DNA of 64,000 nt from Candidatus Latescibacterota bacterium (lineage in GTDB: Bacteria; Latescibacterota; UBA2968; GCA-2709665), in NCBI GenBank assembly GCA_965222075.1, contig OZ244937.1, positions 1,280,001 to 1,344,000 of the forward strand, given 5' to 3'. Below are positions 1 to 64,000 of the stretch, one piece after another; the first letter of the stretch is position 1; the number at the start of each line of letters is the position of its first letter. Made by a program: the position numbers and the translations under genes. Under the pieces are notes generated by a model. It saw only the letters and a program-made list of their open reading frames with translations. It had not been told where the DNA came from and searched no databases.

Positions 1-759
1 CGTACCCTTCGATCCGCCTATGACAAGGAAACGCCGGAATTCACGATCAAGAAGGGCAAAAAGACCTTCAAGTACGTTGGTGAACCGATTCCAGCATCTC
101 TGGTAATCACGAAATTTTTCAGCACCAAACAGCAGGAACTGGAGCAACTTGAGGCGGAAGTCTCTAAATTGGCGGAACGTAAGAAGGAATTCGAAGAAGA
201 ACATGGCGCCGACGATGGCGCTCTCAACGGCCTTGAAGGGAAAAGTGGTATCACCAAGGGTAATGTGCAGCAACGCGCCATCGAACTTAAGGAAGCCATC
301 CTGAAGGCATATCCGGAAGGAACGCCGGAGCACGATCAGGCGAAGTCCATCAAGAAAACGACCTTTAGCGATCATAACTGGACCAAGAACATCAGGGACG
401 AAGATGGCCTATTCGAGGAACTGGATATTCTTTACGACTATTTCCAGTTCATGACGGATGAGACGACTCAGAAGAAGGCGCACAAACAGGCACTGGACGC
501 GCTGCACATGTCGGTGAAGGCGAAGTACGCCACGCTCACCGAGGCTGAAATCAAGACGCTGGTGGTCGAAGACAAGTGGCTCGCCAGCATCCGGTCCGAC
601 GTTCAGGACGAGGTACAGCGGCTGACCCAACAACTCACCGGGCGCGTGAAGGAACTGGAAGAGCGCTACGCACGTCCGCTGCCGGAGCTGGAAGGGGAGG
701 TGGATGATTTCAGCACGAGGGTCGAGGGACACCTGAAAAAGATGGGGATCTCGCTATGA
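1..759 (+). CDS. hsdM: Type I RM methyltransferase subunit HsdM, C-terminal part (runs off window start)
   Basis: Frame open from base 1; C-terminal helical region 'Y..LTEAEIKTLVVEDKWLASI...QRLTQQLTGRVKELEERYARPLPELE..V...RVEGHLKKMG' typical of long HsdM proteins; upstream of hsdS/hsdR. Confidence 0.85.
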   Translation, partial: RTLRSAYDKETPEFTIKKGKKTFKYVGEPIPASLVITKFFSTKQQELEQLEAEVSKLAERKKEFEEEHGADDGALNGLEGKSGITKGNVQQRAIELKEAILKAYPEGTPEHDQAKSIKKTTFSDHNWTKNIRDEDGLFEELDILYDYFQFMTDETTQKKAHKQALDALHMSVKAKYATLTEAEIKTLVVEDKWLASIRSDVQDEVQRLTQQLTGRVKELEERYARPLPELEGEVDDFSTRVEGHLKKMGISL

Positions 760-1916
760 ATCAAACGTTCGATTTCGAGAATCTCGTCGAGTTGTGTCGA
801 CGAACCCACGAGGAAACACAACGCTCGGCAGCGCGAGTTGTCGATCGCTCACTCGTGGCACGAAACTATCTGTTCGGCTGGTATATCGTCGAGTATGAAC
901 AGAACGGCGCGGACAGGGCGGAATACGGCAGCCAACTCCTGGACAGGGTCTCCAGTCGCCTGCAAAAGATCGGGATCAAGGGCAGTTCGGCGACCCGTCT
1001 GAAGCTCTACCGACGTTTCTATCAGCAGCAGAAGGGAATTGGGCCGACACTGTCGGCCCAATTGGCATCCCTGGCGTCCGTTGACGGAACTCCTGAGATT
1101 CGACCGACAGCGTCGGACGAATCCGTTTCCCCACTGTCCTCCGCATCGCGTCCCCTGGAAAACGCAATTGTCCTGCTCGAAGACCGATTCTCCCTGGGCT
1201 GGTCCCACTACGTCACCCTCCTGACCATCGACAACCCCGAAGAACGCCGTTTTTACGAGCTTGAGGCCGCGGGCAACGGCTGGAGCGTACGCGAGCTGGA
1301 GCGGCAAATCGCCAGCTCCCTGTACGAGCGGCTTGCACTAAGTCGTGACAAGGGGGAAGTTCGCCGGCTTGCCAGCGAGGGGCAGGTGATCGAAAAAGCA
1401 TCAGACCTGATCAAGAACCCGCTGGTGCTGGAGTTTCTTGGGTTGGAGGAAAAGCCCGCCTATTCAGAGAGTGAACTGGAAACGGCGATCATTGACCGGC
1501 TTCAGCACTTCTTGCTCGAGTTGGGCAAGGGGTTCCTGTTCGAGGCGCGGCAGAAGCGGTTTACTTTCGACAACAGCCATTTCCGCGTAGACCTCGTTTT
1601 CTACAACCGGCTGCTGCGCTGCTACGTTCTGATCGACCTCAAACGTGGCAAATTGACCCATCAGGACCTGGGCCAGATGCAAATGTACGTCAATTACTTC
1701 GACCGCTACGTGAAGACTGACGACGAACTTCCGACCATCGGCATCGTGCTCTGTGGCCGTAAGAACGATGCCATGGTTGAGCTGACACTACCGGAAGAAG
1801 CCAATATCTATGCATCAAAATACCAGCTCTATCTGCCGTCGAAACAAGAACTTGCAGCCCAACTGGAGAGTGTCTGGAGAGAACTTGAAAACCGGGAAGG
1901 CGAAGACAATAAATAA
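756..1916 (+). CDS. YhcG/DUF1016-family PD-(D/E)XK nuclease domain protein
   Basis: 'DRAEYGSQLL', 'LGWSHYVTLL', 'WSVRELERQI', 'FLLELGKGFLFEARQKR', 'VDLVFYNRLLRCYVLIDLK', 'DLGQMQMYVNY'. Confidence 0.9.
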   Translation: MNQTFDFENLVELCRRTHEETQRSAARVVDRSLVARNYLFGWYIVEYEQNGADRAEYGSQLLDRVSSRLQKIGIKGSSATRLKLYRRFYQQQKGIGPTLSAQLASLASVDGTPEIRPTASDESVSPLSSASRPLENAIVLLEDRFSLGWSHYVTLLTIDNPEERRFYELEAAGNGWSVRELERQIASSLYERLALSRDKGEVRRLASEGQVIEKASDLIKNPLVLEFLGLEEKPAYSESELETAIIDRLQHFLLELGKGFLFEARQKRFTFDNSHFRVDLVFYNRLLRCYVLIDLKRGKLTHQDLGQMQMYVNYFDRYVKTDDELPTIGIVLCGRKNDAMVELTLPEEANIYASKYQLYLPSKQELAAQLESVWRELENREGEDNK

Positions 1917-1994
1917 GCGTCAGGTCACGATGGACGAGCATAAAAAGATACGATCCGTTATATTTTGGCATCAGCAACAGTGAAGGAGGGCATC

Positions 1995-2231
1995 ATGCCA
2001 GACCGTTACGTTACGAAGCATCCAAAGGGGTGGGCAGTGAAGGCACCGAGTGCCGCACGCGCGAGCACCGTTCATGGGACGCAGCGGGAGGCCGAGAAGG
2101 CGGCGAAACAGATTGTGGCTAATCTTGGCGGCGGAGAGGTCCGTATCCAAGGACGCGATGGCAGATGGCGCGACTCGGACACGGTACCGCCGGGCAACGA
2201 CCCGAACCCGCCACACGACAAGAAGCATTAA
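1995..2231 (+). CDS. DUF2188-family small protein
   Basis: AAGGAGG RBS; 'GWAVK...RAS..HGTQREA...AK.......GGEVRIQGRDGRWRD'. Confidence 0.8.
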   Translation: MPDRYVTKHPKGWAVKAPSAARASTVHGTQREAEKAAKQIVANLGGGEVRIQGRDGRWRDSDTVPPGNDPNPPHDKKH

Positions 2232-2252
2232 ATGAGGGAAAGGAGCAGTCCG

Positions 2253-2373
2253 ATGAGGGTACTTATTCGGGCTTTGAATCATCGTCATAGGCGATGTCGA
2301 CTTGCTCTTTCTCAACCCATTTCTCGGCGTAGAGATCGTAACGCCCGCCGAGTTCCTGAAGTCGTCTGCCTGA
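2253..2373 (+). pseudogene. Internally deleted PIN-family toxin remnant
   Basis: AGGAG+ATG 'MRVLI' start, then in another frame (2278-2373) 'IIVIGDVDLLFLNPFLGVEIVTPAEFLKSSA*', resembling the C-terminus of PIN toxins (IVTGDxDLLxL.PF.GI.I.TPAEFL). Confidence 0.6.
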
Positions 2374-2449
2374 CCATGAGAGCCGTACGCCGGGATGGCG
2401 AGAGCCTTCGTCCAACTATCGGGGGCGCGCTGCCGCCGTTCGAGGACAG

Positions 2450-3685
2450 GTGAACGTGATGAATAGCGAGCAAAAGACAATGGGTAATGCCCTTGGAGAC
2501 GGACGCCGTTCGCTACCGAGAGAGGTGCAAGCTGGTTACAAGCGCACCGAGGTGGGCGTGATTCCGGAAGAGTGGGATGTAGCCAGAATCGACCAAAATG
2601 CATCCATCAAGACCGGCTCGAAGAATACACAGGACAAGCAAGACGACGGCGACTATCCGTTCTTTGTACGATCTCAGGAAGTCGAGCGCATCAGTTCCTA
2701 TTCGTACGATGGCGAAGCCGTGTTGACAGCGGGTGATGGAGTCGGAACCGGAAAGGTGTTCCACTACATCCAAGGCCAGTTCGACGTACACCAACGGGTC
2801 TACCGGATTACCGACTTCTCTGATCAACTCAATGGCCGCTACTTCTTCTACCAGTTCAGCACGGATTTCTACAATCGCATCATGTCCATGACGGCGAAGT
2901 CATCCGTCGACTCCGTTCGGCTGGAGATGATCGCCGGCATGCAGATTCCATTGCCTCCCCCGGACGAACAACGCGCCATCGCCGAGGCGTTGTCGGATGT
3001 GGATGGGTTGCTCGCGGCGGTGGAGGCGCTGATCGTCAAGAAGCGGGCCATCAAGCAGGCCGCCATGCAGCAACTCCTCACCGGCAAGACCCGCCTGCCG
3101 GGCTTCAGTGGGGAATGGACCGAAAAACCGCTTATTGAGCTTGTGACTATCACGATGGGACAATCACCACCTTCAATGTTCTACAACCTGCGCGGGGAAG
3201 GCCTGCCCTTGATTCAAGGGAATGCAGACATCGAAGATCGTCGAACGATTGACCGCGTGTGGACCACACATGCGAGCAAGTATTGTGACTCAGACGATCT
3301 GCTGCTTACTGTACGGGCACCCGTTGGAGCCATCGCAGTTGCGAGTAAAAATGCATGTCTTGGACGTGGGGTGTGCGGACTAAAACCTATTGGTGACTCT
3401 GCGTTTTTGTTCCATGCTTTGGTTCATGCGGAGGGCCGTTGGCAGATTTTCGAACAAGGCAGCACGTTTACTGCGGCGAACTCGGAACAGGTTGGACAGT
3501 TTCGAATTCGTGTTTCCAGCGATGAGAACGAACAGTCCGCCATCGCCGCTGTTCTCTCCGACATGGATGCCGAGATCGCCATGCTGGAACGACGTCGGAA
3601 CAAGATCCACGCCATCAAGCAGGGCATGATGCAGCAGCTTCTCACCGGCCGGGTGCGGCTGGTAGGCGTTTCGGGAAACGAATGA
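2450..3685 (+). CDS. hsdS: Type I RM specificity subunit HsdS
   Basis: 'GYKRTEVGVIPEEW', two TRDs each followed by 'EQ.AIA..LSD.D' and 'IKQ..MQQLLTG..RL'; start could be a few codons later. Confidence 0.95.
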   Translation: MNVMNSEQKTMGNALGDGRRSLPREVQAGYKRTEVGVIPEEWDVARIDQNASIKTGSKNTQDKQDDGDYPFFVRSQEVERISSYSYDGEAVLTAGDGVGTGKVFHYIQGQFDVHQRVYRITDFSDQLNGRYFFYQFSTDFYNRIMSMTAKSSVDSVRLEMIAGMQIPLPPPDEQRAIAEALSDVDGLLAAVEALIVKKRAIKQAAMQQLLTGKTRLPGFSGEWTEKPLIELVTITMGQSPPSMFYNLRGEGLPLIQGNADIEDRRTIDRVWTTHASKYCDSDDLLLTVRAPVGAIAVASKNACLGRGVCGLKPIGDSAFLFHALVHAEGRWQIFEQGSTFTAANSEQVGQFRIRVSSDENEQSAIAAVLSDMDAEIAMLERRRNKIHAIKQGMMQQLLTGRVRLVGVSGNE

Positions 3686-5565
3686 CTATGTCTCATGATC
3701 GTTGCCAAGAAGATCTAATCCTGACCGTGAGGGACTTTGCCGGTTGTGGCTGGAAGGCGGCATTGGCTGGGACTACCCGGGAAGACTATTACTCAATGTC
3801 GAACGCTTTCTTTTCTGCCGCCAAGCAGGCTATCAGCGAAGACCGCCAAGCTCATGGCAAGGTGCTGGAGTTGCTGGCTCATGTCTGTTCGATGATGCTG
3901 TCGTCCGACAGTATCAACGAGCCTTTCAAGCCCTTGACGGTGTTGGGTGGTCAGCGGTCGATGACCCCAGACGATTTATCCGAAGATGACGTCACCTTTT
4001 TCGTGCAGATCGTTGATTACATTGATGATCCGTGGCTCAAGGCACGTCTGGCCGATCTGGTCTGGCTCTTACAAAGCACCCGTGATGTCAAGTTCGCCTT
4101 GGCGGCTATCGATAGCTATCGGTCTATCCCGTTGGACACAGAGACCTGGGTACGTGACGGAGATGAATGCTGGCAGAGGGCAATCAATCTGGCTCGCCTG
4201 CTCAGAGCAGGAGCTGGCGAGCGTCTTGCCAAAATTGAAGCCTCGATCATCAAAGCATTCACGTCGGTGACGAGTCAGGATGGCTTTCTCGGCTATTGGT
4301 TAGCCGATCTGCTCAAGTCTAACGCCCTCGGAAAGGATCACTCAACCAAGATCGCGACAAAGCTCCAGTCTTTGGCTCACGAGTTTGACGTTGCAGGTGA
4401 GCTCCACAAAGCACGCGAATACTTCCAAGCATCAGCCGACTGGTTTAAGGTGTCTGAAGACGATGAGCAGTCAACTGCAATGACAGTCAGGGTAGCCGAG
4501 AACTGGGTCAAAGAGGCTGTCGCCAGATTGTCGTCGGACCAACCGAGTCACATGGTCGCCGTGACCTACTACGAGAATGCCATCCAGACTTACCGTACTA
4601 TTCCCAAATCAATACGTGCGCCGCATCGGGTGGAGGATCGAATTGTGGAGTTACGGAGGTATCTCAACGAATCTGGAAAGAAATCATTGGGTGAGATGGG
4701 TGTTATCCGCAGTCCTGGTGTGGACATCAGTCAAATTGTCAAAGATGCCCGTAATTCAGTGAGGGGCAAGGCGTTAGATGAGGCATTGAAGGCATTTGTC
4801 AACCAGCTTGAGGGCGAGAACACCAAGGAACTGCGCGAAAGTACGATTGAGCAAATGCGTAGCTATCCGGTGCAATCCTTGTTTTCCGGAACGTTAATGA
4901 GTCGTGATGGCCGCGTCATTGCAAAACAGCCTGGAACGGGTCTCAGCACCACACTCTCTGATGGCGATGAGGCTGATGACAACGAGGTGGTTATCCGCTC
5001 CAAGATGGTCGAAAATTACCGCTTTCATGTCGATCTTGCCGTTCGGGGTTACATCTGGCCTGCACAAGAGATTCTGCTTCTGGAACACCGCTTGCGGGAA
5101 GCCGATTTTGTCGATCTTGCCAGGCAATCTCCCATCGTGCCCACGGGGCGTGAACTGCTTTTCGGCAAAGCATTGTTCGCAGGTTATGACCGAGATTTTA
5201 TCACGGCTCTCCATATCCTGGTGCCACAGATCGAGCACATGGTGCGCTGCCACTTGAAACAAGCAGGAGTGCAAACGACAAATATAGACGTCAACGGCAT
5301 AGAGAATGAAAACGGTCTAAGCTCGCTTATGGATCTTCCACAGGCGGAAGAGATATTCGGCGAGGATCTGAGCTTTGAGATCAAGGCGCTGTTCTGCGAC
5401 CCCTTTGGGCCGAATCTCCGGAATAAACTCGCACACGGCTTGCTCGATGACAAGGAGTGTCAGTCTGTCTACGCGATCTATGCCTGGTGGTTTGGGTTGA
5501 AGCTCGTATTCTTTTGGAATGCTTTACGCATTGACGCCGAACAAAGCGAACAAAGCGAGGAGTAA
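3682..5565 (+). CDS. DUF4209-family protein with C-terminal HEPN-like RxxxxH motif
   Basis: 'ALHILVPQIEHMVR', 'FEIKALFCDPFGPNLRNKLAHGLL'; overlaps hsdS stop (ATGA). Confidence 0.75.
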   Translation: MTMSHDRCQEDLILTVRDFAGCGWKAALAGTTREDYYSMSNAFFSAAKQAISEDRQAHGKVLELLAHVCSMMLSSDSINEPFKPLTVLGGQRSMTPDDLSEDDVTFFVQIVDYIDDPWLKARLADLVWLLQSTRDVKFALAAIDSYRSIPLDTETWVRDGDECWQRAINLARLLRAGAGERLAKIEASIIKAFTSVTSQDGFLGYWLADLLKSNALGKDHSTKIATKLQSLAHEFDVAGELHKAREYFQASADWFKVSEDDEQSTAMTVRVAENWVKEAVARLSSDQPSHMVAVTYYENAIQTYRTIPKSIRAPHRVEDRIVELRRYLNESGKKSLGEMGVIRSPGVDISQIVKDARNSVRGKALDEALKAFVNQLEGENTKELRESTIEQMRSYPVQSLFSGTLMSRDGRVIAKQPGTGLSTTLSDGDEADDNEVVIRSKMVENYRFHVDLAVRGYIWPAQEILLLEHRLREADFVDLARQSPIVPTGRELLFGKALFAGYDRDFITALHILVPQIEHMVRCHLKQAGVQTTNIDVNGIENENGLSSLMDLPQAEEIFGEDLSFEIKALFCDPFGPNLRNKLAHGLLDDKECQSVYAIYAWWFGLKLVFFWNALRIDAEQSEQSEE

Positions 5566-5732
5566 TGAGCACGGTCGGCGAGCGGGAGACCCGCATACAG
5601 CAACGCGTGGTCGCGTTCTTCCAGGACGCTCTCGGCTGCGCCCGTCTTGTCTTCTTGGACACCAACCTTGTCCGGACAGTCGAGAAATACCGGAAGCTGT
5701 TCGACGGCGGCGGTAAACAGGTTTTAACATGA
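5565..5732 (+). pseudogene. Chimeric 55-aa ORF: duplicated hsdR 5' end fused to PIN-like fragment
   Basis: MSTVGERETRIQQRVVAFFQDALGCA matches the hsdR start at 9615 (MSTVGEREIRTQQRVIDFFQDALGYA), then 'RLVFLDTNLV'. Confidence 0.8.
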
Positions 5733-7329
5733 CGCCACTTCGCATCTTTATCAGCAGCGTACAAACGGAGTTTGCACAGGAACGCGAGGCGCTACGCGAT
5801 TATCTGCGCGGAGACCCGCTGATGCGGCGGTTCTTCGAGGTGTTCCTGTTCGAGGACGTTCCGGCGTCGGATCGGCGGCCCGATGCGCTCTATCTGGACG
5901 AAGTGGAGCACTGCGACATCTACGTGGGGTTGTTTGGGAGCGAATACGGTACCGAGGACAAGGAAGGGCTATCGCCGACGGAACGGGAGTTTGACCGCGC
6001 GCGCGAGGTTGGCACGCATCGCCTGATTTTCGTGAAAGGGGCGGAGATCTGCGCCCGACATCCGAAGATGCGAGCGTTGATCGGTAAGGCGCAGGCGGGG
6101 CTGATCCGGAAACGATTCAATAGCCCGGAAGAACTGGTAACCAGGCTCTATGCGGCGTTGGTGGATTACCTGGAAGCCAAAGAATTGATCCGCTGGGGGC
6201 CATTCGATGCGGCGCCCTGCACGAAGGCGGCGCTGGACGATCTCAACTTCGAGCGAATCATTCGATTCATCCGCACGGCGCGCAGGGCCAGGCAGTTCCC
6301 GCTGACGGAAGATTCGTCCCCCGAGGAATTGCTGGAGCATCTGAATCTGTTGAACGACGGGCGATTGACGAACGCGGCGGTATTGTTGTTCGGAAAGTCG
6401 CCGCAGCGGTTTCTGATCTCCTCCGAGATCAAGTGTGCCCACTTCCACGGTACGGAGGTCGCCAAGCCGATTCCGTCCTACCAGGTCTATAAGGGCACGG
6501 CGTTCGATCTGGTTGACCAGGCGGTGGACTTCGTACTGAGCAAGATCAATCGGTCAATAGGCACGCGGGCGGAGAGCGTCCAGGTTCCCGTGACCTATGA
6601 GATTCCGAAGGAGGTCGTGACCGAAGCCATCGTCAACGCGGTGGTCCACCGCGACTACACGGACAACGGCAGCGTGCAGGTCATGCTCTTCACAGATCGG
6701 TTGGAGGTCTGGAATCCCGGACGACTGCCATCGCCGCTGACACTGGAGAAACTGCGTGTTGCGCACAGGTCGGTGCCCGGCAACCCTTTGCTGGCGGAGT
6801 CTATGTACCTTGCCGAATACATCGAACGGATGGGGACGGGAACGCTGGACATGATTCGCCGATGCGTCAAGACCGGTTTGCCGGAACCGGAGTTCGCCGT
6901 CACCGATGGATTCGTCGCGAGGATCTGGCGGAAAGGGCCCACGGATGAAGCGTTGCAGCCAGAGCAAGGCGGGGGCAAGTCGGGGTGCAAGATAGGGGGC
7001 AAGCTGGGGTCCGGGACGTAGAATATGACAACGTCACAGGGCAAGCTGGGGTGCAAGCTGGGGTGCAAGCTGAATCTTCAGCCAGGGACGTTGCCATGCT
7101 GCAAGCGTGTATTCCAGGAGCGGCTACGAGTAGAGAGTTGTGGGTGGTCGCGGGATATTCGACCCGAACGAGAAGCTTCGAGCAGCGGCTTAGACGACTC
7201 TTGGCTGATGAGTTGCTGGAAATGACTGTCCCCGACAAACCGAGAAGTCCATTGCAGAAGTACCGGCTGACGGACAGGGGACGGGCCGCTGTCGCAGGTC
7301 TGAAAACAAGGAGCACACAGAGCGGATGA
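5729..7329 (+). CDS. DUF4062 N-terminal domain + ATP-binding (HATPase_c_4/RecG-C-like) domain + C-terminal HTH; frameshift at G run ~6971-6975
   Basis: 'RIFISSVQTEFAQER', 'EAIVNAVVHRDY', 'RLEVWNPGRL', 'YIERMGTGT'; shifted-frame continuation ends 'LEMTVPDKPRSPLQKYRLTDRG'. Confidence 0.75.
7041..7281 (+). repeat. ~240-bp direct repeat, copy 1 (copy 2 at 9333-9573)
   Basis: Visual alignment, roughly 90% identical; begins with the 12-bp GGGGTGCAAGCT tandem unit. Confidence 0.95.
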
Positions 7330-7379
7330 GCAGTTGTCATTGCGCTTCGGTTAAATTTGTCGGATAGGGAGGCTCTCAG

Positions 7380-8747
7380 ATGTTGACACGGCTACGGCTG
7401 GAGAACTTCAAGTCCTGGAGGGATACCGGGGACATCGCGCTCAAGCCCATCACCGGCTTCTTCGGACCCAACAGCTCTGGCAAGACCAGCCTGTTTCAAG
7501 CCCTGCTTCTGATGAAACAGACGGCCGATTCCTCGGACCGTGGGATAGTCTTTCACTTCGGTGATGGAAGAACACCCGTTGACCTGGGCGACTTCGAGAG
7601 CGTCGTACACGAGCACGACACGGAGCGATCACTCAAGTTTTCGCTCGGCTGGAATGCCATGAGGGAGATCGAGATACCGGATCTGTACGCCAAAGGGACT
7701 GTCGCCGAAGGTGACGAAATCAGATTCGAGGTCGAGATACGGGAGGAGAGCATCGGCTCGGGGAAATCGCTGATATTGGAAGAAATGTCCTACCAGATCG
7801 CCGGCCGAAGATTTGGGATGCGGCGCCTACCTGGTCGGATGGCGTACGATGTATTCGCCCGTGGGGCCGACTTCGATCTCTCTCACCGTACCGGTGAGGC
7901 CAATCATTATATTCGGCCGTCAAAGTTCCACGAGTTCCCACACTGGGCGGAAGAGCTCTTTGAGAACCACGGCTTCCTCTTTAATTTCCGCTACGGACTA
8001 GAATTGCTCCTGGACGATTTGTACTACCTTGGCCCTCTCCGCGCCTATCCGAATCGCGTCTATCGCCGGTCGGGCGCGCAACCCATCGACATGGGTCCAG
8101 CCGGTGAATCCGTGGTGGATGCGATACTATCGTCTCGGGAACGGGGAGAGAGAATAGGGCAAAGTTTTAATTCAAGCCTTCCCGCGATCGACAAATACGT
8201 CGCTGAGTGGCTCAAGCGTCTTGGACTGGTCCATGACTTTCGTGTCGAGGCGCTGGCTGGGGGCAGGCGGTTGTTCGAAGTCAAGGTCCGCAAGTCATCC
8301 GATTCAGCCGAAGTTCTCCTCACCGACGCAGGCTTCGGGGTCTCCCAGATTCTTCCGGTGCTGGTGCTGTGCTTCTATGCACCTGAAAAGTCCACGGTGA
8401 TTCTGGAGCAGCCGGATATCCACCTGCATCCGTCGGTCCAGGCCAACCTTGCCGATGTCTTTATCGACGCTTGGAAGAAATGCAACGTACAGATATTGTT
8501 CGAAAGCCACAGCGAGCACCTGCTTCACAGACTCCAGCGCCGCATCGCTGAAGAGGAGATCCGGGAGGATGATGTCGGCCTGTTCTTCTGTTCGACGAAT
8601 GGCAGTGGTGGCTCAAGCATTAGCCAGCTCGAAGTTGACCAATTCGGAAACATCTCCAATTGGCCGAAGGACTTCTTTGGGGACCAGTTCGGCGAGATTG
8701 CCGCCATGAGCGAGGCCGCGCTGAAAAGGCAGGGAGATTCTGAGTGA
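7380..8747 (+). CDS. ABC/SMC-type AAA ATPase with DUF3696-like C-terminus
   Basis: 'LENFKSW', Walker A GPNSSGKT, signature-like 'GFGVSQILP', Walker B 'VILEQPDIHLHP', 'ESHSEH', 'GNISNWPKDFFG'. Confidence 0.85.
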   Translation: MLTRLRLENFKSWRDTGDIALKPITGFFGPNSSGKTSLFQALLLMKQTADSSDRGIVFHFGDGRTPVDLGDFESVVHEHDTERSLKFSLGWNAMREIEIPDLYAKGTVAEGDEIRFEVEIREESIGSGKSLILEEMSYQIAGRRFGMRRLPGRMAYDVFARGADFDLSHRTGEANHYIRPSKFHEFPHWAEELFENHGFLFNFRYGLELLLDDLYYLGPLRAYPNRVYRRSGAQPIDMGPAGESVVDAILSSRERGERIGQSFNSSLPAIDKYVAEWLKRLGLVHDFRVEALAGGRRLFEVKVRKSSDSAEVLLTDAGFGVSQILPVLVLCFYAPEKSTVILEQPDIHLHPSVQANLADVFIDAWKKCNVQILFESHSEHLLHRLQRRIAEEEIREDDVGLFFCSTNGSGGSSISQLEVDQFGNISNWPKDFFGDQFGEIAAMSEAALKRQGDSE

Positions 8748-9241
8748 GCATGAGGAAGCCGGAGATAGTTATGGACACCAATGTCGCTGTCGTTGCGAAT
8801 GGTAAGGCCCAACAGGCAGACCGAGATTGCATCCTCAAGTGCATAAACAGATTAAGCCACATACGAGATGAGTGCCGACTTCTCCTGGACAATAGAAACC
8901 TGATCCTCAAGGAATACCTGGGAAACCTTAGCCTCTCTGGACAGCCTGGGCTCGGTGACACCTTCTTCAAGTGGCTGTGGCAAAACCATGCAAACCCGGA
9001 GTATTGCCGAAAGGTTGCAGTGAAGCCTCGTGAAGATCGTGGGTTCGAGGAATTCCCTGAGGACCCGAATCTCAGCTCATTCGACCGAGACGATCGCAAG
9101 TTTGTTGCCGTAGCGCTGGCAAGTGAGACCGGGCCGGATGTGCTGAACGCCTCAGATGCGGATTGGTGGCACTACCGTCAAGCGTTGCGACAGCACGGCG
9201 TTGAGATAGTTTTCCTCTGTCCAGACCTGATGGAAGTGTGA
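8744..9241 (+). CDS. PIN-like domain protein coupled to the ATPase
   Basis: 'IVMDTNVAVVAN', 'ILKEY', 'FDRDDRKFVAVA', 'NASDADW' acidic pattern; GTGA overlap with ATPase. Confidence 0.65.
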   Translation: MSMRKPEIVMDTNVAVVANGKAQQADRDCILKCINRLSHIRDECRLLLDNRNLILKEYLGNLSLSGQPGLGDTFFKWLWQNHANPEYCRKVAVKPREDRGFEEFPEDPNLSSFDRDDRKFVAVALASETGPDVLNASDADWWHYRQALRQHGVEIVFLCPDLMEV

Positions 9242-9330
9242 TAATGAGGTCAACACATTGACCACGTTTCACACGCAGGGAGTAGCAAATTGAGGTTTCC
9301 CCGCCGCCCAACGCCATTAACGCCATAGGG

Positions 9331-9618
9331 GTGCAAGCTGGGGTGCAAGCTGGGGTGCAAGCTAATTTGTCAGCCAGAGACATTGCCATGCTGCAAGCGT
9401 GTATTCCAGGAGCGGCTACGAGTAGAGAGTTGCGGGCGGCTGCGAGCTATTCGACCCGAACGAGAAACTTCGAGCAGCGGTTTAGACGACTATTGGCTGA
9501 CGAGTTGCTGGAAATGACTGTGCCTGATAAGCCGAGGAGTCCATTGCAGAAGTACCGGCTGACGGACAGGGGAAAGGCTGCCCTGACCAGTCAAAAACCG
9601 GGGAGTAGAGACACATGA
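9331..9618 (+). pseudogene. Duplicated C-terminal HTH fragment of the 5729-7329 gene (direct repeat copy 2, 9333-9573)
   Basis: Protein nearly identical to the 6985-7329 ORF; stop overlaps hsdR ATG. Confidence 0.85.
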
Positions 9619-12600
9619 GCACGGTCGGCGAAAGGGAAATTCGCACGCAGCAGCGGGTGATTGACTTCTTCCAGGATGCACTTGGCTACGCCTATCTCGG
9701 CAACTGGCAGGACCGCGCCGATAACCGTAATGTCGAGAAAGGGCTGCTCACCGACTGGCTGAAGCGCCAGGGTCACAGCGATAAGATCATCGACAAGGCG
9801 CTGCATGAACTGGGCAAGGCGGCGGCACTCGGTGGCAGCAAGATGCTCTACGCCGCCAACCGCGAGGTCTACGGCCTGCTCCGCTACGGCGTGAAGGTCC
9901 GGCCGGGCGTGGGCGAACAGACCGTCACGGTCTGGCTGGTCGACTGGGAGAATCCCGGCAGCAACGACTTCGCCATCGCCGAGGAGGTGACGGTCGCCGG
10001 GGAGAATACCAAGCGGCCCGACCTCGTGCTCTACGTCAACGGGATCGCCCTTGGGGTGCTGGAGCTGAAGCGCTCGACGGTCTCGGTGACTGAGGGCATC
10101 CGCCAGAACCTCGATAACCAGAAAAAGGAGTTCATCCGGTCGTTCTTTGCCACCGTGCAGTTCGTGATGGCGGGCAACGACACCGAGGGGCTGCGCTATG
10201 GCGTGATCGAGACGGCAGAGAAGTACTGGTTGCAATGGAAGGAGGCTGACGCCCACCCGGCTGCCGGCGACAATCCGCTGCTTCGGGAACTGAGCCAGCT
10301 CTGCAACAAGACGCGGCTGCTCGAGATCATCCACGACTTCATCGTCTTCGACGCTGGCGTCAAGAAGATCTGCCGCCACAACCAGTACTTCGGCGCGCGT
10401 ACGGCCCAGGAACACGTGAAACGCCGCGAGGGCGGCATCATCTGGCACACCCAGGGGAGCGGCAAGAGCCTGACCATGGTCTGGCTGGCGAAATGGATCC
10501 GTGAGCACACGACCGGCGGGCGGGTGCTGATCATCACCGACCGCACCGAACTGGACGAGCAGATTGAGACGGTCTTCAAGGGTGTCAGAGAGGAGATTCG
10601 CCGCACGAAGAGCGGCGCCGACCTGGTGCGCGTGCTCAACGCTGGCGACGAATGGCTGATCTGTTCGCTGATCCACAAGTTCGGCGCGTCCGAGGAAGGC
10701 GACGTCGACGCGTTCGTCGAGGACATCCAGAGCCACCTGCCCAGGGGCTTCCACGCCAGGGGCGAGATCTTCGTCTTTGTGGACGAGTGCCACCGCACCC
10801 AGTCGGGGAAGCTCCACGACGCGATGAAGGCGCTGCTGCCCGGCGTGATGCTGATCGGCTTCACCGGGACGCCGCTGCTCAAGGACGACAAGCGGCGGAG
10901 CATCGAAACCTTCGGGCCGTACATCCACGCCTACAAGTATGACGAAGCGGTGAGCGACGGCGTGGTGCTGGACCTGCGCTACGAGGCGCGCGACATCGAC
11001 CAGAACATCACGTCGCAGGCCAGGATCGATCAGTGGTTCGAGCTCAAGACCCGAGGGCTGACCGACGTGGCGAAGGCCCAGCTCAAGCAGCGCTGGGGCA
11101 CGATGCGGAGAGTCCTGAGTGCACGGGACCGGCTGGAGAAGATCGTCGCCGACATCCTGCTCGACATGGAGACGCGCGACCGCCTCAAAAGCGGTCGTGG
11201 CAACGCCATGCTCGTCTCCGGCAGCATCTACTCGGCCTGCCGCTTCTTCGAGATGTTTCAGCAGACCGATCTGGCGGGCAAGTGTGCCATCGTCACCTCC
11301 TACAAACCGGCCCCGGCGGACATCAAGGGCGAGGAGACCGGCGAGGGGCTCACCGAGAAGCTGCGCCAGTACGACATCTACCGGAAGATGCTTGCGGCGC
11401 ACTTCAACGAGCCCGAAGACACTACGATGAACAAAGTCGAGCGATTCGAGCAGGAAGTGAAGAAGCGCTTCGTTGACGAGCCGGGGCAGATGAAGCTTCT
11501 GATCGTCGTGGACAAACTGCTGACCGGCTTCGATGCTCCGCCGGCGACCTATCTCTACATTGACAAGCCGATGCAGGACCACGGGCTGTTCCAGGCGATC
11601 TGCCGGGTCAACCGCCTCGACAGCGAGGACAAGGAATACGGCTATATCATCGACTATAAGGACCTGTTCCGGTCGCTGGAGCAGTCGATTCAAGACTATA
11701 CCGGAGGAGCTTTCGGGGGCTACGACGAGGCCGACGTGAGGGGGTTGCTCAAGGATCGACTCCAGCAGGGCCGGGAGCGGCTGGAGGAGGCACGCGAGGC
11801 GGTCAAGGCGCTGTGCGAGCCGATCGAGCCGCCCCGTGACACCGCGGCCTACCGGCGCTTCTTCTGCGCCACCGAGAGCGGCAACGCCCGGAAGCTCAAG
11901 GACAATGAGCCAAAGCGCGTAGCCCTCTACAAGCGGACTGCGGCGTTCCTGCGGGCCTACGCCAATCTGGCCAACAGATGCGTGAGGCCGGCTACTCCGA
12001 CGCCGAGGTGCAGGAGATCAAGGCCGAGGTGAACCACTACGAGAAGGTCCGCAAGGAGGTCAAGCTTGCCAGTGGCGACTACATCGACATGAAGATGTAT
12101 GAGCCGGCCATGCGGCACCTGCTCGACACGTACATCCGGGCCGAGGAGAGCGAGAAGCTTTTAGCGTTCGACGATCTGACCCTCGTACAGCTGATTGTCA
12201 AGCGCGGGGAAAAGGCGTTCGATGTGCTGCCCGAGGGCATCCGCAACGATCCCGAGGCGGTGGCCGAGACGATCGAGAACAATGTTCGACGGCTCATCAT
12301 CGACGAGACGGCGGTCAACCCCAGGTACTACGGGAAGATGTCGGGACTGCTGGACGCCCTGATCCTCCAGCGCAAGCAGGAGGCGGTCGACTACAAGGCA
12401 TACCTGGCGAAAATCGTCGAGTTGGCCAGGAAAGTCAGGAGCCCGGAAACCGGGACATCCTATCCTTCGAGCATCAACAGCGGCGCGCTGAGGTCGTTTT
12501 TCGACAACTTGCAGGGCGCAAAGGTTTCGCAAGAGAGATCACTGATGCGCTACAGCACCGAACCGGCCGTGGATGTCTTGGAGGCGAAGGCGCTTAATCT

Positions 12601-12754
12601 GGACCGCGCCATCCGTGATGTGAAGAAGGCGGACTGGCGGGGAAACAAGTTCAAGGAACGCGAGGTCCGCAACGCCATCAGGTCAGAACTCGGCGACGAC
12701 GAGAGCCTCGTAGACGCGATATTTGAGATTGTGAAGGCACAGAGTGGCTACTAA
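9615..12754 (+). CDS. hsdR: Type I RM restriction subunit HsdR, one-base frameshift near 11976
   Basis: 'RPDLVLYVNGIALGVLELK', 'HTQGSGKS', 'DECHR', 'FTGTP', 'LLTGFDAP', 'QAICRVNR'; ORF 11978-12754 is the natural C-terminal continuation. Confidence 0.92.
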
Positions 12755-13478
12755 GGCGAGGTGCCGGCGCATCGACGTGCGAGGGACACCGGTAGAGGTC
12801 GTCCGCAAGGACATCAAGAACCTCCATGTGGGTGTTTACCCACCGAACGGTCGGGTACGGGTGGCTGCTCCACTCCGTCTGGATGATGACGCAGTGCGGC
12901 TGGCCGTCATTTCTCGCCTGGGCTGGATTCGCCGGAAGCAGGCGGAATTCGAGCAGCAGGATCGCCAATCTCAGCGGGAGTTCGTGACCGGCGAAAGCCA
13001 TTACTTCGAGGGCCGGCGTTACCGGATTGACGTAACCGAGCGCGACGGCCCACCAACTGTTCGTCTGCTCAACAACACCACGATGGCGTTAAGCGTTCGT
13101 CCAGGTGCCGACCGGGACAAGCGGGAGGCGGTACTTCATCGATGGTATCGCCGTCAGCTCCGCGACCGGTTGCCGGCGCTTCTCGCCAAATGGGAACCGA
13201 AGGTCGGCGTGCAGATCGCCGAGGTTCGCATCAGGAAGATGAAGACCTGCTGGGGGACGTGCAACAGGGACGCCCGCCGAATCTGGCTGAATCTTGAACT
13301 GGCGAAGAAACCGGCGTCCTGCCTTGAATACATCGTAGTGCATGAGATGGTCCACTTGATCGAGCGCCATCACAACGATCGGTTCCGCGATCTGATGGAC
13401 AGGCTCATACCTCAGTGGCGCTTGCATCGGGACGAGCTCAACCGTGCGCCACTTGCTCACGTAGACTGGCGGTACTGA
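12744..13478 (+). CDS. M48/YgjP-like (DUF45) metallopeptidase associated with Type I RM
   Basis: 'KNLHVGVYPP.GRVRVAAP', 'MKTCWGTC', HEXXH 'HEMVH'. Confidence 0.9.
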   Translation: MATKARCRRIDVRGTPVEVVRKDIKNLHVGVYPPNGRVRVAAPLRLDDDAVRLAVISRLGWIRRKQAEFEQQDRQSQREFVTGESHYFEGRRYRIDVTERDGPPTVRLLNNTTMALSVRPGADRDKREAVLHRWYRRQLRDRLPALLAKWEPKVGVQIAEVRIRKMKTCWGTCNRDARRIWLNLELAKKPASCLEYIVVHEMVHLIERHHNDRFRDLMDRLIPQWRLHRDELNRAPLAHVDWRY

Positions 13479-13520
13479 ATGAAATCGCGATCCCTGGGCG
13501 GTGTAGGGGAGGACCTCTGG

Positions 13521-13598
13521 ATCGAGGGGTTTGACATCGCGGGCCGATGCATTCCGGCCAACCATGTCGGCGGCGACTTCCTCCAGTACTTTGATTAG
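13521..13598 (+). pseudogene. Fragment of a SpoIIE/PP2C-type phosphatase domain
   Basis: Translates as IEGFDIAGRCIPANHVGGDFLQYFD*, the characteristic start of SpoIIE domains (PAxxVGGDF). Confidence 0.75.
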
Positions 13599-13644
13599 CT
13601 CAAGTCTGGCGGAGGTTGTTGTATACCCTTCAAAGGGACGTCAT

Positions 13645-14148
13645 ATGGCTGACCAGGGGCATACGGCGATACTCAAGCAGGGGGTAGAGGCCTGGAATAA
13701 GTGGAGGAAAGAGAATCCCGATCTGCTGCCGGACCTCACCGGTGTGGACTTCAGCGGTATGGATTTCAGCTATGAAAACCTCAGCGGTGCGAACTTCAAC
13801 AACTCGGAACTGGTCCATACGGACCTCAGTGATGCCTACCTCCAGGGTGCAACCCTCTGTGATGCGACCCTCAGCTGCACGAACCTGTATGGTGCGACCC
13901 TCACTGGCGCAGACCTTACCGGTGCGATTCTCAGCGAAGCGACTCTGAAAGAAGCGGATCTCCGATGTGCGATTCTTAAAGATGCAAATCTGGTGGGGGT
14001 GATTTTCAGAGAGGTCCAGGGTCTAAGCATCGAGCAACTTTCCAAAGTAAAAACGTTGTATAAGACAATAGAATTAGACGAGCATCTCCTGAAGCAAGTC
14101 ACACAAAGGTATCCCGATCTCCTGAAGGCGCCGGAAGAGCAGCCATAG
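13645..14148 (+). CDS. Pentapeptide repeat protein
   Basis: 'LKQGVEAWNKWRKENP..PDL' then A(D/T/N)Lxx repeats. Confidence 0.9.
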   Translation: MADQGHTAILKQGVEAWNKWRKENPDLLPDLTGVDFSGMDFSYENLSGANFNNSELVHTDLSDAYLQGATLCDATLSCTNLYGATLTGADLTGAILSEATLKEADLRCAILKDANLVGVIFREVQGLSIEQLSKVKTLYKTIELDEHLLKQVTQRYPDLLKAPEEQP

Positions 14149-14199
14149 CAGAGGTCGCAGAGGGGAATTCAATCCCCTGGTAAACTCCCTGGAGGGGCA

Positions 14200-15012
14200 A
14201 TGAAGGCTCGGGAAAATGCAGCCGTTTTTTGTTTTATACGCTTGCATGTCATTCTATATCTGTTTCTGGTGGGGGCGGTGTCGTGCGCCAGAAGCGGTCA
14301 GAATCCACCTGCGGAAGGCTTTAACCTTGCCGGATCGGATGCCAGGGCGATTGAGATTGCGGATGCTGTGATGGAGAAGATGGGGGGCCGAAAGAGCTGG
14401 GATCAGACGCGCTACATCGCCTGGAGGTTCTTTGGACGAAGGCTGCATGTGTGGGACAAGTGGACCGGTAATCTTCGTTTCGAAGTGAAAGATCTGGTCG
14501 TTTTGATGAATATCCACACCAGGGAAGGCCGTGTGTGGCGTGCCGGTGTGGAGATGACCGAGCCTGATTCGTTGAAGAAATACTTGAGGCGGGGGTACCG
14601 TGCGTGGATCAACGATTCGTATTGGCTGGTTATGCCATATAAATTGAAGGACACCGGTGTTAGTTTGAAGTATAAGGGAGAGGGTAAAATGGAAAGCGGG
14701 CGGGACGCGTACATTTTAACCCTTACCTTTGAAGATGTCGGCGTTACGCCGCAAAATAAGTATGATGTCTATATAGATAAAGAGACAATGCTGGTGGAAG
14801 CGTGGGCTTTTTACCGAAACGCATCAGATCCGGAGCCCGGATTTAGAAATCCCTGGTCAGACTGGAAGCGTCACGGAAAAATCCATCTGTCCGCCGATCG
14901 CGGCAGAAGAAAACATACTGATGTTGCCGTTTTTGATGAACTGCCCGCCTCAGTCTTCAAAAGCCCCGAACCGGTGGATATGATGGCGTTTAAGAAGGCC
15001 GCTGTCCACTAA
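14200..15012 (+). CDS. Conserved hypothetical exported/lipoprotein
   Basis: Hydrophobic N-terminus with 'AVSC'; 'WINDSYWLVMPYKLKD.GV.L', 'VGVTPQNKY'. Confidence 0.7.
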   Translation: MKARENAAVFCFIRLHVILYLFLVGAVSCARSGQNPPAEGFNLAGSDARAIEIADAVMEKMGGRKSWDQTRYIAWRFFGRRLHVWDKWTGNLRFEVKDLVVLMNIHTREGRVWRAGVEMTEPDSLKKYLRRGYRAWINDSYWLVMPYKLKDTGVSLKYKGEGKMESGRDAYILTLTFEDVGVTPQNKYDVYIDKETMLVEAWAFYRNASDPEPGFRNPWSDWKRHGKIHLSADRGRRKHTDVAVFDELPASVFKSPEPVDMMAFKKAAVH

Positions 15013-15034
15013 ATGAGGAGCCGAGGGAGCAGAC

Positions 15035-15886
15035 ATGGCCGAAGTTTATCTGCACGCCAATATCTTTCGAGGCCAGCCCTTCGCCCGGGCGGTCCGGAAG
15101 GCGAAGACATTCGGGTATGACGGGATGGAGGCCTGGTTCAGCCACTTCAGGAACCGGGACGATCCGGTGGGGAGTTTGACGGAGTTGAAGCGGGTTGCGG
15201 ACTCGGAAGGGGTGCCGATGCCGGTGGCGCCGCTGAATACGGATCTGCTGGTTGACGATGTATCCGTGCGACAGGACAACCTGAGCAGAACGGTAGACTA
15301 TATCGGCGAGGTGGGGGCGCTGGGGTTCGAGTGGATGAACGGGTATATCGGCTGGCTCAATGCCCCAAACGGTTCGTGGCACGAGAGCGGTTCGGTTATG
15401 GCAACCGGCGCACACCATGAACGGGCCGTGGAAGGGTGTGCTGCAATGGCAAAGGCCGCAGAAGAGGCAGGGGTTACCGTCACGCTGGAGATTCATATGC
15501 GAACGCCGCACGACTCGGCGGCATCTGCCATGCGTATTCTCGACGCGGTGGACAGCCCCCGGATGATGGCCAATATCGATTCGGGAAATCTGCACGGGGT
15601 GGACCACGCAGAATCGCCCACCGAGGCGGTGGACATCCTGGGGAAGCGACTTGGGTATGCGCATTTGAAGAACTGCCGCCGGTTCGGTAAGCAGGCTGAC
15701 TATCACTACTCGCTGTGGGGCGGTGATTTAGACTACGCCGTGATCATCAGGCACATGCACGAGCAGGGGTATACCGGGCCGTACTGTATCGAGTATTCCG
15801 GGGATGGGGACCGGAGTTACCGGGCATGGGAAGATTTGAATTACGTTCGAGAGATCCTGGCGGATCTGAATATGGTGCCATGGTAA
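15035..15886 (+). CDS. Sugar phosphate isomerase/epimerase (xylose isomerase-like TIM barrel)
   Basis: 'GYDGME', 'LEIH', 'NIDSGN', 'YAHLKN', 'GYTGPYCIEY'. Confidence 0.85.
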   Translation: MAEVYLHANIFRGQPFARAVRKAKTFGYDGMEAWFSHFRNRDDPVGSLTELKRVADSEGVPMPVAPLNTDLLVDDVSVRQDNLSRTVDYIGEVGALGFEWMNGYIGWLNAPNGSWHESGSVMATGAHHERAVEGCAAMAKAAEEAGVTVTLEIHMRTPHDSAASAMRILDAVDSPRMMANIDSGNLHGVDHAESPTEAVDILGKRLGYAHLKNCRRFGKQADYHYSLWGGDLDYAVIIRHMHEQGYTGPYCIEYSGDGDRSYRAWEDLNYVREILADLNMVPW

Positions 15887-17262
15887 AACTGCTTGTCCGT
15901 ATTTTTCCGGTATGCTGGCTGATGGTAATACCGCCGGCAGCGGCTGACGAAAGCGGTGGTGCCGGCGCTGAATACTACTGGCCGCAGTGGCGCGGCCCCC
16001 TGGGCACCGGCGTTGCTCCGGACGCGAACCCGCCGGTTGAATGGAGCGAGAGCAAGAATATCCGCTGGAAAATCGCGTTGCCGGGCAGTGGGCATTCAAC
16101 GCCGGTCGTCTGGGGCGATCGCCTCTTCATCACCACGGCCGTGCCTATCGGTGACGCTTTGGAACCCAGATATAGGGATGCTTTCGGCGCGCATGACAAC
16201 CTTCCGGTGACGCACCACCACAAGTTTGTGGTCCTGGCCATCAGCCGCCGAGACGGAGAAATCGTCTGGCAGCGGACGGTGCATAAGGAACTTCCGCACG
16301 AGGGGGGGCATCACACCAGCAGCCTGGCGTCCAACTCACCGGTGACCGACGGTGAGTATCTCTTTGCGTTTTTCGGTTCACGGGGTCTTTACTGCCTTGA
16401 CCTGGACGGCGAGTTGCAGTGGAAGACAGACCTGGGCGATATGCATACCAAGCACGCGCATGGCGAGGGTAGCTCGCCAGCGCTGTACGGCGATATACTG
16501 ATCGTCAACTGGGATCACGCAGGCCAATCGTTTGTGATTGCTTTCGACAAACGGACCGGCAAGCAGCGCTGGAAGGTTGCGCGTGAAGAGGTGACGTCGT
16601 GGGCGACACCGATCGTGGTCGAGCACGGTGGTAAGCCGCAGGTCATCCTCAGCGGTACGAACCGTGTGCGTGGCTACGACCTGGCCACCGGCAGCGGCAT
16701 CTGGGAATGCGGCGGGCTGTCGGCAAACATCGTTGCCTCGCCAGTGGCGGGGAACGGGATGGTGTATGCCGCCAGCAGCTACGACAAACAGGCCATGGTG
16801 GCCATACGCCTCGACGGCGCCAGGGGCGATATCACCGGGACCGACCAGGTCATGTGGACCCGCACACGAGGCACACCGTACGTGCCCTCGCCACTGCTTT
16901 ACGGAGACGCGCTGTACTTCCTCCACCACTACCGGGGGATTCTTTCACGCGTTAACGCAAAGACAGGAGAAGAACGGCACGGCCCGTTTCGGCTCGGCGG
17001 CATCCGCAACGTGTACGCCTCGCCGGTGGGCGCCGCCGGCCGTGTGTACATTACCGACCGCGACGGCACAACGCTGGTAATCAGCCACGGTGACATCCCC
17101 AGGGTTCTGGCGCTAAACCGACTCCAGGACAGTTTCAGCGCCTCGGCCGCCGTGGTCGGACGCGAGTTGTTCCTGCGCGGGCAGCGAAACCTCTACTGTA
17201 TCGTGGAAGAGGTGTGTCTGCCTGGATCGGGCCTGAGGACCGGGCCGGGGGATAGAGGCTGA
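15880..17262 (+). CDS. PQQ-binding-like beta-propeller protein (BamB-like)
   Basis: Signal peptide, 'WPQWRGP', 'WSESKNIRWK..LPGSGHSTP', repeated SP/W blades. Confidence 0.88.
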   Translation: MVKLLVRIFPVCWLMVIPPAAADESGGAGAEYYWPQWRGPLGTGVAPDANPPVEWSESKNIRWKIALPGSGHSTPVVWGDRLFITTAVPIGDALEPRYRDAFGAHDNLPVTHHHKFVVLAISRRDGEIVWQRTVHKELPHEGGHHTSSLASNSPVTDGEYLFAFFGSRGLYCLDLDGELQWKTDLGDMHTKHAHGEGSSPALYGDILIVNWDHAGQSFVIAFDKRTGKQRWKVAREEVTSWATPIVVEHGGKPQVILSGTNRVRGYDLATGSGIWECGGLSANIVASPVAGNGMVYAASSYDKQAMVAIRLDGARGDITGTDQVMWTRTRGTPYVPSPLLYGDALYFLHHYRGILSRVNAKTGEERHGPFRLGGIRNVYASPVGAAGRVYITDRDGTTLVISHGDIPRVLALNRLQDSFSASAAVVGRELFLRGQRNLYCIVEEVCLPGSGLRTGPGDRG

Positions 17263-17438
17263 CACATAGCAGGAGACCCTGGGGGAGAGGGTGTAACAAT
17301 CGCCTGAAATCACGGCGATGCTTCGCCCCTGTGCCAGCGGTGAAAAATCGCTGTTCCCGGAAAGCAGGGCAAAGATGCTGATATGCGGCTTGGAATAGCA
17401 CAGGGCATCGACAACCATAGATGTTTTGTACGAAAAAG

Positions 17439-17469
17439 TTGACACACGGCGGGGCATTCTTCGTAAATT
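17439..17469 (+). promoter_or_regulatory. Possible sigma70 promoter for zapA
   Basis: TTGACA-N19-TAAATT; spacer longer than optimal. Confidence 0.35.
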
Positions 17470-17556
17470 AAAACAAAGCAGAAAAACGGTTCACCATATT
17501 GAGATATGAAGAAGAAAGCGTATCCGGTACATCCTGCAGGGACTTGAGGTGAAGAG

Positions 17557-17871
17557 ATGGGTGAGCGTGACGAAAAGAGATCAAAGATCACCAATGTGAC
17601 CATTTTGGGCCATGAATATCCCTTGCACAGCCACGAATCTTCGAATTATACCCTCAGAATTGCGGATTTTGTAGATCGCAGGATGGCCGAAACTGCCTCT
17701 GAGCAGAATCTGGCCGACCCCACCAGGGTTGCGATTATGGCTGCGATGGATATTGCCGATCAGATACTCAAGCACAGAGACCGGCGGAAAACAGAGCACG
17801 AGAGGGCCGCTGAGGCCCTCCAACGGCTGGAGCAGTGCCTGGATAAAATGGACCAAAGTGAAGATGGATAA
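17557..17871 (+). CDS. zapA: Cell division protein ZapA
   Basis: 'VTILGHEY.L', 'IADFVDRRM', 'RVAIMAAMDIAD' plus C-terminal coiled coil. Confidence 0.85.
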   Translation: MGERDEKRSKITNVTILGHEYPLHSHESSNYTLRIADFVDRRMAETASEQNLADPTRVAIMAAMDIADQILKHRDRRKTEHERAAEALQRLEQCLDKMDQSEDG

Positions 17872-17914
17872 ACCAAAAACCGACAACCTCGCTCTTCTCA
17901 AGCACAGCCTGGGC

Positions 17915-18613
17915 CTACGGGGTATTCAAGCATCTGTATTTGAAGATTGTAAAGAGGATTTTCCAACCTGCTTTCAGGGTTCCTTTCACCGTACCGGTAA
18001 TTTTGGAAACGCCAATTCGACGTCGGTAGCTTACCGGCACCTCCTCTATTTTCAGTCCCTGCCTGGCCGCTTTGACCTGCATTTCCACGGTCCATCCAAA
18101 CGTCTTATCCTGCATATCCAGTTCTTTGAGTACCGGATAGCGAACCGCCCGGAAGGGTCCCAGGTCGGTATACCGCGTGCGGAAGAGACACCGGATGAGC
18201 CGGGTGGCCAGCCAGTTGCCGAACCAGGCCTGAGGCAGGAGCGCCCCGGGTTCCCTGCGGCCCAGGATGCGGGAACCGATCACGAGGTCGGCGCGGTGCT
18301 GGAGGATGGGGCCCACCAGATGGGGCATTTCGTCGGGGTGGTCGCTGTAGTCTCCGTCCAGAAAGACTACGATATCGGGCCGATTCAGGGCAGCCATACC
18401 CGCCAGACAGGCAAAGCCGTATCCTCTTTGGTCCTCCCGCACGATACGGGCGCCCATTTCGGCGGCCAGCCGGGCGGTTTGATCGGTTGACCCGTTGTCT
18501 ACCACCACGACCTCTGTGACAAGGCCGGAGGGGATATCGGCGATCACGTTCCGGATGGCCTCTTGTTCGTTGAACACGGGAATGATGACGGAGATGCGCG
18601 GAGAGGAGGACAT
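17915..18613 (-). CDS. Glycosyltransferase family 2
   Basis: 'ISVIIPVFNEQEAI', 'VVVDNGSTD', 'VFLDGDYSD', 'DLGPFRA'; only the C-terminal part of the 957-aa track ORF is real. Confidence 0.92.
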   Translation of the reverse strand: MSSSPRISVIIPVFNEQEAIRNVIADIPSGLVTEVVVVDNGSTDQTARLAAEMGARIVREDQRGYGFACLAGMAALNRPDIVVFLDGDYSDHPDEMPHLVGPILQHRADLVIGSRILGRREPGALLPQAWFGNWLATRLIRCLFRTRYTDLGPFRAVRYPVLKELDMQDKTFGWTVEMQVKAARQGLKIEEVPVSYRRRIGVSKITGTVKGTLKAGWKILFTIFKYRCLNTP

Positions 18614-18663
18614 GGGATTTCGGATCTCTGCTTTGCTGGATGCTACGTCTATACCGCCTCTTT

Positions 18664-19857
18664 CTAACCCCCAGACCCTGCTTTTCTGAGGGTCTCGGGG
18701 ACAAGGAGGGCAAAGGTGCCGACGGCCAGGAGGCCGATGCCGGAAATGGCAAAGGTGGCGGCGGAGAGGCTGAGGAGGTCTGCGATGCCCCCTACAACCA
18801 GCGGGCTGCCCATGTCCCCGCCATCTCCGATGAGCCGCCAGATGGCCAGGAATTCGCCTATGGATTCTCCGGGCGCCAGGTCGGCGCCCAGGGTCATCAT
18901 AGACCCCGAGCCGAGGCCGTTTCCCAGCCCGATGACGCTGGTGGCCAGGAGCAGGCCGAAAAAGCTGCCGGTGAACGGGATGAGGCTCATGCCCACCGTC
19001 TGAGTGAGGAAGCTGGGTACAGTGGCGTATTTTCGCCCGTACCGGTCCATCATCAGGCCGGCAGGGTAGAACATGGACATATCGAGGAAGGCGGAGACGC
19101 TGAGGATCCATCCGACGGCCTGGACGTTCAGCCCGATGATGTCGGCGGCGTAGAGCGGGACAATGACGTGCCGGCCTTTTCGGAGCGTCTGGGCAAAGAG
19201 CTGCCCCGAACCCGCTGTGGCCAGCTGCCGGTAGTGAGATTTGAAGACGCCAAAGAGGTGGCCCAGTTGTCCCTCTGGTGCGGAACCGGACACGCGGGTT
19301 TTTTCGATGGTGAGCGCCGAGGTGACGATCGTCAGAACGGCCAGTCCGGCATAGATGAGAAAGGCGCTCTTGAGCCCGTACAGGGCGCCAAACACACCCC
19401 CGACCGCGGGGCCTGCGAAGGTGCCGATGCGGTTGATGCCTCCAAAGACCGAGATGGCCCGGCCCCGCTGATAGGGGGATGTGACGCTGGCCAGATAGGT
19501 ATGGCGGGAGATGTTCCAGAGGGCGCCGCCGATTCCAGCGGCAAGACGATAGAGGACGACCTCGAAGACGGTCTGCGCCCAGACAAGGGCCAGGACGGAA
19601 AGGGCAACACAGGTGACGCCGAAGACCATAACCGGTTTTCTGCCGATTTTCCTGAGGAGGATGCCGGTGGGGAGATCGCCTGTCAGGTGCCCGATTCCTT
19701 CGGCGGCCAGGATGAGTCCGATCAGGCCATAAGAGGTGGCAAACGATTTGGCATAGAGGGGCAGGATGGGAATGATCATCCCGCGACCAAAGGAGAGAAT
19801 GAGGGTGGGGAGGTAGACGGGAAGGATGAGGCGGGTGCGGTTGTTTGCCTGGCTCAT
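18664..19857 (-). CDS. MFS transporter
   Basis: ~12 hydrophobic segments; 'LRKIGRK', 'MDRYGRK' loop motifs. Confidence 0.9.
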   Translation of the reverse strand: MSQANNRTRLILPVYLPTLILSFGRGMIIPILPLYAKSFATSYGLIGLILAAEGIGHLTGDLPTGILLRKIGRKPVMVFGVTCVALSVLALVWAQTVFEVVLYRLAAGIGGALWNISRHTYLASVTSPYQRGRAISVFGGINRIGTFAGPAVGGVFGALYGLKSAFLIYAGLAVLTIVTSALTIEKTRVSGSAPEGQLGHLFGVFKSHYRQLATAGSGQLFAQTLRKGRHVIVPLYAADIIGLNVQAVGWILSVSAFLDMSMFYPAGLMMDRYGRKYATVPSFLTQTVGMSLIPFTGSFFGLLLATSVIGLGNGLGSGSMMTLGADLAPGESIGEFLAIWRLIGDGGDMGSPLVVGGIADLLSLSAATFAISGIGLLAVGTFALLVPETLRKAGSGG

Positions 19858-19906
19858 GGACTTTCCGGGCGTTGAATTGGGGCGTATGAAGCTGAATAAG
19901 GCCTAT

Positions 19907-19935
19907 ATAGTAACGACCTGGGGGGGATTTGTCAA
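19907..19935 (-). promoter_or_regulatory. sigma70 promoter for MFS gene
   Basis: Minus strand TTGACA-N17-TACTAT. Confidence 0.75.
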
Positions 19936-20014
19936 GGAGGAGCTGGGGCATTGACACCCGATCAGGTGAGGCTGTTTCGCCACAACGGGAATGCATAGGG
20001 GTGTGGGAGGGTAT

Positions 20015-20737
20015 GTGACGCCCGAGACCGTCTTCTATGTGAGCGGGGTGATGTGGCTGGCTGCGAGCCTTCAGGGAGTGGCGGGGTTCGGATTTATGAT
20101 GCTGGCGGTACCGGGGTTGATCCTGGGGGCGCCGGCACAGGTGGTGGTTCCGGCCCTGATCCTGACCTGGCTGCCGCTTGGAACGGTGCAGGTGGTGCAG
20201 CTCCGCGCGAATGTAGACTGGGGGCTCCTGGCCTATCTGGTGGCCAGCGCCGCGTTCGGGTTGCCCCTGGGAGCGGTCATTTTGCGGGAGACCGATACGG
20301 AGACCATGCGGCGGGGAATTGGCGGGGTGTTGGTGGCGCTGGCCCTGCTTCTTCAGATGAAGCCCGGGGTGCCGCTTCGGCGTGAGGGGGCCGCCCGGGT
20401 GGGCGCAGGGTTTATCGCCGGGGTACTGGCGTCCGGCACGTCGGTGTCCGGGCCGCCCCTGGTGCTGCTGGGGGTGAAGCAGCGGTGGCAGGCGGACCGG
20501 TTTCGGGCGACGCTGCCGGCCTATTTTCTGGCGGTCTCCGTATTGTGCCTGCCCATCCACTGGGAAATGGATTTGCTGAACCGGGCAAGTGTTCAGCTGG
20601 CGGTAAGCGGCCTGCCCGGTGTGGTCCTGGGATATGCGACGGGAATCTGGCTGAAGGGGCGGGTCGGCGAAGCGTGGTTCCGGTGGGTGGTCCTGGGGAT
20701 GGTGATGGGGGGAGGGCTGGCGGCGGTGATGCTGTGA
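20015..20737 (+). CDS. TauE/SafE (TSUP) family membrane protein
   Basis: GGAGG RBS + GTG; 'QGVAGFGF', 'SVSGPPLV' repeats. Confidence 0.88.
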   Translation: MTPETVFYVSGVMWLAASLQGVAGFGFMMLAVPGLILGAPAQVVVPALILTWLPLGTVQVVQLRANVDWGLLAYLVASAAFGLPLGAVILRETDTETMRRGIGGVLVALALLLQMKPGVPLRREGAARVGAGFIAGVLASGTSVSGPPLVLLGVKQRWQADRFRATLPAYFLAVSVLCLPIHWEMDLLNRASVQLAVSGLPGVVLGYATGIWLKGRVGEAWFRWVVLGMVMGGGLAAVML

Positions 20738-20810
20738 AATAAGATATGGTTGTGCCACTTCACTGGAGGATCCGATGGACGCGGACATTTGGAGGGCAGG
20801 AGAAATCTCC

Positions 20811-20839
20811 TTGACATCCGGCAGGAAAAACCGTACATT
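20811..20839 (+). promoter_or_regulatory. sigma70 promoter
   Basis: TTGACA-N17-TACATT. Confidence 0.75.
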
Positions 20840-20845
20840 TTAACT

Positions 20846-21339
20846 TGAATCGAGAACCGATGTGATGTGCGGCAGCCATCCGAAAAGGTTCGGGTTTCGG
20901 CCGGGCGGTTTGCGTTACATGCATGCTTTGTCAGAGCTTTCGCTGACGGGAATCCAAATTCCAAAAGATGTGGATGGCGCAGGCCAAAGGCCTGATTGAA
21001 CAGAACCGCGGATGGGAGTTGCGGGCCGTGTGAACCTGCGATAGGAGGGGAATATGCCACCGGACAGGTTTGTGCGGCCGCGATGCGATGAGAGGTATCA
21101 GGAGTTTCATCGCGGCCGTTGAAACAAGGAGGTCATATGCAGTCGGCTGGATTTGTGCGGCCGCGACGGTGGTGAGCAGGGTTGTTCTTCGTCGCGGCCG
21201 TAGCGTTTTTCCAGCAGATATTCAGACGCTGATACGGCTGGCGGACGTGTGGAATCAACCCCGGGGGAGTATCAGCATCTGCCGAAATAGCCGACCGCCT
21301 GGGCTGAGGTAGCGATGCGTCCGGGCGGTTTTGTTCTTT
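20846..21339 (+). ncRNA. Putative structured RNA / long leader with tandem sORF-hairpin units
   Basis: Between promoter and terminator-like stem; multiple hairpins; two 83-bp units with a compensatory base change. Confidence 0.5.
21293..21339 (+). terminator. Intrinsic terminator/attenuator candidate
   Basis: 12-bp stem GACCGCCTGGGC/GTCCGGGCGGTT (3 G-U pairs) followed by TTGTTCTTT. Confidence 0.55.
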
Positions 21340-21388
21340 GTGAAGAAAGAAAGATGATCCACGATAATTCGGTGAGGGGAGGACGTGC

Positions 21389-22351
21389 ATGAAAATTGTA
21401 CTGTACCCACCGGTGAGCGAGGACCTGTATGAGCGGGTGCGGCAAACAGCGCCTGAGGCCGAGGTGATGATGGCGGATGAGGAGAACGTCATTGCGGCTG
21501 TGGCCGATGCGGAGGTGCTGTTCGGATTTTTTTCAAAGGAGGAGATCCAGGCTGCACAAAGGCTGAAGTGGATCCAGTCCACCAGCGCAGGGATGGAGAA
21601 GCAGCTCGATATTCCGGAGGTCCGGGACAGCGATGTGATCATCTGCAGCGCCAGCGGCCTGCACGCGATTCAGGTGGCCGAGCACGCCTGGGCGCTGACG
21701 GCGGCGCTCTTCCGCGGCCTGTACGTCTTTTTTCGGAACCAGCTTGCGCACCGGTGGCAGGGGGCCCCGCTGGCGGACCTGTACGGCGCAACGGCCGGCA
21801 TTGTGGGATTCGGGGGGATCGGCCGGCAGTACGCGCAGCGGGCGCAGGCTTTCAGGATGCGCATCCTGGCCGTGGACGTCCAGGGGGGAGACAAACCGGC
21901 GTTTGTGGAGTCGCTGTGGGGGATCGACCGCTTGGACGATCTGCTGAAGGAGGCGGATGTGGTATGCTTAGCCTGCCCGCACACACCGGAGACGGAGAAG
22001 CTGATCGACGCGAGGGCGCTGAAGCTGATGAAGAAGACGGCGTTCCTGGTCAATACGGCGCGGGGACCGGTCGTGGATGAGGCCGCGCTTATCGAGGCCC
22101 TGAAGGCGGGGGAGATCGCGGGTGCGGGGCTGGATGTGTTCGAGGTGGAGCCGCTGCCTGCGGAGAGCCCGCTGTGGGATATGGAGAATGTGATCGTTAC
22201 CACCCACTCGGCCGGCGGATCGAGCTACCGCCACCGGCGGACGGTGGAATTTTTCTGCGAGAACCTGAAACGCTACCTGGCCGGCGAACCGCTCCTGAAC
22301 GAGGTGGACAAGACGCTCGGGTATCCCCTGCTGGACCGGCGGGCACAATAA
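21389..22351 (+). CDS. D-2-hydroxyacid dehydrogenase (SerA/GhrA-like)
   Basis: 'GIVGFGGIG', 'VNTARG', 'GAGLDVFEVEPL', 'TTHSAG'. Confidence 0.92.
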   Translation: MKIVLYPPVSEDLYERVRQTAPEAEVMMADEENVIAAVADAEVLFGFFSKEEIQAAQRLKWIQSTSAGMEKQLDIPEVRDSDVIICSASGLHAIQVAEHAWALTAALFRGLYVFFRNQLAHRWQGAPLADLYGATAGIVGFGGIGRQYAQRAQAFRMRILAVDVQGGDKPAFVESLWGIDRLDDLLKEADVVCLACPHTPETEKLIDARALKLMKKTAFLVNTARGPVVDEAALIEALKAGEIAGAGLDVFEVEPLPAESPLWDMENVIVTTHSAGGSSYRHRRTVEFFCENLKRYLAGEPLLNEVDKTLGYPLLDRRAQ

Positions 22352-22412
22352 GAAGCTTATTCCTGGCATTAACATGTAGTAAATCCAAGCAAGCAAGATA
22401 AGGTGGTATTTT

Positions 22413-23741
22413 GTGGCTGAGATCAGGCCCTTTCGGGGCATCCGCTACGACACCGACCGGGTGGGAGACGCAGGACGGGTGGTCGCCCCCCCGTACGATG
22501 TGATTGACGATGCGCTGCAGCAGGCGCTTTATGAGACGCATCCGAACAATGTGGTGCGGATTATCCGGGGTCGGGACGAGGCGGGTGACTCCGACGCGAA
22601 CAACCGCTACACCCGGGCGGCCGAGGCGTTTCGGGACTGGCAGACGGAGGGGGTGCTTCGGCGGGACGAGGAGGAGGGGATCTACCTCTACGCGCAGGAT
22701 TTCGAGGCGATCACACCGGCCGGGCCGGTCCCCAAGTCCCGGCTGGGGATTGTGACGCTGGTCCGGGTGGAGCCGTTTGGAGAGGGATATATTCTGCCGC
22801 ACGAACATACGATGCCGGGGCCCAAGGTGGACCGCTTAGCGTTGATGCGGCATATCGGGGCGACGTGCGGACAGATCTTTTCGCTGTATTCCGACCCGGA
22901 AGGCCGGGTTCGTGATGTTTTAAAAGGGCATCTTGAGGGTGAGCCCCTGTTTGGGTTTGAGGACCGGGAGGGGGTACAGCACCGGCTCTGGCGCGTGGCC
23001 GACCGGGAAGCGATCGAGGGGGTGGCGGCGTTTCTGGCCGACAAGCCGCTTTTTATCGCAGACGGTCACCACCGCTACGAGACCGCGGTGGTCTACCGGG
23101 ACGAACGGGCGCTGGCCGAAGGGGTCGCCCCGGACGGACAGCCTTATGGGTACCGCATGCAGACGCTGGTGAATATGGACGATACGGAGGGGATGGCGAT
23201 CTACCCCATCCACCGGGTGGTGATGGACCTGGGCGCCGACGGCGTTGCCCGGCTTGAGGCGGGGCTGCAGGAGCTGTTCGACGTGGAGCGGGCGTCCCTG
23301 GGGGAGACCCGCGAGGCGCTGCGGGAACTCCGGCGAGGAGGCCGGCAACAGGTGTTCGGGTTCTGCACGGGGGAAGCGAAGGAGGTCCAGTACCTGACCC
23401 TGAAACCGTCTGTCGATCCGGCAGCGCTGGACAAAGAGGAACACTCATCGGCCTGGCGTGGGCTGAATTCGGGACTGCTGCAACTCGTCCTGGGACACAT
23501 TCTGGACCTGGATTCCGAGACACTGACCCGGGGGGAGAAGGTGAAGTTTGTGAAGGTGGAGGCGGAGGCGCTCAGCCTGCTGAAGGAGGCGCCGGACAGG
23601 GCCGGGTTTTTCCTGAATCCGGTGGATATGGCGCGGCTGCGGGAGGTGGTCTTGGCCGGCGAGCGGATGCCGCCCAAGTCGACGTTTTTCTACCCCAAGG
23701 TCTACAGCGGGCTGGTGATTCAGGATTTGAATGCGTTTTAA
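22413..23741 (+). CDS. DUF1015 family protein
   Basis: 'IRPFRG', 'PPYDVI', 'ILPHEHT', 'IADGHHRYET', 'MPPKSTFFYPK'. Confidence 0.92.
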   Translation: MAEIRPFRGIRYDTDRVGDAGRVVAPPYDVIDDALQQALYETHPNNVVRIIRGRDEAGDSDANNRYTRAAEAFRDWQTEGVLRRDEEEGIYLYAQDFEAITPAGPVPKSRLGIVTLVRVEPFGEGYILPHEHTMPGPKVDRLALMRHIGATCGQIFSLYSDPEGRVRDVLKGHLEGEPLFGFEDREGVQHRLWRVADREAIEGVAAFLADKPLFIADGHHRYETAVVYRDERALAEGVAPDGQPYGYRMQTLVNMDDTEGMAIYPIHRVVMDLGADGVARLEAGLQELFDVERASLGETREALRELRRGGRQQVFGFCTGEAKEVQYLTLKPSVDPAALDKEEHSSAWRGLNSGLLQLVLGHILDLDSETLTRGEKVKFVKVEAEALSLLKEAPDRAGFFLNPVDMARLREVVLAGERMPPKSTFFYPKVYSGLVIQDLNAF

Positions 23742-23817
23742 TTTCTTACCCGCAGGTTGCCTATGCGTCTGGTTTCGGGCCGTGTCATGCTGCCGATGCG
23801 GCCCGAGTTTTGTATCA

Positions 23818-24789
23818 TCAGATATCAATCCGGTACAGCGGCTCCAGGTCCTGGGCGATGCGGTCGACGTTTTCGGCGGCGCACCCGGCGCGTCTACGGG
23901 AGGTTTCGTAGGTGCAGCCGGCGATGTGGGGGGTGGTGATAACGTTGGGGAGCTGGTAGACGGGCGCGGTGGGGTCGGGCGGTTCGTCGGTGAAGGCGTC
24001 GATGCCTGCGCCACCGAGTTTGCCGTCGAAGAGGGCCTGGTGCAGGGCGGATTCGTCCACAAGGGCGCCCCGGGCGACGTTGACGAGACAGGCGGTCGGT
24101 TTCATAAGGGCGATCCGGCGGGCGTCGATGAGGCGGCGGGTCGCGTCGTTTACGTGCAGGTGGAGGGAGAGGTAGTCGCTTTCGGCCACCACCCGGTCGA
24201 TGTCGTCGGGCGTGCCCATCAGGTCGGGCCGGATTTCATTCAGGATTTCCGGCTCGATGGTCCGGATGTCGATGGCGAGGATGCGCATGCCGAAGGGTTT
24301 TGCGCGGCGGGCCAGTTCCTGGCCGCTGGCGCCGAATCCGATGATGCCGAGGTTCTTGCCACCCAGCTCCCATCCCAGTGGCACGTAGAGGGCGCGGGAC
24401 TGGAATTTTTCGATGCTCGGGCGGTACTGGTGGGCCAGCATGAGGATGAACATCATGGCGGTCTCGGCCAGGGCCTCACTGCTGAACTGGCCGGGGCAGT
24501 TGGCCGCCGGGATGTCTTTGGTTTTGATGTAGTCCAGGTCGAAGTGTTCAAAGCCGGTGCTCATAACCTGCCAGTGGCGGGCGTCTCTGGCGGCGTCCAT
24601 CATTTCATGCGTGCCAACGCTTCCGGCGTGGTCGATGACGACTTCAACGCCGTCGAACTGGGGGGCAAGGGGTTGGGTTTCGTCGAAGATGGACAGGTTG
24701 TGGCGGTCGCCTATGGCCTGGACGACGTCTTCGCACCAGGGGTGAAAGGCGTCTTTATCTGCAAGCAGCAGGACGTTTATTCGGCGCAT
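23818..24789 (-). CDS. D-2-hydroxyacid dehydrogenase
   Basis: 'GIIGFGASG', 'VNVARG', 'TTPHIAG'. Confidence 0.9.
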   Translation of the reverse strand: MRRINVLLLADKDAFHPWCEDVVQAIGDRHNLSIFDETQPLAPQFDGVEVVIDHAGSVGTHEMMDAARDARHWQVMSTGFEHFDLDYIKTKDIPAANCPGQFSSEALAETAMMFILMLAHQYRPSIEKFQSRALYVPLGWELGGKNLGIIGFGASGQELARRAKPFGMRILAIDIRTIEPEILNEIRPDLMGTPDDIDRVVAESDYLSLHLHVNDATRRLIDARRIALMKPTACLVNVARGALVDESALHQALFDGKLGGAGIDAFTDEPPDPTAPVYQLPNVITTPHIAGCTYETSRRRAGCAAENVDRIAQDLEPLYRIDI

Positions 24790-24815
24790 GGGTTTGTCTC
24801 CCTGGTAAAGTGGTC

Positions 24816-25991
24816 CTACAGGATCGGCAGTTCTTCGCTTGCCGGGGTGGAGAGGACCTCGTACCCCTGGTCGGTGACGAGGACGTCCTCTTCAAGCATG
24901 AAGTATGCGTCATCGGTGTACAGGGATGGTTCGACGGTGAGGACCATGCCCTCCTCCAGGCGTGACGCATCTTCAAAGGCGATGAAGGGGGGCTCGATGA
25001 TGTCGAGGCCGATGGCATGGCCGATGCCGGTAACCGCGTAGTCCGGGTAGCCCGAGGTTTTCATTTTTGCATTCGAGGCGTGGACCAGGTCGGCGATGGG
25101 GACGCCGGGCTTGATGGCAGCGATGGCTGCCTGCAGGCAGTCGTAGACGGCCCGGTAGGCCTCTTTGTGTGCCTGGCTGGCCTGAGTGAGGGCGAACATG
25201 CGGGTGTAATCGGACCAGTAGCCCCGGTAGACGCCGCCGGCGTCGTGGGCGATGAGTTCGCCTTTGGTCAGCGTGCGGTCGGTGGGGCGCCGGAGGCTGC
25301 GGTTGGAGGTCCGGATGTTGCCGGGGATGTGCGCGGCGAGGGTGATTGAGCCCGGGATTTCGCCGCCCCGGTTGAGGTGTTCAACGGCGAGCAGGCGGTG
25401 GATCTCCCGTTCGGTTATGCCCGGCCTGACCGCTTTGAAGAGGGCCTGGTAGGCCCCGTTGGTGATGGATACGGCCTTGCGGATAAGGTCCACCTCGGCG
25501 GGGGATTTGCGGGCGCGGAGCTTCCAGAACAGGGGGGAGGCGTCGATGAATTCGGCCTGGGGCAGGTCTTGCTGCAACCGGCCGAAGTCCTGGAAGGGCA
25601 TGCGCATCCACAGGACGCCGCCGAGTTCCGCGCCGATTCTGGCTTTTTCCAGTCCCAGCTCTTTGACCGCTTCGGTGATGGCGTCCACGCCCTGCAGGGT
25701 GTGCACAGCCGGGAAGGTACGGATGGTCTCGATCCAGGAGTCCTCCGCGCACATGCCGGCTTCGATGGGGGGCACGATCAGGACGGGTTCCTTTTCTAAG
25801 GGCAGGAGGGCAAAAATGGCCGTATATTTGTGCGTCCAGCGGTGGGACGCATGGCCGGTGAAGTAGCGGTGGTTGGCGTCGGTGGTGATCAGTACGGCGT
25901 CCATCCCGTTCTCTGCCATCCGTTCTCTCAGACCGGTTATGCGGCGTTCGTATTCTTCGGGCGCAAAATCGGATAGATCATCCGTAAGCAT
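24816..25991 (-). CDS. M24 (Xaa-Pro peptidase/creatinase-like) family protein
   Basis: 'RARKSPAE', 'GYWSDYTR', 'GHAIGL', 'VLTVEP', 'LEEDVLVT'. Confidence 0.9.
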   Translation of the reverse strand: MLTDDLSDFAPEEYERRITGLRERMAENGMDAVLITTDANHRYFTGHASHRWTHKYTAIFALLPLEKEPVLIVPPIEAGMCAEDSWIETIRTFPAVHTLQGVDAITEAVKELGLEKARIGAELGGVLWMRMPFQDFGRLQQDLPQAEFIDASPLFWKLRARKSPAEVDLIRKAVSITNGAYQALFKAVRPGITEREIHRLLAVEHLNRGGEIPGSITLAAHIPGNIRTSNRSLRRPTDRTLTKGELIAHDAGGVYRGYWSDYTRMFALTQASQAHKEAYRAVYDCLQAAIAAIKPGVPIADLVHASNAKMKTSGYPDYAVTGIGHAIGLDIIEPPFIAFEDASRLEEGMVLTVEPSLYTDDAYFMLEEDVLVTDQGYEVLSTPASEELPIL

Positions 25992-26127
25992 GTGCGTTCT
26001 CCTTCACGATTTGAGGCGATCCGTAGACCTCCGGCCACGCCCGGTGCTGCAGGAAGATGTATTCATCGATGCATTTCCGGTTCGGGTCGATGGCGCCGAC
26101 GACCAGCGTCATCAGGTAGAGGGCATC
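25979..26127 (-). pseudogene. 3' remnant of a gene formerly upstream of the M24 gene
   Basis: Open, codon-biased frame DALYLMTLVVGAIDPNRKCIDEYIFLQHRAWPEVYGSPQIVKENAHAYG* ending over the M24 start; cut at the EamA start. Confidence 0.45.
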
Positions 26128-26129
26128 CT

Positions 26130-26978
26130 ATGACGCTGGATGTATTCGCTCTGGTTCTGATTGCGGCTGTCCTGCATGCCCTGTGGAACTTTGCCGCCAG
26201 GAAGGCGGCGGGAAATTTGGGCGTGCTGTGGCTGGGCATATGGCTTGCAAGCGTTGTCTGCCTGCCGTTTGCATTATCCGTTCAGCCGTCCGCCGCATCC
26301 ATCCGGCTGGCGTCACCCTATATGGTCGCTACCGGTATAATCCACTGTTTCTATTATCTCTTTATGTGGAAGGCTTACGAAAAGGGGGAAATCTCTTTTG
26401 TCTATCCGATCGCCCGCGGCACCGGGGTGGTGGGGACGGCGGTGGCGGCCGGCATTTTTATTCATGAGCAGCTTTCGTTATTTGGCATTATCGGTATCGC
26501 TGCCATCTCTCTGGGCGTCCTGTCGCTGGGCCTGAATGAATTCGTGTCGCAAAAGAATATTAAGACAGGCCTTTTTGCATTGCTCCTTGGCGCTACGATT
26601 ATCGGCTATTCTGTCATCGATAAGGTGGGAGTCGGAAAAATTCATCCAATTTTCTATATTTTCTCGATGTTTGTCATCGCTTCGCTGGGTCTGTCGCCCT
26701 ATGTACTGCTTCGTCACAGAGACGCGTGTAGAGATGCATGGAGGACCATGAAGAAATACATCATCCTGATCGGTCCGGGTTCTATGGCCACGTATATCAT
26801 CATTCTTTTCACTTATAAAATCGGTCAGGTGAGTTATATTGTTGCCGTTCGAGAGTTTTCCGTGGTGGTCGGTTCGGCCCTGGGATTTCTCCTGCTGGGG
26901 GAACGGCTTACGCCTGGGAAATGCCTGGGAATAGCAGCGATTACCTTTGGTCTGGTTATGGTGAAGCTGGCGCAGTAG
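26130..26978 (+). CDS. EamA/DMT transporter
   Basis: 'AAVLHALWN', 'GEISFVYPIARG', 'YSVIDK', 'AVREFSVV'; visibly lower GC than neighbours. Confidence 0.9.
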   Translation: MTLDVFALVLIAAVLHALWNFAARKAAGNLGVLWLGIWLASVVCLPFALSVQPSAASIRLASPYMVATGIIHCFYYLFMWKAYEKGEISFVYPIARGTGVVGTAVAAGIFIHEQLSLFGIIGIAAISLGVLSLGLNEFVSQKNIKTGLFALLLGATIIGYSVIDKVGVGKIHPIFYIFSMFVIASLGLSPYVLLRHRDACRDAWRTMKKYIILIGPGSMATYIIILFTYKIGQVSYIVAVREFSVVVGSALGFLLLGERLTPGKCLGIAAITFGLVMVKLAQ

Positions 26979-27153
26979 ATGTGCAAGATAGGTGAGCGAT
27001 GGGAGGGCGTCAAGGAGTGAATCGTCCGGTCAGCCTCATCGCACAGGACGAGATTTCGCTTTACACTTTGGTTCAACGCACATATCTTTTTTCAATCCTG
27101 AACGTTCATTTTACCGCAGAGACGCAAATATCGCAGAGAAAGGCGAAGACCGG

Positions 27154-29715
27154 GTGTCGATTTTTGTGGTTCCTTTTTCCCGTCTGAACCTCTTCGGGCT
27201 GGGGGAACAGGAGGCGTGCCTCTCCCGGGGGGCGGAGGTGATTGTGCGGGCGCTCCGGTTGTTGGAGACGCGGCAGGATTTCCACTTTCTGCTGGAGGAC
27301 CTGGCCCCCGTCGATTATTTCCTGAAGGCCCATCCGGAGGACCTGGAGCGGATCAGGGCGCAGATCGCCGAGGGCCGCCTGGAGGTGGGGGCGACGTGGA
27401 CGGGGATCGGTCAGAATCTGCAGATCGGTGAAGACCTGGTGCGCAATCTGCTCTACGGGAAGGGGTATGCTTCGGAGGTGCTGGGGGCCGATTCTCCAAC
27501 GGCTCACCTGGGAGATGCCCCTGGTTGGACGCCGCAGTATCCGCAGATTGCCCGGAAATGCGGCGTGACGCATGCGGTGTTTACGCGGTGCGGGCCCCGC
27601 GACAGGATGCTGTTCGCCTGGGAGGGGCTGGATGGGTCAAAGGTGCGGGTCTGGCACGCGCCTGGGGGTTGTGATCTGCTCTGGGATGCGGTGCGGGGAG
27701 AACCCGCAAAGCGCAGAAAGCGCAACCGGGAGATTGCAGCAACACGGGAACAGGTTGCAGGCCTGCTGCCGGTCCACTGGGGCGGGGCGTTGACCCAGAT
27801 GTCGGAAGAGGCCCTGGAGGACCTGGCCATGTGGGCGGAAGGGGAAGAGGTGGAGGTGATTCTGGGGACGCCAGGCGGTTATTTTCAGAGAGAGGACGCC
27901 GCCGGAGATCGGTCCGTGCTGAGCGGGGAGGCGCCGTCGGTGCAGCCGTTTGTAGAGTCGCTCTTTCCGGGGGTGACGCCGCACCATACCCCAGCAGTGC
28001 ACGGCCTGCTCCGGGCAGAACAGATGGCTGCAGCCGCGAACCTGATCTGCGGGTTTCCCTATCCGGGAGCGGCTTTGAAGGCGGCCTGGCTGTGGCAGCT
28101 TGAGGCGATGGAGACCCATTTTGACGGGGCCGGCGCAGGCGATGCCTTGGCGCGCAAACGGCGGCATCAGCAGATGGCCATCTGGACGGCAGAGGAGGTC
28201 TGCCGGGGGGCGGAACGGGCGGTTGCCGAGCGGGTGGCTGCCGGCGACGGGCCGCCGGGCACCCTCCCGCTTGTGGTGTTCAATCCGTTGTCGTGGACGC
28301 GAACGGATGTCGCGGAGGCCCAGGTGACCTTTTACGGGGAGGAGGATGCGACCGATTTCAGCCGATATGAGATGTATAAAATCGTCGATGCGTCCGGCGA
28401 GACGGTCCTGTTTCAGGAACTGGTGGGCGGGCAGACGGTGACGGCGGAGATGCGGTTGGTTTTTGTAGCGTCGGAGGTGCCGGCCAACGGGTACGCAACC
28501 TATTACCTGGTGCCGAACGTCCCGGAGTCGGCGCAGTTGGTGGGCATCCAGGCACGAGGGATGATGGCCCCGGAGTTTCCGGAGCCGCGGTTTGTGGTGG
28601 ACGATGTGGAAGACCGGGTGTCGGAGCCCTACCGGGGGGTGCGCATCGGGCGGCGGTTTACGAATACGTTTTACGGTTTGGAGGTGGATGAAATCACCGG
28701 GCGGGTGATCCTGACCGACCGGCGGCTGGACCGGGCGCTGATGGAGGGGATGCACCTGGTGGGGTGGGAGGAGTCGATGCGCGAAGGGCTGACCCAGTAC
28801 GATTATACCGGCCGGCGGTTCGAGATGGAGGTGGACCGGGTGGACCTGGAGGAGAGCGGCGAGGTGCGCGCCACGCTGCTGGTGGCCGGCCGTCTCCTGA
28901 CGTCGCCCTTTGAACTGCGGTTCCGGCTCTACGGGGCGCTGGATCGGGTGGATGTGGAGCTTCGGCTCCACTGGCAGGATACCAAGCCGGTCCGGGTGCA
29001 AATGGTGTTTCCGGTGGACCTGGAGAAGGCCGATGTTCGATACGGGGTGCCCTACGGGCACACTATGCCGGGGGGTATGATGCCAGGGTGCGAGCCCTAC
29101 CGGGAGGGTGACATGCAGGCGGGGACCTGGGGGAAGCAGCGGGAGTGCCAGGGGTGGATCGCTTTGGATTGGGAAAATGGAGGGGTGGTGCTGGCCGCCG
29201 ATCGGCGGGCGTTCGAGTTTGAGGGAGGGGATGTCCGGGGGGATGTCCTGCGGTCCTGCATTGATCCGGCTTCATACGCTTACAAGCGGGTCTGGCGCAC
29301 CTATCCGGAGGTGTGCGCCTGCCGGTATTCGATCCGGGGGTATGCAGGCGATTTTCGGACCGCCACAGCGCATCGGGACGGCTGGGCGTTGAACCAGGGG
29401 CTGCATGTGCGGAGTGTGTACGGTAGGGACTCGTCCAGGCACCTTCCCGACCGGCTTAGCTTCGTCCGGCTGGAAGGGCCGGGGCTGGTGACCACGGTAC
29501 TCAAACCTGCCGAAGATGGAGAGGGTTGTGTGCTGCGGGCCTTTGAGACGCTGGGGCAGCCCTGCGAGGCGCAGCTGACGGCCTGTTGTGAGATCTTATC
29601 GGCCAGGGAGGCCGATCTTCTGGAACGGCCAACGGGAAATCTGGACCCGGGGGCTGTCCGGTTCGATCCGTTTGAGATCAAGACCATCCGGCTTGTGCTG
29701 AGGAAGGCGCGATGA
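27154..29715 (+). CDS. Glycoside hydrolase family 38 (alpha-mannosidase)-like protein, degenerate Zn motif; start uncertain (frame open from 26992)
   Basis: 'GEDLVRNLLYG', 'HLGDAPG.TPQYPQI', 'F.WEGLDGS', 'VVFNPLSWTR', 'LKPAEDG', 'PFEIKT'. Confidence 0.8.
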   Translation: MSIFVVPFSRLNLFGLGEQEACLSRGAEVIVRALRLLETRQDFHFLLEDLAPVDYFLKAHPEDLERIRAQIAEGRLEVGATWTGIGQNLQIGEDLVRNLLYGKGYASEVLGADSPTAHLGDAPGWTPQYPQIARKCGVTHAVFTRCGPRDRMLFAWEGLDGSKVRVWHAPGGCDLLWDAVRGEPAKRRKRNREIAATREQVAGLLPVHWGGALTQMSEEALEDLAMWAEGEEVEVILGTPGGYFQREDAAGDRSVLSGEAPSVQPFVESLFPGVTPHHTPAVHGLLRAEQMAAAANLICGFPYPGAALKAAWLWQLEAMETHFDGAGAGDALARKRRHQQMAIWTAEEVCRGAERAVAERVAAGDGPPGTLPLVVFNPLSWTRTDVAEAQVTFYGEEDATDFSRYEMYKIVDASGETVLFQELVGGQTVTAEMRLVFVASEVPANGYATYYLVPNVPESAQLVGIQARGMMAPEFPEPRFVVDDVEDRVSEPYRGVRIGRRFTNTFYGLEVDEITGRVILTDRRLDRALMEGMHLVGWEESMREGLTQYDYTGRRFEMEVDRVDLEESGEVRATLLVAGRLLTSPFELRFRLYGALDRVDVELRLHWQDTKPVRVQMVFPVDLEKADVRYGVPYGHTMPGGMMPGCEPYREGDMQAGTWGKQRECQGWIALDWENGGVVLAADRRAFEFEGGDVRGDVLRSCIDPASYAYKRVWRTYPEVCACRYSIRGYAGDFRTATAHRDGWALNQGLHVRSVYGRDSSRHLPDRLSFVRLEGPGLVTTVLKPAEDGEGCVLRAFETLGQPCEAQLTACCEILSAREADLLERPTGNLDPGAVRFDPFEIKTIRLVLRKAR

Positions 29716-29773
29716 AGGCCAAATTGGAGGGCTGAGGACGTAGAGAAAACCAGGTATTTAAGGGAGGTATGGC

Positions 29774-30481
29774 ATGGCTCGGATTACGGTTCCGATTCGG
29801 TACTACAAGGACTATCGGGGGGGGTATGATTACGGGTATGAAGGTCTGACGGTCGAGTTGTCCGAGTGCGCCTTTCTGGTGGTGGATGTGGACGGGCGTA
29901 CGCCCAATCCGACCACGGAGAATTTTATTGCGCCGGCGCTGCAGGCAGCCCGTGGGGTGAGGCTGCGCATTGCCTATGTGCACAACGACCTGCGGCTGGT
30001 GGCCGATCCGGGCAATATTGTGGGCGAGGTGTGGGGGAAGACGAAGATGCCTGGTGGGAATGCCCTGGAGAGCTGGGCCAAGAGGAGGGAGTATACGCCG
30101 GAGTATCTGGATTGTGTGGCGCCCAGAGAGGGAGAACGGAATTTTCCAAAGTGGATCTGGAGCGGGTTTCACGATACGTTTCTGGATCAGCACTTGCGAA
30201 GCTGGGGTACCAGAACGCTTTTTGTGGTGGGGTACAGCCGACGGGCCTGTCTGCATTATACCTGCGCAGAGGCGGTTGGGCGGAATTACCGCGTGGTTCT
30301 GCTGCGGGATTGTTCCAATGCGCCGGGCACGATCGAGATGCCCGATACGCTGGATGACAGCCTGCCGGAGGGGGGGTGGATCAACCGGATTACGCTCCGG
30401 AATTTTGAACATCTGATCGGGTATACGACCACATCGGCGGAGTTTGTGGCGGCGTGCGTACGGCTGAAGGAAGGCGTATGA
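29774..30481 (+). CDS. Isochorismatase/cysteine hydrolase family
   Basis: 'LVVDVD', 'FPKWIWSGFHDT.LD..LR', 'GYSRRACL', 'LLRDC'. Confidence 0.85.
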   Translation: MARITVPIRYYKDYRGGYDYGYEGLTVELSECAFLVVDVDGRTPNPTTENFIAPALQAARGVRLRIAYVHNDLRLVADPGNIVGEVWGKTKMPGGNALESWAKRREYTPEYLDCVAPREGERNFPKWIWSGFHDTFLDQHLRSWGTRTLFVVGYSRRACLHYTCAEAVGRNYRVVLLRDCSNAPGTIEMPDTLDDSLPEGGWINRITLRNFEHLIGYTTTSAEFVAACVRLKEGV

Positions 30482-31599
30482 AGATCCGGGATATCGATAC
30501 GATTCTGATTGACTCGCCCGGCCGGAAGTGGACGATTGTACGGGTTTTTACCGATGAGGGGCTGGTTGGGTTGGGGGAAGCGACCTATTCGAATAAAGAA
30601 CCGGTGGTGGTTTCTGCGGTTGAACATATAAAACAGGAACTGATTGGGGAGGATGCCTCGCGGATCGAGTATCTCTGGCATAAGATCTACCGGATTTCCT
30701 CGCTCAGCGGGATCTGGCGTATGGCAGGGCCGGTGTGGATGAGCGCGATAAGCGGCATCGATCAGGCGCTGTGGGATCTGAAGGGGAAGGTGGCGAATCT
30801 GCCGGTTGTGGAACTCCTGGGTGGGAAGTTTCGGGACCGCGTCCGGGTGTATACCCACTTTTCGGGCGCCACACCCGAAGCGTCGGCCAGGCATGCAAAA
30901 CGCCTGGTGGAGCAGGGGTACACGGCGCTCAAGTCGGGGGCCGGGACGAGCGATGGGTACAGGTTTGACCTGTACAGGGAGGACGGCGCGCCTCAGGAGA
31001 CCGCAGCGCGTTATGCGGCGGTGCGGGAAGCGGTGGGGCCCGATGTGAAGCTGCTGGTGGACTGTCACGGGCGCTTCACGGTGGGAGGCGCGGTTCGTCT
31101 GGCCAGAGCGCTGGAGCCTTATGATCTGTACTGTTTTGAAGATCCTGTGGCTCCCGAAGATCTCAGCGCCTATCCCAAAGTGCGCCGGGAGACGTCCATT
31201 CCGATTATGGGCAGCGAGCGGCTCAATACCAAGACGCAGTTCCGACAACTCTTAGAGCTGGACGGGATCGACATCGCCCAGCCCGACCTGATCTATGCCG
31301 GGGGGATTACCGAGGTGCGGAAGATCGCGGCATTTGCGGATAGCTTCCACGTGCCGATCTCTTTTCACAATACCAAGGGGCCGGTGGGGATTCTCGCGGC
31401 TGCGCACCTGGGCGCTTCTATTCCCAATGAGGCGCCGATGGAGTTTGTGACCGGGATCGATTGGCGGGATGAGATTCTCACGGAGCCGCTGAAGGTTGAG
31501 GGTAGCTGCCTGGTGCTGCCGGACGGGCCGGGGTTCGGGGTGGAGCTGGATATGGACGGGGTGGAGAAGCACCGGTGGCGGGTGGGCGATCCGAGGTAG
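30478..31599 (+). CDS. Mandelate racemase/muconate lactonizing enzyme family (galactonate dehydratase-like)
   Basis: 'TDEGLVGLGE', 'SGIDQALWDLKGK', 'VDCHGR', 'FEDP', 'QPDL...GGITE'. Confidence 0.9.
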   Translation: MKIRDIDTILIDSPGRKWTIVRVFTDEGLVGLGEATYSNKEPVVVSAVEHIKQELIGEDASRIEYLWHKIYRISSLSGIWRMAGPVWMSAISGIDQALWDLKGKVANLPVVELLGGKFRDRVRVYTHFSGATPEASARHAKRLVEQGYTALKSGAGTSDGYRFDLYREDGAPQETAARYAAVREAVGPDVKLLVDCHGRFTVGGAVRLARALEPYDLYCFEDPVAPEDLSAYPKVRRETSIPIMGSERLNTKTQFRQLLELDGIDIAQPDLIYAGGITEVRKIAAFADSFHVPISFHNTKGPVGILAAAHLGASIPNEAPMEFVTGIDWRDEILTEPLKVEGSCLVLPDGPGFGVELDMDGVEKHRWRVGDPR

Positions 31600-31624
31600 G
31601 AACGGCCGACACACAGAGCATGCC

Positions 31625-33229
31625 ATGCTGGATATTCTGATTCGAGATGCCACGATAATCGATGGTACCGGTGGCCCTCCCCGGGCGGGCGACGTGGGGA
31701 TTGAAGGAGACAGGATCGCCTGTGTGGGGGAGGCAGGGGAGGGGGCGCGGCGGGAGATCGATGCAGCGGGGTTGACGGTTGCGCCGGGGTTTATCGATAT
31801 TCATACGCATTCGGATTTCAGCCTGTTGATCGATGGGCGAGCCCAGAGCGCGGTCTACCAGGGGGTGACCACCCAGATCAACGGGAATTGCGGGATCTCG
31901 GCGTTTCCGGTGGGCGCAGAGGGCGCGTACCTGGGGCCGTTCGAGTCGGCGCGGCTCAGGCGGGCGGTTGTTCCGGACTGGGAATCGGCGGACGGGTATT
32001 TCGCCGTCCTGGAGCGGCAGGGGATGGCGATCAATTCGGGTTTTTTGACCGGACACGGGGCGGTGCGCCAGGCAGTGATGGGGCAGTCGGCGGAGGCGCC
32101 TTCGCGGGGCGAGATGGATGTGATGAAAGGTCTGGTGGCGGTGCAGATGGAAGCGGGGGCGCTGGGGCTGTCGACCGGATTGACCTATGTGCCGGGGAGT
32201 TATGCGAGCACAGAGGAGATTATTGAACTGGCGGCGGTGACAGCGCCCTACGGGGGGATCTACGCCACCCATATGAGGAATTACACGGCTTCGATTATGG
32301 AGGCGCTGGAGGAGGCGATCAGGATCGGGCGGGAGGCGGGTGTGCCGGTGCACGCCTCGCATATTACGCCCTGCCCTCCGGCCACGGGGAGCGCCGGAAA
32401 GCTTTTGGAGCGCATCGACCGGGCGCAGGCAGAGGGGTGGGATGTGACGGCCGAGACGGAGTTCTATGCCACGGGGTCAACCTCTCTGAAATCCCTGCTG
32501 CCGCCCTGGGCGCTGGTGGGCGGGAATGGGGCGATGGTGAAACGGCTGGCGCAGAAGAGGCTGCGGAAGCGGATGTGGCGGGAGATCCGGGAGAAGGGGT
32601 CCGAGCTGGGCGGGAGCACCAAGACGGTTTTGATGCAGCAGGGCCTGTGGAATAAGCTGTGGTTGGGCAACTGCGCGGTCAATACAGGGTTGACGGGGAA
32701 GACGTTTGCCCAGATCGGCCGTTTGCGGAAGACGGGCCCCTTCGATGCGATTTGTGATATCCTGACTGAAGAAGAGGGGGCGGTGAGCTTCTATGGGGAG
32801 GACAAGACGGAGGAGGATATCGACCGGCTTGTACAGGGCGCACACTGCGGCGTGGGTTCAGACGGGCTGGCGCTGGCCAACGAAGGCCCATTGGCGGAGG
32901 AGCGGGAACATCCACGCTGTTACGGCGGCATGGCCTATTTGATCCGCACGCTGGTCCGCGAACGGAAGGTGCGGCCGCTGGAGAGCGTGGTGCAGAAGGT
33001 GACGCAGTTTCCGGCCCGGCGCATGGGGTTTACGGACCGGGGGCTTCTGGAAGAGGGGATGCTGGCCGATCTGGTAGTCTTTGATACCGAAAGGATCTCG
33101 GATCGGGCGACGATCAACGATCCCTGCGTATACTCGGAGGGCGTTCTGTGGTCTTTTGTAAACGGGATCGCAGTTCTTTCTTCGGGCCGCGCAACGGGAG
33201 AGCGGCCCGGACGGGTTTTGAGAAATTGA
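31625..33229 (+). CDS. N-acyl-D-amino-acid deacylase (D-aminoacylase) family amidohydrolase
   Basis: 'PGFIDIHTHSD', 'GNCG', 'GLSTGL.Y.PG', 'HPRCYG', 'ADLVVFD'. Confidence 0.92.
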   Translation: MLDILIRDATIIDGTGGPPRAGDVGIEGDRIACVGEAGEGARREIDAAGLTVAPGFIDIHTHSDFSLLIDGRAQSAVYQGVTTQINGNCGISAFPVGAEGAYLGPFESARLRRAVVPDWESADGYFAVLERQGMAINSGFLTGHGAVRQAVMGQSAEAPSRGEMDVMKGLVAVQMEAGALGLSTGLTYVPGSYASTEEIIELAAVTAPYGGIYATHMRNYTASIMEALEEAIRIGREAGVPVHASHITPCPPATGSAGKLLERIDRAQAEGWDVTAETEFYATGSTSLKSLLPPWALVGGNGAMVKRLAQKRLRKRMWREIREKGSELGGSTKTVLMQQGLWNKLWLGNCAVNTGLTGKTFAQIGRLRKTGPFDAICDILTEEEGAVSFYGEDKTEEDIDRLVQGAHCGVGSDGLALANEGPLAEEREHPRCYGGMAYLIRTLVRERKVRPLESVVQKVTQFPARRMGFTDRGLLEEGMLADLVVFDTERISDRATINDPCVYSEGVLWSFVNGIAVLSSGRATGERPGRVLRN

Positions 33230-33242
33230 AAGGGAGCAGGAT

Positions 33243-35501
33243 GTGAGAAACCGGTTCCGGATGGTGGTTTTTATGGTGCTGGCAGGATCTGTCCCGGCCA
33301 GCGCCGAGAAGGGTGTGGCTGCCTCTGCGGTGACCATAGCGGACAGCCTGGCCGCGCTGGGGGTGGCGCGGGATTCGCTGTTTGTACCACCGGCCGGACA
33401 GGCGCGCATTCTACGGGACCGTTATGGCGTGCCCCACATCTATGGTGAGACGGATGTGGATGTGGCGTTCGGGTTTGGGTTCGCACAGGCCCAGGACCAC
33501 CTGATTCCAATGCTGTTGAACTATCGGGCGGCGGGAGGGCGGCTGTCGGAGGTCCTGGGGCAGGGGGCTTTGGAGAGCGACTACAAGGCCCTGCTGTGGC
33601 GTATTCACAGTGTGGCGGGGGAGCGCTACGGGTCTATTTCCGAGCCAACGCGGGACCTGATCGGCGCTTTTGTAAAGGGGATCAATCACTATATCGAGGT
33701 ACATCGGCAGGCGCTGCCAGGCTGGGTTGAAGCGGTGAGCGGGACCGATGTGGTGGCCCTGTCCCGGTGGCTGAATCTATATTTTTCGGAGCGGACCGGG
33801 TGGCGGGAACTGGCGCAGAAGGGGCTTCTGTCGGGCCCATCGCCGGTCGGATCGAACCAGTGGGTGGTAGGACCGTCCCGCTCGAGTACGGGCAGCCCGA
33901 TTTTTGTGATGGATCTGCACCTGCCCTGGAGACCGCCGTTGCAGATGTACGAGGCGCACCTGGTGAGCCGGGAGGGGTTGAATGTGGCAGGGGCGACCTT
34001 TTTCGGGCTGCCGGTGGTTGTGGTGGGACATACCGATCGAATCGCCTGGTCGATGACGGTGAATGACACCGATGTATTCGATCTTTACGAGGAGAAGCTG
34101 GATCCGGCAAATCCGAGGCGTTATCTCTACGAACGAGAGAAGCAGCGGATGTCTTCACGGCGGGTGAAGATCCGGGTGCGGCAGGAGAAGGGCACGGTTG
34201 AGGTCAAACGGGAGCTGCTCTACACGCATCACGGCCCCGTGTACAAGGTGGTGGAGGACTGGGCCTACGCGGCCCGGTCGAGTATGCAGGATGTGGTCAA
34301 TACCATCGGGCAGCTCTATGCGATGAACCGCGCGCAGGATCTGAACGCGTTTCGCCGGGCGATGGCGCAGCTGGAGCTGCCGATGTTCCATGTCATGTAC
34401 GGGGATGTGGACGGCAACCTCTTCTATGTGTTCAACGCCCGGTGCCCAACGCGAGCGGAAAGGTTCGACTGGCGATCAGCGGTGCCGGGGTGGACCGTGG
34501 AGACGGAGTGGGGCGCGATCCTGGAATTCAACCGTCTGCCGCAGGTGACCAACCCGCCCTCAGGTTTTATGCAGAATTGCAACGTGGCCGCGCACCTGGT
34601 CACGGTTGAGAGCGGCCTTGATCCGGATGTGTTTCCTGCCTATCTGGGATGGGGAGAGGCGAACGACCGGGGGCGGCGGGCGTTGGGCTGGCTCTTTGTG
34701 CACCCCCTCAGCACGGTTGGAGGGATGAGGCGGATGGCGAGAGACGAGTACCTGATTGCGGCAGAGGAGTTGAAAGGGATCATCCTGCGGGCCTACAACC
34801 GGGTCTGGCAGGAGATCTACGACCCGGACGGGCGCCTGGCCCTGGCTGTGGACCTGCTTCGGAACTGGGACAATCGGGCGACGGTGGAGAGCCGGGGGAC
34901 GCTGCTTTTTTCGGTGTGGAAGGAGCGGTTTGATCCCCTGTTCAAGCAGAACACGGCCGACCAGCGGCGGGATATGCTGGCCCTGGAGAAGCTGGCTTTA
35001 GAGGCCCTGCGCATGGCGGTGGAGTATATGATGGAAACTTATGGCCGGCTGGATGTGCGGTGGGGCGAGGTCCACGTGATCGACCGGGGGGGGAGAATCT
35101 TTCCGGTGGGCGGCTCTCCTCCCAGGACCGAAGCGCTTCATACCACGTGGGCAGAACAGGGAGAGGATGGCCTGCTGCGTGTGATCGGCGGGTCGGCCTT
35201 TACGATGGTGGTGTCCCTGTCCCAGCCGGTGCAGGCCTGGAGCCTCCTCCCGTATGGAAATAGTGAGGATGCGCGTTCACCCCATTACAGCGATCAGGCA
35301 GCGCTGCAGGGCCGGGAGGGGGACAAACCGGCCTGGTTCGGCCAGGCGGAGATCGCCCGGAATCTGGAGGCCGTTACCACGGTGCCCCTGCACCCGGAGG
35401 AGGCCGAACGGGTGAAGGCGCTGTGGCGGTTGAAAGGCGAAAGTCCCGAGTCGCCTGCCTGCGACGGATTCTCGTCAGGCAGGTCGGAAAAGGAGAGATA
35501 A
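33243..35501 (+). CDS. Penicillin acylase family (Ntn hydrolase)
   Basis: 'RDRYGVPHIYG', 'FAQAQD', beta-chain start 'GSNQWVVGP', 'NPPSGFMQNCN', 'SPHYSDQ'. Confidence 0.92.
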   Translation: MRNRFRMVVFMVLAGSVPASAEKGVAASAVTIADSLAALGVARDSLFVPPAGQARILRDRYGVPHIYGETDVDVAFGFGFAQAQDHLIPMLLNYRAAGGRLSEVLGQGALESDYKALLWRIHSVAGERYGSISEPTRDLIGAFVKGINHYIEVHRQALPGWVEAVSGTDVVALSRWLNLYFSERTGWRELAQKGLLSGPSPVGSNQWVVGPSRSSTGSPIFVMDLHLPWRPPLQMYEAHLVSREGLNVAGATFFGLPVVVVGHTDRIAWSMTVNDTDVFDLYEEKLDPANPRRYLYEREKQRMSSRRVKIRVRQEKGTVEVKRELLYTHHGPVYKVVEDWAYAARSSMQDVVNTIGQLYAMNRAQDLNAFRRAMAQLELPMFHVMYGDVDGNLFYVFNARCPTRAERFDWRSAVPGWTVETEWGAILEFNRLPQVTNPPSGFMQNCNVAAHLVTVESGLDPDVFPAYLGWGEANDRGRRALGWLFVHPLSTVGGMRRMARDEYLIAAEELKGIILRAYNRVWQEIYDPDGRLALAVDLLRNWDNRATVESRGTLLFSVWKERFDPLFKQNTADQRRDMLALEKLALEALRMAVEYMMETYGRLDVRWGEVHVIDRGGRIFPVGGSPPRTEALHTTWAEQGEDGLLRVIGGSAFTMVVSLSQPVQAWSLLPYGNSEDARSPHYSDQAALQGREGDKPAWFGQAEIARNLEAVTTVPLHPEEAERVKALWRLKGESPESPACDGFSSGRSEKER
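35454..35483. mobile_element. 30-bp palindromic mini-element CCTGCCTG-N14-CAGGCAGG, in frame
   Basis: Inverted 8-bp arms with an internal hairpin; TCG on both flanks. Confidence 0.7.
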
Positions 35502-35510
35502 GGAGAGGGC

Positions 35511-36281
35511 ATGGTGCTGCCGAGTATGCGGCTGGATGGGAAGGTGGTAATGGTCACGGGCGCGGGGTCCGGCATTGGGAAGGCCGTGGCGGTTGCCATT
35601 TCCGAAGCGGGGGCGGACTGCGTGCCGTGTGAGTTGCCGGAAAAGATGGCGGATCTGGATGCGGTCTGCGGGGAGATCCGGGCGCTGGGGCGCAAGGCCC
35701 ACCCCATGCCGCTTCGCCTGCCCGATTTGGAGAGTATCGATTCGCTGGTTGCCGGTGCGGTGGCAGAGATGGGGCGGATCGATGTGCTGGTGAACAATGC
35801 CGGCATCAATATCCCGCGGGATGCCCTGGAGGTAACAGAAGCGGACTGGGACCGTGTGCTGGACGTGAACCTGAAGGGGCTGTTTTTCCTTTCGCAGCGG
35901 GTGGCCCGGCACATGGTGGAGGCCGGTGGGGGGAAGATCGTGAATATGGCCTCCCAGAACGGGGTGATCGGGTATTACAAGCGGGCGGCTTACTGTTCGA
36001 GCAAGGCCGGGGTGGTCAATCTGACCCGCGTTCTGGCCCTGGAGTGGGCGCCCCACCACGTCAACGTCAATGCGGTGGGGCCCACGTTTATTCTGACGCC
36101 GCTGACGCAGTCGACGTTTGACGATCCGGCCCTGCGGGAGGATTTGCTGAAGCGGATTCCACTGGGCCGCGTGGGGCAGCCGGAGGACGTGGTGGGGGCT
36201 GTGGTATTTCTCTCAAGCCCGGCGGCGGATCTGATTACAGGGCACACGCTGCTGGTGGATGGGGGGTGGACGGCTCTGTAG
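35511..36281 (+). CDS. Short-chain dehydrogenase/reductase (KduD/gluconate 5-DH-like)
   Basis: 'TGAGSGIG', 'NNAG', 'YCSSK', 'LVDGG'. Confidence 0.92.
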   Translation: MVLPSMRLDGKVVMVTGAGSGIGKAVAVAISEAGADCVPCELPEKMADLDAVCGEIRALGRKAHPMPLRLPDLESIDSLVAGAVAEMGRIDVLVNNAGINIPRDALEVTEADWDRVLDVNLKGLFFLSQRVARHMVEAGGGKIVNMASQNGVIGYYKRAAYCSSKAGVVNLTRVLALEWAPHHVNVNAVGPTFILTPLTQSTFDDPALREDLLKRIPLGRVGQPEDVVGAVVFLSSPAADLITGHTLLVDGGWTAL

Positions 36282-36346
36282 TGGGATTGTGTATTCAAGA
36301 TGGTTCATTCCACAATCCGTAATTGAATGCGAAGGGGGAACAGACG

Positions 36347-37348
36347 ATGCGTGAACTGGCGTCCGGCAAAGGTCCCCTGTTTACGGATCCTGACCCCGAG
36401 GCTGCACGGGCCTTTTTCCGGGAGAAGAAGGGGGCGCTTGAAGACAAGGTGATGTCCGTGAAGGAGGCGGTGTCCCACTTCGTCAAGGATGGGGATTACG
36501 TGGCGTCCGGGGGGTTTGGGGCCAACCGGATCTGTACGGCGGGCATGCACGAGATTTTGCGGCAGGGAAAACGCAACCTGGGGTTTGCGGGGCATACGAC
36601 GACGCACGATTTCCAGATCCTGGCGGCGGGAAACCGGAACGGGGAAAAGCTGCTGGCCCGTGTGGATGCGGCCTATATTGTGGGGCTGGAGGCCCGGGGG
36701 CTGTCTCCACAGGCCCGGGGAGTGATGCAGAGCGGGGACGTGGAGGTGTGCGAGTGGACGAATTTTGCGCTGGCCTGCCGCTTCCGGGCAGCGGCGGCCG
36801 GGGTGCCTTTTATGCCCATGCGGAGTTTGCTGGGTACCGATACGTTCACGCACAGCGCGGCCAAGGAAATCGAATGTCCCTTTACGGGGCGCAAGCTCCT
36901 GGCCGTGCCCGCGCTCTATCCGGATGTGTCGTTTATTCACGTGCACGAAAGCGACTGCTACGGCAACTGCCGGATCAGGGGGATCTCGGTGGCGGACTTC
37001 GAACTGTCCCGGGCTTCGAAGCGGCTGATCGTAACGGCGGAGCGAATCGTAAGCAACGAGGAGATCCGGCACGAACCCCACGCGACGGTGATTCCGTCTT
37101 TTTGCGTGGACGCGGTGTGCGAGGTCCCCTTCGGGTCGTATCCGGGGAATATGCCGGGCGAGTATTTCTCGGATGAGGAACACCTCCAGGAGTGGCTGGA
37201 GGCGGAACGGGATGGGGCGGCGCTGGAGGCCTTTCTGCAGAAGTATATTTACGGTGTGCCGGATTTTGAGCGCTATGTGCAGCTCTGCGGCGGTCTGGAG
37301 CGGATCAAAGCACTCCGGGCGCTGGAACTGTTCTCCAGGGAGGGGTGA
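36347..37348 (+). CDS. CoA-transferase subunit A (glutaconate CoA-transferase-like)
   Basis: 'VKDGD...GGF', 'AAAAGVPFMP', 'GTD', 'FIHVHESD..GN', 'PFGSYP'. Confidence 0.88.
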   Translation: MRELASGKGPLFTDPDPEAARAFFREKKGALEDKVMSVKEAVSHFVKDGDYVASGGFGANRICTAGMHEILRQGKRNLGFAGHTTTHDFQILAAGNRNGEKLLARVDAAYIVGLEARGLSPQARGVMQSGDVEVCEWTNFALACRFRAAAAGVPFMPMRSLLGTDTFTHSAAKEIECPFTGRKLLAVPALYPDVSFIHVHESDCYGNCRIRGISVADFELSRASKRLIVTAERIVSNEEIRHEPHATVIPSFCVDAVCEVPFGSYPGNMPGEYFSDEEHLQEWLEAERDGAALEAFLQKYIYGVPDFERYVQLCGGLERIKALRALELFSREG

Positions 37349-37351
37349 CCC

Positions 37352-38119
37352 GTGGCCGACTACAATGCGATGGAACTGATGATCTGCGTGGCGTCCCGGT
37401 TGCTGGAGGACGGTGCGACGGTGGGGGTGGGCACGGGGGCGCCCTGCGCCACGGCGATGCTGGCCCAGAAGGGACACGCGCCGAACCTCCTGGTGGTGTT
37501 CGAAGCGGGCGGGCTGGCGCCCAGGCTGCCTTCGATGCCGATTTCCGTGGGAGACTCGCGGACGTTTTACCAGGGGCTGATGGCGACGGGGATGGGCGAT
37601 ATTATGGACGCCTGCCAGCGCGGGGTGGTGGACTATACCTTTCTGGGCGGGGCGCAGATCGATGCGTATGGAAACCTCAATTCCACGGTGATCGGCGCGT
37701 ATGAAAAACCAAAGGTCCGATTCCCGGGCAGCGGCGGGGCGAACGATTTTGCGAGTTTCTGCTGGCGGACGCTGGTGATGACCCAGCACGACCGTCGGCG
37801 GTTCGTGGAGCGGCTGGATTTTGTGACCACGCCGGGATATCTGACGGGGCCTGGGGCGAGAGAGGCGGCGGGGTTGCCGGGGGATTCCGGGCCATACAAG
37901 GTGATTACGGATCTTGCAGTGATGGGGTTCGATGGGGAGACGAAGCGGATGCAGGTGGAGAGCCTGCACCCCGGGGTGAGGTTTGAGCAGGTGCGGGAGC
38001 ATACGGGGTTCGAGCTGCTGGAGGCTTCGGAGATTGGTGAGACCGAGCCGCCGCAGGCGGAGGAGCTCCGGATTTTGAGGGATGAGGTGGACCCTTACCG
38101 TTACGTTATCGGAAGGTGA
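37352..38119 (+). CDS. CoA-transferase subunit B
   Basis: 'VGTGAP', 'HAPNL.VVFEAG' (catalytic Glu), 'GGAQIDAYGNLNST', 'PGSGGAND'. Confidence 0.9.
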   Translation: MADYNAMELMICVASRLLEDGATVGVGTGAPCATAMLAQKGHAPNLLVVFEAGGLAPRLPSMPISVGDSRTFYQGLMATGMGDIMDACQRGVVDYTFLGGAQIDAYGNLNSTVIGAYEKPKVRFPGSGGANDFASFCWRTLVMTQHDRRRFVERLDFVTTPGYLTGPGAREAAGLPGDSGPYKVITDLAVMGFDGETKRMQVESLHPGVRFEQVREHTGFELLEASEIGETEPPQAEELRILRDEVDPYRYVIGR

Positions 38120-38192
38120 TTGTGCGGGAACGCGCGTGAGGCGCTCTTACAGGCGACGAGTTGAAGGCTGCTTTATATCGGGAGGTCGTTCC

Positions 38193-39056
38193 ATGCCATC
38201 TGTACGCGAGATCTACAAGTTTGACGAGCTCACCTGGCCCGAGGTCAACCAGGCCGCTGCAATGGGGAAGATTCCGATTCTCCCCACGGGCGCTGTGGAG
38301 CAGCACGGCCACCATCTGCCGCTGAAGGTAGACCACCTCTGTGCGACTGCGGTGGCGACGGAGGCCGCGCGTCTGAAACCGGAGTTCAGTCTGGTCCTGC
38401 CCCCGGTGAGCTACGGCTACGTGCACCACGTGATGGACTTTCCAGGCGCTTTGAATATCCATTTCGAGCACTTTATTCAGTATGTGTTAGACATCTGCAA
38501 GAGCCTGGCCTACCACGGGTTCAAGAAGATTGTGCTGGTGAACGGCCACGGCTCGAATCACAATCTGGTGGATATGGTGGCCCGGCGGACGATCGTGGAG
38601 ACGGATGCCAGTTGCGTGTTCTGCAGCTGGTGGCAGCTGCTGAAAGTGAAGCCGGATTTCGACGAGCAGTGGCGGGAGAGCGTGTACCCCGGCGGGTGCT
38701 CGCACGCCGGCGAGCTGGAGACGTCGATGCTGCTTTACCTGGCACCGGAGAGCGTGCGGAAGGATAAGATCAAGAGTGAGATTGCCAGGACCAACAAGCT
38801 GGGCTCAAAGTTTATCTGGACCGATCTGTTTGCCAGAGGACCGATGGGGCTTATTGAGTGGACCAGCCAGTACTCCGACAGCGGCGTGATGGGCGAGGCC
38901 GAGAAGGCCACGGCCGGGAAGGGCAGGATCGTGTTTGAAGAGGCCAGCAGGAACCTGGCTGAATTTATCGAGGAGTACCATGCGCTCAAAATAGAGAAGC
39001 GCACCCCACACCAGGCGGAAGAGCCGACCATTCCGCTGTCTTTTCCGACAGATTAG
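38193..39056 (+). CDS. Creatininase family protein
   Basis: 'GAVEQHGHHLP..VD', 'VNGHGSN', 'HAGELETS'. Confidence 0.92.
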   Translation: MPSVREIYKFDELTWPEVNQAAAMGKIPILPTGAVEQHGHHLPLKVDHLCATAVATEAARLKPEFSLVLPPVSYGYVHHVMDFPGALNIHFEHFIQYVLDICKSLAYHGFKKIVLVNGHGSNHNLVDMVARRTIVETDASCVFCSWWQLLKVKPDFDEQWRESVYPGGCSHAGELETSMLLYLAPESVRKDKIKSEIARTNKLGSKFIWTDLFARGPMGLIEWTSQYSDSGVMGEAEKATAGKGRIVFEEASRNLAEFIEEYHALKIEKRTPHQAEEPTIPLSFPTD

Positions 39057-39126
39057 AAGCATTGGGGAATGCGGATTTCCGTTTTCCGCATTCTGAAATC
39101 CGCAATTGTTATCAGGAGGGAACGAG

Positions 39127-40101
39127 ATGAAACTGGCGACTTTTGCAGTCAAGGGGCAAGCGTTCGTGGGCGCCGTGGTGGCGGATGATAAGATCGTGAT
39201 TGGCCTGGCGGCGGCCGACCGGGCGCTGGCGCGGCGGGAGAAGCGGCCGGCGCATCCTTTTTTTGGGGATATGCTGGCGCTCCTGGAGGCCGGCGGCAAG
39301 GGCAAGAGCGCGGCCAGGAAAGCCGCGAAGGCGGCTCTGGACAGGCTGGGCGACCCTCCCAGAGTGGACGGCAGGGTCGCTCACCCGGTGAACCGGGGCA
39401 GGCTCCGGGCGCCGATTCCCAACCCGCGCAAGGTGTTTTGCCTGGCCGGCAACTTCCAGGACCACATCGAGGAGGGCGGCGGCAAGATGACGGCCCAGGA
39501 CAAGGAGACGCCCCGGGTGTTTATGAAGCCCCCGTCTTCGACGGTTATCGGGCCGAACGACAGAATCCTGATTCCGCCCGTTGCCCGGTCCATCGACTGG
39601 GAGGGTGAGCTGGCCGTGGTGATGGGGCGAAAGGCCAAGGGGGTGAAGGCTGAGGATGCGCTCAGGTACGTGGCAGGCTATACCGTGATGAACGACGTGT
39701 CCGAGCGCGATTTGCTTATCAAAGCGCGCAGCGAGAGCCGCGAGCGGGACAAGTGGTTCGACTGGCTCAACGGCAAATGGCTGGATACGTTTGCCCCCCA
39801 GGGGCCCTGGATCGTGACGGTGGACGAGATCCCCGATCCCCAGGTCCTGGACATCAGCACCTACATCAACGGCGAGCTCAAACAGCACAACAACACCGGC
39901 CAGATGCTCTATCCGGTGGCGCACATCATCGAGTACATCTCGGCGATTATCACCCTGGAACCGGGCGATCTCATCAGCACCGGCACCATCTCGGGGGTAG
40001 GGGCCACCACCGGCGAGTTCATGAAGCCCGGCGATAGGGTGGAGATCGAGATCTCTCAGATTGGTGTGCTGCGCAACAGGGTGGCCGCCAGCAAGGTGTA
40101 G
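39127..40101 (+). CDS. Fumarylacetoacetate hydrolase family protein
   Basis: 'DWEGELAVV', 'YTVMNDVSERD', 'GK..DTFAP.GP', 'LEPGDLI.TGT'. Confidence 0.93.
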   Translation: MKLATFAVKGQAFVGAVVADDKIVIGLAAADRALARREKRPAHPFFGDMLALLEAGGKGKSAARKAAKAALDRLGDPPRVDGRVAHPVNRGRLRAPIPNPRKVFCLAGNFQDHIEEGGGKMTAQDKETPRVFMKPPSSTVIGPNDRILIPPVARSIDWEGELAVVMGRKAKGVKAEDALRYVAGYTVMNDVSERDLLIKARSESRERDKWFDWLNGKWLDTFAPQGPWIVTVDEIPDPQVLDISTYINGELKQHNNTGQMLYPVAHIIEYISAIITLEPGDLISTGTISGVGATTGEFMKPGDRVEIEISQIGVLRNRVAASKV

Positions 40102-40134
40102 GGCTGAATAATCTGAAGATGTCCGCCGACAAGG

Positions 40135-40185
40135 GTCAGAAGCCTGCACCGTGAAGCGTGCAGCTTCTGGCTCTTTTTTCTTTTT
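40135..40185 (+). terminator. Intrinsic terminator of catabolic operon
   Basis: GTCAGAAGCCTGCAC/GTGCAGCTTCTGGC stem followed by TCTTTTTTCTTTTT. Confidence 0.8.
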
Positions 40186-40220
40186 GTCTGAGAACCCTTC
40201 TATTTCTATTCATTTTTTTG

Positions 40221-40249
40221 TTGACTTTTCATTGAAAACGGTCTATTGT
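40221..40249 (+). promoter_or_regulatory. Possible sigma70 promoter in AT-rich spacer
   Basis: TTGACT-N17-TATTGT. Confidence 0.5.
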
Positions 40250-40368
40250 TGGGTGTAAATAAACTAAAATAGAAATTCAAACTGTAAAATCAATAAAAAC
40301 GTAGTGTCAAGAAACGACTCTCTTCTGCTTCCCACCAACCTCTTCCCCGATGCACTGCGGCCGACAAG

Positions 40369-40404
40369 GTGGACCGGGGGCATCTCCCCCTGCCCCCGGT
40401 CCAC
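40369..40404. repeat. Perfect 14-bp inverted repeat
   Basis: GTGGACCGGGGGCA-N8-TGCCCCCGGTCCAC. Confidence 0.9.
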
Positions 40405-40410
40405 AATTGC

Positions 40411-40494
40411 AAGGAAGCTAAGCGGCTGGGCGTAACCCGACAGTCAATCATCAAGATTTGGATTGCAGAAAGACTGAAATTAAGGTCTGCTTGA
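40411..40494 (+). pseudogene. 3' remnant of a CopG/BrnA-type antitoxin
   Basis: KEAKRLGVTRQSIIKIWIAERLK, a ribbon-helix-helix C-terminus typical of this family; no 5' part. Confidence 0.7.
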
Positions 40495-40529
40495 ACCGAG
40501 TTCCAAAATCCAACGGTGAGAGGCCCCCA

Positions 40530-42683
40530 ATGCGTAAACTGCGACTATACATCCTCGCAAGCCTATCCATTGTTCTTCTGATCCAACCCCTTCAGGCCGC
40601 GTTACAATCAGGCGTCAATCCGGACTTTGACGGGAGTGGTGTTGTCGATTTTTTCGACTTTTTGCAGTTTGCAGGCAAGTTCGGGTCCAGTCAGGGCGAT
40701 GAGGAGTATGAAGACCGATTCGATCTGGATGGCGATGGCGAGATTGGGTTTGGCGATTTTTTTCAATTTGTCGGGCACTTTGACAAAGCAGTGCCTGTGT
40801 CTGTTGGCACGCTTGATCCCGTGATGGTGAGTGTGGGGGGCGATACTGTGGTGGTGGATGTGTCGGGTGCGTTCAGCGATGCGGACAGCGACACGCTGAC
40901 CTACACGGCAGCGTCGAGTGATACCGCCATTGCGACGGTGAATGTGATGGATGCCGTGGTGAGGATTACCCCTGTGGGTGAGGGTGATGCGACGATCACT
41001 GTGACGGCAAGTGATCCCGGCGGCTTAACCGGTACGCAGACCATTGCCGTGAGAGTGGATGCGGCATTTAAGAGCCTGGGGCTAACGGCTCGTGAGGTGG
41101 TGGACCGGGAAACCCTGAAAGCCTTTGTAGATGGGTTGAAACTTCTTATTCCCATCATTGAGGAAAAAGGTCCTAACTACCTGGCAACCGTCCAGGATGC
41201 AATCAGGACCGAGGGAGGGGATTTCAAGTATGACTCGATCTACCTCATTGTACTGCGTAACGACGGTCTCGTGATCTTTCACGGGGCCGATCCAAGCCAC
41301 GAGAATCAAAACATGATTGATCTCGAAGATGTCAATGGCGTCAAAATTGTACAAGAAATCCTCGCGGCAGCCGCTGCGGGCGGCGGCTTTGTCGAGTATT
41401 ATTGGGACAATCCGGCGGTACAGGGAGACGAAGACATCCACTCGCCCAAGCTGACCTACGCTATCCCGGTTACCTTATTCGGCATAGATGGTGTCGTAGC
41501 CGCTGGCATTTATCTGGGATCCGGTTCTACGGTCCAGGTTGGCGAGGACGAGGCGGTGCAGATCCGTTCGTTGCTCTCGCACACCATTGAGCCGGACCTT
41601 GGCGCGCCGTTGCATTACAGCGTCGAGTTGGCCGTGCGGGATTTCGCCAGGGTACACGGTTACGAGATCGAACTCGGAGAGCCTATAGACGGCATGTGTA
41701 CGCCGGAGGGCGGACGCGCGGGCGCAGAGCAGATCATCGCCGACCCGCAGGTGCTGGGCGTCATCGGCACGTCCTGCTCGGCCGCGGCATTGGAGGCTTC
41801 ACCGCTGCTCAGCGCGGCAGGTCTGGTGATGATCTCGCCATCCAACACGTCGCCTTTGCTCACGTCCGATCTCGCAGGCAACGCGAATTCCAACTATCAC
41901 CCCGGCTATTTCCGCACCTCCAACAACGATCTCTATCAGGCGAAGGCGGTCGCCGACTTCGCCTACAATAAATTGGACCTGCGGCGCATGGTGGCCGTAC
42001 ACGATGGCGATCCGTACACGACGGCCCTGGTGAGTGCATTCGACAATGAGTTCCGCGCCCTTGGCGGTGAAGTCGCGGTCACCGCTGCGATTGAGAAGGG
42101 CGACACGGACATGACGGCCGTCCTCGTGAAATTCGCGGAAGCCGGGCCGGACGGCATCTTCTTCCCGCTCTTCCGCACGGCAGGCTCGCCCTTCGCCCGG
42201 CAGGTGCGGGCGTTCGACGGCCTGGAAGGCGTGACGCTCATCACGGGCGCGGCCATGCTCGTGTCGGAGTTCCTCGGCACGCCGCAGTCGGAGGCCATCT
42301 ACTTCGCAGGGCCGGAGTCGGACCACGGCTCCAACGTCAATGTGGCGACCGGCAAGAACGCGGAGGCGGTGCTCGCCGCGTTTGAAGCTACTTACGGCGG
42401 GTCTCCGGGCACGCCTTACTGGGCGCACGCGTACGACGCCACAACGCTGCTGCTCAGCGCCATCGACTCCGTTGCGGTGGAGGATGGCGGGAAGTTGTAC
42501 ATAAACCGCGCCGCGCTGCGCACGCAGATCAGGGCGACGGCCGACTTTCAGGGCATCACCGGCGTGCTCTCCTGCGACGATTTCGGAGACTTCGGCACCG
42601 GGCGCATCAACATCTACCACCACACGGACCCGGACGTCACGGATACCGCGCAATTGCCGGTGGTCTACCGGTTCGCGCCGTGA
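40530..42683 (+). CDS. Secreted chimeric protein: dockerin/EF-hand + Ig-like + Cache + branched-chain amino acid (LivJ-like) binding domain
   Basis: Signal peptide; 'DFDGSGVVDFFDF..F...FG...FDLDGDGEIGFGDF'; 'FSDADSDTLTYTAASSD'; 'FHGADP..EN.N...LEDVNG......GGGFVEYYWDNP'; 'GVIGTSCS..MISPSNT', 'AHAYDA'. Confidence 0.8.
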   Translation: MRKLRLYILASLSIVLLIQPLQAALQSGVNPDFDGSGVVDFFDFLQFAGKFGSSQGDEEYEDRFDLDGDGEIGFGDFFQFVGHFDKAVPVSVGTLDPVMVSVGGDTVVVDVSGAFSDADSDTLTYTAASSDTAIATVNVMDAVVRITPVGEGDATITVTASDPGGLTGTQTIAVRVDAAFKSLGLTAREVVDRETLKAFVDGLKLLIPIIEEKGPNYLATVQDAIRTEGGDFKYDSIYLIVLRNDGLVIFHGADPSHENQNMIDLEDVNGVKIVQEILAAAAAGGGFVEYYWDNPAVQGDEDIHSPKLTYAIPVTLFGIDGVVAAGIYLGSGSTVQVGEDEAVQIRSLLSHTIEPDLGAPLHYSVELAVRDFARVHGYEIELGEPIDGMCTPEGGRAGAEQIIADPQVLGVIGTSCSAAALEASPLLSAAGLVMISPSNTSPLLTSDLAGNANSNYHPGYFRTSNNDLYQAKAVADFAYNKLDLRRMVAVHDGDPYTTALVSAFDNEFRALGGEVAVTAAIEKGDTDMTAVLVKFAEAGPDGIFFPLFRTAGSPFARQVRAFDGLEGVTLITGAAMLVSEFLGTPQSEAIYFAGPESDHGSNVNVATGKNAEAVLAAFEATYGGSPGTPYWAHAYDATTLLLSAIDSVAVEDGGKLYINRAALRTQIRATADFQGITGVLSCDDFGDFGTGRINIYHHTDPDVTDTAQLPVVYRFAP

Positions 42684-42684
42684 G
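42533..42684 (+). repeat. 152-bp direct repeat (3' end of LivJ-like domain); second copy 44384-44535
   Basis: Colinear, highly similar sequences of equal length. Confidence 0.92.
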
Positions 42685-42751
42685 CCTGACGGAAAGCTTC
42701 GGATTGCTGACACCGCGTAACATGGTCGCGCTTGCCATCGTCCGCGAACAA

Positions 42752-43549
42752 TCAATTGCCGGAATTGCGCTCGAGCGTTTCCAGCCAGCGATAGCCGTAG
42801 GTCGGAATATTGGATGACGACTCGGTCATGTCACTGGTAAACATGCTGAATCTTTCGACTCGCAGACGGTAGCTATAGTTGTGCCAGGGTTGGAAATTTA
42901 CGATTTCACTGCGGAACGCTTCACCATTGACGACGTTGCAGTACACTGGATAGTTACTGTCACATCTGGTCCTGTGCGGCCCCACGGTTATTTCCTCTTT
43001 CGTACCCGTCGCTTCAGTTTTTGAGACAACCGCATTCAACACGTATCGACCATCGCTGTACCTATTTACATTGAGGGTATAGTGATAGCCGGCCTCGAAA
43101 TCAAAGTTGGTGATCATATCGTCGTACGGCGCGCCGTCAATCAGCAGACAGAAGTCGTCGATCTGTGCGCATTTTACCCGCGTCGGTCCCACAGATAAGG
43201 TTGCGGGAGTGGACGAAGCGCGGGTTTTTTCCAGTTGTTCCAGCAGACGATAACCGTATCGGCCGGCATCTTGCGGCGGTTCCTCTCCACCCCAGGGGTC
43301 ATATTTCCCGATCCGAAGACGATAGTCGTAGCCGGCCTCGAAATCGAAGCCCTCGATACTATAGTAGACAAATGAGCCGTCAACCACCAGGCAAGACTGT
43401 CTGGCGAAGCCGTAGCATTTGGCCAGGGTCGGGCCGACGGTTACTTCCCGTATCTCAATGTATTTGGGCTTGTTGGGTTCCATCGGACCTTCACAGGCGG
43501 CAAAAACAAGGGCCAACAGGACGAAAAGAAAAGAACATCTGGTGTGCAT
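42752..43549 (-). CDS. Lipoprotein with three tandem DUF4377-like domains
   Basis: Lipobox 'FAAC'; three repeats 'VGP....C......CL...G......I..F.FEAGY.Y.L.'. Confidence 0.75.
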   Translation of the reverse strand: MHTRCSFLFVLLALVFAACEGPMEPNKPKYIEIREVTVGPTLAKCYGFARQSCLVVDGSFVYYSIEGFDFEAGYDYRLRIGKYDPWGGEEPPQDAGRYGYRLLEQLEKTRASSTPATLSVGPTRVKCAQIDDFCLLIDGAPYDDMITNFDFEAGYHYTLNVNRYSDGRYVLNAVVSKTEATGTKEEITVGPHRTRCDSNYPVYCNVVNGEAFRSEIVNFQPWHNYSYRLRVERFSMFTSDMTESSSNIPTYGYRWLETLERNSGN

Positions 43550-43554
43550 TAGGG

Positions 43555-43641
43555 TCACCCTTCGATGTCACTATAATACTGGGCAATCTGGGCAAGTTGG
43601 AGGTGTTCGCCAGAAAACGTGGTTCTCCGAGAGCTAGGCAT
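43555..43641 (-). pseudogene. 5' remnant of the gene coupled to the 43634-44140 gene
   Basis: ATG overlaps the end of the upstream gene; MPSSRRTTFSGEHLQLAQIAQYYSDIEG* is cut at the lipoprotein start. Confidence 0.45.
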
Positions 43642-44140
43642 TCGCAACTTCCATTATCGTGGAGAGGAAGGGCTCCTCTTCAAGTTCGATGCACTTGATG
43701 TTCGGAGGCCGTGTCGATATTTTCCATCCCCACTCCTCCACTTCGACTGGTTTCTCTTGAACGATGACGCGGATCATACGGGCAGAAGCTGTTTTCGGGA
43801 CGAGAACAAACTTGACCGTGCCATGCGGCCCGTGCATGTCCACACGACCTTTGGCACCAATCAGATTTGTACCGATGGGATCAAAGCGGACTTTGACAGC
43901 ACCAATCCGGACCTCAAGTGACGTCACTTCATAGCTACCAATGTACTCTTCATTGATTTGCTTTGGGGTCCGTGTAATATGTACTTTACCTTCATCGATA
44001 TATTTCCGAAGAAATCCCTCGGCCAACTGGTAGAATTCATCAAGGTGCCTTATCCAATCGTCGCGTTCTTGGGTCCAGTCAATTGACGGCTTAGCCCTGG
44101 CTACCTGTTGGTTTACAAAATCGTCGAAAGTATCGGTCAT
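43634..44140 (-). CDS. Hypothetical protein
   Basis: AGGAG RBS; 'EEYIGSY', 'PIGTNLIGAKGRVDM' conserved-looking motif. Confidence 0.75.
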   Translation of the reverse strand: MTDTFDDFVNQQVARAKPSIDWTQERDDWIRHLDEFYQLAEGFLRKYIDEGKVHITRTPKQINEEYIGSYEVTSLEVRIGAVKVRFDPIGTNLIGAKGRVDMHGPHGTVKFVLVPKTASARMIRVIVQEKPVEVEEWGWKISTRPPNIKCIELEEEPFLSTIMEVANA

Positions 44141-44522
44141 TGTGATCTCCTTTGGCTTCTGCCAGACTAATCACATCTGGTCAATTTGCGACATGGTCGT
44201 GTATTATAGCGTTTTTGTCGTTATGTCCGACGCCGAGAACCTTTTCTTGTTCTGCCTGCCATTACCAAACCTTTTCGCCTCCATAATATAACAAATATGT
44301 TGAACTCGGGCATCCGAAATCGGTGGATTGCGAAGAATATGAGCGTGTAGATGTCGGAGACCTCGCCGGGGTGCTCTTCCCGAGGCGACAGCCGGCTTTC
44401 AGGGCATCACCGGCGTACTCTCCTGCGACGATTTCGGAGGCTGCGGCACCGGGCGCTTGAACATCTACCACCACATGGACTCGGGCATCACGGACATCGC
44501 GCAATTGCCGGTGGTCTATCGA

Positions 44523-44879
44523 TTCGCGACGTGAGGGGTCAAGAAAGGGGGAGTGGTATGAAAGTGGTCCATATTGCCATGGTCGCGCTTGCCATCGTCC
44601 AAATGCTACTGACGGGATTTACCGCCCTGGTCGGCGCGTTCGCCGACGGAGGTAGCGTTTGGGAACGCGCGCTGATTATGGTCGTGCATCCCGTCGCCGC
44701 CATCGCGCTGCTGGTCATGGTGTTGACCCCCCGGGCCGCCCGGTGGCCCACTCGTGTGGCTGTTGTTCTGCTGTTGGTGAGCATCGCCGGGGATGCAGCG
44801 GACGTTGCCATCAGCGAGGGCGCGATGAGGGGGGACAGGTCCCTGACTTTTATATTTACCGGTAATCGGTGTGGTATAC
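44523..44879 (+). repeat. ~360-bp direct repeat; second copy 48313-48680
   Basis: Near-identical apart from a few substitutions and two small deletions in this copy. Confidence 0.97.
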
Positions 44880-44899
44880 ATCCAGCGAGGGCGCGATGA
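44558..44899 (+). pseudogene. Decayed copy of the small membrane protein gene at 48348
   Basis: Same N-terminus; deletions near 44801 and 44857 alter the last helix and shift the frame. Confidence 0.85.
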
Positions 44900-44945
44900 G
44901 GGTTGAAACCTTTTATTAAGCCGTAGTGAGAGGAGCAAGATAACA

Positions 44946-45203
44946 ATGTCTTCTACCGTGCCGATAGAAATACCGCGTGAAATACTCAATATAACCCATA
45001 TGACCCCTGAGGAATTGAAGCGAGAGCTGGCAGTCTATCTGTTCCAGCAGGGCAAGTTGTCTTTCGGCAAAGCGCGAGAAATGGCCGACATGAGCGCGTG
45101 GGACTTCCAGTTCATGCTGGGCAGCAGAAATATCCCTGTCCACTATGACGTGGAGGATTACGAGGAAGATCGGGCGACCTTAAAGGAGCTTGGCCGTCTG
45201 TGA
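44946..45203 (+). CDS. UPF0175 family putative antitoxin
   Basis: 'ELAVYLFQQGKLSFGKAREMA.MS.WDF...L....IP.HYD.EDYEED'. Confidence 0.88.
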   Translation: MSSTVPIEIPREILNITHMTPEELKRELAVYLFQQGKLSFGKAREMADMSAWDFQFMLGSRNIPVHYDVEDYEEDRATLKELGRL

Positions 45204-45313
45204 GTGTCGTGAGCAATGCTTCTACACTCATCGGCTTTGCCCGGGTCAGCGGCGCAGAAGAGCCCCTTCAAACCGGTTCCCTCGCGGAAGACTTAGCACT
45301 GGGAGACGTTTGA
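45200..45313 (+). pseudogene. Truncated DUF3368 PIN toxin (5' remnant)
   Basis: GTGA overlap; MSVVSNASTLIGFARV resembles DUF3368 starts, the usual UPF0175 partner; then degenerates. Confidence 0.65.
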
Positions 45314-45352
45314 CTGCTTGGAGAGAACCCTGGAGAACGGGTGTAAATACGG

Positions 45353-45386
45353 ATCGGGCTGAGTCAATCTGAGCCCGATTTTTTTT
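45353..45386 (+). terminator. Intrinsic terminator candidate
   Basis: ATCGGGCT/AGCCCGAT stem followed by T7. Confidence 0.6.
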
Positions 45387-45397
45387 AAACAAATCTG

Positions 45398-45426
45398 TTG
45401 ACAACTTAATTGTTGTATTGTAATTT
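45398..45426 (+). promoter_or_regulatory. sigma70 promoter for ATPase pair with imperfect palindrome in the spacer
   Basis: TTGACA-N17-TAATTT; ACAAC-N6-GTTGT overlaps -35/spacer. Confidence 0.6.
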
Positions 45427-45495
45427 GTCACTAACCGTGGTAAGTCCCCGGCTTTGCTGGGGGCATCTGACTGTATTGTTGAAAAAGGCCTGGCC

Positions 45496-46728
45496 ATGAA
45501 CTCATCCACTGGCCGTTGGGTAAGCGGCGGCGACTTTTTTGATCGTGATCGCGAGTTGGAAGTACTGGAAACGCAGGTCTGTGACCGCAACCACGTGTTG
45601 TTGACCGGACAGCGGCGCATGGGAAAGACCAGCGTCGTCCGGGAACTCGGGCGCCGGCTCGAGGCCAGGGGCTGGATCTTCCTCTTCAGTGATGTAGAAG
45701 GAGCAGTCTGCGCAGAGGATGCGATCGCGGATATCGCACGGGCGGTACACCCGTTTCGTCCGATCGCGTCGCGTTTCGCCACGGGGATGAAGCGCTGGGT
45801 GAGCGCCAACATCGAGGAAATCAGCGCACTCGATTTTAGCGTGAAGATCCGTGCCGGACTGGATGCCGGAACCTGGCGGCGTCACGGGGAGCAGCTACTC
45901 AGCGATTGCGCCGCACAGGACGAGCCGGTGCTCCTGGTCATTGACGAGTTGCCGATCTTCCTCAAGCGGATGCTCCAACACGACGATGGCGACGCGCGAC
46001 GGGTGGACGAATTCCTGAGCTGGTTACGCGGCGTGCTTCAGGCACTCGGCGACGACTCCTTCACCCTCATCGTATCCGGCAGCATCGGGCTCGAACCTCT
46101 CGTGCAAAGGCTCGGCATACCCGACCGCATCAACCATCTCTATCCCTTTCGCCTGGGGCCGTGGGACCGTGACACCAGTATCCAGTGTTTCGATCGTCTT
46201 GCAGAGAATTACGGATTGTCCGTGGAGGACGGCGTGGCGAACGCGGTGTATGAAACACTGGGCATCGGCATTCCTCACCATGTGCAGTCCTTCTTCGCGC
46301 GTCTGCGGGATTTCGCCACGATGCAGGGACGGGACTCGGTGACGGTGGAGGATGTTGGCTATGTGTATCGCACGGGGCTTCTGGGGCCTTCGGGACAGAA
46401 CGATCTCGTTCACTACGAGACGCGGCTCAAAGAGGGGCTGGAAGACGGCAGCTACTCCATTGCCATGGAGATTCTCGCCGAGGCGGCCACCCAGGACGTG
46501 TTTACGCCGGACGCTCGGCGGCACCTCGAACAGTTGTACGCCACGGTCATAGACGATGTGCCCGTGCGCATTGCGTCCGCGCTCGAAGTTTTGGTACACG
46601 ACGGCTATCTCGAAGCTGGCGATGATGGGCATCGCTTTCCGTCGCGCCTGCTGAAGGACTGGTGGTCGGCGCGCTTCCGCGATCACCACATCCCCCTCGA
46701 AAGCCGCTCTCCTGGTGACGAGTCATGA
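45496..46728 (+). CDS. P-loop ATPase (AAA/STAND-like) with C-terminal winged helix
   Basis: 'FFDRDRE', Walker A GQRRMGKT, Walker B LVIDE, 'SGSIGL', 'LLKDWW'. Confidence 0.85.
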   Translation: MNSSTGRWVSGGDFFDRDRELEVLETQVCDRNHVLLTGQRRMGKTSVVRELGRRLEARGWIFLFSDVEGAVCAEDAIADIARAVHPFRPIASRFATGMKRWVSANIEEISALDFSVKIRAGLDAGTWRRHGEQLLSDCAAQDEPVLLVIDELPIFLKRMLQHDDGDARRVDEFLSWLRGVLQALGDDSFTLIVSGSIGLEPLVQRLGIPDRINHLYPFRLGPWDRDTSIQCFDRLAENYGLSVEDGVANAVYETLGIGIPHHVQSFFARLRDFATMQGRDSVTVEDVGYVYRTGLLGPSGQNDLVHYETRLKEGLEDGSYSIAMEILAEAATQDVFTPDARRHLEQLYATVIDDVPVRIASALEVLVHDGYLEAGDDGHRFPSRLLKDWWSARFRDHHIPLESRSPGDES

Positions 46729-48266
46729 GTACAAATGTCATGAACAAACTACGCGATCGTCCGATCCGCAAGTTCAATCCGGGGACGTTTCAGTCCGATA
46801 GGGAGGTGATCGAGCAGTTCGTGGTCCGAAAACACGAGCTCGACATCGTTCTTGAGGTCCTCGGCGGGAACATCGATTCACCGTCGTGTCAGCATGTTCT
46901 GGTTGTCGCCCCCCGCGGTCGGGGAAAAACCATGCTCCTGGCCCGCGCCGCCGCGGAACTGCGCACCGATGACGCACTCTCCGGGCGCCTGTTTCCGGTC
47001 CGTTTCATGGAAGAGAGCCAGGAAATTTTCAATCTGGCCGATTTCTGGCTTGAAACGCTGTTCCACCTTGCCAGGGAGAGCGCCGCACATGATCCCGAGC
47101 TTGCACGGGAACTGCGAGAGACGCACGCCGCCCTGAGCGATCGCTGGCGCGAGCAGGCGCTGGAGGAACGCGCCCGCGCCTCGGTTTTGGAGGTGGCGGA
47201 TCGGCTGGGCAAGAAACTCGTCCTCATGGTCGAGAACTTGCAATCGCTCTGCAAGAATGTGGACAAGGATTTCGGCTGGAAGCTTCGCGGGGTGCTGCAG
47301 TCGGAACCCCAGATCATGTTGCTCGCCTCCGCCACCAGTCGCTTCGCGGGGCTGGACGATGCGAAGCAGCCGTTCTTCGAGCTGTTCCGAATCATTGAAC
47401 TGGGACCGTTGGATACCGACGAATGTTGCCGCCTGTGGCAGGTCGTCAGTGGCAACACAGTACGCGGGCACCAGATCAGGCCGCTTCAGATCCTGACCGG
47501 TGGTAGCCCCCGCCTCCTGGTTATCGTTGCCGGGTTCGCGAGGCACCGGTCCCTGCGCCAGCTGATGGAAGCGTTGGTAACGCTGATCGACGCGCACACC
47601 GAGTATTTCCGTGGTCATCTGGAGGTCTTGGGTAAGACCGAACGCCGTGTTTATCTCTCGGTGATTGATCTCTGGCAACCGTCGAGCACCGGCGAGATCG
47701 CGGTTCGGGCCCGCATGGACGTTCGCGTTGTATCGACCATGCTCGGACGGCTGGTCAACCGGGGCGCGGTGATCCCGGAAGGGAGCGGCAGGAAGCGGCT
47801 GTACGCCGCCGCGGAACGTCTCTACAGCATCTACTACAAGCTGCGGCGCGAACGCGACGAGGCGGCCGTCGTACGAAATCTGATCCACTTTATGGCAGCG
47901 TTCTACAGCAAAGCAGAACTGGCTGAGATGTCCGGCATGCTGGTTGAGGAGTCGGCAAGACACCAGGCCGACATGGATGCGTTTCGCTCTGCGTATGCCG
48001 CGTTTGTCCCCGGCGACGAAACGATGATGCGCGAGATGATAGAGATCGTGCCTGACTTGATCGTATCCGGGGTCTCGGAGCATGACCTTGTCGAGGTCCT
48101 ATCGAGTGACAAGGAGAAATCCGACTCGTTGACACCCCTCGTCGTCGCCCTACGCCAGAACATTGGCGAGGAGGTTCGAGCATCTCCTGAGGTGCTCGAG
48201 GTTGCGACGGATATCCGTAAACTCATCGAAGAAAGATCCGGGCTCCGGAAACCCCTGGAGAGATAA
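46725..48266 (+). CDS. P-loop ATPase with HTH
   Basis: 'APRGRGKT', 'LMVEN', 'LTGGSPRL', HTH 'EIAVRARMD.RVVSTMLGRLV.RG'; ATGA coupling. Confidence 0.82.
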   Translation: MSTNVMNKLRDRPIRKFNPGTFQSDREVIEQFVVRKHELDIVLEVLGGNIDSPSCQHVLVVAPRGRGKTMLLARAAAELRTDDALSGRLFPVRFMEESQEIFNLADFWLETLFHLARESAAHDPELARELRETHAALSDRWREQALEERARASVLEVADRLGKKLVLMVENLQSLCKNVDKDFGWKLRGVLQSEPQIMLLASATSRFAGLDDAKQPFFELFRIIELGPLDTDECCRLWQVVSGNTVRGHQIRPLQILTGGSPRLLVIVAGFARHRSLRQLMEALVTLIDAHTEYFRGHLEVLGKTERRVYLSVIDLWQPSSTGEIAVRARMDVRVVSTMLGRLVNRGAVIPEGSGRKRLYAAAERLYSIYYKLRRERDEAAVVRNLIHFMAAFYSKAELAEMSGMLVEESARHQADMDAFRSAYAAFVPGDETMMREMIEIVPDLIVSGVSEHDLVEVLSSDKEKSDSLTPLVVALRQNIGEEVRASPEVLEVATDIRKLIEERSGLRKPLER

Positions 48267-48347
48267 GGGAGCGGACCCTATGCGACGGGGACCACCTTCA
48301 CCGTCAATAACGTTCGCGACGTGAGGGGTCAAGAAAGGGGGAGTGGT

Positions 48348-48716
48348 ATGAAAGTGGTCCATATTGCCATGGTCGCGCTTGCCATCGTCCAACTGGCGCT
48401 GACGGGATTTACCGCCCTGGTCGGCGCGTTCGCCGACGGAGGTAGCGTTTGGGAACGCGCGCTGATTATGGTTGTGCATCCCGTCGCCGCCATCGCGCTG
48501 CTGGTCATGGTGTTGACCCCCCGGGCCGCCCGGTGGCCCACTCGTGTGGCTGTTGTTCTGCTGTTGGTGAGCATCGCCGGGGATGCAGCGGCCTACGTTG
48601 CCATCAGCGAGGGCGCGATGAGGGGGGACAGGTCCCTGACTTTTATATTCGCCACCATACCGGTAATCGGTGTGGTATACGGATTGATCCGGAGAGCGAG
48701 ACAGGGCCAGGGATAG
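48348..48716 (+). CDS. Small 4-TM membrane protein
   Basis: GGAG RBS; four hydrophobic segments; intact copy of the 44558 pseudogene. Confidence 0.75.
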   Translation: MKVVHIAMVALAIVQLALTGFTALVGAFADGGSVWERALIMVVHPVAAIALLVMVLTPRAARWPTRVAVVLLLVSIAGDAAAYVAISEGAMRGDRSLTFIFATIPVIGVVYGLIRRARQGQG

Positions 48717-48753
48717 CGGCACCGATCAAAGCGGTTGAAACCTGTTTCCGGCT

Positions 48754-49125
48754 TCAATCCCTTGGGGGGACCGCGCAGAGGAAGCCCAGGGGCTCGTCGC
48801 CGATGTTTTCAAACTGGTGCTGCTCGTTGGGGGGGATGTAGAGCACATCGTCCACACCTACCTCCACCACTTCCCATCCCATCAACACGCGGGCCTTTCC
48901 CCTGAGGATGTAGACGCCGTGGTCGTGGTCGTGCCGGTCAAAGGAGCTTTGCCCGCCGGGCGCCACTTCGTAGTAGCGCAGGCCGAAGTTGACCGCGCTG
49001 TCTCTGTCGCCGATGAGGACGCACTTGGTGCCTCCCACAGCGCCACCCTTCTCGTACTTCTCTGTCGGAACGCCCTCCCATTCAAAATTCCCGTCCTTGC
49101 CGATGTACCGGTGCAGAACGCCCAT
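48754..49125 (-). CDS. Cupin domain protein
   Basis: 'RYYEVAPGG.S..DRHDHDH', 'YIPPNEQHQFEN'. Confidence 0.9.
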   Translation of the reverse strand: MGVLHRYIGKDGNFEWEGVPTEKYEKGGAVGGTKCVLIGDRDSAVNFGLRYYEVAPGGQSSFDRHDHDHGVYILRGKARVLMGWEVVEVGVDDVLYIPPNEQHQFENIGDEPLGFLCAVPPRD

Positions 49126-49134
49126 GGGGTCCTC

Positions 49135-50178
49135 TTACATAAAGTTTCTGACCGCGCTTCCGTGCAGTTCGGAGATTTTCTCCGCAGCCGGCCGGTCAAA
49201 GCCCACCTGCATCAGTTCACGGGTGCGGGTCTTGTGCATGGTGTCGTAGAGGTCACGCAGCCGGTCCCTGCCCCGGTCCATCTGATCGGGCGATGAGCCC
49301 CCACCTGCCAGGACCATCATCGCCTTCTGCACGAAGGGGCTGGCGCCTGCGGCCTGCTGCAGGAAGGCGGTGCGCTTTTCTGCGGCTTGCGCCAACTGTT
49401 CCATAATTTGGGGGTTGCGCTCGATTTGATAGCCGATGTGGGAGAGGCCATATCCGACGTGCCGGCCCTCGTCCTGCCGCACGAGCTTGAAAATTTTCTG
49501 CGTGACGGGATCGGGCGCGATCTCTTCCAAGAATTTGAGTAGCTCCATAAAGGTGCCTTCTCCAAGCACGTGAAGGAGGAACGAGGCGTCGGTAAAGTCC
49601 TCCTGCGACAGCAGGCTTTGCAGGGACCACTCCGTGGCAGAAGAGACGTACTGCAGGCCGCCGCCGTTGGCAAGGGCGCGTTTGGTGAAGACCTCCACGT
49701 GGCGGGCCTCGTCCATGACCTGGCTTGAGAGGAACATCACGACCTCGGAGAACGAGGGGTCGATCCTGGGCAGGAATTTGGCGGGCAGGTAGAGCGCCAG
49801 GTATTCGTTCTGGATCATGAAGGTCGAGATCTGGCAGACCGCCTGTTCCAGGTCGCCAGGGAGTTCCGGCAACTCGTGCCAGGGGATATCGGTTGTGGCG
49901 TTCCACTGCCCCTGTTTGGCCTGCTCGACCAGGTCGGCGATGTTGTCCGTCCATACCTCGATTTTGCGATTGATGGGGAAGCCGAAATCGGGGGTGTTGG
50001 GATCCACAATAGACCCTCGCTGGGCCAGACCCTGGTTCGAGGGCGCCTGCTCGGAGACCTCACCTGCCTGCCCGACGAGGCAGTCGCGCAGGTTGATGCC
50101 CTTCCCCTCCTGGGGCAGCACCTTGATGCCCCAGTCCGGCTCTCCCCACCTGGATGTATCGGGAAGTTCGATGTTCAT
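49135..50178 (-). CDS. Ferritin-like di-iron protein
   Basis: 'NE..AL', 'DEARH', 'LGEG', 'DEGRH' carboxylate/His pairs. Confidence 0.85.
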   Translation of the reverse strand: MNIELPDTSRWGEPDWGIKVLPQEGKGINLRDCLVGQAGEVSEQAPSNQGLAQRGSIVDPNTPDFGFPINRKIEVWTDNIADLVEQAKQGQWNATTDIPWHELPELPGDLEQAVCQISTFMIQNEYLALYLPAKFLPRIDPSFSEVVMFLSSQVMDEARHVEVFTKRALANGGGLQYVSSATEWSLQSLLSQEDFTDASFLLHVLGEGTFMELLKFLEEIAPDPVTQKIFKLVRQDEGRHVGYGLSHIGYQIERNPQIMEQLAQAAEKRTAFLQQAAGASPFVQKAMMVLAGGGSSPDQMDRGRDRLRDLYDTMHKTRTRELMQVGFDRPAAEKISELHGSAVRNFM

Positions 50179-50232
50179 GGGCTGCTCCTTTCGACGGATT
50201 AATGTGAACTTAAACGCTTAAGGCGCCAAACG

Positions 50233-50266
50233 AAAAGGGGATTACGATCGCGCGGTCGTAATCCCC
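50233..50266 (-). terminator. Terminator downstream of tRNA-Arg
   Basis: GGGGATTACGACC/GATCGTAATCCCC stem + TTTT on minus strand. Confidence 0.8.
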
Positions 50267-50276
50267 CCGTAAATTC

Positions 50277-50353
50277 TGGTGCGGCTGCCAGGATTCGAAC
50301 CCGGAACCGTCTGATCCGTAGTCAGGTGCTCTATCCAGTTGAGCTACAGCCGC
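50277..50353 (-). tRNA. tRNA-Arg (anticodon ACG)
   Basis: GCGGCTG acceptor stem, D-loop TGG, anticodon loop CT-ACG-GA, GTTCGAATC T-loop, encoded CCA; 77 nt. Confidence 0.97.
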
Positions 50354-50408
50354 CTGGAAAGATATTACCTCAGAGACGTCTGCAAAAACGCCTCCTGGGA
50401 GGCTGCTA

Positions 50409-50437
50409 AAAGTAGTCAAACGATACGGGCGTGTCAA
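50409..50437 (-). promoter_or_regulatory. tRNA promoter
   Basis: Minus strand TTGACA-N17-TACTTT. Confidence 0.7.
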
Positions 50438-50462
50438 GCTGTTTCCTGCAGATGAAAGCCGG

Positions 50463-53400
50463 CTATTCGGGTTCGGGCTTCATCAGAACGAAGGCCGCGA
50501 GGTCGCCAGCGTTGGCGGGCGAACCGCCATTCAACGTCTGGCAGACCTGTTCGATATCGGGATGGCTGTAACCGGCGTCACGCCGAATGACGCTTTGGGA
50601 ATCTCGTGCCTGTGATAGCACATCCTGCCAACGGGACAACGCTTTATCGTCAAGAAGCTCCAGCGCGTCACTCGCACCGCCGTCAGGACTGGCCGCAAGG
50701 TTCCGAATCAGCTCGTGGACGAGCCAGGCGGCTTGCATTTCAGGCCCAACCCACCCCCCCTCATCACCATCGGCACCATCACTCCATGCCTGATCGGGTC
50801 CGACGTAGCTTCCAACAAGGCGGATGAGGAGTTCCAATCCCGGAAATCCCAGCTCATGGAAGGAAAACCGCACGGGATCCTGGAAGCAAAAGAACGCCGC
50901 CACGCGTTGAATCCGGCGCTCCTGGCCCCATACGAAGTCTTTCAGGAGATCATTGTACGTCCCCGGCGAAACAATGAGGCCCGCCGCCAACCAGTGCACG
51001 CGCTGAGCGACGTTCATGCTCGTCCGGGACAGCTTCCTTTCGATCAGTTCTTGAAACAACGCTCTGTCGGCGTGTTGAAGTGCAGCCCACAGCAGATGAT
51101 CCAATGCTTTGATGTGCTTCAGCTTGCAGCGAATCGGAAAGGCGCGGAGCAGGGGCAAGCTCGCGTGCCGAGCGACCTGAGCGTGGTCCGGCGCGTGGGC
51201 GAGTTCCCAGAGCTTGTATATACTCTCGCGATCGCCGCGGAACTCGGAAACGGCGAATCGCACCTGTACGTCGGCTACGATCTCAGGGCGCGCCTCAAGA
51301 AGCCGTCGATACCATTTGGGCCGATAACCCCCGTGGGCCGTACAGTAATAAAACGCGACCGCCTTGCGAATCCGGCCGTCGTCCCACCCGGATGGGCCTT
51401 CCGGCGCCGTCCTCTCAATTTCCGCCAGGCCCGCGAGGAACGGCCAGCCGAGATAATGCATGTGGCCTTTCTCTCTAAGGGCGAGAATCTCATCGATGTT
51501 TGGGACATCCTCCCGGTCAATTGTACCACGAAGACCCTGAAGCGTGGCATCGATCAAACCACGGTCGCCCCGGAGCCGTTTCTCGATGGCCTTCGGTCCG
51601 TCGTCGTTGAAATCGTAGAAGTTTCCGAAGTACTGCTTCGCCATCTGGTAGAGCAGGTCGGGTGCGGTCCGGTTCTCGCGCAGCGCGGCCTCGTTGGACC
51701 GGACATGGTCAAGCCATTGCTCCTCTTGCCGCCTCCGCTGATCAATGTATCGGTCTCGGCGCCTGCCCCGGTTTTCCAGCCCATAATCTGGCGGCGGAGT
51801 ACGCAGCTGAGCGAGATGCGCTTTCAACGCTTCGTTCTTCTGTGAGTGTTCCTCCAGAAGTTCGAGCGACAGGCCCTCGTTACCGCTCCGGTCGGTATGG
51901 GACCGCCAGGCGAGTTCCAACAGGTGTTCCGCAACCCGCGGTTTCGTGTCCACCATGGCGACGGCCTGCTTCAGACACCAGCGGCCGAAGTCGGGCGGCA
52001 GACTGGCGCCGTACAGGCGCTTTTGGACGTTGAACGCGTGATACCTGAATTCGTTGGACTCAGCACAACGGTCTAATCCCTCAACGATGATTTTCTTTTG
52101 GACCTCGGGGCGCTGCTCCAGCCAGGAGCGTATGCGGTGGATCGATCCGTCGTTCCAGGAGGCCTCCGGGTGCCAGTCCTCCGAACCCACGCTGAGCCAG
52201 TCGTACAGACGCCCCGGTTCTATCCGGTCTCCATGTATTTCCAGACTGCGAGCCAGGAGGATCATCAGCGGGCGGTCCAATTGATGGACCTCCAGGGCGG
52301 GGCGCAAGCCGGGAAGCCGCTGCTGCAGATTGTCGAGGAGTTCGGCCACTTGCTCGTCCGAGGACTTCTCTATCAGTCCCGTATCCCAAAACCGGCAGTG
52401 CTTTCCGATAAGATCCGGGTTCCTTTTTTCGGAAAGGTAGTTCCACACCTCCGTGGGAGGCAGTTCCCGGGGGTAGAGGTGGTATAGCAGGGTCCCGAGG
52501 AGTTCGTTGTCCGGATCGGAGACGCTCCCATTTTGAATATCGGCCAGGAGCGCTTTGAGCTTGCTTGTTTTGTCCTGACCGCAGTGGATGAATGCGTTGA
52601 GGGCTAATGTATTGATACCCGGCGACCATGTGTCGTCGCGGACGATGTCGAGCAGAATCCTGGAAAGACCCGGCAGGGGTGTACCCCCGCGCAGAAGTCT
52701 CAGTACGAATCCGGCGAACAACTGATGCTCTTTTTGCCGGCTGGAGTCATTCAGGACTCTCCTGAACTCCGGCTCCATGTCGGGTGTGGCGAGAGGTCCG
52801 AAGGCTGAGGCCGCCGGAAACACGGAACCGAGCCGGGACACCTCACGGTTCAAGGCCTTCAGGAGGGTGTGTTTCTCGTCAAGCGAGAACCCGCGGATAT
52901 CGCCGTATAGCCCGACGCCGATAGGATCCCGCTCGATGAGGTTCGCCCGGGCGTTCTTGCAATGGGCCGCGAGCCAGGCGGACAGGCCTCTCATCTCGGT
53001 GACTGCGATTTCGTCCTCTCCGGTAATCAGGCCGAGGATGCGCCGAGCGGGAAGTCCGTCGTCAATGCGCTGAGCGAGGTGCCGTGCGCCGAGGAATTCG
53101 GCGATGTGACGGTGAACCGGGGTGAAGCGGTTATTGGTTTCTCCCTTGAATAACTTCGTGGAGAGCGCAGACCGGAGCGCGTCGGGGCTGTCGTAGTCGC
53201 ACTGGCTCAGAGCGGGATAGTCTTCGTCCGGCTGGCCGTGGTCCAGCGTGTACCCGGCGGTGCCCGAAATCAGTTGAACGGCGCAGAGGCGTCCGGCGGC
53301 GTAGAGGAGTTGGTCGGGCGCAGGCGGCGACGCTCCAAGCCTGTGTTCTTCGTTGTGCTCACAGACCAATTGCAAACAAGCTTTCTTGAACGTTTCCAGG

Positions 53401-54020
53401 CGGCTTTCCGGCCAAACGCCACTCCCGGCCACAACGTCGGCCAGCATCTTGAGGCTCTGTGGGTTTGCCAGCAGTCCGTCGACGCTTCGCTTCCGGGCTT
53501 CCGCGATGAATGCCCGGGCATCACCGATATCCATGCTGGTTAAAATCCAGACAATGTCCGATTTCGTCAGGAGATCGAGACGCAAGACAGTCACAGCGGA
53601 ATCTGGCGAGACGGACGCCAGGTGCTTGCGATCGTTTGTCCCGAGCCAGTCCGCTACCCGGCACGACAAACGGAAACGGGGCCGGCCTAATGCGTCGAGA
53701 CGCCTGCGGACTTCGTCGAATGGCGTGCGCACGTCGGGCGAGCCGGCCCGGACCTCGTCGAGTCCGTCGATAAATAGCGTCGTCCCGTGCCAATCGGGTC
53801 GATCTTCAAACGTAATGAAGTCCCGCGCGGAGACGTAGAATCCCCCTTGACGAGTGGCCTCGCGCCTGAACGAGGTCGTCTTGCCGGACCCGGGATCTCC
53901 GAGCAGCACGTAGGCCGGCCTGTCCCGGAACGCTTTCAGGGGTCGGGAATCCTTCTGCTGATTCCGATTCTCCTCCGGCGGTGGGATCTCGGTGCACGTG
54001 CGGGGGACGATGGTGTTCAT
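50463..54020 (-). CDS. NACHT/STAND NTPase with long helical region, probably C-terminally truncated
   Basis: Walker A GDPGSGKT, Walker B LFIDGLDE, 'LSCR..DW', 'NP..L', 'HR.IAEFL.A'. Confidence 0.85.
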   Translation of the reverse strand: MNTIVPRTCTEIPPPEENRNQQKDSRPLKAFRDRPAYVLLGDPGSGKTTSFRREATRQGGFYVSARDFITFEDRPDWHGTTLFIDGLDEVRAGSPDVRTPFDEVRRRLDALGRPRFRLSCRVADWLGTNDRKHLASVSPDSAVTVLRLDLLTKSDIVWILTSMDIGDARAFIAEARKRSVDGLLANPQSLKMLADVVAGSGVWPESRLETFKKACLQLVCEHNEEHRLGASPPAPDQLLYAAGRLCAVQLISGTAGYTLDHGQPDEDYPALSQCDYDSPDALRSALSTKLFKGETNNRFTPVHRHIAEFLGARHLAQRIDDGLPARRILGLITGEDEIAVTEMRGLSAWLAAHCKNARANLIERDPIGVGLYGDIRGFSLDEKHTLLKALNREVSRLGSVFPAASAFGPLATPDMEPEFRRVLNDSSRQKEHQLFAGFVLRLLRGGTPLPGLSRILLDIVRDDTWSPGINTLALNAFIHCGQDKTSKLKALLADIQNGSVSDPDNELLGTLLYHLYPRELPPTEVWNYLSEKRNPDLIGKHCRFWDTGLIEKSSDEQVAELLDNLQQRLPGLRPALEVHQLDRPLMILLARSLEIHGDRIEPGRLYDWLSVGSEDWHPEASWNDGSIHRIRSWLEQRPEVQKKIIVEGLDRCAESNEFRYHAFNVQKRLYGASLPPDFGRWCLKQAVAMVDTKPRVAEHLLELAWRSHTDRSGNEGLSLELLEEHSQKNEALKAHLAQLRTPPPDYGLENRGRRRDRYIDQRRRQEEQWLDHVRSNEAALRENRTAPDLLYQMAKQYFGNFYDFNDDGPKAIEKRLRGDRGLIDATLQGLRGTIDREDVPNIDEILALREKGHMHYLGWPFLAGLAEIERTAPEGPSGWDDGRIRKAVAFYYCTAHGGYRPKWYRRLLEARPEIVADVQVRFAVSEFRGDRESIYKLWELAHAPDHAQVARHASLPLLRAFPIRCKLKHIKALDHLLWAALQHADRALFQELIERKLSRTSMNVAQRVHWLAAGLIVSPGTYNDLLKDFVWGQERRIQRVAAFFCFQDPVRFSFHELGFPGLELLIRLVGSYVGPDQAWSDGADGDEGGWVGPEMQAAWLVHELIRNLAASPDGGASDALELLDDKALSRWQDVLSQARDSQSVIRRDAGYSHPDIEQVCQTLNGGSPANAGDLAAFVLMKPEPE

Positions 54021-55270
54021 ACTTCCTCGAACCAGTGATGGGCGGGCACTGTGAGAAACGCATCGAGTGGTATATTGCCTTCCCCAACGAGCAGCGAGCG
54101 AAGGGGATCAAATTTTTGCTCAAATGCAGACATTCCTCTCAGGGGAAACGTCTTTGAGCCGCTTTTCACTTCGATGGCGATGATCCGAGGGCCACGTTGC
54201 AGGACGAAATCGACCTCGTCCGAGCTTTCCCGCCAGTAGTGGAGGCTGATGTCCGGCGTCGCAGTATTGAACAGGTGCGCGCCGACCGCGCTCTCGACAA
54301 TGCGCCCCCAGAATGAGCGGTCCGCTTGCGCTTCATCAAAGGAGTAGCCTGAATCGGCCGTCATCAGGGCCGTGTTGAGCACACAGAGCTTGGGGCTTGA
54401 GGCCCTGCGTCGATGCGCCTGCCTGGAATACTTCGACACCCCTGCGAGCAACCCGGCGCTTGAGAGCAGGTCGAGGTAACGGGCCAGGGTGGTCGTGTTG
54501 CCGGCGTCATGGAGCTGGCCCAGCATCTTGTTGTACGACAGGATCTGCCCGGAATAGGTGGCCCCCAACTCGAAGAGCCGTTTCAGCAGCGCCGGCTTGT
54601 CCACCCGGGTCATCGCGAGGATATCCCTCTCGATGTTCGGCTCGACGAGCGCGCCGAAGATATAGTTGCGCCACCGATCCGGGTCTCGAACGAAGGGAAC
54701 AGCGCCCGGGTAGCCTCCAAAATAGAGATATTTCGGCAGGTCGAAGCCGAAGGCCTCCGACATTTCCGCGAACGACCAGTGGGTGACACGGATCGATTCA
54801 AAGCGGCCGGCGAGGCTCTCACTCAATCCCGATTGCAGCAGCAGCGGGGCCGAGCCCAGGATAACCACGTGCAAGGGGCAGGCTCTGGCGCGGTCGGCGT
54901 CCCACAAGCCCTTGACGGTTTCCGACCACTGGGGAATCTTCTGAATCTCGTCAATCGCCAGCACGAATCCGCGCCCAAATCGTTCCGCCTCGCGCCGGGC
55001 TTCTTCCCAGTTGCGCACCAGCCATTCCGTGTCCCGCACCTGTGGCACAAGGTAGGTGGCCCCGGCCGTATCGGGGGGGACGCGGAATTCGGCAGAGTCG
55101 GGTTCGTCAACGGCCAGGTAGCGGCTTTCGAGGTCGATCTGCCGCAGCGCCTGGCGCACGATGGTGGTCTTGCCGGTCTGGCGTGGCCCGAACAGGGCGA
55201 TGAGCCGGTGGGGCGCCTCGGCCAGCCGGTGGCAGAGCGTGGTGACCTGAGAACGTTGGAAAGGTTCCAT
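54017..55270 (-). CDS. AAA_14 ATPase with DUF4143 (PD-(D/E)XK-like) C-terminus
   Basis: GPRQTGKT, 'IDEIQ', 'ESLAGR', 'GGYP', 'EVDFV....IEVKSG'. Confidence 0.92.
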   Translation of the reverse strand: MEPFQRSQVTTLCHRLAEAPHRLIALFGPRQTGKTTIVRQALRQIDLESRYLAVDEPDSAEFRVPPDTAGATYLVPQVRDTEWLVRNWEEARREAERFGRGFVLAIDEIQKIPQWSETVKGLWDADRARACPLHVVILGSAPLLLQSGLSESLAGRFESIRVTHWSFAEMSEAFGFDLPKYLYFGGYPGAVPFVRDPDRWRNYIFGALVEPNIERDILAMTRVDKPALLKRLFELGATYSGQILSYNKMLGQLHDAGNTTTLARYLDLLSSAGLLAGVSKYSRQAHRRRASSPKLCVLNTALMTADSGYSFDEAQADRSFWGRIVESAVGAHLFNTATPDISLHYWRESSDEVDFVLQRGPRIIAIEVKSGSKTFPLRGMSAFEQKFDPLRSLLVGEGNIPLDAFLTVPAHHWFEEV

Positions 55271-55277
55271 GTATGAA

Positions 55278-55306
55278 AATTTACTCTATTGAGTAAAAAT
55301 AGTCAA
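55278..55306 (-). promoter_or_regulatory. Leaderless-type sigma70 promoter with palindromic operator
   Basis: TTGACT-N17-TAAATT ending 7 nt before the ATG; TTTACTC-N4-GAGTAAA at 55280-55297. Confidence 0.65.
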
Positions 55307-55456
55307 GAGAGTAATCAATCAAATGTCCCCGTTTCCTTCCGTCGGTCAGGTGCTTGGATTTTACTTGACAATCAAACCCTGGAGCTTACGTTAAACAGGG
55401 CGTGTGAAGCAGTTCTGTTTTCGACATCTCAATCCATGGAGGAAAGGAGAGACACC

Positions 55457-56582
55457 ATGCGGGGCGTGATCAGGAGCGTTCTCGTTCTCGTCTTACTGGG
55501 GCTCTTCACGGTTGCCTGTCTGCCGGCCAGGCAGGTAGCAGCCGAACTTCCGCCGGATATTATGGCTGAAGCTGAACGGAGACGGGCTGAAGCTGAACAG
55601 CGACAGGCTGAAAAACAGGCAGAACGGCTGATTGCGAAAAAAGATTATGGGGCCGCTCGCGAGGCGTTGGATAAGATTGTCGCTTTGCAAAGAGAGCACT
55701 ATATCACATTGTCTGACCAGTTTCACTTCATGTATGCACGGGTGGCTTTGTCGGAAGGCTCAATCTCGATCGCAATCGACTCGGCGAAGAGGTATTTGTC
55801 GGCGGCAGGGACGGCAGGCAAGTTCCATAAGGAGGCACTGGCGTTGTTGGACGAGGCTGAACAGATGATGTTTCCGCTTGAGCCGGAGATGGTGGTGATT
55901 CCAGCGGGGCGTTTTCGGATGGGCTGCTTATCCGACTGCGAAGCCATGATGGACTATGCGAAGCCGGTGCACGAGGTGACGATTGAGTCATTCGCGCTGT
56001 CGAAGTACGAGGTGACGTTCGCGGAGTACGATCGCTTCACGGCTGCGACGGGTAGAGATCGGGCGTGGGATAGAGGCTGGGGCCGTGGCCGCCGTCCGGT
56101 GATCTACGTTTCGTGGGAGGAATGCGGTGGCGTATACGGAGTGGCTATCTGCCCACACGGGGGAACGCTACCGTTTGCCGAGCGAGGCGGAGTGGGAGTA
56201 TGCGGCGCGCGCGGGATCGGGGACGGTGTATAGCTGGGGGAATGAGATTGGCCGGGGCCGGGCCAATTGTGATGGTTGCGGCAGTCAATGGGACAATAAG
56301 AAGACGGCTCCGGTGGGTTCGTTCGGTGCCAACGCGTGGGGCCTGCACGACATGCACGGCAACTTGTGGGAGTGGGTGCAGGACTGCTGGAATGACAGTT
56401 ACCGGGGGGCGCCGACGAACGGGTCGGCCTGGGAGAGCGGCAACTGCTCGCGTCGCGTGTTGCGCGGCGGCTCGTGGAACTACAACCCCAGGAACCTCCG
56501 CGCCGCGGACCGCAGCTGGGGCACCACCGGCGATCGGATCATCAACAACGGTTTCCGTGTTGCCCGGACGCTTACTCCTTGA
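55457..56582 (+). CDS. Secreted FGE-sulfatase (SUMF1/C-type lectin fold) protein with helical N-terminus; +1 frameshift near 56121; DGR target-like C-terminus
   Basis: AAGGAG RBS; 'PEMVVIPAGRFRMG', 'RPVIYVSW', 'YRLPSEAEWEYAARAG', 'GLHDMHGNLWEW', 'RVLRGGSW', 'GFRVAR'. Confidence 0.88.
55515..55535. mobile_element. 21-bp palindromic mini-element CCTGTCTG-CCGGC-CAGGCAGG, in frame
   Basis: Removal restores signal peptide LGLFTVVAA-EL. Confidence 0.7.
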
Positions 56583-56691
56583 ATCTTCACCTCTTTACCT
56601 CTTGGGGGGGTCCAGGGGGACATTGCCCCCCTGAGGTCTTCTGTTTGGCAAAGGGGAGCAAGGAAATACACCTGAAAGTGGGAATTTGTTT

Positions 56692-58023
56692 ATGACAAGG
56701 ACGATGTTGAGATTCGTGGTGGCGCTGTCGGCATGCTTGCCGTCAGTCTTTCCCGGCACGCAGGCTTGCGCCGCCGGGGCAGGTTCTGAAAAATTCGATC
56801 CACCGGCGCTATACCTGACCTGGCAAGGCGATCCGACGACGACCATGACCATCCGGTGGCACAGCAACAAGGAGAACAAGCGCGACGACGTTGTCGAGTA
56901 CCAACAGCGCGGCGCGTCGGAATGGCGCTCTGCGAAAGGTTGTCACCACGATATGAGCCACTCCGAGCGGATCGTCCATGTGGTGGAGTTAACGGGTCTG
57001 GATCCAGGGGCGGTGTATCGGTTTCGGCTGGGGGAAGATAGCGCTGTGTATCAATTCCGTACGATGCCCAGCGATTTGACGAGCGAGGAAGTTCGCTTTG
57101 TTGTAGGTGGCGATACCTATGGTAAACCGAGATGGTGGTACCCGAAAGACTGGTTCCGAAGGGGCCGGCATTACTATGAGCTGTTGAGAAAGACCAACCT
57201 GAAGGCGTCCAAAACGTCGCCGATGTTTGTGGTGATCGGCGGGGATTTTACGTATTCCAACGGGGAGGAGGGTCAGGCGGAACGCTGGTATAAGTGGCTA
57301 ACTGCATGGAAGGAGGATATGGTTACATCCGACAGCCTGTTGATCCCTCTGATGCCGGTGATCGGCAACCACGAGGTGGTCAAAGGGTATAAGAAAGACT
57401 GGTATAAACCGAATAAACCGTCCTCTCCTGCGACACAGGCGCCCTATTTCTACAGTCTGTTCATCGCGCCCGACAGCTCAAGCTACCGGGTGCTGGACTT
57501 TGGTAACTATATGAGCCTGATTCTGTTGGATTCGGGGCATACGACCTTTGTCGACGAACAGGAGCAGTGGCTGGCCGACACACTGGAAGCGCGGCTGGAG
57601 GTGCCCTACAAGTTCGCGGCCTATCACGTGCCTGCCTATCCCTCGGCCTGCGACTCTAGCGACGAGATTCCCACGCGCATTCGCAAGTGGTGGGTACCGC
57701 TGTTCGAGCAGTTCGAGTTGGATGTGGCCTTTGAACACCACGACCATACATACAAGCGTACTCATAATCTGAACGGGGTGGTATACCTCGGAGGCGGGGC
57801 CTGGGGAAAGGAGCGTAAACCCAAGCCGAACCGGTGGTACTTAGCAACAGCCCAAAAGGAGTATCATTTCATCCTGGTGAAACTCCAGGAACAGACAGCG
57901 CTGTTCCAGGCGATTGACAGCAATGGGCAGGTTTTCGACGAATATTCTAAACCGGCACCGAGATCTGCTCCTTTCCCGCGACCTCAATTCTGCCTTCAAC
58001 AACTGCACCGCTTTGAACGGTAA
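56692..58023 (+). CDS. Purple acid phosphatase-like metallophosphoesterase with N-terminal FN3-like domain
   Basis: 'LTW..DP.TTMTI.W', 'GGD', 'GGDFTY', 'GNHE', 'AYHVPAYPS', 'FEHHDHTYKRT'. Confidence 0.88.
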   Translation: MTRTMLRFVVALSACLPSVFPGTQACAAGAGSEKFDPPALYLTWQGDPTTTMTIRWHSNKENKRDDVVEYQQRGASEWRSAKGCHHDMSHSERIVHVVELTGLDPGAVYRFRLGEDSAVYQFRTMPSDLTSEEVRFVVGGDTYGKPRWWYPKDWFRRGRHYYELLRKTNLKASKTSPMFVVIGGDFTYSNGEEGQAERWYKWLTAWKEDMVTSDSLLIPLMPVIGNHEVVKGYKKDWYKPNKPSSPATQAPYFYSLFIAPDSSSYRVLDFGNYMSLILLDSGHTTFVDEQEQWLADTLEARLEVPYKFAAYHVPAYPSACDSSDEIPTRIRKWWVPLFEQFELDVAFEHHDHTYKRTHNLNGVVYLGGGAWGKERKPKPNRWYLATAQKEYHFILVKLQEQTALFQAIDSNGQVFDEYSKPAPRSAPFPRPQFCLQQLHRFER

Positions 58024-58141
58024 AGATTGGGAGTTGCGCCTGATACCTTATCTGCCAGCGGCAGGCGCCCCTCTTGCTCCGCATCAATCGTATGGCTTTG
58101 GTCTGAAGTTTACCGACATTTGGAACAGAAGGGGGAGCGTG

Positions 58142-60217
58142 ATGAGCGATTTGGAAGCCGGGGCGTTCGATGCGGGGGTGTTTTTCGGGCAGATTCGGAA
58201 GGGGATTGCAGGGCTGGATATTCCCGAGCGGGTTGAAGACGCCCGGACCGAGCGGAGGGCCTGGGAGGCCTGGCACGGCTACCTTGCCGGGCGGGAGAAG
58301 CCGACCTGGCATTTTGACGCCGGGCGGTTCGGCAGTGCGATGCAGACCTATTGGCCGGGCCTGGCGAGGGTCTGGGTGGCGCTGTCGGATCAGCTGATCG
58401 AAGGGACCTTTCTCCACGGCGCGATGAGGGTTCCCTATGTGCCGGGGAAGGGGCTGGACTGGAATGCCAATCCCGAAGGGACGCCCAGCTGGGGGGGAAA
58501 CCTCTTTTTCCTGCGCTGGCCGATCCGGGCCGCGATGCTGACGGGGGATGAACGCTATGTGCGGACGGTTGCCGAGTGTCTGGGGACCTACCTGGCGCAG
58601 ATGGACGATATCCGGGACGAGCGGCAGGTTGCCGTGCCGGGCTCGGATGAGATGCGGAGCTACACGGTGTGGAACACGCTGGCGCTGGGCCTGAAGCTGA
58701 AGGCGCTGGGCGAGGCGCTGTATGCGCTGCGGGACCACCCGGCCTGGACGGTGGCGGACTGCCGGAATACCTCGATTCTGATCTGGCGGCACGCCGATTT
58801 TCTCTACCGGCAGGTGTCGGCTCAAACGGCGGTTGCGTGGCAGCAGCAGTTGAACTTCATTTCATCGGGAAGCGGGGGGTTAGGGGCGGTTGGGGCGCTG
58901 CTGCCGGAGTGGACGGCGGCGGCGGACTGGCTGGAGACCGCCAGGCAGATCCAGGAGGTGCTGCTCTTAAACCAGGTCCACCCGGACGGAATGCAGAAGG
59001 AGATCTGCACCCAGTACCACAAGACGGTGATCCGGTCCTTCGCCACGCTGCAGATGATCCTTTATCGGCAGGGGATGCCGAGTTTTTACGATACGGAGCC
59101 GTTCCGGTCCCGCTTCCTGGCAATGCACCGCTTCCTGGGGGACATTCTGACCCCCCAGGGGTTTACCCCTGCGATCAATTCTGCGGTCTACGCGATGGAC
59201 TGGGTGGTGTTCACAGCAGTGGGAAACACGTTCTTCAAGGATCCGACCCTGCGGTGGCATGTGAATCGGTGGCATCATCCCGATTTTGTGCCGGTGCAGA
59301 AGGAGGGGCCGGGGTGGGGGAGCACGATCCTGAACGATCTGTGCGTACCCGGGCCCAGGGGGGTTCGGGCGCGGGCGCCCAGGCCTGGCTCCCGGCTTTT
59401 TCCGGATTCCGGGATTGCGGTGCTGCGGGATGGATGGGGGGAGGAGGCGAACGTGCTGGTGCTGGATTTCGGACATCCGGACGGGGGGCACGCCTATGCG
59501 GCGCAGGCCTCTTTCACGGCGTGGGTGAAGGGACGTCCGGCTGCCCTCTCACCAGGGTCGCCCTTTTCATACAGCGACCCGAACTACCGGCCCTGGTATT
59601 ACAGCACGCAGGGACAGAATACGGTCTGGGTAGATGAGGACGACCAGGAGATCTGGCGCCCGGGCAGGAAGCGGCGGATCTGGGGGCGGCTGCTGGACTG
59701 GCGGGACAACCCCGAGGAGACGCTGGTCCGGATATCACACAATGGATACACGCAGTCGAAGGGCATCGGGCACGAACGGACCGTGCTGCTGAAGAAGGGG
59801 CGGTTTTTCCTGATTTACGATCTTTTAGACGGAGGGGCAAGCGAGGGTGCGCATACGCTGCGCTGGACAATCCGGTGTCCGGACGCGCTCCGGGAAGCGG
59901 CGGACCGAACGGTGGTGAGCGCAGGCGAACCGGGCATCCGCCTTGTGCCGGGATGGACGGAGGCGATTCAAGCCGTGGAGATCGGCTGGGGGCCCAGTAT
60001 GGTGCCTCTGTCCTATCAGCCTGATATGTCTCCACAGCAGGGACAGACCTGCCACGCGCGGTTTGTGCAGCGGCTGGCGGCGGGGGAGACGGCCCGGTTT
60101 CTGGTGCTGCTGGTGGCGGGGGATTGTACGGATGCATCGGTGAGGGGAGAGGTGAGGGCGGGCGGTGTGGAGGTTGAGGTGGGGGCGTGGGGAGAGCGGG
60201 AGAAGGTGGTGTTGTAG
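58142..60217 (+). CDS. Heparinase II/III-like lyase family protein
   Basis: 'QVHPDGMQKE....YH', 'FPDSGIAVLRDGW', 'GGHA', 'SHNGY', 'HERTV'. Confidence 0.75.
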   Translation: MSDLEAGAFDAGVFFGQIRKGIAGLDIPERVEDARTERRAWEAWHGYLAGREKPTWHFDAGRFGSAMQTYWPGLARVWVALSDQLIEGTFLHGAMRVPYVPGKGLDWNANPEGTPSWGGNLFFLRWPIRAAMLTGDERYVRTVAECLGTYLAQMDDIRDERQVAVPGSDEMRSYTVWNTLALGLKLKALGEALYALRDHPAWTVADCRNTSILIWRHADFLYRQVSAQTAVAWQQQLNFISSGSGGLGAVGALLPEWTAAADWLETARQIQEVLLLNQVHPDGMQKEICTQYHKTVIRSFATLQMILYRQGMPSFYDTEPFRSRFLAMHRFLGDILTPQGFTPAINSAVYAMDWVVFTAVGNTFFKDPTLRWHVNRWHHPDFVPVQKEGPGWGSTILNDLCVPGPRGVRARAPRPGSRLFPDSGIAVLRDGWGEEANVLVLDFGHPDGGHAYAAQASFTAWVKGRPAALSPGSPFSYSDPNYRPWYYSTQGQNTVWVDEDDQEIWRPGRKRRIWGRLLDWRDNPEETLVRISHNGYTQSKGIGHERTVLLKKGRFFLIYDLLDGGASEGAHTLRWTIRCPDALREAADRTVVSAGEPGIRLVPGWTEAIQAVEIGWGPSMVPLSYQPDMSPQQGQTCHARFVQRLAAGETARFLVLLVAGDCTDASVRGEVRAGGVEVEVGAWGEREKVVL

Positions 60218-60246
60218 GGAAATTGCGGAAATCGAGAGGGGTGACT

Positions 60247-61992
60247 ATGGCAGGGAAAAGGCGGGTGTATGAGGTGCGGATAGAACGGGATGTGGAGGCG
60301 AGGATGCGGGATGGGGTGATTCTGAGAGCGGATGTGGCGCGGCCCAGGGCGCGGGGGCGGTTTCCGGTGCTTCTGACGCGAACGCCGTACGGGAAGTGTG
60401 TGGACAGGCGTCTGGCAGCGGCGGGCTACGTGGTTGTTGCACAGGATATGCGGGGGCGTTACGCGTCGGACGGCACGTTTACGCCCAAGTTTATGCCGGG
60501 TTACCAGGACGCGGAGGACGGCTACGATACGGTGGAGTGGTCCGCCGGGCTGGCATACTCGAACGGGAAGGTGGGGGTGTTCGGGATTTCCTATCCATCG
60601 TGGGCGTCCTGGGAGCTGGCCTCGGCACGTCCGCCCCACCTGGTGGCGATGTTCAACGGGGGGCTTGCGACACGGTTGACGGACTGGGAGCTGGGCGGTG
60701 TGCTGCGGATCGGGCGAGTCCAGCAGTGGCTTTTCAGTACGCTGGCCCCCGACCTGCGACGTCGGCAGGGGCTGGGCCCGCCGCACACGCCGGTCGAGGC
60801 CCGGGCACGGTTTGACAAGGACCGGGAGAAGCCGCTCTGGTTCGTGCCGCAGAAGGCGCTGCCGGACGAGTTTGCCGGGGGATGCCGCGAGATCTGGCAT
60901 TACTGGCTGGACCACCACCACGAGGATATTTTCGATTTCTGTAAGCGGCACAGCCAGGTGGACGTGCCGGTGCTCCACATGACCGGCTGGCACGACCGGC
61001 TGGTGCTCACGGTGGACCACTTTACGGGGATGCAGCAAAACGGGCGCACAGAGGCGACCAGGCGGGCGCAGCGGCTGGTGGTGGGGCCCTGGTCCCACGG
61101 ATCGAACGGGCCCCGGCGGGTGGGGGAGATGGATTTCGGGCGGACGGCCGAGGTCGATTTTACCGCGCTGATGATCCGCTGGTTCGATACCTGGTTGAAA
61201 GGGGAAGACAAGGGGATGCTGCAGACGGCGCCGGTGCGCTATTTTGTGATGGGGGAGAACCGCTGGCACGAGGCGGAGACGTGGCCCCTGCCGGAGGCGC
61301 GGCCGAGGGCTTATTATTTACATTCCGGGGGATCGGCGAACACGCCAGCAGGGAACGGGAGGCTCTCGCAGAGGGCGCCTGCCTGCCGAGCATCCGGCCG
61401 GCCTGCCGAGTCGGCGCAGGCAGGCGCAGGCAGGCCGGAAAAGGAGGCGCCGGATCGCTACACCTACGATCCCCACGACCCGGTGATGAGCCTCTTTTAC
61501 CCCAGCGCCCAGGATGCGCCCTACGACCAGCGGCAGCTGGCGGGCAGGGAGGATGTGCTGGTCTACCAGACGCTGCGGCTTCGGAAGGGGGTGCGGGTGG
61601 TGGGGCGGCCGGAGGTGCGGCTATTTGCAGCGTCAAGCGTTCGGGATACCGATTTTATCGTGAAGCTGATCGACGTCTACCCGGACGGGTTCGCGCACCA
61701 GGTCTGTTACGGGATCGTGCGGGCGCGCTTTCGAGAGTCGTTCGACCGGCCGAGTCTTTTGCGTCCGGGAAAGGTGTATGAATACAGGATACAGATGCTG
61801 CCAACGGCCAACCTGTTTCGGGAGGGGCACCGGATCCGGATCGATGTGTCAAGCTCGGATTTCCCGAATTTCGACCGCAACCACAATACCGGAGGGGACG
61901 ACTATGCAGAGACGACGTTTCAGGTCGCACACCAGGAGGTTTTTCACGACGCCGGGCGGCCGTCCCGGGTGATTTTGCCGGTCGTGCCCTGA
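60247..61992 (+). CDS. CocE/NonD family hydrolase
   Basis: 'MRDGV.LRAD', 'RTPY', 'QDMRGRYASDG', 'GISY', 'GWHD', 'GPWSH', 'SSDFPNFDRN.NTG'. Confidence 0.93.
   Translation: MAGKRRVYEVRIERDVEARMRDGVILRADVARPRARGRFPVLLTRTPYGKCVDRRLAAAGYVVVAQDMRGRYASDGTFTPKFMPGYQDAEDGYDTVEWSAGLAYSNGKVGVFGISYPSWASWELASARPPHLVAMFNGGLATRLTDWELGGVLRIGRVQQWLFSTLAPDLRRRQGLGPPHTPVEARARFDKDREKPLWFVPQKALPDEFAGGCREIWHYWLDHHHEDIFDFCKRHSQVDVPVLHMTGWHDRLVLTVDHFTGMQQNGRTEATRRAQRLVVGPWSHGSNGPRRVGEMDFGRTAEVDFTALMIRWFDTWLKGEDKGMLQTAPVRYFVMGENRWHEAETWPLPEARPRAYYLHSGGSANTPAGNGRLSQRAPACRASGRPAESAQAGAGRPEKEAPDRYTYDPHDPVMSLFYPSAQDAPYDQRQLAGREDVLVYQTLRLRKGVRVVGRPEVRLFAASSVRDTDFIVKLIDVYPDGFAHQVCYGIVRARFRESFDRPSLLRPGKVYEYRIQMLPTANLFREGHRIRIDVSSSDFPNFDRNHNTGGDDYAETTFQVAHQEVFHDAGRPSRVILPVVP
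61378..61434. mobile_element. 57-bp nested palindromic mini-element (27-bp copy inside a 30-bp copy), in frame
   Basis: CCTGCCTGC..[CCGGCCTGC..GCAGGCAGG]..GCAGGCAGG; removal restores QRAPEKEAPDRYTYDP. Confidence 0.75.
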
Positions 61993-62164
61993 AAGGCGAC
62001 TTTCGTACGGGGGAGTGGAAGGGTCACGGTCAGCAGTGAATTTGCAAGAGATGTCAGTAGAAAGGAGGGGTAGAGAATATGAAACGCACGCATATTCTCC
62101 TATTCGGGCGGAGACGAGATGGACGTTTAAACGGAAGCTGGATAAATTGAAGAAGGAGTGAGGC

Positions 62165-62193
62165 TTGACACCGGCGGATTTGTGGCCTATCTT
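62165..62193 (+). promoter_or_regulatory. sigma70 promoter
   Basis: TTGACA-N17-TATCTT. Confidence 0.7.
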
Positions 62194-62242
62194 TGCCCTA
62201 TCTTATGGGGTAAACACCAATAATGTTGTGGGGGGAAAAGGT

Positions 62243-63514
62243 ATGCCGATTGATTTCAGGGACAACCGGCCGATGACGGACCGCCGGGAGATGGTGCTGA
62301 GGGTGGGGCAGGGCGAGGGCGACTTACAGGGGAGTGACGATAAGGCGCTCCAGGCGGGAGCCGACTATCTGCACCGGCTCGGCGGGGGCGTGCTCCACAT
62401 TCTGCCGGGTGTGTATACGATGCGGAATGCGCTCTACCTCCATCCCAACCTGACGGTCCGCGGATCCGGACCGAAAACGGTGCTGAAGAAGGCAGCCGGC
62501 GTGGTGACGCACCTGGTCCGGGATTCGGACTGGTACGAGGCCAGGGTGGAGGTGGAAGATCCGGGTGGGTTCGCCGTTGGGGGTGGGGTGATGCTGCGGT
62601 CGTACAAAGATGGGACGGGCAGGATGGAGGTGGTGAAGGATACGGTGACGGCGGTGGAAGGGAATGTGATTTCGCTGAGCCGGCGGATGATCAAAAATAT
62701 GTGGCTGGACGAGAAGGCCACGATTGCGGCGATTTTTCCGATTCTGACGGCCGAGGAACTGGTGAACGACGTTCGGGTTGAAGCACTTGTACTGGACGGC
62801 AACCGGGAGGAGAATGAGGAGATCAACGGGAATTATTCAGGCGCGGTTTTTCTGCAGCAGTGCCACCGGTATACGTTCCGGAACGTGACGGCGCAGAACT
62901 ACAATGGAGACGGGTTCAGTTTTCAGATTTGTGACGATTTCCGCTTTGAGAACTGCATCTCGCAGAACAACGCCAATCTGGGCTTCCATCCGGGCAGCGG
63001 TTCACAGCGTCCGGTTTTCAGGAATTGTGAGTCCCTTGGCAACAGCCAGGGGATTTTCTTCTGCTGGGGCGTGTCGGACGGGTTGGCCGAAGACTGCGTC
63101 TGCTCGGAAAACCTGGACTACGGGATTTCGATCGGGCACCGGGATACGGACAACCGGATTGTGGGGTGCGCGGTTGAGCGCAACCACAAAGTGGGGATTT
63201 TGTTCCGGGAGGGCAAGTCGGGGTTCCGGGACCCACACCGGAATGTGATTGAGGAGACGGTGATTCGGGATAACGGATTTGAGGCCGAGGGGGTGGGGGT
63301 GGATATTCGGGGCGAGACACGTGACGTGGAGATCCGGAACAGCCGGATTGAGGATTCGGGAGAGGGAAGGCAGAAGGTCGGCGTTCGGATTGGAGCAAAG
63401 GCGAATGGGACAAAGCTGGAAGAAAACCTGTTCAACGGTCTTGAGACCGATGTTGCGGATTTGAAGGAAGGCGCACAAAAGGAAGCGGCCGAAACCCTCA
63501 AGGCTGCCGTATAA
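62243..63514 (+). CDS. Right-handed parallel beta-helix protein
   Basis: 'GGGVLHILPGVY', 'LVLDGNR', repeated 'NxGDG/NxxxG' coils. Confidence 0.85.
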   Translation: MPIDFRDNRPMTDRREMVLRVGQGEGDLQGSDDKALQAGADYLHRLGGGVLHILPGVYTMRNALYLHPNLTVRGSGPKTVLKKAAGVVTHLVRDSDWYEARVEVEDPGGFAVGGGVMLRSYKDGTGRMEVVKDTVTAVEGNVISLSRRMIKNMWLDEKATIAAIFPILTAEELVNDVRVEALVLDGNREENEEINGNYSGAVFLQQCHRYTFRNVTAQNYNGDGFSFQICDDFRFENCISQNNANLGFHPGSGSQRPVFRNCESLGNSQGIFFCWGVSDGLAEDCVCSENLDYGISIGHRDTDNRIVGCAVERNHKVGILFREGKSGFRDPHRNVIEETVIRDNGFEAEGVGVDIRGETRDVEIRNSRIEDSGEGRQKVGVRIGAKANGTKLEENLFNGLETDVADLKEGAQKEAAETLKAAV

Positions 63515-63565
63515 AAGCTGAAGGATGGGCGCGTTGCCGTATACCTGCAATAGAAGGAGCGTACA

Positions 63566-63799
63566 ATGTCTGCGGTTTTGACGGAAGAGGAACTCAAAGA
63601 GAAGGCGGCCCGGTACTTGAAGACGCAGTATGGGGAAGATACCGTGTCGATGGATATCCAAAGCAACGATGTGGAGGATGGAAACGGGGTGATGCACGTG
63701 GACTGCCGGGTGAGCGTGGGAGGCTCACAGTCTGACTGGACCAAGTGGTTTACGTTTAAGAACGGCGAGGTGGCAAGCATGAAGTGGCAGATGCGGTGA
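63566..63799 (+). CDS. Small hypothetical protein
   Basis: AAGGAG RBS, typical codon usage. Confidence 0.75.
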   Translation: MSAVLTEEELKEKAARYLKTQYGEDTVSMDIQSNDVEDGNGVMHVDCRVSVGGSQSDWTKWFTFKNGEVASMKWQMR

Positions 63800-63837
63800 A
63801 ACGCGGCCCTGCCGGTCGGCTCAAAAAGGAGGACGCC

Positions 63838-64000
63838 GTGGCTGAGAAAGTTGGTGTTGCGATTGTGGGCTGCGGAAATATGGGGAAGACCCACGCGCGG
63901 CTGCTGGCGACGTTTGAGGACGTAGCTCTGAAGGTCCTGGTGGATACAAACGAGGCGGCGGCGCTGGGGCTGCAGAAGGAGGTCGGCGCGGCGTCTGTTG
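63838..64000 (+). CDS. Gfo/Idh/MocA oxidoreductase, 5' part (runs off window end)
   Basis: AGGAGG+GTG; MAEKVGVAIVGCGNMGKTHA. Confidence 0.85.
   Translation, partial: MAEKVGVAIVGCGNMGKTHARLLATFEDVALKVLVDTNEAAALGLQKEVGAASV

Follow-up and report, generated by a model that had tools for sequence, protein, structure and literature searches.

The window, the whole stretch of 64,000 nucleotides analyzed here, carries two consecutive units of 83 nt followed by a ZTP riboswitch and a 2-hydroxyacid dehydrogenase gene, all on the forward (+) strand. Unit 1 consists of AGGAGG (21043-48), 5 nt, ATG (21054-56), 12 nt, TTTGTGCGGCCGCGA (21069-83), 26 nt, and TCGCGGCCGT (21110-19); unit 2 repeats this order with AGGAGG (21127-32), 4 nt, ATG (21137-39), 12 nt, TTTGTGCGGCCGCGA (21152-66), 25 nt, and TCGCGGCCGT (21192-21201). 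Reading of the sequence confirmed the pair exactly as given in the initial annotation, together with the compensatory change between the stems (GATG/CATC versus GACG/CGTC) and the translations of both open reading frames (ORFs), i.e., MPPDRFVRPRCDERYQEFHRGR plus a stop codon (21054-21122) and MQSAGFVRPRRW plus a stop codon (21137-21175). A repeat search returned the period of 83 nt as direct repeats D2 (32 nt, 78% identity) and D5, and both hairpins as inverted repeats I1 (18-nt arms, 83% complementary) and I4 (11-nt arms, 100%). The minimum free energy (MFE) of the two units, -73.3 kcal/mol (z -3.67), was reached by 0/200 dinucleotide shuffles. Their loops had been called unrelated; they are variable, but TGAG.AGG occurs in both, and the units therefore look like diverged duplicates along their whole length. 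A degenerate unit end suspected at ~21006-21036 is real and corresponds to a conserved linker of the family, GAGTTGCGGGCCG, which is invariant in the first 6 homologs and, with its variable tail, makes up segment S1 (21016-21038).

The units are the 3' third of a transcription unit of ~365 nt (about 20846-21210), both ends of which are predicted rather than mapped. The strong, consensus-like promoter predicted ahead of it (TTGACA, 17 nt, TACATT; 20811-20839) has 10/12 matches, two such sites being found against 0.3 expected, and 16 homologous loci of the long type show the same arrangement at 147-197 nt 5' of the core. The predicted primary RNA comprises a 5' domain, the linker, and two modules, each made of a Shine-Dalgarno (SD) site, an ORF, and a hairpin. 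Its MFE is -153.6 kcal/mol (z -3.29; 0/100 shuffles reach it), and homologs running from promoter to terminator occur at G001, G004, G003, L023, G037, and L024. Metatranscriptome contigs from four runs of one study span 20858-21510 at a word depth of 418-1525, with a depth of 0 over the flank at 20400-20807 and of 0-4.2 past 21522; such contigs reveal neither ends, strand, nor local depth. They start at 20858-20866 (in a single run, 31 letters ahead of 20866 do not match) and continue through hairpin 2 and through the riboswitch terminator. Scanning between 20866 and the downstream gene found no further promoter-like site. The RNA is highly expressed, structured, and single-copy, and the dehydrogenase operon with its ZTP riboswitch appears to be transcribed through the element in this genome.

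Architecture of the RNA and of its alternative folds

Comparative alignment defines a 5' domain of ~140 nt that is predicted to be closed by a covarying long-range helix, P1. Its 5' strand (CCATCC, GAAAA, GGTTC; 20876-20891) pairs with the 3' strand at 21003-21015 (GAACC, GC, GGATGG). In a MAFFT alignment of 17 sequences that had not been fitted to the model, the two halves of P1 were 86.3% and 96.5% paired, with 5/6 and 3/5 pairs changed on both sides, and the single-sequence MFE fold also recovers the helix. Within the domain (20930-20994), the covariation alignment places three local hairpins, GTCAG/CTGAC (20930-47), GGAAT/ATTCC (20949-62), and CAGGCC/GGCCTG (20980-94), with moderate support (68.9%, 80.0%, and 52.5% of cells paired) in a region where the alignment is uncertain. 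A competing local hairpin that RNAalifold had placed in the model (21003-13/21018-27) was discarded, as the unfitted alignment was 71.2% paired there versus 72.7% in shuffles.

Hairpin 1 (segments S2 and S3; 21068-21125, repeat I1) has a core stem that begins 20-21 nt past the A of the ATG. In an alignment fitted to the model, 11/11 of its pairs are changed on both sides and 94.5% are paired, versus 26-50% with slid partner columns; this covariation includes G-U pairs on the + strand. The second SD site (AGGAGG, 21127-21132) follows, and locus comparison found SD2 and ATG2 between hairpin 1 and the terminator in 2/2 loci of genus g1, 1/1 of g4, 13/16 of g6, and 0/2 of g3. Micro-ORF 2 (21137-21175, 12 codons) is, by repeat D2, a diverged copy of its counterpart in unit 1 that lacks Pro-Pro, and it terminates at a stop codon within the hairpin 2 loop. 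The G004 version reads MQDEYVRSRRW and differs by an in-frame 3-nt indel that leaves the stop unchanged.

Hairpin 2 (segments S4 and S5, repeat I4) and the adjoining TTTTT (21206-10) occupy 21154-21210 and likely serve the element as a leaky intrinsic terminator. In g3 and g6, homologous GGCCGCGA/TCGCGGCC stems likewise precede U-runs; a simple terminator scan did not flag hairpin 2, whose perfect stem ends 4-5 nt ahead of the U-run. The successive pairings S1:S2, S2:S3, S3:S4, and S4:S5 range from -21.5 to -27.3 kcal/mol, with -27.3 kcal/mol for S4:S5 and -23.3 kcal/mol for the complementarity between linker S1 and the 5' arm of hairpin 1. Alternative folds of the element are thus possible, because its five GC-rich segments share the palindrome GCGGCCGC and can pair mutually. 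All S1 substitutions in G001 and G004 (5/5) preserve the S1:S2 pairing; family-wide, no covariation of this anti-hairpin was found (56.3% paired vs 55.4% in shuffles, 110/500). GGAGG can also pair with CCNCC in four pairs (helix 2 of the model), and these columns are invariant.

Distribution and genomic neighborhood

The RNA is conserved, as far as sequence comparison can tell, across one class labelled Candidatus Latescibacterota. A covariance model found the core in 50/151 genomes of the phylum, usually in one copy: 3/18 in family f1, 28/30 in f2, 17/64 in f3, 1/2 in f4, and 0/36 in ten other families, the genome studied here completing the count. The same search found it in 0/15 genomes of g2, a genus of the same family. 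BLAST-level searches of relatives reached 3 further genomes (G001, G003, and G004) and exact-pattern scans 5 genome contigs and 2 metagenome contigs, so that the breadth of the family is visible only with a covariance model. The whole arrangement is kept in G001, of the same genus (93% identity across the 411-nt element), and in G004, of another genus (75% identity). Further units, for which the initial annotation had proposed a search, are found in relatives and nowhere else in the 5.36-Mb genome: the two units are the sole occurrences of the exact arm-loop-arm pattern, and the 15-mer has 8 (+) and 7 (-) matches with up to 2 mismatches, the exact ones being those of the two units. No Rfam 15 family matches the element at E ≤10 in the window or at E ≤5 in 14 homologous loci, and a literature search covering articles apart from their supplementary files found no description of this RNA family.

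Members vary in their makeup, with one-module, two-module, and three-module forms. In short-type members (g22, L060, and L062), an SD-Met-Pro-Pro-hairpin module lies 14-28 nt past the promoter with no 5' domain, and g18 has ~70 nt of other sequence ahead of the core. Because of these members, the SD-Met-Pro-Pro module rather than the 5' domain is the universal part.

Here, the element is followed by the ZTP riboswitch (21224-21311; RF01750, 53.3 bits vs a gathering score of 39), by a stem, CCGCCTGGGC/GTCCGGGCGG, that with its T-run reads as a putative riboswitch terminator (21295-21339; missed by the scan, its loop being over the limit), and by the dehydrogenase gene as the first downstream gene (21389-22351; Pfam 2-Hacid_dh_C, E 7.4e-58). 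The long overlapping ORFs at 21133-21642 (-), 20593-21060 (-), and 21070-21312 (+) match no Pfam family. Ten loci tested for the gene 3' of the element gave CBS in 4, an epimerase in 2, AlaDh_PNT in 1, DegT in 1, and sigma-70 in 2, and in G004 the element is followed by an additional strong terminator, a promoter, and an unrelated gene. No conserved downstream gene was found, nor any proline or EF-P gene among those tested or at this locus. The general role of the element is therefore not that of a dedicated cis-attenuator. As for housekeeping RNAs, those for tmRNA, SRP, and RNase P are located elsewhere in the genome and no 6S RNA was found there with RF00013; the element is a multi-hairpin RNA with SD-AUG, not a rod with a central bubble, and was rejected as a member of this group.

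The Met-Pro-Pro module

The invariant feature of the family, as read from aligned sequences, is GGAGG, a spacer, and ATG-CCR-CCN, which would encode Met-Pro-Pro. An SD site, a spacer of 3-9 nt, a start codon, and CCN-CCN are present in 41/45 matches of the covariance model, which was built from ATGCCACCGG-containing sequences and is biased toward that motif; among the remaining 4, 2 are antisense artefacts of the palindrome and 1 is probably false. The spacer between GGAGG and ATG is 5 nt in 23/41 members, and each GGAGG column, represented here by SD site 1 (AGGAGG, 21043-21048), is kept in 34-37/37 aligned members. Conservation of the ribosome-binding site, of its spacing, and of the ATG was correctly anticipated in the initial annotation, which also singled out FVRPR, the wrong feature. 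That pentapeptide simply results from translating the 5' stem arm (15 nt) and becomes YVRSR in unit 2 of G004, the nearest other genus. In micro-ORF 1 (21054-21122), Met-Pro-Pro is the sole family-conserved part.

All 41 ORFs begin with Met-Pro-Pro, from ATG in 40 cases and TTG in 1. Codon 2 is CCA (30) or CCG (11) and codon 3 is CCG (27), CCT (6), CCA (5), or CCC (3), while residue 4 is Asp in 16, Gly in 12 (Asp or Gly in 28/41), Ile in 6, and others in 7. At the nucleotide level, bases 1 and 2 of both Pro codons are invariant (37/37 aligned) and variation is confined to their third bases (A27/G10 and G25/T6/A5/C1). CCC and CCT never occur at codon 2 but do occur at codon 3, and the base 3' of codon 3 is never C. 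The CCC/U-C sequon is described as frameshift-prone in E. coli (PMC8129111), and the base choice at codons 2 and 3 would fit selection against it. PPD and PPG count among the typical EF-P-dependent pause motifs (PMC4140641), and an EF-P gene is present in the genome. Spacing from ATG to stem is constant in most aligned sequences; the spacer from the prolines to the stem is 12 nt in most and variable in sequence. The distal peptide is unconserved (6-32 codons, unrelated sequences), and the stop codon falls before the hairpin, in its 5' arm, in its loop, or after it, depending on the lineage. Judged on this basis, the element has two features of leader peptides, a putative short ORF with a ribosome-binding site and start codon and presumptive tandem regulatory codons (CCR-CCN at codons 2-3, 41/41), the latter absent from unit 2. 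Elsewhere in the genome there are 57 SD-start-Pro-Pro sites, 17 of them with ORFs of up to 35 codons; five were inspected and look like chance, four being in coding-like sequence and one having no hairpin after it.

Candidate functions and relation to known systems

The reading that best accommodates these data, for and against which we see about equal weight, is that of an attenuator-like RNA that senses translation, a ribosome pause at Pro-Pro being what would decide hairpin folding. Ribosomes starting on micro-ORF 1 would pause at Met-Pro-Pro-Asp, a sequence of the type whose translation depends on elongation factor P. While the second Pro occupies the P site, the paused ribosome would reach almost to hairpin 1, so that hairpin 1 and then hairpin 2 could fold and transcripts would tend to end at 21210. 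A ribosome that moves past the prolines would instead melt hairpin 1 and terminate at the TGA that adjoins this hairpin and precedes SD site 2 by 4 nt. Termination there would allow translation of micro-ORF 2, up to its stop in the loop of hairpin 2, and the ribosome on micro-ORF 2 would hold the 5' arm of that hairpin, so that transcription would continue into the riboswitch and the operon of the dehydrogenase. EF-P is reported to prevent intrinsic termination downstream of polyproline (PMC5021804). A further input may come from the 5' domain. Counting against this reading are the variety of downstream genes, the family-wide lack of covariation at S1:S2, a terminator hairpin short of textbook form through which RNA contigs continue, the loci of g6 (3/16) and g3 (2/2) that lack SD2 and ATG2, and the shifting place of the stop codon relative to the hairpin. 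Among the three functions proposed in the initial annotation, ribosome-stalling leader peptides were thus the best fit, and micropeptides and guide loops fared poorly (see below).

A broader formulation, which we advance tentatively and with more doubt than confidence, is that the family is a new class of abundant regulatory RNA that monitors ribosome elongation at Pro-Pro and hence EF-P or prolyl-tRNA status. It would be a stand-alone, portable unit in which a Met-Pro-Pro mini-gene, one ribosome footprint 5' of a hairpin, is coupled to the covarying 5' domain, and its output would be the fate of the RNA itself (a short stable small RNA vs read-through, or ribosome sequestration) rather than one operon.

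Less likely is an untranslated structured small RNA that acts in trans via its 5' domain, with hairpins for stability or termination and with GGAGG, AUG, and CC.CC serving as RNA-level motifs (an SD/anti-SD mini-helix, or a decoy for 30S or a protein). An RNA-level reason for CC.CC is possible because GGAGG can pair with the invariant CCNCC, which speaks against the translation-sensing reading, and the 4 pairs of helix 2 join a promoter and terminator of its own, neighbor genes that differ by lineage, great abundance relative to the flanks, an unconstrained distal peptide, and a covarying 5' domain on the side of such an RNA. However, a mini-helix needs no invariant ATG (TTG once) at the canonical distance from GGAGG, and no member has a U facing the A of GGAGG (the base there is A or G), which leaves the helix unimproved throughout. 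Variation at third positions only, with CCC/CCT avoided only before C, is codon-like in the light of the sequon described in PMC8129111, and the 12-nt spacer from the prolines to the stem keeps its length in most sequences and not its sequence.

An orphan riboswitch or protein-binding leader is a shade more improbable. Here the domain closed by P1 would be the sensor, the units would be an expression platform for micro-ORF translation and termination, and Pro-Pro would have no sensing role. The layout does resemble an aptamer followed by a switching sequence, with P1 covarying and its 3' strand directly 5' of the conserved linker, itself complementary to the 5' arm of hairpin 1. Against it stand the lack of an Rfam family match, the short-type members with no 5' domain, the substitute sequence in g18, and the unsupported alternative local hairpin.

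That the units are two genes for functional micropeptides sharing FVRPR is very improbable, even though both ORFs have a good SD site and an ATG and, between the genome studied (G000) and G004, ORF 1 stays in frame (3 synonymous against 3 non-synonymous codon changes) and the 3-nt indel of ORF 2 is in frame. The C-to-T change behind YVRSR retains a G-U pair, other lineages encode unrelated peptides, and within one genus (G003 and L023/L028, g3) nucleotides are kept and reading frames differ. Scarcely credible is a dispersed REP-like repeat (the alternative by which the initial annotation would have been refuted), a DNA-level palindromic operator array, or a set of stem-held guide loops: the GCGGCCGC palindrome of the arms and a weak model score on the antisense strand speak for this group, but the genome has a single locus (1 covariance-model match), the G-U pairs in the arm covariation would be mismatches on the opposite strand, and the loops are unconserved, with targets no better than chance (best own-genome matches of 12-14 nt, E at least 0.2).

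Among known systems, the closest in logic are the Salmonella mgtCBR leader, with tandem attenuators and a Pro-codon ORF (PMC3641672), and the mgtA leader with its ORF mgtL. Like the element, the mgtCBR leader has two short ORFs in a row (mgtM and the proline-codon-rich mgtP) whose translation is expected to set stem-loops; one ORF is proline-codon dependent, and the reported signals are EF-P and proline-charged tRNA (PMC3641672, PMC5299641, PMC6460261). There is no homology in sequence or structure, and the element differs in having its prolines at codons 2-3, right after the start, its own promoter and terminator, varied downstream genes, and a covarying 140-nt 5' domain. The element resembles classical attenuators (trp, his, leu, and pheL) in its SD site, its short ORF with tandem identical codons, and its likely terminator, and may also share their mutually exclusive hairpins, for which the pairing energies leave room; no cognate biosynthetic operon lies 3' of it. 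The lone Rfam leader match in the homologous loci, Leu_leader in L051 (2109-2181), lies outside the element and below threshold (28.2 vs 50 bits). Guanidine-II (mini-ykkC) RNAs have two short hairpins with conserved ACGR tetraloops; the element, with unconserved loops of 21-22 nt and no Rfam match, was rejected as one of this type. In Sinorhizobium, the transcript of an attenuator encoding the leader peptide peTrpL is described as a small RNA in its own right, rnTrpL (PMC7968998); it derives from a trp attenuator with Trp codons. Consecutive-proline pausing as a regulatory signal is shared with RAPP-like arrest peptides and EF-P-dependent PPX pauses (PMC12992588, PMC4140641); as these sources describe them, RAPP motifs are C-terminal in longer arrest peptides 5' of protein-localization genes, whereas the motif of the element is N-terminal in ORFs of 6-32 codons.

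If the translation-sensing reading is true, a class of uncultivated bacteria has an undescribed, highly expressed RNA with a single universal feature, a hairpin adjoined by a translated Met-Pro-Pro start. It would be a natural compact sensor of diproline ribosome pausing, hence of EF-P or prolyl-tRNA status. The mgtCBR and mgtA leaders, the known cases of control of this type, are individual loci of enterobacteria. Dozens of diverged members would make design rules (the spacing from Pro-Pro to the stem, the position of the stop, and duplication of the module) testable by comparison, and the helix-closed covarying 5' domain makes the family a candidate structured RNA family additional to Rfam 15. 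In this genome, the ZTP riboswitch is an immediate neighbor on the same transcript yet a separate element, and two RNA control devices would act in series on the dehydrogenase operon. The riboswitch is absent from other members of the family, and G004 has it 1.6 kb from the element, beyond another gene and 5' of a gene with a methionine-synthase-like N terminus as judged by eye.

A tandem unit within a larger RNA element

The two tandem 83-nt units at 21043-21205 are part of a larger, separable element, a predicted RNA of ~365 nt (about 20846-21210, + strand) composed of a 5' domain, a linker and two modules, each with a Shine-Dalgarno (SD) site, a micro-ORF and a hairpin. The initial annotation described this stretch exactly as it reads: in unit 1, AGGAGG (21043-48), 5 nt, ATG (21054), 12 nt and the arms TTTGTGCGGCCGCGA (21069-83) and TCGCGGCCGT (21110-19) around a 26-nt loop; in unit 2, a repeat of the same at +83 nt with a 4-nt spacer and a 25-nt loop. 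A repeat search of the window recovered the direct repeat and both hairpins, and the MFE of the two units (-73.3 kcal/mol, z -3.67) was equaled by none of 200 shuffles. A pattern search found no arm-loop-arm copies beyond these two in the 5.36-Mb genome, so the units are not a dispersed REP, the case that the annotation had set against its own reading. Unit 2 has visibly diverged from unit 1, of which it is a copy (78% identity across 32 nt, arms identical), and has lost the Pro-Pro codons.

In the window, the element follows a TauE-family gene (19991-20737, +) and a consensus-like promoter (TTGACA, 17 nt, TACATT) at 20811-20839 (+); the promoter scan found no other + strand promoter-like site between the latter and the 2-hydroxyacid dehydrogenase gene (21389-22351, +), which precedes a DUF1015 gene. 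Downstream of the element lie a ZTP riboswitch (21224-21311, +; RF01750, 53.3 bits versus a gathering score of 39) and a terminator-like stem plus T-run, read by eye at 21295-21339 (+). A 957-codon minus-strand ORF (17915-20788) overlaps the TauE gene; its GT2 domain is confined to residues 733-890, and the long stretch before that is probably an artefactual extension through GC-rich DNA. The window also carries a tRNA gene (50280-50353, -; RF00005, 63.3 bits).

The element is 93% identical across 411 nt in a genome of the same genus (G001). In a genome of another genus (G004), identity is 75% over a region that includes the promoter, some 200 nt of leader and the two units. A canonical terminator comes next there, then a new promoter and, after it, an unrelated gene of 462 codons; the homologous ZTP riboswitch lies 1.6 kb further on. 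Five features persist in more distant versions (G003, L023, G037 and L024): the promoter, GGCAGCCATCCGAAA as a 5' motif, a GAGTTGNGGGCC linker, GGAGGG-N3-5-ATGCCACCGG and a hairpin that contains CGGCCG and precedes a run of Us. The G004 riboswitch (locus L012, reverse strand, ~4848-4969) is 86% identical to that of the window and was retained while the genes behind it changed, from the dehydrogenase/DUF1015 operon in the window to a different gene whose N-terminus, judged by eye, resembles methionine synthase. Some introns insert behind terminators; reminiscent of this, the G003 locus (L008, reverse strand) has a group II intron-like sequence with a domain V-like motif directly after the element's terminator hairpin (~1660-2000); RF00029 scored 28 bits at 1070-1141 (-) of L008, below its gathering score of 40 (E 0.063).

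Hairpin 1 showed both-sided changes at 11 of 11 pairs and was 94.5% paired, versus 26-50% with slid partners, in an alignment that was fitted to the model and thus biased toward it; its G-U pairs assign the structure to + strand RNA. A long-range helix, P1, closes the 5' domain; its 5' strand is 20876-81 and 20887-91, its 3' strand 21003-07 and 21010-15. In an unfitted MAFFT alignment of 17 sequences, the P1 halves were 86.3% and 96.5% paired, with both-sided changes at 5/6 and 3/5 pairs, and the covariation of the whole five-helix structure, P1 included, was reached by 0/500 shuffles. Single-sequence MFE folding also recovered P1; a local hairpin proposed by RNAalifold at 21003-27 was unsupported when tested. 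Five GC-rich segments, namely, the linker with its tail (S1) and the arms of hairpins 1 (S2/S3) and 2 (S4/S5), are all mutually pairable, successive pairings amounting to -23.3 (S1:S2), -26.1 (S2:S3), -21.5 (S3:S4) and -27.3 (S4:S5) kcal/mol. All five S1 substitutions in G001 and G004 preserve S1:S2 pairing, for which the family-wide covariation test was neutral.

The conserved Met-Pro-Pro start

The annotation's interpretation is supported in part: its stalling-leader option fits our data, with Met-Pro-Pro rather than FVRPR as the conserved motif. An SD, a 3-9-nt spacer (5 nt in 23/41), a start codon and two proline codons occur in 41 of 45 model matches (42 loci); the remainder are two antisense palindrome artefacts, a second copy in G007 with SD and GTG but without Pro-Pro, and a probably spurious match within a GC-rich ORF. 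The peptides (6-32 codons) differ among members after residue 4, and two sequences of one genus keep the nucleotides in different reading frames; FVRPR is therefore merely the 5' stem arm translated in frame. It reads YVRSR in unit 2 of G004, where a C-to-T change preserves a G-U pair.

Across the 37-row alignment, the GGAGG columns are each retained in 34-37 rows, the start codon has A in 36 (one TTG) and T and G in all, and both CC pairs of the proline codons are invariant. The GGAGG could pair with CCNCC, columns that never vary, and it is thus possible that the element is untranslated. In the proline codons only the third positions vary, as A27/G10 in codon 2 and G25/T6/A5/C1 in codon 3: CCC and CCT are absent from codon 2, which precedes a C, but occur at codon 3, after which no C is ever seen. 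Judged from sequence, this pattern is as expected from selection against the CCC/U-C sequon, described as frameshift-prone in E. coli (PMC8129111), and fits translation. The same holds for the preference for Asp (16/41) or Gly (12/41) at residue 4, PPD and PPG being given as typical EF-P-dependent pause motifs, the latter with the second Pro in the P site (PMC4140641). EF-P is encoded in the genome.

The two-module layout, in which ORF 1 runs through hairpin 1 to a stop just after it and SD2-ATG2, a short ORF and a terminator follow, is old. SD2/ATG2 are present in 2/2 (g1), 1/1 (g4) and 0/2 (g3) sequences of genera of the window's own family and in 13/16 of genus g6, where the ORF codes MTCST* and variants. 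Other lineages have a single hairpin doubling as terminator. The ORF has nine codons, MPPxxxxR(L/P)*, in family f3 (11 sequences; stop within the 5' arm), six in genus g10 and twelve in g8 (stop in the loop). In short-type members (g22, L060 and L062), 14-28 nt separate the promoter from the module, and a different domain lies downstream. At L069 (G118, reverse strand, 485-693), a locus of another lineage, two full tandem SD-ATG-CCA-CCC-GAY-hairpin modules lie just downstream of a third ATG-CCA start, apparently through independent duplication of the module. These varied layouts indicate that the SD-Met-Pro-Pro-hairpin module is the universal, duplicable part.

Further SD-preceded micro-ORFs of 6-7 codons (MPRPDT*, MPTRPDT* and MHRPDT*; starts TTG, GTG or ATG) end in Arg-Pro-Asp-Thr-stop upstream of the module in g10 (L061, L066 and L073) and g11 (L051). 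They vary at third positions alone (Arg CGT/CGC, Pro CCC/CCA/CCT, Thr ACG/ACA/ACT; stop TAG/TAA), at the nucleotide level a coding-like signature. Elsewhere in the window's own genome, a seemingly intergenic GGAGG, 6 nt, ATG-CCA-CCA-TAA (Met-Pro-Pro-stop) at C1:1023435 (-) is followed by no hairpin and may be due to chance.

Distribution and expression of the family

The element represents an RNA family that is new and widespread within an uncultivated class. When 151 genomes sampled from the phylum were searched with a covariance model of its 123-nt core (window 21003-21125), 50 had a match, almost always in a single copy: the own genome (1/1), 28/30 genomes of family f2 (genus g6, 20/20), 17/64 of f3, 3/18 of f1 (genus g2, 0/15), 1/2 of f4 and 0/36 of ten other families. 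Genus g2, the largest of the window's own family (15 genomes, 92-100% complete), is unmatched, while its sister genera g1, g3 and g4 are matched, which may reflect loss in this one lineage or strong divergence. Searches of the window and of 14 homologous loci gave no Rfam 15 match to the element, and a full-text literature search found no published description. tmRNA, SRP RNA and RNase P RNA are located elsewhere in the genome. 6S RNA (RF00013) went undetected there, weak evidence of absence given that RF00013 matches just 5/14 control genomes; the architecture of the element is not 6S-like.

Contigs of four metatranscriptome runs from one study, which cannot show ends, strand or local depth, span 20858/20866 to 21453-21510 at word depths of 418-1525. 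Bins 20400-20807 had depth 0 in all four runs and those past 21522 had 0-4.2; one run carries 31 unlike letters before 20866. This coverage fits the predicted promoter and shows a very abundant RNA that extends past the two hairpins and the riboswitch and about 60-120 nt into the dehydrogenase ORF. There, the deep contigs of all four runs end as depth falls from >400 to 0-4, through either accumulation of a stable 5' fragment or a processing site.

A putative translational relay

In most sequences, the stem starts 20-21 nt past the A of ATG, so a ribosome pausing while Pro 3 occupies the P site would end just short of it, and one advancing past Pro-Pro would have to melt hairpin 1. In the window, the ORF 1 stop directly follows hairpin 1, 4 nt upstream of SD2, and that of ORF 2 lies in the hairpin 2 loop, an arrangement from which we propose a two-step relay. 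Passage through Pro-Pro would allow completion of ORF 1 and translation of ORF 2, which in turn would keep hairpin 2 unfolded for transcriptional read-through; upon a Pro-Pro pause, both hairpins would fold. Precedents are the mgtCBR leader, described as having tandem attenuators, one with a proline-codon ORF (PMC3641672), and the reported rise of intrinsic termination downstream of polyproline upon EF-P loss (PMC5021804). The family is akin in logic to leader-ORF attenuators, yet outside every described family. Three features count against a simple cis-attenuator: the heterogeneous downstream genes (10 tested: CBS 4, epimerase 2, AlaDh_PNT 1, DegT 1 and sigma-70 2), the extra terminator behind the element in G004 and the non-canonical character of hairpin 2 as a terminator, which the terminator scan did not flag. 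The element may therefore work as an independent RNA, with its own fate as the output.
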